A stretch of 32,000 nt of DNA from Gallionellaceae bacterium (GCA_009773615.1 WSYA01000003.1:21167-53166), one strand, 5' to 3'; numbered from the stretch's first letter, positions 1-32,000 are shown. Notes: generated by a model not told the origin, from the sequence alone. Program-made: numbers and translations.

Positions 1-414
1 CCAGCCAGCGAAGTGGCCGACCTTGACGACATAAACTTCATACACGAACAGGCCGATGACGATGGATGGGGCAGACAACAAAATGTCGTTGATGAAGCGG
101 GTCGCCGGGGCGAGCCAGCCGCGTTGGCCGAATTCTGCCAGATAGGTTCCGGCCAGAATTCCGATGGGCGTGCCGATCAGCGTGGCAAGCGATGTCATCA
201 TCAGGCTGCCCCAGATGGCGTTGCCCAGTCCGCCCCGGCTACCGGGGGGAGGCGTGGTCTGTGTAAATATGCTGGCATTCATTCCCGGAAGGCCTTGCAT
301 CAGCAGGGTCCACAATATCCACCCCAGCCAGAACAAGCCGAATGCCATGGCGAGCACGGAAATGGTCAGGCTGAGCCCGTTGATGAAACGGCGTCGTGCG
401 TAAAGTGAAAACAT
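1..414 (-). CDS. pstA: Phosphate ABC transporter permease PstA (N-terminal part; 3' end runs off the window)
   Basis: My reverse-complement translation from the ATG at 414 gives MFSLYARRRFINGLSLTISVLAMAFGLFWLGWILWTLLMQGLPGMN...GTPIGILAGTYLAEFG, which is permease-like. The ATG lies 1 nt after the pstC stop (TGATATG junction). Gene order is pstS-pstC-pstA. The ORF is absent from the track because it is truncated at the window edge. Confidence 0.85.
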   Translation of the reverse strand, partial: MFSLYARRRFINGLSLTISVLAMAFGLFWLGWILWTLLMQGLPGMNASIFTQTTPPPGSRGGLGNAIWGSLMMTSLATLIGTPIGILAGTYLAEFGQRGWLAPATRFINDILLSAPSIVIGLFVYEVYVVKVGHFAGW

Positions 415-415
415 A

Positions 416-1372
416 TCAGGCTCCTCGACCTTCTCGTTGTGCCAGCTTGAATAGCATGAAGCGGGCTATCGATAGCACAACGAAAGTAATGAAAAACAGG
501 ATCAGACCGAGTTCGATCAATGCTGAGGTGTACAAATCGCCAACGGCTTCGGTGAATTCGTTAGCCAGAGCGGAGGAGATGCTGTTTCCGGGTTCAAGTA
601 GCGATGCGCTGAGTCTGTGTGCGTTACCGATAATGAAAGTGACTGCCATGGTCTCACCCAAAGCGCGTCCCAGTCCGAGCATGATGCCGCCGACCACGCC
701 GATTTTGGTGTAGGGTAGGACGACTTGGTACATCACTTCCCATGTGGTGGCGCCTAGTCCATAGGCGGATTCTTTAAGCAGCGAAGGGACGACGTCGAAC
801 ACGTCGCGCATCACCGATGCGATGAACGGAATGACCATGATGGCCAGAATGATCCCGGCCGCCAGTACGCTGATGCCCATATTGGGGCCGGTGAACAGGG
901 GGGAGATGAGCGGGAGGGTACCCAAGTGCTCGTTGATCCAAGGTTCTACATGTTCGGCAAACAACGGCACGAACACGAACAGTCCCCACATGCCGTAGAT
1001 GATGCTGGGAATGCCGGCGAGTAATTCGATGGCGATGCCGAGTGGTCGTCGCAACCACTGGGGGGAGAGTTCGGTCAGGAAGAGTGCGATACCGAAACTG
1101 ACGGGGATGGCGATCAATAAGGCGATGGTAGCGGTGGCTACTGTGCCGAAGATGGGAACCAGCGCGCCGAATTGTTCGGTGACTGGATTCCATTCTGAGC
1201 TGGTTAGAAATCCGAACCCGAATGCCTGGATGGCGGGTATGCTGCCGATGATTAGCGTGATGATGATGCCGATCAGCAATGCCAGCACTGCAAATGCAGA
1301 TAAGCGAGTGATGCTGCGAAACAGGATGTCCAGCAGATTCTGTCGTTTTAAGCGCGTGTCTAACGTGTGCAT
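416..1372 (-). CDS. pstC: Phosphate ABC transporter permease PstC
   Basis: 318-aa polytopic membrane ORF. It lies directly downstream of pstS and upstream of pstA, and has the BPD-transporter-like segment [18 protein letters not shown]. Confidence 0.9.
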
Positions 1373-1443
1373 AGTGGCCTGATGATTAATTCATGCAAAT
1401 TTTGAAAATTGATTTTCACGGGATATGGAATAAATTTTCAAAA

Positions 1444-1470
1444 TTTGGGGGGTCGAAACCCCCTCAAATT
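1444..1470 (-). terminator. GC-rich hairpin with a T-rich tail between pstS and pstC (attenuator or partial terminator)
   Basis: Plus strand reads ggggggt-cgaa-accccc(t)c: a 6-bp G/C stem (1448-1453 with 1458-1463) plus a G.T pair. On the minus strand it is followed by aaattttgaaaattt. Confidence 0.4.
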
Positions 1471-1521
1471 ATTCTGGAGAGCACACCGATAAAATAAAAA
1501 AATCAGCGTGCTCCATGCTAT

Positions 1522-2568
1522 TTATTTCCAGACAGCTTTCCCATCGGCACCTTTGATTTGAGACTTCCAAGAGTCGCGAATCATTTTAATGACGTTTTCC
1601 GGCAGGGGGACATAGTCCAGATCCGATGCGAGCTTGCCGCCGTTGCTGTAGGCCCAGTCAAAGAATTTCAGCACCTCTTTTGCGGATTCGCTATTGGCTT
1701 GACTTGTATGCATCAAGATAAAAGTCGCGCCAGTGATTGGCCAGCTGCTTTTGCCAGGTTGGTTGGTCAGGATTTGATAAAAGCCTTCTTCTGCTTTCCA
1801 TTTTGCATTGGCGGCGGCAGCCTGAAAGTTCACATCTTCCGGTTTGACGAACTGACCATCGCGATTCTTTAACAGCACGTAGGTCATTTTGTTTTGCAGC
1901 GCATAAGCATACTCAACATAACCGATGGAGTTTTTGATGCTCTTTACGTTGGAGGCAACACCTTCATTGCCCTTGCCGCCCATACCAAGAGGCCATTGCA
2001 CAGCGGATGCTGCGCCGACACTGCGGAACCAGTCGGTGCTGACTTGGGAAAGGTAAGTGACAAAAATAAATGTCGTGCCGGAACCGTCTGCACGGTGAAC
2101 GACATTGATGCCGGCATCAGGCAGTGCAACTCCTGCATTGTCCGCCACGATCTTCGGGTCGTTCCACTTGGTGATTTTGCCCAGATAAATGCCAGCCAGT
2201 GTATCGCCGGTGAGTTTTAACTGGCCGGGGGCAACGCCTTCCACGTTGATGACAGGAACCACACCGCCAATAACGGTTGGGAACTGGGTCAGGCCAGCCA
2301 TTCCGAGTTCGTTTACATTCAGAGGGGCATCGGTGGCGCCAAAGTTGACAGTCTTCGCTTTGATTTGTTTGATTCCGCCACCGGAGCCGATGGACTGGTA
2401 GTTGAGGCCAATGTTCGTTTGAGCTTTGTAGGCTTCTGCCCATTTCGCGTAAACGGGGTAAGGAAAGGTTGCACCCGCGCCAGTGATGTCAGAGGCGAAG
2501 GTTGTGCCAGCAGTTAGCAGTGCGGCAGTGAGGCCGATGCTGCCAAGAAGACGATTTAATTTGCTCAT
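1522..2568 (-). CDS. pstS: Periplasmic phosphate-binding protein PstS
   Basis: 348 aa with a signal peptide (MSKLNRLLGSIGLTAALLTAGTTFA). Contains GAGATFPYPVY and SIGSGGGIKQ motifs typical of PstS. Sits upstream of pstC and pstA. Confidence 0.92.
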   Translation of the reverse strand: MSKLNRLLGSIGLTAALLTAGTTFASDITGAGATFPYPVYAKWAEAYKAQTNIGLNYQSIGSGGGIKQIKAKTVNFGATDAPLNVNELGMAGLTQFPTVIGGVVPVINVEGVAPGQLKLTGDTLAGIYLGKITKWNDPKIVADNAGVALPDAGINVVHRADGSGTTFIFVTYLSQVSTDWFRSVGAASAVQWPLGMGGKGNEGVASNVKSIKNSIGYVEYAYALQNKMTYVLLKNRDGQFVKPEDVNFQAAAANAKWKAEEGFYQILTNQPGKSSWPITGATFILMHTSQANSESAKEVLKFFDWAYSNGGKLASDLDYVPLPENVIKMIRDSWKSQIKGADGKAVWK

Positions 2569-2642
2569 GGATTCTCCAGATTAATAATTAGTTTGGATTG
2601 CTCGCTTGCCGTTTATCAGCAATTCGCATGATATATAGTACT

Positions 2643-2661
2643 TGTTACACAATTATTACAT
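2643..2661 (-). promoter_or_regulatory. Candidate Pho box (PhoB site) upstream of pstS
   Basis: Minus strand reads ATGTAATAATTGTGTAACAAG: two TGTAA(T/C) half-sites 11 bp apart with an A/T spacer. It lies about 75-95 nt upstream of the pstS ATG and is followed by the A/T-rich stretch ACTATATATCAT, which could supply a -10. Confidence 0.4.
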
Positions 2662-2804
2662 GCGATACCGGGAGCTTGGTCTGGGATGTATTACGAGAGG
2701 AGGGGGGGATGTGATTTCTGTCCAAGCAGGTCCGCAAGCGAGATTGACCGTTCCAGTTTTCGCAGGTAGGATTCAGGACTTTCGTGGCAACAGGAAATAA
2801 TCAG

Positions 2805-3557
2805 ATGCGCCGCAAATTAGTCGTTGGAAACTGGAAAATGTATGGTCGCCTAGCTAGTAACAAAGCGTTACTGGAGGGGGTGGTCGCGGGTGTCCGTGAA
2901 CTTAAAGGCGCGGATTATGCCGTGTGTGTCCCGTATCCCTACTTGGCGCAAGCGCAGTCGATGTTGCAGGGTGGCAATGTCGCTTGGGGGGCGCAGAATT
3001 TGAATCAACACGAAGAAGGTGCATATACTGGAGCTGTGGCACCGGGAATGTTGGTTGATTTCGGTTGTCGATACGTGATCATCGGCCATTCAGAGCGCCG
3101 TGGTTTGTTTCAAGAGACTAATGTCAGTGCGTCAGCCAAGTTCGATGCAGCCTTAAGGGCTGGTTTGACGCCTATTTTTTGTGTTGGCGAGACTTTGGCG
3201 GAGCGCGAGGCGGGGGTGACTGAGCAGGTAGTGGCTACGCAATTGGATGCCGTGCTTAATAGTGCGGGTGCGCAGGGATTGGCAAAGGCCGTCGTAGCTT
3301 ATGAGCCAGTGTGGGCGATTGGCACGGGAAAAACTGCTTCGCCAGATCAGGCACAGGCTGTCCATGCGTTTATTCGACAAAGAGTTGCGCAACAGGATAG
3401 CCATGTCGCACAGGCCTTGTGTATACTCTACGGCGGTAGCGTTAAAGCGGCCAACGCATCCGAATTGTTCGCGATGCAGGACATAGATGGCGGGCTGATC
3501 GGTGGCGCGTCTTTGGTTGCGAATGATTTTGTGGCGATTTGCCGTGCGGCGCAATAA
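2805..3557 (+). CDS. tpiA: Triosephosphate isomerase
   Basis: MRRKLVVGNWKM..., IIGHSERR and AYEPVWAIGTG motifs. The track ORF begins at GTG 2784. I prefer ATG 2805, which has AGGA 9 nt upstream and gives the canonical N-terminus. Confidence 0.93.
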   Translation: MRRKLVVGNWKMYGRLASNKALLEGVVAGVRELKGADYAVCVPYPYLAQAQSMLQGGNVAWGAQNLNQHEEGAYTGAVAPGMLVDFGCRYVIIGHSERRGLFQETNVSASAKFDAALRAGLTPIFCVGETLAEREAGVTEQVVATQLDAVLNSAGAQGLAKAVVAYEPVWAIGTGKTASPDQAQAVHAFIRQRVAQQDSHVAQALCILYGGSVKAANASELFAMQDIDGGLIGGASLVANDFVAICRAAQ

Positions 3558-3638
3558 TGGCGCGATAATAATGACTGCCTGAACATCGCCTAGCGATTTT
3601 TGGTTTGTCATAATAAATTTTGATTCTTGGGGTGGTAA

Positions 3639-3986
3639 GTGGAAACATTAGTTTGGTTTGTTCATGTAGTAACGGCGGTTGTGTTGATTGGTCTTGTGTT
3701 GATTCAGCATGGTAAGGGCGCTGATATGGGCGCTGCCTTTGGAACCGGTTCAGCTGGAAGCCTTTTTGGTTCGAGTGGTTCGGCAAATTTTTTGAGTCGA
3801 AGCACTGCTGTAGCGGCCACCGTTTTCTTTATTACCAGCCTTTCATTGACTTACTTATACGCGAACCCGTCAAAGGGGCAGGGCGTGATGGATAAGATCG
3901 AAGAGAATAAGTCGGTACAGCAAGTCGTGCCGGCTCCGGTAGTGCCTGATGTGCCCGGGTCGAAATCAAAAGAAGTGCCTCGATAA
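3639..3986 (+). CDS. secG: Preprotein translocase subunit SecG
   Basis: GTG start. The N-terminus VHVVTAVVLIGLVLIQHGKGADMGAAFGTGSAGSLFGSSG is the SecG signature. Lies next to tRNA-Leu, which I recall as a conserved arrangement. Confidence 0.9.
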   Translation: METLVWFVHVVTAVVLIGLVLIQHGKGADMGAAFGTGSAGSLFGSSGSANFLSRSTAVAATVFFITSLSLTYLYANPSKGQGVMDKIEENKSVQQVVPAPVVPDVPGSKSKEVPR

Positions 3987-4009
3987 TAATAAAAAACAAT
4001 TAAGAACAT

Positions 4010-4096
4010 GCGGAGTTGGCGGAATTGGTAGACGCGTAGCCTTGAGGTGGCTATGTCCGTAAGGACGTGAGGGTTCGAGTCCCTTGCCCCGCACCA
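4010..4096 (+). tRNA. tRNA-Leu (anticodon GAG), long variable arm, encoded CCA
   Basis: Sequence: gcggagt tg gcgg aattggtaga cgcg tagcc ttGAGgt ggcta t gtccgtaaggacgt gaggg ttcgagt ccctt gccccgc a cca. It folds as a type II cloverleaf with TTCGAGT in the T-loop. There is one A:C mismatch in the acceptor stem. Confidence 0.9.
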
Positions 4097-4192
4097 AACA
4101 TCAAGCCAAAGCATCTAGATTTTGGTTGATTAAAATAAACTAGAGAGGCATGTCGTATCCGTTTTAGGGTGCTGCATGCGGGGGGAATCAGA

Positions 4193-4549
4193 ATGTTGGA
4201 AAACTACTTTCCAGTCTTGCTGTTCATCTGTGTCGGTCTGGCCGTCGGGGTTGTGCCTTTGGTTCTAGGGAGGCTGGCAGCCCCTCATCGCCCTGATAGC
4301 GCCAAACTTTCGCCTTACGAGTGCGGCTTCGAGGCATTCGAAGATGCGCGCATGAAATTCGACGTGCGCTACTATCTGGTGGCTATCCTATTTATCCTGT
4401 TCGATCTTGAAATCGCCTTCCTTTTTCCTTGGGCCATCGTGCTGAAAGAAATTGGGTTGTTCGGTTTTCTATCCATGATGGTGTTCCTGGGAATACTCGT
4501 TGTGGGCTTTATCTATGAATGGATGAAAGGGGCGTTGGAATGGGAATAG
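4193..4549 (+). CDS. nuoA: NADH-quinone oxidoreductase subunit A
   Basis: [11 protein letters not shown]...SPYECGFE...[10 protein letters not shown]. The track ORF starts at GTG 4169. ATG 4193 has GGGGGA 5-6 nt upstream and gives the usual length of about 118 aa. Confidence 0.92.
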
Positions 4550-5019
4550 AAGGCGTTCTTGAGAAGGGGTTTGTCACCACTTCATTGGATACGGTCATCA
4601 ATTACACCCGTACCGGTTCGCTTTGGCCGATGACGTTCGGTTTGGCTTGCTGTGCTGTGGAAATGATGCACGTTGCGCTGTCGCGTTACGACTTGGACCG
4701 TTTCGGCGCCGGAGCTTTTCGTCCTAGCCCGCGCCAGTCTGACTTGATGATCGTGGCGGGTACACTGTGCAATAAGATGGGACCTGCTTTGCGCAAAGTG
4801 TATGACCAAATGGCCGAGCCACGTTATGTGATTTCGATGGGGTCGTGTGCCAACGGCGGCGGCTATTATCACTATTCGTATTCGGTCGTGCGCGGCTGTG
4901 ATCGCATCATTCCTGTCGACATCTATGTTCCGGGATGCCCTCCGACTGCGGAAGCATTGTTATACGGCGTGATTCAATTGCAAAAGAAGATCAACCGAAC
5001 CAATACCATCGCGCGTTAG
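4540..5019 (+). CDS. nuoB: NADH-quinone oxidoreductase subunit B
   Basis: [33 protein letters not shown] and GCPPTAEAL motifs (N2 cluster ligands). ATG 4540 overlaps the end of nuoA. The track's 4519 start adds 7 residues. Confidence 0.93.
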
Positions 5020-5026
5020 GATAAAC

Positions 5027-5665
5027 ATGGCTGACGATTTGAATATGCTGGGCGAGCAATTGAAAGAGGCCTTCACGGACAAAGTGTTGAGCCTGGAAAA
5101 CAGGCTCGACGAATTGACTATGGTGATCGATGCGGCAGATATCATGGCCGTGTTTATGCGACTGCGTGATGATCCCAATTTCCGTTTTGAACAATTGATT
5201 GATGTGTGCGGTGTTGATTATTCGACCTACGGTTGCGAGACTTCTGAGGGCGGCATTTATCTGGTTGATGAAGAACGCATCAATCCATTCAAGCAGCGTT
5301 TTGCGGCCGTTTATCACTTGCTTTCTGTGGAGCACAACATGCGTTTGCGTGTGAAAGTGTTTGCACTGGATGATGCGATGCCCATGCTGGATTCCGTCAT
5401 CGAGGTGTGGCCTTCCGCCAATTGGTTTGAGCGCGAAGCATTCGATATGTTCGGAATCGTCTTTGTGGGACACCCCGATCTGCGCCGCATCCTTACCGAT
5501 TATGGTTTTGTTGGCAATCCGTTCCGCAAGGATTTTCCGCTGTCCGGGCATGTCGAGATGCACTACGATCCAGAGCAGAAGCGCGTGCTGTATAGGCCTG
5601 TTAGCGTGGAACCTCGCGAAGTAACTCCGCGTACCATTCGTGAAGAGAATTACAGTCGTCACTGA
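5027..5665 (+). CDS. nuoC: NADH-quinone oxidoreductase subunit C
   Basis: 212 aa with [39 protein letters not shown], the 30-kDa subunit signature. Confidence 0.93.
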
Positions 5666-5686
5666 GATACGATCAAGGGAATCGCA

Positions 5687-6940
5687 ATGGCTGAGATTAA
5701 AAATTACACAATGAATTTTGGGCCGCAGCATCCGGCTGCCCACGGCGTATTGCGTCTGGTGCTGGAGCTGGATGGCGAAGTGGTCGAGCGTGCCGATCCG
5801 CATATCGGCCTGTTGCATCGTGGTACTGAAAAGCTGGCCGAGCACAAGACGTTTTTGCAGTCAGTGCCCTACATGGATCGTCTGGATTACGTGTCCATGA
5901 TGTGCAACGAGCACGCCTATGTCATGGCGATCGAGAAGTTGGCCGGCATTGATGTGCCGCTGCGCGCGCAATACATCCGTGTGATGTTCGATGAAATCAC
6001 GCGTATCTTGAATCACTTGCTGTGGCTGGGCGCTTCCGGCATCGACCTCGGTGCAATGACGATGTTTTTTTACACCTTTCGTGAACGCGAAGATTTGATG
6101 GATGTGTACGAGGCCGTTTCCGGCGCGCGTATGCACGCGGCGTATTACCGTCCCGGCGGCGTGTACCGCGATTTGCCGGATACTATGCCGCAGTACGAGG
6201 CATCAAAGATTCATAACGCCTCCGCGATAAAACGCATGAACGAGAATCGCCAAGGTTCCGTACTCGATTTTATTGAAGATTTTTGCAATCGCTTCCCCGC
6301 CAATGTAGATGAATATGAAACGCTGTTGACCGACAACCGCATTTGGAAGCAGCGCACGGTCGGTATCGGTGTTGTCTCGCCGGAGCGCGCTTTGGCGCTG
6401 GGCTTCACCGGCCCGATGTTGCGCGGTTCCGGTGTTGCATGGGATCTGCGCAAGAAGCAACCTTACGAAGTGTACGACCGCATGGATTTCGACATTCCGG
6501 TCGGGGTCGAAGGCGATTGTTATGACCGTTATCTGGTGCGCGTTGAAGAAATGCGCCAGTCCAATCGCATCATCAAGCAATGCGTCGACTGGCTGCGCAA
6601 AAATCCGGGATCGGTGATCACCGAAAATCACAAATTTGCGCCGCCGAAACGCGAAGCGATAAAGCAAAACATGGAAGAGCTGATCCACCACTTCAAACTA
6701 TTCACCGAGGGGATGCATGTGCCTACGGGGGAGGTTTATTCGGCGGTGGAGCATCCAAAGGGGGAGTTCGGCATCTATCTGGTTTCGGATGGGGCGAACA
6801 AGCCATATCGCATGAAGATCCGTGCGCCGGGTTACCCACACTTGGCAAGTTTGAACGAGATGTCTCGCGGCCACATGCTTGCCGACGTGGTGGCGATCAT
6901 CGGCACACAAGATATCGTTTTTGGAGAGATAGACCGCTGA
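5687..6940 (+). CDS. nuoD: NADH-quinone oxidoreductase subunit D
   Basis: 417 aa. [15 protein letters not shown]...[12 protein letters not shown]...IVFGEIDR, the 49-kDa subunit signature. Confidence 0.95.
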
Positions 6941-7437
6941 TGTTATCCGATCAAATTCAAGCAAATATAGAGCGCGAGCTCAAGAAATATCCGGCGGATC
7001 AGCGGCAGTCTGCGGTCATGGCTGCGTTGCGTTTCGTGCAGGACGAGAAGGGCTGGATCGCGCCGGAAGACATGGCTGATATTGCCGCCTATATCGGCAT
7101 GCCGCAGATGGCCGTATTTGAAGTGGCCACTTTTTATCACATGTACAAGCTCAAGCCGATGGGCGAGTACACCTTGACTGTGTGTACCAATCTTTCCTGC
7201 CAACTCAGCGGTGTCAACGAAACCCTGTTGCATCTCAAAAATAAGCTGGGTATCGGCCTGGGTGAGATCACCGCCGATGGAAAATTCGGTTTGCGCGAAG
7301 GCGAGTGCATGGGAGCCTGTGTGGATGCGCCTATGTTCACGATCAACAATAAAAAATTGTGCGGGCGTCTGACTGGCGAGAAGATTGACCAGATATTGGC
7401 AGAGCTAAGCGCGGGCGGGCAGGGGGGCAAGCAATGA
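6940..7437 (+). CDS. nuoE: NADH-quinone oxidoreductase subunit E
   Basis: [32 protein letters not shown]...CTNLSC...[11 protein letters not shown] (2Fe-2S ligands). The start ATG overlaps the nuoD TGA (cTGATG). The track ORF 6580..7437 carries a spurious N-terminal extension that overlaps nuoD out of frame. Confidence 0.9.
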
Positions 7438-8699
7438 GCACTCCTATCATTTTTAATACGCTACATTTCGATCAGCCGTGGACGCTGGAAAACTACCTCA
7501 AGGTCGGCGGATATAAAGCGTTGCGCAAAGTTCTCGCCGAGAAGATGCTGCCTGAAGCCATCATCGCCGAGGTGAAAGCCTCCGGTTTGCGCGGTCGCGG
7601 CGGTGCGGGTTTCCCGACCGGCTTGAAGTGGAGTTTCATGCCGCGCAACTACCAGGGCGACAAATATCTGGTGTGCAACTCCGACGAGGGCGAACCGGGT
7701 ACTTGCAAGGATCGCGACATCCTGCGCTACAACCCGCACATGTTGATCGAAGGTATGGCCATCGCGGCATACACGATGAGCGTCAAGACCGGCTACAACT
7801 ATATTCACGGCGAGATATTCGAAGCTTACGAGCGTATGGAAGCGGCCTGCGAAGAGGCACGCAAAGCGGGCTATCTCGGTCAGAATATTCTCGGTTCGGA
7901 TTTTGAATTTGATCTGCACAACCATCTCGGTTACGGCGCGTATGTTTGCGGAGAAGAAACCGCTTTGCTTGAATCTATCGAGGGCAAAAAAGGACAGCCG
8001 CGCTTCAAGCCGCCGTTCCCCGCAACTTTCGGACTCTACGGCAAGCCGACCACGATCAATAACACCGAGACTTTCGCCAGTATTCCGTACATCATCAATA
8101 ACGGTGGTCAGCAATTTGCCGACTTGGGTGTCCCGAACAGCGGCGGTATCAAGCTGTTCTCTGTGTCCGGTCATGTGAACAATCCGGGTAACTTCGAGGT
8201 GCCAATGGGCACACCGTTCAAGACGCTGTTGGAAATGGCGGGCGGCGTGCGCGGCGGAAACAAGCTGAAGGCGGTGATCCCCGGCGGCTCATCCATGCCC
8301 GTGCTACCCGGCGAAATCATGATGGATCTGAATATGGATTTCGACTCTATTCAAAAGGCGGGCTCGTATCTGGGTACGGGCGCGATCATCGTGATGGACG
8401 AGACCACGTGCATGGTCAAAGCGCTGGAGCGCCTGTCCTATTTTTATTTTGAAGAGTCCTGCGGTCAATGCACTCCATGCCGCGAGGGTACCGGTTGGCT
8501 GTATCGCATCGTGCATCGCATCGAACATGGCGAAGGGCGTCCGGAAGATCTGGATCTGTTGCTAGATCTGTGCAACAACATCGCGGGCCGCACCATCTGC
8601 GCATTGGGTGATGCTGCAGCTTGGCCAGTACAGGGGTTCCTCAAGCATTACCGCAAGGAATTTGAATACCACATCGAGCACAAGCGTTGCTTGGTGTAA
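7434..8699 (+). CDS. nuoF: NADH-quinone oxidoreductase subunit F
   Basis: 421 aa. [29 protein letters not shown] and [12 protein letters not shown] motifs (FMN/NADH site and N3 cluster). Confidence 0.95.
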
Positions 8700-8719
8700 G
8701 GCAGACGGATAGGTGAGCA

Positions 8720-11032
8720 ATGATCAACATCGAAATTGACGGCAAGCGCATCGAAACGGAAAACGGTACGACCGTGATTGAGGCCGCGCATAAAGCAGGC
8801 ATCAGCATTCCGCATTTTTGCTATCACAAGAAGCTATCCATCGCGGCGAACTGCCGCATGTGTCTGGTGCAGGTTGAGAAAGCACCCAAGCCGCTACCCG
8901 CCTGCGCTACGCCGGTGACCGAAGGCATGAAAGTGTTCACCGCATCCGAGCAGGCAGTGAAAGCGCAAAAGGGTGTGATGGAGTTTTTGCTGGTTAACCA
9001 TCCACTGGATTGCCCGATCTGCGATCAGGGCGGCGAGTGCATGCTGCAGGATATGTCGGTCGGTTATGGCGGCGGTGCATCGCGTTACCATGAAGAAAAA
9101 CGCACTGTGTTAAGCAAAGACATCGGGCCGCTGGTCTCGGCCGAAGAGATGAGTCGCTGCATCAATTGCACACGCTGTGTGCGTTTCGGTGCGGAAATCG
9201 CCGGTCAAATGGAAATGGGGCAGGCGTTCCGAGGTGAACATGCCGAGATCATGACCTTCGTTTCAGGCACAGTAAACTCCGAACTCTCCGGCAACATGAT
9301 CGACCTGTGTCCGGTTGGTGCGCTCACCAGCAAGCCGTTCCGTTACAAGGCTCGCTCTTGGGAATTATCGCGTCGCCGTTCGATCAGTGCGCACGACAGT
9401 TTGGGCACTAGTCTGGCAGTGCAGACCAAGAACAATCACGTATTGCGCGTATTGCCCATCGAGAACGAAGACATCAATGAATGCTGGTTGTCCGACAAGG
9501 ATAGATTCGCTTACGAAGGGCTGAATTCCGCCGAGCGTTTGACCAAGCCCATGATCAAACAAGATGGCAAGTGGCAGGAAGTGGAGTGGCAAGTCGCGCT
9601 GGAGTATGCGGCGAACGGGCTGCGCCACATCGCCAACGGGGCGGGAGCGGAACAGATCGGTGCGCTGGCGACAGCAAACTCCACGCTGGAAGAGCTTTAC
9701 CTGTTGCAAAAACTCATGCGCGGCATCGGCAGCGACAACGTGGATTTCCGTCTGCGTCAATCCGATTTCAGTGCCGATGATAAACAGCAAGGTACGCCTT
9801 GGCTGGGCATGCCTATCGCCGATATCAGCCGCTTGGATAGCGTATTGATTGTCGGCAGCTTCCTGCGCAAGGATCATCCGCTACTGGCTGCACGTATCCG
9901 TCAGGCAGTCAAGAAGGGTGCGCAAGCCAACATCATTCATTCTGTCGATGACGACTTGCTGATGAAAGTGGCGAACAAAACCATCGTTGCGCCTGATGCG
10001 CTGGTGGCCGCGCTGTCTCAGGTTGCGCAGGCATTGGATGCAGAAAAGAACGGTAAAGCGCAGACCGCAAGTGCCGGGGCGGTTGCCATCGCCAAGAGCC
10101 TGTCCTGCGGCGGATGCGTCGCCGTACTGCTCGGCAATTTCGCGCAACAACATCCTCAGGCCGCACAGCTGCAAGCGTTGGCACAACAGATTGCGGCGTT
10201 GAGCAATGGCAAGTTCGGTTTCATCGGTGAAGCGGCAAACAGCGTCGGCGGTTATCTGGCGCACGCCACACCGGGAACGAAGGGGTTGAATGCAGCATCC
10301 ATGCTAGCGACCCCGCGCAAGGCTTATGTGCTGTTGAATGTGGAAGCGGAGTTGGATACAGCGAATCCGCAGCAGGCTATCGCCGCGATGCAGTCGGCCG
10401 ATCTGGTTATCGCGATGTCCGCGTACAAGCACCACGCGACCTCTTATGCTGATGTGTTGTTGCCTATCGCGCCGTTTACCGAGACTTCCGGCACGTTCGT
10501 CAGTACCGAAGGTCGCGTGCAAAGCTTCAAGGGCGCAGTTAAACCCTTGGGTGAAGCGCGTCCTGCATGGAAAGTTTTGCGCGTGTTGGGCAATCTGCTG
10601 AAAATTTCCGGTTTCGATCAGGACACCTCCGAAGCGGTGCGCGATGAAGCGCTCAAGGGCGTGGACGTTGCCGCCAAGTTGAGCAATACGATTAGCGCGA
10701 TCGATACGAATGCGGTTTCCGCAGCGGGCGGTTTGCAGCGCGTGAGCGACGTGCCGATCTATGCGACGGATGCTGTGGTGCGCCGTTCCGCGCCGTTGCA
10801 GGCCACCGTGGATGCGGCCACGCCGCAGGCATGGCTGCACAGCGAAGAGCTGAAAAAGCTGGGTGTGCAAGTAGGCGCGACAGTTAAAGTCAGCCAAGGG
10901 CAGGGCAGCGTGAGCATAGCGGCAGCAGCCGATGATAAATTGCCCAGAGGTGTGGTGCGAGTGGCTGCGGGTCATGCTGCTACAGCCGCTTTAGGCGCGA
11001 TGTTTGGTACGATCACAGTGGAGCGCGCATGA
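8720..11032 (+). CDS. nuoG: NADH-quinone oxidoreductase subunit G
   Basis: 770 aa. N-terminal 2Fe-2S and 4Fe-4S cysteine motifs ([46 protein letters not shown]). Confidence 0.95.
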
Positions 11033-12114
11033 TGGAAGCTCAAGTCCTGCAATTTTTACAGTGGTTCTGGAATCTGTTCGGATTCTGGGATTCGCTATGG
11101 AGTCTTGTCGGCCCGGCTTGGCCGCTGGTATGGACACTGCTCAAGATCGTGGCCATTGTAGTGCCGGTAATGCTCGGCGTTGCTTACCTTACATACGTTG
11201 AACGCAAAGTGCTCGGCTATATGCAGGATCGCGTCGGCCCGAACCGTGTCGGACCTTACGGCCTGTTGCAACCGATAGCCGACGGCGTGAAGCTGTTCAT
11301 GAAGGAAATCATCATTCCGACCGGCTCCAATAAATTCCTGTTTATTGCGGCGCCGATATTGTCCATTGCGCCTGCTTTGGCGGCTTGGGCGGTGGTTCCT
11401 TTTGCGGATGGCATGGTGTTGGCCAATGTGAACGCCGGTTTGTTGTACATTTTGGCGATGACTTCGCTGGGCGTGTACGGCATCATCATTGCCGGTTGGG
11501 CATCCAACTCCAAATACGCCTTCCTCGGTGCTATACGTTCCGCCGCGCAGATCGTTTCGTATGAGTTGGCCATGGGTTTCGCGCTGGTGTGCGTGCTGCT
11601 GGCAGCGCAGAGCATGAATCTTGGCGACATCGTGCGCGGACAGCACGGCAATTACGGCATGTTGAACTGGTATTTCATTCCGCTATTCCCGATGTTCGTG
11701 GTGTACTTCATTGCCGGAGTGGCGGAGACGAATCGCTCTCCGTTCGACTTGGCGGAAGACGAGTCGGTGATCGTGGCCGGTTTTCATACGGAATATTCCG
11801 GCATGAGCTTCGCGCTGTTCTTCCTGGCCGAATACGCCAACATGATTTTAATCGCGGCATTGTCTTCGGTGCTGTTCCTCGGCGGCTGGTTGCCGCCTGT
11901 GGACATCGCGCCGTTCAATCAGATACCGGGTCTGTTCTGGATGCTGGGCAAGATGTCGTTCATTTTGTTCCTGTTCCTGTGGTTGCGCGCGACATTCCCG
12001 CGCTACCGTTACGATCAACTGATGCGCTTGGGTTGGAAAGTATTCATCCCGTTGACGCTGGTCTGGGTAGTGGTGGTCGCCGCCTGGATGCAAACACCCT
12101 ATTGGCTGTGGTGA
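11029..12114 (+). CDS. nuoH: NADH-quinone oxidoreductase subunit H
   Basis: 361 aa. [29 protein letters not shown]...[13 protein letters not shown]. The start overlaps the nuoG stop. Confidence 0.95.
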
Positions 12115-12122
12115 GAGACAAA

Positions 12123-12611
12123 ATGGAAAAGATCGCGCATTTTTTTAAAAGCTTCCTGTTAATCGAACTGCTCAAGGGCATGGCGGTGACCGGCAAACAC
12201 TTGTTCTCGCACAAGATCACGGTGCATTATCCGGAAGAGAAGACCCCGCAAAGCTTCCGCTTTCGCGGCCTGCACGCGCAACGCCGCTATGCCAATGGCG
12301 AAGAGCGCTGCATCGGCTGCAAGCTGTGCGAAGCAGTTTGTCCCGCGCTGGCGATCAAGATCGAAGTGGCCGAACGTAGCGATGGTTCGCGTCGGACCAC
12401 CCAGTACGATATTGACCTGACCAAATGTATTTTCTGCGGCTTCTGTGAAGAATCATGCCCGGTGGATGCCATCGTGGAAACGCGGGTGTTGGAATACCAC
12501 GGTGAAAAACGCGGTGACTTGTACTACACCAAGCCGATGCTGCTTGCGGTGGGCGAAAAGCATGAAGCACAGATCGCTAAAGACCGCGCGTCTGACGCAA
12601 AATACCGTTAA
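12123..12611 (+). CDS. nuoI: NADH-quinone oxidoreductase subunit I
   Basis: [19 protein letters not shown]... with two CxxCxxCxxxCP ferredoxin motifs ([24 protein letters not shown]). The track ORF 11589..12611 is an in-frame artefactual extension across nuoH. Confidence 0.92.
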
Positions 12612-12621
12612 GGACTAGGAC

Positions 12622-13269
12622 ATGATAGGTATAGAAACAATCGTTTTCTTTATGTTTGCCGCGCTGTCGGTGTTTGCCGCGTTGCGCGTCATCACGGCGC
12701 GCAACCCGGTGCATGCGGCGCTGTTTCTGGTGCTGGCGTTTTTCAGCATGGCCGGAATATGGATGCTGCTGGAGGCGGAGTTTCTCGCGATCACACTGGT
12801 GCTGGTTTACGTGGGCGCGGTGATGGTGCTGTTCCTGTTCGTGGTGATGATGCTGGACATCAATCTGGAGGAGCTGAAGGAAGGTTTCTGGCGTTGGTTT
12901 CCGGTCGGTGCCGTGCTGGCCGCGTTCATGATATTCGAGATGGTGTGGGTGCTGGGCAGTCGTCAGACAGCGGAAACCGGGGCGCACTTGGCCAAGCATG
13001 CGGCGGATTACAGCAACACCAAAGAGCTGGGTCGCCTGATCTATACCGACTATGTTTATCCGTTCGAATTGGCTGCGGTGATTCTGCTGGTCGCCATCGT
13101 TGCGGCTATCGCGCTGACCCTGCGTGCGGGGCGCGCTAAAAAGAAACAGGATCCAAGCAAGCAGGTGCTGGTGAAGAGCAAAGATCGCGTGCGCCTGATC
13201 TCGATGCCCGCATCAAAAAAAGTATCTGCGCAGCCAGACGCAGCCAAAGCCGATCAAGTGAAGAGCTAA
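12622..13269 (+). CDS. nuoJ: NADH-quinone oxidoreductase subunit J
   Basis: 215 aa membrane protein at the conserved operon position, with a Lys-rich C-terminal tail. Confidence 0.9.
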
Positions 13270-13285
13270 AATTTTAGGGGGAAGT

Positions 13286-13597
13286 ATGTTGAGCTTAAGT
13301 CTGTCTCATTACTTGGTGTTAAGTGCGGTGCTCTTCGCCATCAGCGTGGTGGGCATTTTCTTGAACCGCAAAAACATCATCGTGTTGCTGATGGCGATCG
13401 AATTGATGCTACTGGCCGTAAACACCAATTTTGTCGCCTTTTCCCATTACCTGAACGATGTGTCGGGCCAGATATTCGTGTTTTTTATTCTCACCGTCGC
13501 GGCCGCAGAGGCAGCGATCGGTTTGGCGATTCTGGTGGTGCTGTTCCGCAATTTGAACACCATCAACGTTGAAGATCTCGGCAGCCTGAAAGGTTAA
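13286..13597 (+). CDS. nuoK: NADH-quinone oxidoreductase subunit K
   Basis: 103 aa with three TM helices. IELMLLAVN...[12 protein letters not shown] signature. Confidence 0.92.
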
Positions 13598-13605
13598 GCG
13601 TACCC

Positions 13606-15738
13606 ATGAGCAATATGCAAAATCTCTATCTGCTGGTTCCCTTGGCTCCGCTAGTCGGCGCGATAGCGGCCGGCCTGTTCGGTAAAGTGTTGGGACGGAC
13701 TTGGACGCATCGCATCACTATCTCTTTGGTGGCGGTCTCTTTTCTCGCTTCATTGGCGATCTTTCAGGACGTGCTGGCAGGGCATCAATATAACGGCACG
13801 GTATACAAGTGGATGACATCCGGCGATACCAGTTTCGAAGTCGGCTTCCTGATCGACCGCCTGTCCGTGATGATGATGCTGGTGGTGACTTTTGTTTCGC
13901 TCATGGTGCATATCTACACCATCGGCTACATGCAGGAAGATCCCGGCTACCAGCGTTTCTTCAGCTACATCTCTCTGTTCACTTTCTCCATGCTGATGCT
14001 GGTGATGGCCAACAACTTCATGCAACTGTTCTTCGGCTGGGAAGCGGTGGGCTTGGTGTCCTATCTGCTGATCGGTTTTTGGTACACGCGCCCCACGGCG
14101 ATCTACGCCAACCTCAAAGCGTTTCTGGTGAACCGCGTGGGCGACTTCGGTTTCCTGCTGGGTATCGGCTTGGTGCTGATGGTGTTCGGTACCTTGGACT
14201 ATGCTTCCGTGTTCGCCAACGTGCACCGCTATGTGAATGACATGGCGCCTATCCCCGGCGTCTCGTGGAATCTGATTACGGCCATCTGTATCCTGCTGTT
14301 CATCGGCGCGATGGGCAAGTCAGCGCAATTCCCGCTGCATGTGTGGCTACCCGATTCGATGGAAGGCCCGACTCCGATCTCCGCGTTGATCCACGCGGCG
14401 ACCATGGTGACGGCGGGTATCTTCATGGTGGCGCGCATGTCGCCGCTGTTCGAGTTGTCCGAAACCGCGTTGTCCTTCGTGATGGTGATCGGCGCGATCA
14501 CCGCCCTGTTCATGGGCTTCCTCGGCATCATCCAGAACGACATCAAGCGCGTGGTGGCGTACTCCACACTGTCGCAGCTCGGCTACATGACCGTGGCGCT
14601 GGGCGCATCGGCTTACTCGGTGGCAGTATTCCACCTCATGACGCACGCATTCTTCAAGGCGCTGCTGTTCTTGGCGGCGGGCTCGGTCATCATCGCCATG
14701 CACCACGATCAGGACATCCGCAACATGGGCGGCCTGCGCAAGTACATGCCGATCACCTGGATCACGTCATTGATTGGATCGCTGGCGTTGATTGGAACGC
14801 CAGGTCTTTCTGGTTTCTATTCCAAGGAAAATATCATCGAGGCTGTTCGTCTTTCCCATCTTCCTGGTTCCGGTTTCGCCTATTTTGCCGTAGTGGCGGG
14901 CGTGTTCGTCACCGCCTTCTATTCTTTCCGCATGTATTTCCTCGTGTTCCACGGTGAAGAGCGCTTCGGTAAAGAAGTTCATCATCCTTCGACAAGCTCA
15001 GGACAGGCTCATGCGCCAGCGGCGCATGCACCCGTAGCTCACGTGGTAGCTCATACAGATGCGCATCACCCTTCGACAGGCTCAGGGCAGGCTATTGCGC
15101 ATGATGATGGCCATTCGCCGGACGCAGTGCATGAGGAACATCATGGCTTGGCTCCGGGGCAGAAGCCTCACGAAACACCTTGGGTGGTTTGGTTGCCGTT
15201 GGTGTTGCTGGCGATTCCGTCGGTGTGCATCGGTTTTATCACGATAGAGCCGATGTTGTTCGGCGACTATTTCAAGGATGCGATCTACATCAGCCATGCA
15301 CATCACGCACTTGCGGAAATGCGCGAGGAGTTCCACGGCGCATTTGCGATGATTTTCGATGATTTAACAGAGCTGCCTTTCTGGCTCGCTCTGGCGGGAG
15401 TGGCATCGTCGTGGTTCTTCTACATGAAGCGTCCCGACATTCCAGCCGCGATCAAGCAGCGCTTCGAGGGTGTCTACACGCTGCTCGATAACAAGTATTA
15501 CTTTGACCGCTTCAACGATTGGTTCTTCGCCGGGGGCGCGCGCGGTGCGAGCCGCTTCCTGTGGAAGTTCGGCGATGTGAATCTGATCGACGGGGTGATG
15601 GTGAACGGTACGGCACGATTGGTGGGGCGCCTCTCTGGAGTGTTGCGCAACATGCAGTCCGGCTATATCTACCACTACGCTTTTTCGATGATCATTGGCG
15701 TGTTCGTGTTGTTGACCATCCGCACCTGGTTTGAATAA
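13606..15738 (+). CDS. nuoL: NADH-quinone oxidoreductase subunit L (carries a His/Ala-rich insertion)
   Basis: 710 aa antiporter-like subunit (GWEAVGLVSYLLIGFW, KSAQFPLHVWLPD.MEGPTP.SALIHAATMV). The insertion at about aa 457-525 is described in the findings. Confidence 0.94.
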   Translation: MSNMQNLYLLVPLAPLVGAIAAGLFGKVLGRTWTHRITISLVAVSFLASLAIFQDVLAGHQYNGTVYKWMTSGDTSFEVGFLIDRLSVMMMLVVTFVSLMVHIYTIGYMQEDPGYQRFFSYISLFTFSMLMLVMANNFMQLFFGWEAVGLVSYLLIGFWYTRPTAIYANLKAFLVNRVGDFGFLLGIGLVLMVFGTLDYASVFANVHRYVNDMAPIPGVSWNLITAICILLFIGAMGKSAQFPLHVWLPDSMEGPTPISALIHAATMVTAGIFMVARMSPLFELSETALSFVMVIGAITALFMGFLGIIQNDIKRVVAYSTLSQLGYMTVALGASAYSVAVFHLMTHAFFKALLFLAAGSVIIAMHHDQDIRNMGGLRKYMPITWITSLIGSLALIGTPGLSGFYSKENIIEAVRLSHLPGSGFAYFAVVAGVFVTAFYSFRMYFLVFHGEERFGKEVHHPSTSSGQAHAPAAHAPVAHVVAHTDAHHPSTGSGQAIAHDDGHSPDAVHEEHHGLAPGQKPHETPWVVWLPLVLLAIPSVCIGFITIEPMLFGDYFKDAIYISHAHHALAEMREEFHGAFAMIFDDLTELPFWLALAGVASSWFFYMKRPDIPAAIKQRFEGVYTLLDNKYYFDRFNDWFFAGGARGASRFLWKFGDVNLIDGVMVNGTARLVGRLSGVLRNMQSGYIYHYAFSMIIGVFVLLTIRTWFE
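14980..15093 (+). repeat. Two direct copies of a 30-nt element inside nuoL (14980-15009 and 15064-15093), 27/30 identical and 84 nt apart, in frame
   Basis: catcatccttcgacaagctcaggacaggct versus catcacccttcgacaggctcagggcaggct. They encode HHPSTSSGQA and HHPSTGSGQA. A 7-bp-arm palindrome, atgcgcc-agc-ggcgcat, lies between them at 15011-15027. Confidence 0.85.
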
Positions 15739-15764
15739 AGTCGCTGCACAATAAGGATATAAGC

Positions 15765-17249
15765 ATGATTTTTGGATTTCATTTGTTAAGCGTTGCTATC
15801 TGGCTCCCCATGATTTTTGGCGTGCTGGTATTGGCGACGGGACATGACCGCAATGCTCCTCTGGCGCGGAAGATTGCTCTGGTAGGGGCCGTGCTGAGTT
15901 TTCTGGTGACGTTGCCGCTGTATACCGGCTTCGACAAGATGACCAGCGCCATGCAGTTTGTGGAAATGAAGGACTGGATCGTCCGCTTCAATATCCATTA
16001 CCACCTCGGTGTGGACGGTATCTCGGTGTTGTTTATCCTGCTGAACAGTTTCTTTACGCCGCTGGTTGTTCTGGCCGGTTGGAAAGTGATCGAAAAGCGC
16101 GTTGCACAATATCTGGCGGCTTTCCTCATCATGTCCGGCTTGGTCAACGGGGTGTTCGCCTCGCTCGATGCGATTTTGTTCTACGTGTTCTGGGAAGCGA
16201 TGCTGATTCCGATGTTCATTATCATCGGTGTGTGGGGCGGTGCCAACCGTGTATATGCGGCGGTCAAGTTCTTCCTCTACACCTTGCTCGGCTCGCTGTT
16301 GATGCTGGTTGCGTTGTTGTACCTGTACACCCATTCCGGCGGAAGTTTCGAGATACTCGACTACCATGAAATGGCGATTCCGTTTACCGCGCAGATATTG
16401 GTGTTCCTGGCCTTCTTTATGGCGTTCTCGGTAAAAGTGCCGATGTTTCCGGTGCATACCTGGTTGCCGGACGCGCACGTTGAAGCGCCAACAGGCGGTT
16501 CGGTGGTGCTGGCGGCGATCATGCTGAAAGTGGGCGCATATGGCTTCCTGCGCTTCTCCATGCCTATCGCTCCCGATGCCAGCCACAGCCTGTCTGGCTT
16601 CATGATCACGCTGTCGCTGATCGCGGTGGTGTATATCGGTCTGGTGGCGTTGACCCAGGCCGACATGAAAAAACTGATCGCTTATTCTTCCATTTCGCAC
16701 ATGGGTTTTGTCACGCTGGGTTTCTTCATCTTCAACGCCTACGGCATGGAAGGCGCGCTGATGCAAATGATCTCGCACGGCTTCGTGGCCGGCGCGTTGT
16801 TCCTGTGTATCGGTGTGATGTATGACCGTGTGCATTCCCGCCAAATCGTCGATTACGGCGGCGTGGCGAACAAGATGCCGGTGTTTGCTGCCTTCTTCAT
16901 GCTGTTCGCGATGGCGAACAGCGGACTGCCGGGCACCAGTGGTTTCGTCGGCGAGTTCATGGTCATCATGGGCGCGGTTAAAGCCAATTTCTGGTATGCC
17001 TTCCTCGCGGCCAGCACACTGGTCTTCGGCGCCGCCTATACGCTGTGGATGTACAAGCGCGTGATCTTCGGCGCGGTCACCAACGACCATGTCGCCCACC
17101 TGCATGACATCACCTTGCGCGAAAAATTTATATTCGCCATCTTGGCGATCACCGTGTTGGTTATGGGGCTGTATCCCTTACCGGTCAGTGAGATATTGCA
17201 TGTGTCGGTGAACGATCTGCTAGTTCATCTTGCCCGTTCCAAAATTTAA
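15765..17249 (+). CDS. nuoM: NADH-quinone oxidoreductase subunit M
   Basis: 494 aa antiporter-like subunit (VKVPMFPVHTWLPDAHVEAPT.GSV.LA) at the conserved position. Confidence 0.94.
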   Translation: MIFGFHLLSVAIWLPMIFGVLVLATGHDRNAPLARKIALVGAVLSFLVTLPLYTGFDKMTSAMQFVEMKDWIVRFNIHYHLGVDGISVLFILLNSFFTPLVVLAGWKVIEKRVAQYLAAFLIMSGLVNGVFASLDAILFYVFWEAMLIPMFIIIGVWGGANRVYAAVKFFLYTLLGSLLMLVALLYLYTHSGGSFEILDYHEMAIPFTAQILVFLAFFMAFSVKVPMFPVHTWLPDAHVEAPTGGSVVLAAIMLKVGAYGFLRFSMPIAPDASHSLSGFMITLSLIAVVYIGLVALTQADMKKLIAYSSISHMGFVTLGFFIFNAYGMEGALMQMISHGFVAGALFLCIGVMYDRVHSRQIVDYGGVANKMPVFAAFFMLFAMANSGLPGTSGFVGEFMVIMGAVKANFWYAFLAASTLVFGAAYTLWMYKRVIFGAVTNDHVAHLHDITLREKFIFAILAITVLVMGLYPLPVSEILHVSVNDLLVHLARSKI

Positions 17250-17287
17250 GTTGCCGCTAAACCGAGCTATTCGCAATTGAGGAAAAT

Positions 17288-18739
17288 ATGAGTTTCTTGT
17301 CCACCCTGTTTCCCGCCTACGCAGAAATCTTTCTGTTGGCGATGGTAAGTGTGATTCTGATCGCGGATCTGTTCACTTCCGGCCGCACTAAAACCGTGAC
17401 CTACCTTCTGGTGCAGCTCACGTTGCTCGGTTGCTCGCTGATCACGGTGGCAACCCACCAGAATGGTGTCACGCATCTGTTCCACAATATGTTCGTGGAC
17501 GATCTGATGTCCGATGTGCTAAAGCTTCTGAGCTATCTCGCGGTATCCATGATGCTGGTGTATTCGCGCAGCTATCTGCTGGCGCGCGGACTGTTCTCCG
17601 GTGAATTTTTGGCGTTGGTGTTGTTCGCTCTGATGGGCATTATGGTGATGATCTCTGCCAGCCATTTCCTTACGCTTTACTTGGGTTTGGAATTGTTGTC
17701 GCTCAGCTTGTACGCGGTGGTTGCTTTGCAGCGCGACTCCGCGACTGCTACCGAAGCGGCGATGAAATACTTCATTCTGGGCGCATTGGCATCCGGTCTG
17801 TTGTTGTACGGTATGTCCATGCTGTACGGCGCGACAGGTACGCTGGATGTGAATGCCGTCTCCGCCGCAATTCAGCATGGCGTAGCTAATAAAGCACTGC
17901 TGGTGTTCGGTTTGGTGTTCATCGTTTCCGGCTTGGCATTCAAACTTGGCGCGGTGCCTTTCCATATGTGGGTTCCCGACGTGTACCACGGCGCGCCCAC
18001 CGCGATGACCATGCTTATCGGTACCGCGCCGAAGCTCGCAGCGTTCGCCTTCGTCATGCGTATTCTGGTCGAGGGCATGCAGCCGCTGATGATCCATTGG
18101 TCGGGCATGCTGGCGATACTGGCGGTGCTGTCGATGGCGGTGGGTAACATCAGCGCTATCGCACAGACCAACATTAAACGCATGTTCGCGTATTCGACCA
18201 TCGCCCACATGGGCTTTCTGCTGGTCGGCGTGCTGAGCGGCGGTATCGAGGGTTACGGCTCGGCCATGTTCTATGCGGTGATTTATGTGCTGATGAGCTT
18301 GGGCGGTTTCGGCATGATCATGCTGCTGTCGCGCGAAGGTTTTGAGGCGGACACATTGAACGACTTCAAGGGGCTTAACCAACGCAGCCCGTGGCTCGCA
18401 TTCATGATGCTGCTGCTGATGTTCTCCATGGCCGGCGTGCCGCCGACAGTGGGTTTCTATGCCAAGTTCTCGGTGTTGAATGCAGCAGTGGCGGCGGGGC
18501 ATATTCCGCTGGTTATCATGGCGGTGCTGTTCTCGCTGATCGGCGCTTTCTATTACCTGCGTATCGTGAAGCTGATGTATTTCGACGCGCCGGAAAGCCA
18601 TGAGCGCATCTACATGCAGCCCGACAGCACGCTGCTGATCTCGATCAACGGGCTGGTCGTATTGGCCTTGGGAATCTTGCCGGGCACCCTGATGTCGGTG
18701 TGTGCGGTATCTGTACAACAGTCGTTGCTGCTGCATTAG
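17288..18739 (+). CDS. nuoN: NADH-quinone oxidoreductase subunit N
   Basis: 483 aa antiporter-like subunit ([21 protein letters not shown]). Last gene of the operon. Confidence 0.94.
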
Positions 18740-18761
18740 CCATACAGGTGGTTTTGATTCA

Positions 18762-18794
18762 GGACACTCCCGCTTCGGCGGGAGTGTTCGTTTA
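18762..18794 (+). terminator. Rho-independent terminator of the nuo operon
   Basis: ggacactcccgc-ttcg-gcgggagtgttc: a 12-bp stem with one G.T pair and a tetraloop, followed by gttt. It begins 23 nt after the nuoN stop. Confidence 0.75.
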
Positions 18795-18855
18795 AGGCGC
18801 CATTCGGTAGCTCGTGCCCAAGATTTTCCTGATTAGCTAATGTAAGTTATGGGGT

Positions 18856-19371
18856 ATGACGACGCGTATCCCACCCTCACTAAAATGGCTAATAAATAAA
18901 CGGGCACGGCTGCAAGGCGATATTGCCAAAGCAGAAAAAGAGCTGACCGAGTTGATCAAGCTCAAGCAGAGGGATATCCAAAGTCTTCGGAATAACCTTG
19001 CCTCTGTTGATAATACCATTCGTCTGCACGAGATTCGAATCGACCCGACTCTAATCAGGCCTATCCGTGGGCCAACAAATAGCCGATTCTTCGCACACGG
19101 CGGCTTAACTAATTTGGTACTGTCGTGCGTGTCTAAAGCCCATCCGCACCCGATCAGCACTACCGACATTGCCATCTCGATTGCGGAAAGCGTGAGCATC
19201 GATCTTCAAGGCGAAGATTTCTCGGCGCTACGCACAAGCGTCCGCCACCGGATGAAGCAAATATGCTCTAGCGGATGGGTGGACAGAACCCATGCCACCA
19301 AAACATTTCAAGAAGGCAGCTGGCAGTTAAGTCCGAAGGCTATCCTCTATTTTAAGCAGGTCATTGAGTAG
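18856..19371 (+). CDS. Hypothetical protein (N-terminal coiled-coil, C-terminal wHTH-like region)
   Basis: 171-aa ORF with an ATG start. The heptad-like stretch LQGDIAKAEKELTELIKLKQRDIQSLRNNL is followed by ...ISTTDIAISIAE...RHRMKQICSSGWVDR. I recognise no family. The last 45 nt overlap the convergent transposase gene. Confidence 0.5.
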   Translation: MTTRIPPSLKWLINKRARLQGDIAKAEKELTELIKLKQRDIQSLRNNLASVDNTIRLHEIRIDPTLIRPIRGPTNSRFFAHGGLTNLVLSCVSKAHPHPISTTDIAISIAESVSIDLQGEDFSALRTSVRHRMKQICSSGWVDRTHATKTFQEGSWQLSPKAILYFKQVIE

Positions 19372-20436
19372 TATTTCATCTCCGCGTCGGTTGCCTTGCC
19401 AATAACCACGCCACCATTCCGATAGGCCGTTTTTATTGCACATTTTTAGCAGCTCAGTAATTTTTTCTAACGTTGTCATTGTTCTCGTATCCTCACGCCA
19501 AGCCATCTCTTGCGAATAGTCCATGAGGTAAGTTGGCGTTATACGATGGGTCGTGCCATATTCCATGCGGCGTAGACGAGAAAAAAATGATTCGGCCTGA
19601 TTCTCGTTTACCCCGTCATCCCTGCAGTACTCGATGGAATGCTGCACGGCCATGTGTGTATAACCGAGCGTATTGAGTTTTGAATATGCAGGGTTCTCAT
19701 CCGACATGATCGTGCTGCCCTTTTCCACATAGCGATGAATGAAGGCTAGCGCGTCCCTCTCATTTTCAGTCTTTCCTACGCAGACAATAGTTTTAACTGC
19801 CTTCTTACCCTCCGCATCCAGCTCACGTAGTACATACGTCACACGCTTATTGGCCTTCTTTTTCAAGTTAAGTTGCGAACAACCCTGGTAACGTTTTCGC
19901 TTGGCAGATCCTTTCTGATTTATCCGCGCCATGACCTCTTCAGGCGTTATTTTGCGTCGACGGCGAGCTCTTCTAGGCTTCCCACCAAAATGACCCCCAT
20001 CGACATGGATAATCCCTTTTAGCAAGGGCCGATTAGCTTGTTTTACCAATACCTCCTTTAGCTTCCCTTCGAATGTTGCTGCCGATTTCGCTTGAATACC
20101 GAGCAACCGAGACATCTGAAGTGCAGACATTCCTTGGGCAGCGCTGGTAAACAACAACAAAGCCGTCAGTAGCAGTTTGTAAGGTAGTCGATGTCCATCG
20201 AACACCATACCGGAAGTAACGCTGAAACAATGTTCGCAACTCTTGCACTTCCATTGTCTGCGCTTGGTGCGGAAATAATGATTGTCGATCAGCCCGCACT
20301 GCGGGCAAACTTGATGATCTCGACTTTTCCAACGATGTTCTGCAAAGAACATCATGGCATCGTCCTCAGACATGTCTAGAATGTCTTTAAGGGAAAAGTC
20401 TCGTAGTGCTGCGCTAAGCAAAAAATGTTGCGTCAT
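19327..20436 (-). CDS. IS1595-family-like DDE transposase (zinc-ribbon N-terminus plus ISXO2-like catalytic domain)
   Basis: CPQCG...CKSCEHCFSVTSG zinc ribbon. IHVDGGHFGGK, IMSDENPAYSKL and HSIEY...VNENQAESFFSRLRR..YGTTHRITPTYLMDYSQEMAWREDTR match my memory of the IS1595/ISXO2 motif order. I prefer the ATG at 20436 (MTQHF..., with GGAG 9 nt upstream) to the track's 20631 start. Confidence 0.75.
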   Translation of the reverse strand: MTQHFLLSAALRDFSLKDILDMSEDDAMMFFAEHRWKSRDHQVCPQCGLIDNHYFRTKRRQWKCKSCEHCFSVTSGMVFDGHRLPYKLLLTALLLFTSAAQGMSALQMSRLLGIQAKSAATFEGKLKEVLVKQANRPLLKGIIHVDGGHFGGKPRRARRRRKITPEEVMARINQKGSAKRKRYQGCSQLNLKKKANKRVTYVLRELDAEGKKAVKTIVCVGKTENERDALAFIHRYVEKGSTIMSDENPAYSKLNTLGYTHMAVQHSIEYCRDDGVNENQAESFFSRLRRMEYGTTHRITPTYLMDYSQEMAWREDTRTMTTLEKITELLKMCNKNGLSEWWRGYWQGNRRGDEILLNDLLKIEDSLRT

Positions 20437-20757
20437 AATGATTAACTCCAAAAATACGGAGCCAATCCAAAGGCAAAGTTTGGCCAACGGCATCGTACGA
20501 AAAAGTCCGATACCGCTGTTTTCAAGCAACACAACAACACATCCATCTTGACAAAAACCAAGAAGACATCTAATGTGCGAATCATTCGGAGTGCATTCGA
20601 ATGTTTCAAGTGATAGAGCTAGGATCCGCATCCATGGCTCTTTTACTTTCTACCGTGCTAATTCATTTGGTTGGTTTCCTCAGCTTTAAAAAAGACTTCC
20701 ATTTCTGGAAGCCGCTCAATGCGCCATCCCCTTACGGCGACAGCACAATTCAATATT

Positions 20758-21036
20758 TCACTTTCCTTTATCTTTATTCATTTGGAAGGCCGCCGCATCT
20801 CTCTGTGTAGCAAGCCAGTTTGCGATATCTTTGACCAAGGCGTACTTACCTCGACGATTTGGCAAAGCAAATACGGGAACCGGAACAGTTTTCCTAGACA
20901 ACGCTTGTCGAAATGCGGGCATTGATGGATAACCAAGGGCAAGTCGCAAATCTTCGTTTGAGATCATCGGGCCATATTTGTTATTGAGCGATTGTTCCAG
21001 CTCATAAACCAGACTATTAATTGCAGGTGCGCTCAT
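20758..21036 (-). CDS. Small DNA-binding protein, PrtN (pyocin activator) or AlpA/excisionase-like
   Basis: 92 aa. ISNEDLRLALGYPSMPAFRQALSRKTVPVPVFALPNRRGKYALVKDIANWLATQRD resembles the PrtN-family pattern (a brief note on the setting, then 'hit the K/R-G-x-x-V-x-x-x-D-hydrophobic-A-x-(W/Y)-L' C-terminal motif). From memory only. Confidence 0.5.
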   Translation of the reverse strand: MSAPAINSLVYELEQSLNNKYGPMISNEDLRLALGYPSMPAFRQALSRKTVPVPVFALPNRRGKYALVKDIANWLATQRDAAAFQMNKDKGK

Positions 21037-21160
21037 TTGTATTACTCACTTATGCTTTGTTATAGCGGGTTACTGCCGGTGATTGTTTAATAATTTTCCG
21101 AATTTTCCCAGTGTCGCGTTATCATGAATAAACAGACTCTTGACAACGACACATTCTCTA

Positions 21161-21895
21161 ATGCCAAAGTCGCGCGGACAACCACCGAAAACCGATATTG
21201 AAAGGTTGCAGTCCAAGTTATGGTTTACTGCTGTGTCGCTGCAATCAGGAATGAATGCCAGCCAACTTGAGCGATTCTTTCTCGTGCGATCCGATCCTGC
21301 GAATGGAGGTACCAAGGAGCTTTCTCATGATTGGCTGAGATATTCGAGCGGGAAACGATTGCCGCGAGATACAAGAGGAAGTAACAACAGTGTTGTTACC
21401 GTTGTGGACGATGCATTTCCGGGAACTGCACAATGGATTCGCAGCCCATTATGGACGCTCTTGAAAAATCCAGAATTGAGTTCCCGAGAACTTATCGATT
21501 TAATTACGCAGACGCACCAAGAAATCGGCAAATTGTTTGTCTATGATGAGGTTCCCACTGTGTCGGCTAAGGCACTTACGATTAGCGTGGAAAACTGGAA
21601 ATATCTTGCGCGGATAATGTCATTCGAAGTGTTCGGTATCATGCTTGCCTACTACAGACTAAGAGGAATACATGGCGATCATTTTAATTCGATATGCCTG
21701 AAAGACTGTAGGCGATGGCTGCATTATGCACATTCTCGGTTACCCTCTATAAGAGAGCACCGCGACGAGTTGGTTTTTGTGTTGCAAAAATTCGCACCTG
21801 AATTGGGAAATTTAAGCTATTTTGGAAAAGAGGTGCCGGATCGCGACCCGTTTGCAGAAATGGTGATGTCTTCGTTAGGGTACGATTTTGAGTAG
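21161..21895 (+). CDS. Hypothetical protein
   Basis: Long ORF of island-like composition, divergent from the PrtN-like gene. The start is either ATG 21161 or TTG 21140 (the track start). No motif recognised. Confidence 0.5.
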   Translation: MPKSRGQPPKTDIERLQSKLWFTAVSLQSGMNASQLERFFLVRSDPANGGTKELSHDWLRYSSGKRLPRDTRGSNNSVVTVVDDAFPGTAQWIRSPLWTLLKNPELSSRELIDLITQTHQEIGKLFVYDEVPTVSAKALTISVENWKYLARIMSFEVFGIMLAYYRLRGIHGDHFNSICLKDCRRWLHYAHSRLPSIREHRDELVFVLQKFAPELGNLSYFGKEVPDRDPFAEMVMSSLGYDFE

Positions 21896-21900
21896 GTAAT

Positions 21901-22617
21901 CTACTGGCGCACTGCATCCGATGGTAGTTGAATCCCGCGAGAAGCCAATTCATCCCTTAATGTTTTTAGGTATGCACTACTGATAGTCACCGTTCCTCCA
22001 ATAGGAACAGCACCAGTTGTTCGATTAAATCCATCAGTCGTTGCCACGGCAAGAACCTGTCCAATAAACAAAGTTAATGGATGTCCGGAATTAATTGCAT
22101 GATCAAGAATTGCGGGCGTCAGCATGAAATAATCAGTCCACCAGCAAGAGTAGCCAATATTGCTCTGGCATTGTGCGTCTCTGCCATACCCCTTCATTTG
22201 ATATGCGGAAAGCCTTAGTTCATTATTCATCTGAAACTCATTGAGCAACTTTTTATTACCAGCATCGTCAACTAGGTATACCCCAGCCCCTGACGTGAAA
22301 ATTCCACTGTTCGTTTGCTCGACTTTCAAAAAATATACGAGGGCATTTTGGGGTTGATTGTTTGTGATCCCAACGTATACGCGCCCGGTTAATTGCCCAT
22401 TAGCGTTATAGGACCAAGAATAGCCAGTTAAAGCAGACGAGGTATAAGTTTTCACCTTGTTGCAATCTGGACAACGGGGATAACCAGTGCGAACTGAAAT
22501 TCCTTGCCTGACATCAGACTCATTTTTTGCAACGGTATATTGGGGATCTAGGGCACATCCCGCTAACCATGAAGTGGCAGCAAGAAATATCGAAGCGCGT
22601 ACAAGTTTCTTAATCAT
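21901..22617 (-). CDS. Putative lipoprotein
   Basis: Signal peptide with lipobox: MIKKLVRASIFLAATSWLAG|C. The rest is unknown and predicted to be extracytoplasmic. An alternative ATG lies at 22629. Confidence 0.6.
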   Translation of the reverse strand: MIKKLVRASIFLAATSWLAGCALDPQYTVAKNESDVRQGISVRTGYPRCPDCNKVKTYTSSALTGYSWSYNANGQLTGRVYVGITNNQPQNALVYFLKVEQTNSGIFTSGAGVYLVDDAGNKKLLNEFQMNNELRLSAYQMKGYGRDAQCQSNIGYSCWWTDYFMLTPAILDHAINSGHPLTLFIGQVLAVATTDGFNRTTGAVPIGGTVTISSAYLKTLRDELASRGIQLPSDAVRQ

Positions 22618-22727
22618 TGCGAACCCCATACCAAGTTGGCTAGTTAATTCCTGTGGCTAGACGTAATAGCCAAGAGCAAAGATAACCCGTTTTGGGATAA
22701 CCTGCAATGGGTTACTAGTATGGGCGC

Positions 22728-23006
22728 ATGCCAAGCCCATTACATAGCCATAACTACCAAGTCTTTCGCAGCCTGCTTGTGGCTGCAAGAGAAGAGGCTG
22801 GTTTAACGCAAGTCAATATTGCTGAAAAATTGGGCAAGCCACAAAGCTTTGTCTCAAAATATGAGCGCGGAGAACGTCGGCTAGACTTTACGGAATTCGT
22901 TGAACTGGCGGATATGCTTGAGATTGATATCGCTGATTTTGTAAGTCGCTACCAATTTGCCATTTCTCAGACGCCCTCTCAGAAAGTGCGTCGGATAAAA
23001 AAGTAA
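22728..23006 (+). CDS. XRE-family helix-turn-helix transcriptional regulator
   Basis: 92 aa. LRSLLVAAREEAGLTQVNIAEKLGKPQSFVSKYERGERRLDFTEFVELADML is a classic HTH_3/Cro-CI pattern. Confidence 0.85.
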   Translation: MPSPLHSHNYQVFRSLLVAAREEAGLTQVNIAEKLGKPQSFVSKYERGERRLDFTEFVELADMLEIDIADFVSRYQFAISQTPSQKVRRIKK

Positions 23007-23193
23007 CGATAATTCGCAGCCATTAGGCTCACGTAGCCTGAAGACGGTTGATGAGGTTGCAGAGCTCTAATATTGACTATCAAAATGGAAAAATCACCAT
23101 CCGAAACCAAACTTGCGCCTTAAAGGGTATATCCCGACTTGTTGAATAAAAATCTCCTCAATACGGCTCTATCGCTTATAGCCCATATTTGTC

Positions 23194-23222
23194 TTGTGCA
23201 ATGAACAGTAGGCGGATATGAT
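23194..23222 (+). promoter_or_regulatory. Candidate sigma70-type promoter for the five-gene operon
   Basis: TTGTGC (23194-23199), a 17-nt spacer, then TATGAT (23217-23222), about 160 nt upstream of the methyltransferase start. Pattern match only. Confidence 0.25.
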
Positions 23223-23384
23223 TTGACGAAGAAGCGGCGAAATCTGATCTTTGTGATTTAGGGTACGCCGTTTTTTCGTGGACGAGCTGGAAAACAAACA
23301 TGCCAGCTTCTATCTATGGCGGTCATGAATGGGGAGACATATGAGGATATTAATTACCAGTGGCCAATTTCATAAGGATATCGC

Positions 23385-24743
23385 GTGAGAACTCCGCGCA
23401 CCTATTATGAGCTCAGTAACTCTCAAGTTAGCACGCCAGCTCCAATTGTTTCGTTCTACTGGGATATTGTTAAACAATATCGACCGCAACTTCAGCGCGT
23501 AATCGATTTAGGGGCTGGAGATGCGCGTTTCAGCCACGGCGGCCATTTCGAAGAATATGTCGGAGTAGAAATTGATCCCAATGCCGTTCAGCACATTCGG
23601 CCATCCTCCCCCAAACAGATTAAATCCAGTCCCAACACCTTTGAGCAAATCCAGCTGACTTCGCGTAGCCGAATAGAACTTGGCTGTGCATTCCGATTTA
23701 AGGAAACTGGATTTTCCGCCTGTATAGGCAACCCTCCATATGTGCGTCATCATGATATTGAATCGCCATGGAAAGAAGATACCGCTAACTATCTAGCAAA
23801 AGAGCTGGATTTTAGTTTTAATATGCATGGGAATCTATTCTTATACTTCATCGCACTTGGGTTGCTAAAGACAAGTGATGATGGATTGCTGGCCATGGTG
23901 GTGCCGTTTGAGTGGGTTTCTCGGCCATCTTCAAAAGGCCTGCGAAACCTCATTAATAAACATAAATGGGACGTAAGTATTTATCGCTTTCAAGAGTCGA
24001 TATTTGACGGGGTACTAACTACTGCTTGCATTACTATAATCGATAAAAATTCCAATAACGGTAATTGGCAGTATTTTGATGTTTCTGAAGACCTTCAAGT
24101 CTCTCCAAGAAAAGGGATAAGTGGCACAGATCAAGAGATTTTGCAGCACAGCAATAGAAGTGAGGTGTGGGCACGTCGTGGCATAAGCCCCGGCTCGCAG
24201 GACATATTCACTCTTACTGATGGACAGCGAATTCACTTTGGATTAACTCTTGATGATGTGATCCCGTGCGTAACAACATTACGCCACGTTCCAAAGTCAC
24301 TTCGAATGTTAACCTCCAAAACATTTAATAAGTATTTTGTAGATGAGGGAAAGCTCTGCTGGCTGATTAAATCCAATGAGCATCCAATAAGCGATCAGTT
24401 GCAAGCGTATCTGGATAGTATTCCAGAGTCTGACAGACAAACATACACTTGCATTAATCAATTTCCATGGTACGACTATGAAAAATCGGCCATACCAGAT
24501 TTACTTATCCATTCTGGGTTTACATCGTTTGGTCCGAAAGTGCTGATTAACTCTATAGGCGCCCAAACAGTTGGCTCAGTGTTCGGCATTCATACTACGC
24601 GCAAGAATGTATTAAGAAGCATCCAGGAGTATTTACTGGATATTGATTTTGAATCGCAGGTGGTGGCTCAAGCAAATTCGTTTAAAAAAATTGAAGTGCG
24701 CCAAATGAACACCATTTTAAATAACTGGGTCAAGAAATTCTAA
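23385..24743 (+). CDS. N6-adenine DNA methyltransferase (gamma-class, Eco57I/TaqI-like)
   Basis: Motif X-like STPAPIVSFYW, motif I VIDLGAGDARF, motif II VGVEIDPNA and motif IV IGNPPYVRH, in that order, followed by a domain of about 200 aa where a target-recognition domain would sit. GTG start with AAGGA 6 nt upstream. Confidence 0.85.
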   Translation: MRTPRTYYELSNSQVSTPAPIVSFYWDIVKQYRPQLQRVIDLGAGDARFSHGGHFEEYVGVEIDPNAVQHIRPSSPKQIKSSPNTFEQIQLTSRSRIELGCAFRFKETGFSACIGNPPYVRHHDIESPWKEDTANYLAKELDFSFNMHGNLFLYFIALGLLKTSDDGLLAMVVPFEWVSRPSSKGLRNLINKHKWDVSIYRFQESIFDGVLTTACITIIDKNSNNGNWQYFDVSEDLQVSPRKGISGTDQEILQHSNRSEVWARRGISPGSQDIFTLTDGQRIHFGLTLDDVIPCVTTLRHVPKSLRMLTSKTFNKYFVDEGKLCWLIKSNEHPISDQLQAYLDSIPESDRQTYTCINQFPWYDYEKSAIPDLLIHSGFTSFGPKVLINSIGAQTVGSVFGIHTTRKNVLRSIQEYLLDIDFESQVVAQANSFKKIEVRQMNTILNNWVKKF

Positions 24744-24748
24744 CCACA

Positions 24749-27052
24749 ATGACTGAGTTAATGATTAGCAATGGAAACGTAGTTTTTCAAACTGAAGGCC
24801 GGCTTTTACAAGAGCTAGGAGAGCGTCTGGTTGCAAGTCCAGAGGTGGCACTGGTTGAGCTGGTTAAAAATTCATACGACGCTGATTCTGCTTCCTGTGA
24901 TGTTTCAATAATAAAGCTACCTATTCAAACGGACACTGTCTCTTTTGGCGACGAAGGTGTTCATACTGTTGAGGGCGACTCTGAACTAGAGGACGTTTTG
25001 TCGATAGTTGATACTGGGCATGGAATGACTCTTGATGAATTCAAGGCCAGATGGATGACCATTGCAACTTCACATAAAACAATGGAAAACATATCTCCTA
25101 GGTATGGACGCAGGAGAACTGGTCAAAAAGGAATTGGTAGGTTTGCAGTAAGATTTCTAGGCGACCATCTCACCCTCACTTCGATTGCTGAAGATAAAAC
25201 ACTTCAAAAGAAAACAAAAGTTGTCGCAGTTTTCTGCTGGCCTAACTTGGATCGAGAAACGGATATACGGGAAGCAAAGATACCCTATAAAGTTTTTGAA
25301 GTCGATCCATCAACACCAACCGGAACTGAACTTAGAATTCGTAAATTAAAGCATCCGCCTTCTTTTATTACCGGTTCAAAATTTCGTGCCGATGTACTCA
25401 AAATTGTTTCACCTTTAGCTGGATTGGAAAGTGGTCGATTTAGTGATCGTGTTGAAATTAATCACGATAAAGATCCTGGTTTTCGAACAGTACTGCCGAG
25501 CAGTATTGAAGCAGAAGCTGATAATTTAGACATCGCCAAGAAAGTTCTTGATAGATGTTGGGCTAGGCTAACAATTGACCTTTCTGCTTCGAAAAATCAA
25601 GTCACATACAAAGTTACTTTTAATGTAATTCCTGGTTCTACCAAATTAATTGTCCCTCTGAGTTCTGCTATATCAAATGGGCTTGTGGCAGACTTACGTT
25701 TCTTTCCTAGAAGAGCAGGAGTGTTTCGAGATCAAGGAATCAATGGTTCAGCTGCTTGGGCTTGGGTACGTGAAAATGTTGGCGTGGCGATAATTGATCA
25801 TGGCTTTCGAATCAAGCCTTATGGCTTTGAGGATGATGATTGGCTATCAGTGGATGCGGACAATGCACATAGTCGGCGTGACTGGCGCTCCAAAATTGCA
25901 GTAGAAAATTTCCAAATAGCCCCAGAAATCAAACCTAGGCCGAAAGAAAATCCTGCTTTAAATATAGCCACAAATTTTCAGCTAATTGGGGCGGTATTCG
26001 TTGAATCAGCCCCCGCTGCGTTGTCCGCTTCAAATAAAGATCTTACGCCCTCAATGGATCGGGAAGGTTTTTTAAGTAATGAAGCATTTGAGCAGCTTGT
26101 TGATATCGTTCGCGGAGGATTGGAATTCCTAGCAAACGAAGATAAAAAACTACTTCTGCTTGAAGAAGAAAGAAAAGCTAAAGAGGCTGCGAAAAGTGCA
26201 CGAGCCGATTTTCGCGCCGCAGTTCAATATATAGAGAAGAGTCAAACCCTCACTGAGGGCGACAAGTCCCGTTTAATTCTGCATTACACCGGCTTGGCGG
26301 CCAAACTCGATGAGGTTGAAAGCTATGATCGGGACGCTAGACGAAAACTGGAAACAATGAGCTTGCTGGGTGCAGTCGCTGGATTTATGACTCATGAGGC
26401 GACTCGTATTGTAGCTGGGCTTCAGGAGGCATTAGAAAAAATTCAATTGTTAGCCAAACGAGATCCATCGTTAACCGTGCTTGTTAATGATATTCAGGAA
26501 AGTTACGATGCATTTCGAGCGCAAATGGATTACACAAGTGCATTTATTAATGCGGTCCATTTAGACGCTAAGATTACTTTCAAGAGTGCAGCTCAAATTA
26601 AGCGCGTAATAGACAAATTTGGACATTTCGCCAAAGAAAGAGGGATCGTCGTTGAGTGCGAAGTTGATCCAACTATTGAGGCTCCGCCCATTGCACTTCC
26701 TATTTATAGCGGTATTTTGCTTAATCTATACACGAATGCGCTAAAAGCAATTCTGGCTGCAGAGTCATTAGCTCTTGTCCCTAAGATTGTATTTCGAGGT
26801 TGGAATGAGCCGAAATGGCACATTGTAGAAGTTTTGGATACAGGTATAGGTATTCCGCCTGAGTTGCATAAGCGAATTTTTGATCCTTTATTTACAACAA
26901 CTTCTCGACTCAATAATCCTCTTGGGTCGGGCATGGGATTGGGACTAAGTTTAGTTGATGAATTGCTCAGTCAACTAAAAGGAAAGATTGAAATTGTTGA
27001 TCCTCCGTCTGGGTTCGCAACCTGCATTCGAATTGCCTTACCAAGGAGTTAG
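24749..27052 (+). CDS. Dual Bergerat-fold protein: N-terminal MORC/Hsp90-like GHKL ATPase plus C-terminal histidine kinase (DHp and HATPase_c)
   Basis: N-terminal module: LVELVKNSYDAD (N box, Asn41), VDTGHGM (G1, aa 88-93), GQKGIGRFA (G2).
Coiled-coil linker: EDKKLLLLEEERKAKEAAKSARADF.
C-terminal module: FMTHEATRIV (H box, His549 = nt 26393-26395), LLNLYTNALKAI (N box), VLDTGIGIPPELHKRIFDPLFTT (G1/F), GSGMGLGLSLV (G2). Confidence 0.75.
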   Translation: MTELMISNGNVVFQTEGRLLQELGERLVASPEVALVELVKNSYDADSASCDVSIIKLPIQTDTVSFGDEGVHTVEGDSELEDVLSIVDTGHGMTLDEFKARWMTIATSHKTMENISPRYGRRRTGQKGIGRFAVRFLGDHLTLTSIAEDKTLQKKTKVVAVFCWPNLDRETDIREAKIPYKVFEVDPSTPTGTELRIRKLKHPPSFITGSKFRADVLKIVSPLAGLESGRFSDRVEINHDKDPGFRTVLPSSIEAEADNLDIAKKVLDRCWARLTIDLSASKNQVTYKVTFNVIPGSTKLIVPLSSAISNGLVADLRFFPRRAGVFRDQGINGSAAWAWVRENVGVAIIDHGFRIKPYGFEDDDWLSVDADNAHSRRDWRSKIAVENFQIAPEIKPRPKENPALNIATNFQLIGAVFVESAPAALSASNKDLTPSMDREGFLSNEAFEQLVDIVRGGLEFLANEDKKLLLLEEERKAKEAAKSARADFRAAVQYIEKSQTLTEGDKSRLILHYTGLAAKLDEVESYDRDARRKLETMSLLGAVAGFMTHEATRIVAGLQEALEKIQLLAKRDPSLTVLVNDIQESYDAFRAQMDYTSAFINAVHLDAKITFKSAAQIKRVIDKFGHFAKERGIVVECEVDPTIEAPPIALPIYSGILLNLYTNALKAILAAESLALVPKIVFRGWNEPKWHIVEVLDTGIGIPPELHKRIFDPLFTTTSRLNNPLGSGMGLGLSLVDELLSQLKGKIEIVDPPSGFATCIRIALPRS

Positions 27053-27054
27053 CT

Positions 27055-28161
27055 ATGTCGACAAAGAAGCCAACCAGCAACCTTGTTTTACTTTTCGAAG
27101 ACGATGATAAGCATGCCAATAAATTGACATTAGCTATTACTCAAGCTCTATCGCCGAGTAATAAGTTTGAACGATTTTTGCCAAGCATTACACCAACTAG
27201 CGGGGCATATGAAGATCGTTTGTATGAGGAATTAAAAAGCACCAAATATCTTGGTTTAACACTGATTGTTTGCGATAGGGATTTGTCGCAAATTAAAACG
27301 TACACCGGGCTTTCTGAAGCGATCGTTTCTAAAGTTGCAGATCGACTGGGCATTCCAATTTGTCTCTATGCTAGGGGTTTGAATGATGACTCTGTGCTGG
27401 AGAGGCAGCGTGAATGGGGAGATGGACGAATCGTTCTTGATTGTAAAAAACCAGCAGAAATGGCAACCAAAATAGAACTGTTGGCTAATGGATTCGCTCA
27501 AGTAAAGGAATTAGTTACAGGCATTTTAGTCATGAGGGGAAAAAACAAACTTCAATCCCCAGCGGCTGTTGTTGCTAGTGTGATTGATCGGCAAGACAGT
27601 ACTGACAAAATTGGCCTGTATATTTCTGGCGACCAAAAGATGATTTCTGAAATTCTTCCCTATGTGCATAATTCGGACAAAAAAGGCTTGAAGCTCAGAC
27701 TGCCAACATTGGTTGGATATTGGATATATGACTCTATTCTTCGATATCCAGGATTATTAGTAAATAAGATTGCAATAGCTAGTTATCTTAATATCGCGGT
27801 AACTGATTTTGAAAAGAATTCTGATGTTCAAAAGCTCTTTGCAAAAGCGCTATATAAAGGGCCATTTGCAGATGAAAAAAATCCGCTTTGGTGGCGAAAT
27901 GACCTTGATGACATTCTTCAGAATGGCGAATGTAATGATGGGCAAGAATACGTTCAGAAAAAACTTCATAAGACAGTGAAGCCATGCATGTGTAGTGTTG
28001 ATAAAAAGAAACGCGCCGGATGGTATTGCATGGTAACCAAAAAACCAGTTAGCCTGGAAAGTTCGAAAGGAAACATTACATGGTTTCCACGCGGTGCTGA
28101 CTTAGCCAGAATTTCTACAGCCGTCTACGATGATATTGGCCCTTGGCTGGGACTTTACTGA
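27055..28161 (+). CDS. Divergent receiver (REC)-domain protein with an uncharacterised C-terminal domain of about 220 aa
   Basis: VLLFEDDD (beta1 with acidic cluster), LTLIVCDRDL (beta3; candidate phospho-acceptor Asp74 = nt 27274-27276), IPICLYARG (beta4, with Tyr/Ala where Thr/Ser is usual), RIVLDCKKP (beta5, Lys132-Pro133). AAGGAG lies 6 nt upstream of the ATG, 2 nt after the kinase stop. The C-terminal part has the Cys cluster KPCMCSVDKKKRAGWYC. Confidence 0.6.
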   Translation: MSTKKPTSNLVLLFEDDDKHANKLTLAITQALSPSNKFERFLPSITPTSGAYEDRLYEELKSTKYLGLTLIVCDRDLSQIKTYTGLSEAIVSKVADRLGIPICLYARGLNDDSVLERQREWGDGRIVLDCKKPAEMATKIELLANGFAQVKELVTGILVMRGKNKLQSPAAVVASVIDRQDSTDKIGLYISGDQKMISEILPYVHNSDKKGLKLRLPTLVGYWIYDSILRYPGLLVNKIAIASYLNIAVTDFEKNSDVQKLFAKALYKGPFADEKNPLWWRNDLDDILQNGECNDGQEYVQKKLHKTVKPCMCSVDKKKRAGWYCMVTKKPVSLESSKGNITWFPRGADLARISTAVYDDIGPWLGLY

Positions 28162-28170
28162 GATTGCGTC

Positions 28171-28845
28171 GTGCTTAAGTATAGTGAAATCAATGGGGCG
28201 TATTTAACCCTTTGGGAGCGTTTTAAAGCTGTAGCTGAAGAGGCCGGCTTAGTTACAAAGGCATTTCAGGGAAATGGCTTTGTGGCGACGAATAAGGACA
28301 AAAAGGTCACGGTATCAGCTTTTATTTACCTTCCTGAGTGGCCATATAAAGCCGTATCAGACAAAAAGAAGATCCACATATTATTGCAGAGCAGGGAAAC
28401 GTACGATTTAAAAACATCTGAAATTATAAGTTCTACAGTTCAAATTGGTTATTTTGACATTGGTGCAAATAAAGAAGTTACATCACTTCTTCAGTTGCAC
28501 TATGACTTTGAAACTCCTGTTGCAATTGCTCATCCTGTATTTCATGTGCAACTTGGTACAACAAAGTGGCCTGAGGATAAATGCATGGATGTTAGGTTTC
28601 CCAATCCTAACGAAATTATTGAATCATCATCGCTATATTCAAATGCTCGGATTCCAACTCCACATATGGGTTTTGGTGCGGCATTGCTTGCATTAGCCGC
28701 CGACCATTTTAATCATCTCTTTTATGAAAAGTTCTTGAAAGAATTGCGACAAAACGAATCTGTGAAATGGCAGGCTTCATGTAAATCTATGCGCGACAGT
28801 TTTTCCAAAAACGGATCTCATCATCATTCCCATCATTGGTATTGA
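28171..28845 (+). CDS. Hypothetical protein (no recognisable domain; His-rich C-terminus HHHSHHWY)
   Basis: 224-aa ORF with a GTG start 9 nt after the REC-like gene. Same strand and composition as its neighbours, and it overlaps the next gene by 10 nt. Confidence 0.5.
   Translation: MLKYSEINGAYLTLWERFKAVAEEAGLVTKAFQGNGFVATNKDKKVTVSAFIYLPEWPYKAVSDKKKIHILLQSRETYDLKTSEIISSTVQIGYFDIGANKEVTSLLQLHYDFETPVAIAHPVFHVQLGTTKWPEDKCMDVRFPNPNEIIESSSLYSNARIPTPHMGFGAALLALAADHFNHLFYEKFLKELRQNESVKWQASCKSMRDSFSKNGSHHHSHHWY

Positions 28846-32000: not shown

Follow-up and report, generated by a model that had tools for sequence, protein, structure and literature searches.

The open reading frame (ORF) at positions 24,749 to 27,052 of the studied window, a 32,000-nucleotide stretch of a Gallionellaceae MAG, probably specifies the central signalling protein of an anti-phage operon that comprises four genes and resembles a restriction-modification (R-M) system. 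Sequence comparisons and analogy suggest that the operon is a distant sister of the Ambrosia defence system, and we estimate the probability of this combined reading at about 0.7. The operon runs, in order, Eco57I-type N6-adenine methylase, kinase (the ORF discussed here), receiver protein, and 224-aa protein; coordinates are given in Table 1. Because the architecture of the kinase and its role in defence have already been published, the protein alone adds only a distant member. The new part is composed of two previously uncharacterised partners, the long receiver with its 220-aa domain and the 224-aa protein.

Table 1. Coordinates of operon genes, kinase modules and the upstream regulator-like gene in the window.
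Feature	Position	Strand	Basis
XRE/HipB-like helix-turn-helix protein, 92 aa	22728..23006	+	NCBIfam HipB/Y4mF-type HTH, E 3e-8
N6-adenine DNA methyltransferase, Eco57I type, 452 aa	23385..24743	+	Pfam Eco57I E 6e-16; PADLOC MTase_II E 1.6e-22
ParaMORC-type ATPase fused to histidine kinase, AbrB-like, soluble, 767 aa	24749..27052	+	ATG start; Pfam, homologues, profile
N-terminal GHKL (Bergerat) ATPase domain, aa 1-205	24749..25363	+	HATPase_c_3 over aa 30-155; profile, model, conservation
Middle alpha/beta domain, transducer-like (S5-like), aa 206-440	25364..26068	+	Model secondary structure; Foldseek
Long signalling helix or coiled coil between ATPase module and kinase core, aa 445-519	26081..26305	+	Model helices
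DHp / H-box region, aa 520-600	26306..26548	+	Weak HEF_HK match; profile alignment with HK853 DHp
Kinase catalytic (CA) domain with N/G1/F/G2 boxes, aa 656-766	26714..27046	+	Pfam HATPase_c; conservation
Response-regulator-like protein, cognate receiver, 368 aa	27055..28161	+	Profile vs PDB, hhalign, Pfam on family members
224-aa protein, presumed effector or output partner	28171..28845	+	Position after receiver; conserved residues; model

Two distinct Bergerat-fold modules in one polypeptide had been proposed in a sequence-only reading of this ORF, and both exceed the Pfam thresholds. HATPase_c_3 (PF13589) covers aa 30-155 (E 2.2e-20, 73.5 bits, cutoff 25), and HATPase_c (PF02518) covers aa 656-766 (E 3.3e-19, 69.8 bits, cutoff 26.4); the scan thus detected a second GHKL domain and not one alone. 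Every box named in that reading is present in the translation. The N-terminal ExxxNxxDAD, DxGxGM and GxxGxGxF patterns appear as ELVKNSYDAD (E37, N41, D44, D46), DTGHGM (D88, G90, G92) and GQKGIGRF (G125-F132), with E37, N41, D88xGxG and G125xKGxGR as key residues of the ATPase site. In the C-terminal part, the H box reads MTHEAT, and N, G1, F and G2 boxes are present as well. The predicted phospho-acceptor is His549 (nt 26393-26395), and the H-E dyad of the DHp is formed by H549-E550. A match to HEF_HK (PF19191, DHp) at aa 540-588 remains below the threshold (E 0.0099, 16.8 bits, cutoff 24.1); since a precomputed PF19191 match exists for several close homologues (P0020-P0024), we grade this DHp as a borderline relative of HEF_HK. 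In searches against solved structures, the kinase-family profile matched DHp and CA of histidine kinases (9m08, HK853 and others; E 6e-15 to 1e-12) and, with aa 5-135, the N-domains of Hsp90/GRP94 (E about 4e-6). Read by eye, the translation shows no hydrophobic segment. The proposal of a cytoplasmic kinase whose input is itself an ATPase is in agreement with these data, as the protein appears soluble and has a MORC/Hsp90-style ATPase and a transducer-like domain in the sensor position.

The stretch of about 270 aa that follows the first ATPase had been regarded as a linker without a recognisable domain. Our analysis indicates otherwise, because the structure model of aa 1-520 (pLDDT 83) matches two-domain GHKL ATPase modules (Foldseek E 2e-9 to 3e-7, probability 1.0). 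The stretch is accordingly predicted to be a folded, transducer-like alpha/beta domain, which corresponds in the alignments to the second domain of GHL/MORC ATPases. Top matches include Hsp90, MORC2 with DNA (9cdj), the SMCHD1 ATPase module (6mw7), MORC3 (6o1e), TopoVI-B, and the MutL N-terminal domain. The topology of the modelled middle domain is four strands (272-279, 284-291, 298-303, 312-318), a helix (333-342), a strand (345-350), and a helix (368-373). A check of the model for an S5 fold had been recommended, and such a fold is supported by this topology and by alignments of about 490-550 columns to MORC2, MORC3, SMCHD1, MutL-NTD, TopoVI-B and Hsp90 N+M (E 1e-9 to 1e-7), while the TM-scores of only 0.25-0.33 (rmsd 11-18 Å) do not lend it the same support. 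The low scores are in part attributable to differences in domain orientation; normalised to MutL-NTD, the TM-score is 0.44. Identity to the structural matches of aa 1-520 is only 10-15%. Downstream, helices are modelled at aa 445-497 and 503-519 (pLDDT about 90), the first of which, single and long, agrees with the coiled coil proposed at aa 464-500.

Conservation was assessed in a set of 73 full-length homologues, the window protein and 72 from other genomes, sharing 22-57% identity. Residues E37, N41, D44, D88, G90, G92, G125, K127, G128, G130 and R131 of the N-terminal site are invariant or nearly so, and therefore the N-terminal boxes are far more than chance matches. The same degree of conservation is observed for N659, N663, D697, G699, G701, G728, G730 and G732 of the C-terminal kinase, and H549 is kept in 72 of the 73 homologues. 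In the middle domain, R354 and R438 are conserved across all three subtypes.

Matches to restriction-enzyme models in the N-terminal region bring into consideration a conventional, constitutive R-M system, in which the GHKL protein would be a restriction subunit or motor similar to BbrUII/HgiDII, the methylase would protect the host, and the kinase and receiver would only fine-tune the process. The BbrUII/HgiDII model of NCBIfam matches aa 79-202 (E 2.6e-13) and the type II REase model of PADLOC matches the N-terminal region (E 1.5e-4). In addition, the operon begins with the methylase, and paraMORC proteins with GHKL and S5 domains have been described as DNA-looping motors in R-M operons (Iyer, Abhiman and Aravind 2008, PMC2292703). 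However, the restriction-enzyme matches are confined to the common GHKL domain, and no nuclease domain was found in the 767 aa with Pfam and NCBIfam. The complete and conserved H, N, G1 and G2 boxes, together with the invariant Asp of the receiver, argue that phosphotransfer is central and not accessory. Moreover, phage grown on a host expressing the Ambrosia methylase AbrA was not protected by methylation (bioRxiv 10.1101/2025.09.30.679545). Taken together, we consider a constitutive R-M system quite improbable.

All four genes of the operon lie head to tail on one strand, with gaps of 5, 2 and 9 nt. The order methylase, kinase, ~360-aa protein and ~225-aa protein was also found in loci of Paraburkholderia, Pseudomonas, Acidobacteriota, Planctomycetota, Verrucomicrobiota, Bacteroidota, Chloroflexota, and others. 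Among 72 loci with a full-length kinase, the receiver gene follows the kinase directly in 69, and 63 loci could be classified by the type of partner. The long receiver and the 224-aa family occur together in 56 of the 72, a short receiver and an HNH nuclease, as in Ambrosia, in seven, and both partner sets in none. The long-receiver subtype extends through at least ten phyla. On a more speculative reading, its majority among the classifiable loci retrieved (56/63, with search patterns that favoured this subtype) would make it the predominant type of paraMORC-kinase defence, and Ambrosia a side branch.

An R-M-like context for the ORF is supported by the methylase ending 5 nt upstream, by a low-GC island at 19-29.4 kb (40-45% GC, compared to 53-57% on either side) that is bordered by an IS1595 transposase, and by DUF1156 and DUF499 genes that adjoin one related locus. 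The same context bears on the possibility that the protein is a housekeeping cytoplasmic sensor kinase, engaged for example in sensing of the nucleotide pool, and only incidentally adjacent to a methylase. Database names for the family, "sensor histidine kinase" or "signaling", would fit such a role, as would the sensing of NTP speculated for related proteins by Bellieny-Rabelo et al. (PMC8011034). Against it stand a related methylase in 63 of the 72 kinase loci from many phyla, the location of the gene in a low-GC island beside a transposase, the patchy distribution of the family across phyla, with one archaeon included, and one homologue validated for defence (bioRxiv 10.1101/2025.09.30.679545). 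This explanation is, in our opinion, highly improbable.

The methylase is a gamma-class N6A enzyme with motif I as DLGAGDA, motif IV as GNPPY (aa 115-119), and a precomputed M_Eco57I_C match. Its nearest solved relative is CamA (7lni, E 4e-4). The Eco57I/N6_Mtase class was found in all three subtypes sampled. An AbrA-like methylase occurs with a kinase of this kind in one locus (L045).

The XRE gene is located 379 nt upstream of the methylase, on the same strand, and is additionally supported by precomputed Pfam HTH_31/HTH_3 matches and by HTH and control-protein models of PADLOC. XRE matches were obtained in 4 of 83 loci, and the three in the subtype of the window are not adjacent to the operon. 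The protein may act as a regulator and occupies the place that AbrR has in Ambrosia; its membership in the operon is uncertain, as other loci do not retain such a gene beside the operon.

Several other ORFs were considered and rejected. The ORF at 8720..11032 (~770 aa, preceded by a 421-aa and followed by a 361-aa ORF) at first sight suggested a paralogous copy of the operon; it is NuoG, with NuoF and NuoH on either side within the complex I operon. The 203-aa ORF at 28836..29447, overlapping the end of the 224-aa gene, was examined as a possible additional member of the operon. None of the 83 loci contains a homologue (E <= 10), and the ORF has neither similarity to genes at the same position in two related loci (L088 and L001) nor a family match. 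Its start differs between gene callers. For the upstream ORFs at 21140..21895 (+) and 21901..22629 (-), searches yielded neither homologues in related loci nor family matches. Promoter and terminator scans of 22500..29700 gave sites no more numerous than in shuffled sequence.

The receiver gene starts 2 nt after the stop codon of the kinase. Its product comprises a divergent receiver domain (aa ~9-135), with an acidic pair D16/D17 and an invariant predicted phospho-acceptor Asp74 (nt 27274-27276), and a conserved C-terminal domain of ~220 aa (aa ~150-368). The family profile matches solved receiver domains (VraR, PhoP and others; E 4e-7 and weaker), and hhalign against CheY pairs D74 with D57. 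Response_reg (PF00072) of Pfam is matched by 17 of 36 family members, and Response_reg_2 (PF19192) by none of the 36 at E <= 1. The profile also retrieves AbrC-like proteins (E 1e-18 to 1e-22), and D74 aligns with D60 of AbrC. On the basis of sequence, homology to AbrC is limited to the receiver part. For the C-terminal domain, the single match among PDB sequences, to RAP, is spurious. A stretch of this domain, PGxLxDxxxAAxxLGIxxxxF, resembles a helix-turn-helix by eye. Loci with the 224-aa family are the only ones that have this domain, and no HNH-type locus has it (56 vs 7, no overlap).

These features address the question of whether the system could be a two-component switch acting solely on transcription. 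[quoted passage not shown] Support comes from Ambrosia, in which a reporter is induced on infection and the authors favour transcriptional control over direct activation of the effector (bioRxiv 10.1101/2025.09.30.679545), as well as from the helix-turn-helix-like stretch and the XRE gene upstream. On the other hand, the C-terminal domain has no match in Pfam or among PDB sequences to any DNA-binding family, and its co-occurrence with the 224-aa family is more readily explained by a physical partnership than by a generic output through DNA binding. Furthermore, as only 2-9 nt separate the four head-to-tail genes, the kinase, the receiver and the putative effector would be produced together. 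We therefore regard an exclusively transcriptional switch as unlikely.

The fourth gene follows the long receiver gene in 56 loci. In the family alignment, H110, H125, Q127 and R160 are invariant and D112 and P122 nearly so, within the motif H-F/Y-D ... HPxFHxQxGG ... PRIP. The protein has no match in Pfam, PDB sequences, PADLOC, NCBIfam or PHROGs, and in PADLOC-DB v2 (2023) the kinase, the receiver protein and the 224-aa protein are all without a matching model. Because word-indexed searches gave only 8 and then 14 proteins, the AlphaFold model is based on a 14-sequence alignment; it is nevertheless confident (pLDDT 87, pTM 0.86). Foldseek found no match for the model in PDB (best E 0.034, TM 0.18) or BFVD, and thus no recognisable catalytic fold in these two collections. 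The family forms 526 stand-alone clusters among 1.84 billion representatives. A divergent HNH was rejected, given that there is no Pfam HNH, no BLASTP similarity to AbrD, no HNH-like fold match, and an hhalign probability of 0.15% with AbrD-type HNH; sequence, profile and fold searches likewise ruled out a known nuclease. A DUF2290 match in one family member (E 0.098) was treated as noise. The protein is presumed to be an effector or output partner solely from its position and five conserved polar residues.

In the mechanism we propose for the four-gene defence operon, the Eco57I-type enzyme would methylate adenines in DNA, as its catalytic motifs suggest; this mark may label self DNA or be read by the effector. 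The kinase would be a soluble dimer that receives its input through its own N-terminal module of GHKL and transducer-like domains. By analogy with MORC, MutL and Hsp90, binding of ATP would close and dimerise the N-terminal gate, probably on DNA or on an infection cue. Movement of the gate would be transmitted along the long helix (aa 445-519) to the DHp, switching the kinase and leading to autophosphorylation of His549. The phosphoryl group would then be passed to Asp74 of the receiver, a pairing shown by strict adjacency of the genes and by homology with AbrC. The phosphorylated receiver may act jointly with the 224-aa protein, by means of its own 220-aa C-terminal domain, as the mutually exclusive occurrence of the two partner sets implies; this pair would replace the short receiver and HNH nuclease that Ambrosia-type loci have. 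Activation of an effector against invading DNA would be the most likely output, the alternative being induction of operon transcription, as proposed for Ambrosia.

A more specific version of this mechanism is put forward only tentatively. Here, the long receiver and the 224-aa protein would constitute a new phosphorylation-gated effector, in which a MORC-like, ATP-driven DNA clamp directly feeds a His-Asp phosphorelay with a non-transcriptional, enzymatic output on DNA. Within the same speculative proposal, the 224-aa protein would represent a previously unseen nuclease or DNA-modifying fold, with a cluster of H-x-D, H-x-Q and R. If the pair is an effector, it would be a new output module in defence and would provide a clean test of whether a phosphorelay controls transcription, as the Ambrosia preprint proposes, or an enzyme directly. 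More generally, the dual-ATPase kinase illustrates how bacteria can couple an ATP-driven machine of MORC/MutL style to a phosphorelay, a link that bears on nucleic-acid sensing by MORC-type ATPases in bacteria and eukaryotes.

Comparison with known systems places the kinase among several related groups. [quoted passage not shown] HATPase_c_3, DHp and HATPase_c are combined in 174 of 222 HEF_HK proteins, for which descent from paraMORC ATPases was proposed. The window kinase has the same three-part architecture, is soluble, and has an adjacent receiver-like gene and R-M genes nearby. It differs in scoring below the HEF_HK threshold, in a receiver family that lacks Response_reg_2 and is matched in part by classical Response_reg, and in gene content, as HEF_HK loci mostly contain C5-cytosine methylases, Vsr and HNH_2, while the window operon contains an Eco57I-type adenine methylase and no Vsr or HNH.

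With MORC/paraMORC, MutL and Hsp90, the kinase shares an N-terminal Bergerat ATPase with all motifs and, as predicted from the model, a second alpha/beta domain after it, and the R-M gene context is shared with prokaryotic MORC/paraMORC. None of MORC/paraMORC, MORC2/3, SMCHD1, MutL and Hsp90 has a DHp and a kinase CA domain, and, unlike in paraMORC systems, there is no helicase or recognisable nuclease partner in the window operon. ParaMORC1 has a conserved, uncharacterised C-terminal extension and HNH neighbours (PMC2292703); as a conjecture, it could be the family of the window kinase. Classical HisKA kinases (HK853, 3dge/2c2a) are similar in the H-E dyad, the CA domain with N/G1/F/G2 boxes, and the cognate receiver next door. 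In contrast to them, the window kinase has no transmembrane, PAS, GAF or HAMP input and carries a second ATPase in the input position, and its receiver protein has no recognisable output domain. The wiring is thus indeed unusual among kinases, as had been suggested; it is not a discovery, since it is already in the literature, both for HEF_HK proteins (PMC8011034) and for Ambrosia. The role known for this family is defence, and not a non-defence function.

Ambrosia (AbrR-AbrA-AbrB-AbrC-AbrD) is an experimentally validated phage defence system of Pseudomonas aeruginosa (van den Berg et al., bioRxiv 10.1101/2025.09.30.679545), in which defence is abolished by AbrB N40A, AbrC D60A, methylase mutants and HNH mutants. 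AbrB (747 aa) has the same HATPase_c_3 and HATPase_c architecture as the window kinase, and its first 399 aa align with aa 9-441 of the latter (BLASTP, 25% identity, E 2e-19). The mutated Asn40 corresponds to Asn41, and the essential Asp60 of AbrC to Asp74 of the receiver, whose gene in both systems directly follows the kinase. The window operon also has an N6-adenine methylase gene, a possible counterpart of that for AbrA, and the XRE gene upstream may correspond to the HipB-like AbrR. At the same time, the window kinase belongs to the clade farthest from AbrB (phmmer with the N-terminal half of AbrB, 54.8 bits vs 97-150 bits in Ambrosia-like loci), and because of this distance it probably falls below the 500-bit HMM cut-off for AbrB used by the authors of Ambrosia. 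Pairwise similarity was found neither between the methylase and AbrA, nor between the receiver and AbrC, nor between the fourth protein and AbrD. The receiver is 368 aa long and has the extra conserved C-terminal domain, compared to 209 aa of AbrC, and the 224-aa protein stands in the place of the HNH nuclease AbrD. While Ambrosia was reported in Gammaproteobacteria only, the window subtype has a wide phyletic range. Most sampled loci with this kinase use the long receiver and the 224-aa protein instead of the HNH nuclease of the sole characterised example.

The kinase ORF opens with an ATG codon and encodes 767 aa; its boundaries had been placed exactly by the sequence-only reading, and its deposited record, KAF0206377.1 of a Gallionellaceae MAG, carries the name 'signaling'. 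Two GHKL modules had been claimed for this single polypeptide, and they were confirmed by independent Pfam matches, both well over threshold, to HATPase_c_3 (aa 30-155, E 2.2e-20) and HATPase_c (aa 656-766, E 3.3e-19). A match to the DHp model HEF_HK at aa 540-588 stays below threshold. Every motif listed in that reading is present in the translation, namely ELVKNSYDAD, DTGHGM and GQKGIGRF, and MTHEAT with His549, accompanied by N, G1, F and G2 boxes. In a search of solved structures, a family profile of 23 homologues matched histidine kinases over the DHp and CA domains (E 6e-15 to 1e-12) and the N-domains of Hsp90/GRP94 over aa 5-135 (E about 4e-6).

Conservation was assessed in an alignment of the window protein and 72 full-length relatives, all encoded in other genomes (22-57% identity). 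Across these 73 sequences, invariant or nearly invariant positions comprise the N-terminal ATP-site residues E37, N41, D44, D88, G90, G92 and G125, further K127, G128, G130 and R131 of the same module, the phospho-acceptor H549, and the C-terminal ATP-site residues N659, N663, D697, G699, G701, G728, G730 and G732. Since catalytic and nucleotide-binding residues are kept in both ATP sites, chance does not account for the N-terminal boxes, and both modules are non-degenerate; at the level of sequence, two intact ATP sites and a complete kinase core are established.

The linker between the modules had been read as having no recognisable domain, which does not hold in the structural model. Residues 1-520 were modelled from a 36-sequence alignment (mean pLDDT 83, pTM 0.78). 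The model comprises a Bergerat domain (aa 1 to ~205), a folded alpha/beta domain at aa ~206-440 (four strands, helix, strand, helix, in this order), a single long helix (aa 445-497), and a helix at aa 503-519 leading into the DHp. Foldseek matches in the PDB are exclusively two-domain GHKL ATPase modules, including full-length Hsp90, MORC2 with DNA (9cdj), the SMCHD1 ATPase module (6mw7), MORC3 (6o1e), TopoVI-B, and the N-terminal domains of MutL and MLH1 (E 2e-9 to 3e-7, probability 1.0, about 490-550 aligned columns). Low TM-scores (0.25-0.33; 0.44 normalised to the MutL N-terminal domain) are in part owing to domain orientation, and the second domain is therefore named transducer-like; the model lends support to a putative S5 fold. 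The predicted structure shows this transducer-like domain together with the long helix that connects it to the kinase.

The kinase gene is located in a low-GC island, bordered on one side by the end of the complex I (nuo) operon (about 2.8-18.7 kb of the window) and on the other by genes for a NudE-like NUDIX hydrolase and an ammonium transporter. Gaps between the methylase, kinase, 368-aa and 224-aa coding regions are 5, 2 and 9 nt, and 379 nt separate the methylase gene from the upstream XRE/HipB-like gene. The methylase looks active, judging by its catalytic motifs.

Features of the low-GC island and its right border (window coordinates)
Feature	Position	Strand	Remarks
Low-GC island	about 19000-29450		40-45% GC vs 53-57% in flanks
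IS1595-family transposase	19327..20631	-	left edge of island
92-aa ORF	20758..21036	-	adjoins transposase
251-aa ORF	21140..21895	+	inside island; convergent with 242-aa ORF
242-aa ORF	21901..22629	-	inside island; convergent with 251-aa ORF
XRE/HipB-like HTH gene	22728..23006	+	inside island
Eco57I-type N6-adenine methylase	23385..24743	+	DLGAGDA and GNPPY motifs
Kinase	24749..27052	+	
368-aa receiver gene	27055..28161	+	
224-aa gene	28171..28845	+	
203-aa ORF	28836..29447	+	TTG start; overlaps end of 224-aa gene
Hairpin	29485-29504		GC-rich; 8 pairs (6 G-C); minus-strand T-run
NudE-like NUDIX hydrolase	29553..30116	+	just outside island

Several other features of the region were recorded. 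The convergent 251-aa and 242-aa ORFs are predicted as genes in the source contig by gene callers; neither matches Pfam, NCBIfam, PADLOC or PHROGs, and the related loci contain no homologue of either. The 92-aa ORF has a very weak excisionase-like PHROGs match (phrog_1300, E 0.009). Gene callers disagree on the 203-aa ORF, which has 169 or 201 aa in their predictions and is left out by one of them; it is kept in none of the related loci, two of which (L088 and L001) each carry an unrelated gene of ~200 aa at its position. The hairpin falls in the stretch separating the island from the NUDIX gene, and the terminator scan, taken whole, performed no better than on shuffled sequence. The NUDIX gene weakly matches the PADLOC candidate model PDC-S07 (E 2.5e-6) and is probably housekeeping, because GC rises there. 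The ORF at 8720..11032 and its neighbours, encoding NuoF, NuoG and NuoH (421, 770 and 361 aa), mimic the methylase, kinase and receiver trio in size and were rejected as a second copy of the operon; these sizes could mislead a length-based comparison with the kinase operon.

PADLOC, NCBIfam, Pfam and PHROGs are all silent on the 368-aa protein itself. Its N-terminus reads by eye LVLLFEDDD...LIVCDRDL, and a 36-sequence family profile matched solved receiver domains, among them those of VraR, PhoP, RstA, NtrC and CheY, over positions 1-130 (E 4e-7 and weaker). Taken on their own, 17 of the 36 family members match Pfam Response_reg. Asp74, paired with CheY Asp57 by hhalign, is one of just two invariant columns in the family alignment. 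By these criteria the 368-aa protein is assigned as the cognate receiver of the kinase, adjacent to it and bearing the acceptor Asp. Residues ~150-368 make up a second conserved domain, in which G, A, Y, G, F and W residues are invariant and for which there is no Pfam or PDB sequence match.

The 224-aa protein is likewise recognised by none of PADLOC, NCBIfam, Pfam and PHROGs. Its model, a confident one (14-sequence alignment; pLDDT 87, pTM 0.86), starts with a helix, continues with long antiparallel strands that form a sheet, and ends in further helices, and Foldseek returned nothing from the PDB (best E 0.034, TM 0.18) or BFVD (best E 4.8e-3, TM 0.17). Among 32 diverse members, H110, H125, Q127 and R160 are invariant, and D112 and P122 nearly so. 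The model places H110/D112 and H125/Q127 on two consecutive loop-joined strands; from this strand geometry, rather than from coordinates, we infer that the four make up a single polar cluster. When 1.84 billion representatives were searched exhaustively with a profile, 526 clusters emerged, the best 150 of which are all stand-alone proteins of about 130-300 aa, and so offer no fusions hinting at function.

Kinase relatives are widespread, with 917 matches in a word-indexed search (the best 120 are all ~740-770 aa and carry both Pfam domains) and presence in 413 species-representative genomes. ORFs were called in 83 related loci and queried with the window proteins, published Ambrosia sequences and iterated profiles. 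Type A, that of the window (41-57% identity), consists of methylase, kinase, long receiver and 224-aa family; type B (24-29%) of kinase, long receiver and 224-aa family with the methylase downstream; and type C (22-23%) of kinase, short AbrC-like receiver, AbrD-like HNH and methylase. In this sample, which is biased by the search patterns, 72 loci have a full-length kinase, and a receiver gene is next to it in 69. In 56 of the 72 the receiver is long (298-536 aa, median 358) and the 224-aa family comes next; in seven it is short (179-223 aa) with HNH after it. No locus combines the two: the output modules are mutually exclusive. Nine loci are unclassified, several with split ORFs or a contig ending just past the kinase or receiver gene.

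A methylase is present in 63 of the 72 loci, and in all three types the sampled methylases are of the Eco57I/N6_Mtase class, most with an M_Eco57I_C domain. The type B kinase, long receiver and 224-aa family of an Elusimicrobiales locus (L045, 6634-11951) stand alongside an upstream methylase that is AbrA-like (E 7e-60 to the AbrA of Ambrosia), which is evidence that methylase modules have been swapped between subtypes. In addition, a metagenomic contig (L088, 1-4603) has a type A operon immediately preceded by DUF1156 and DUF499 genes, which form a BREX-related pair and make this a defence-island context. An archaeal MAG (Methanolobus; L076, 8013-13419) has an Ambrosia-like arrangement of 846-aa kinase, AbrC-like receiver, HNH and methylase; Ambrosia was reported in Gammaproteobacteria only (bioRxiv 10.1101/2025.09.30.679545).

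The sequence-only interpretation of the kinase is supported overall. By analogy with MORC, MutL and Hsp90, the input would be ATP-dependent closure of the N-terminal module, probably triggered by DNA or an infection cue. Closure would be passed through the helix to the DHp, with phosphorylation of His549 and transfer to Asp74. For the output, transcriptional control, as proposed for Ambrosia, seems unlikely here; a physical receiver-effector pair switched by phosphorylation is favoured, because the extra domain of the receiver accompanies the 224-aa protein only and is never found alongside HNH, yet this is the least certain step. A defence role of the operon is predicted here from sequence and models.

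MORC/paraMORC GHKL+S5 ATPases were placed in R-M operons by Iyer, Abhiman and Aravind 2008 (PMC2292703), the paper named in the sequence-only reading. Soluble HATPase_c_3 + HEF_HK + HATPase_c proteins, with proposed paraMORC descent, were described in silico by Bellieny-Rabelo et al. 2021; 91.6% of these proteins have a receiver-like gene (Response_reg_2) linked to them, and they are enriched beside R-M genes (PMC8011034). The window kinase falls under the HEF_HK threshold, and Response_reg_2 is matched by no member of the receiver family, which places the operon outside this set as Pfam-defined.

Ambrosia, validated in P. aeruginosa by van den Berg et al. 2025, comprises XRE, N6A methylase, AbrB (747 aa), receiver AbrC and HNH AbrD; point mutations in each of the proteins, AbrB N40A and AbrC D60A among them, abolish defence, and methylation does not protect the phage (bioRxiv 10.1101/2025.09.30.679545). 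AbrB carries the same two Pfam domains as the window kinase, whose aa 9-441 align with the first 399 aa of AbrB (Table S1 of that preprint) at 25% identity (E 2e-19). AbrB Asn40 corresponds to kinase Asn41, and AbrC Asp60 aligns with receiver Asp74. No clade is more distant from AbrB than that of the window kinase (54.8 bits vs 97-150 bits for type C), and in pairwise comparison AbrA, AbrC and AbrD show no similarity to the methylase, receiver and fourth protein of the window. Nor is the 224-aa family related to the HNH proteins, with an hhalign probability of 0.15%. The operon thus falls within one superfamily with these systems, and it lies outside Ambrosia itself, because HNH was sought in the window operon and not found. 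Both the architecture and its role in defence have already been published, which makes the window kinase a new but distant addition to a known family. What makes the operon a new variant is its receiver extension and its fourth protein: neither had been characterised before, and for the fourth protein the PDB and BFVD contain no structural relative.
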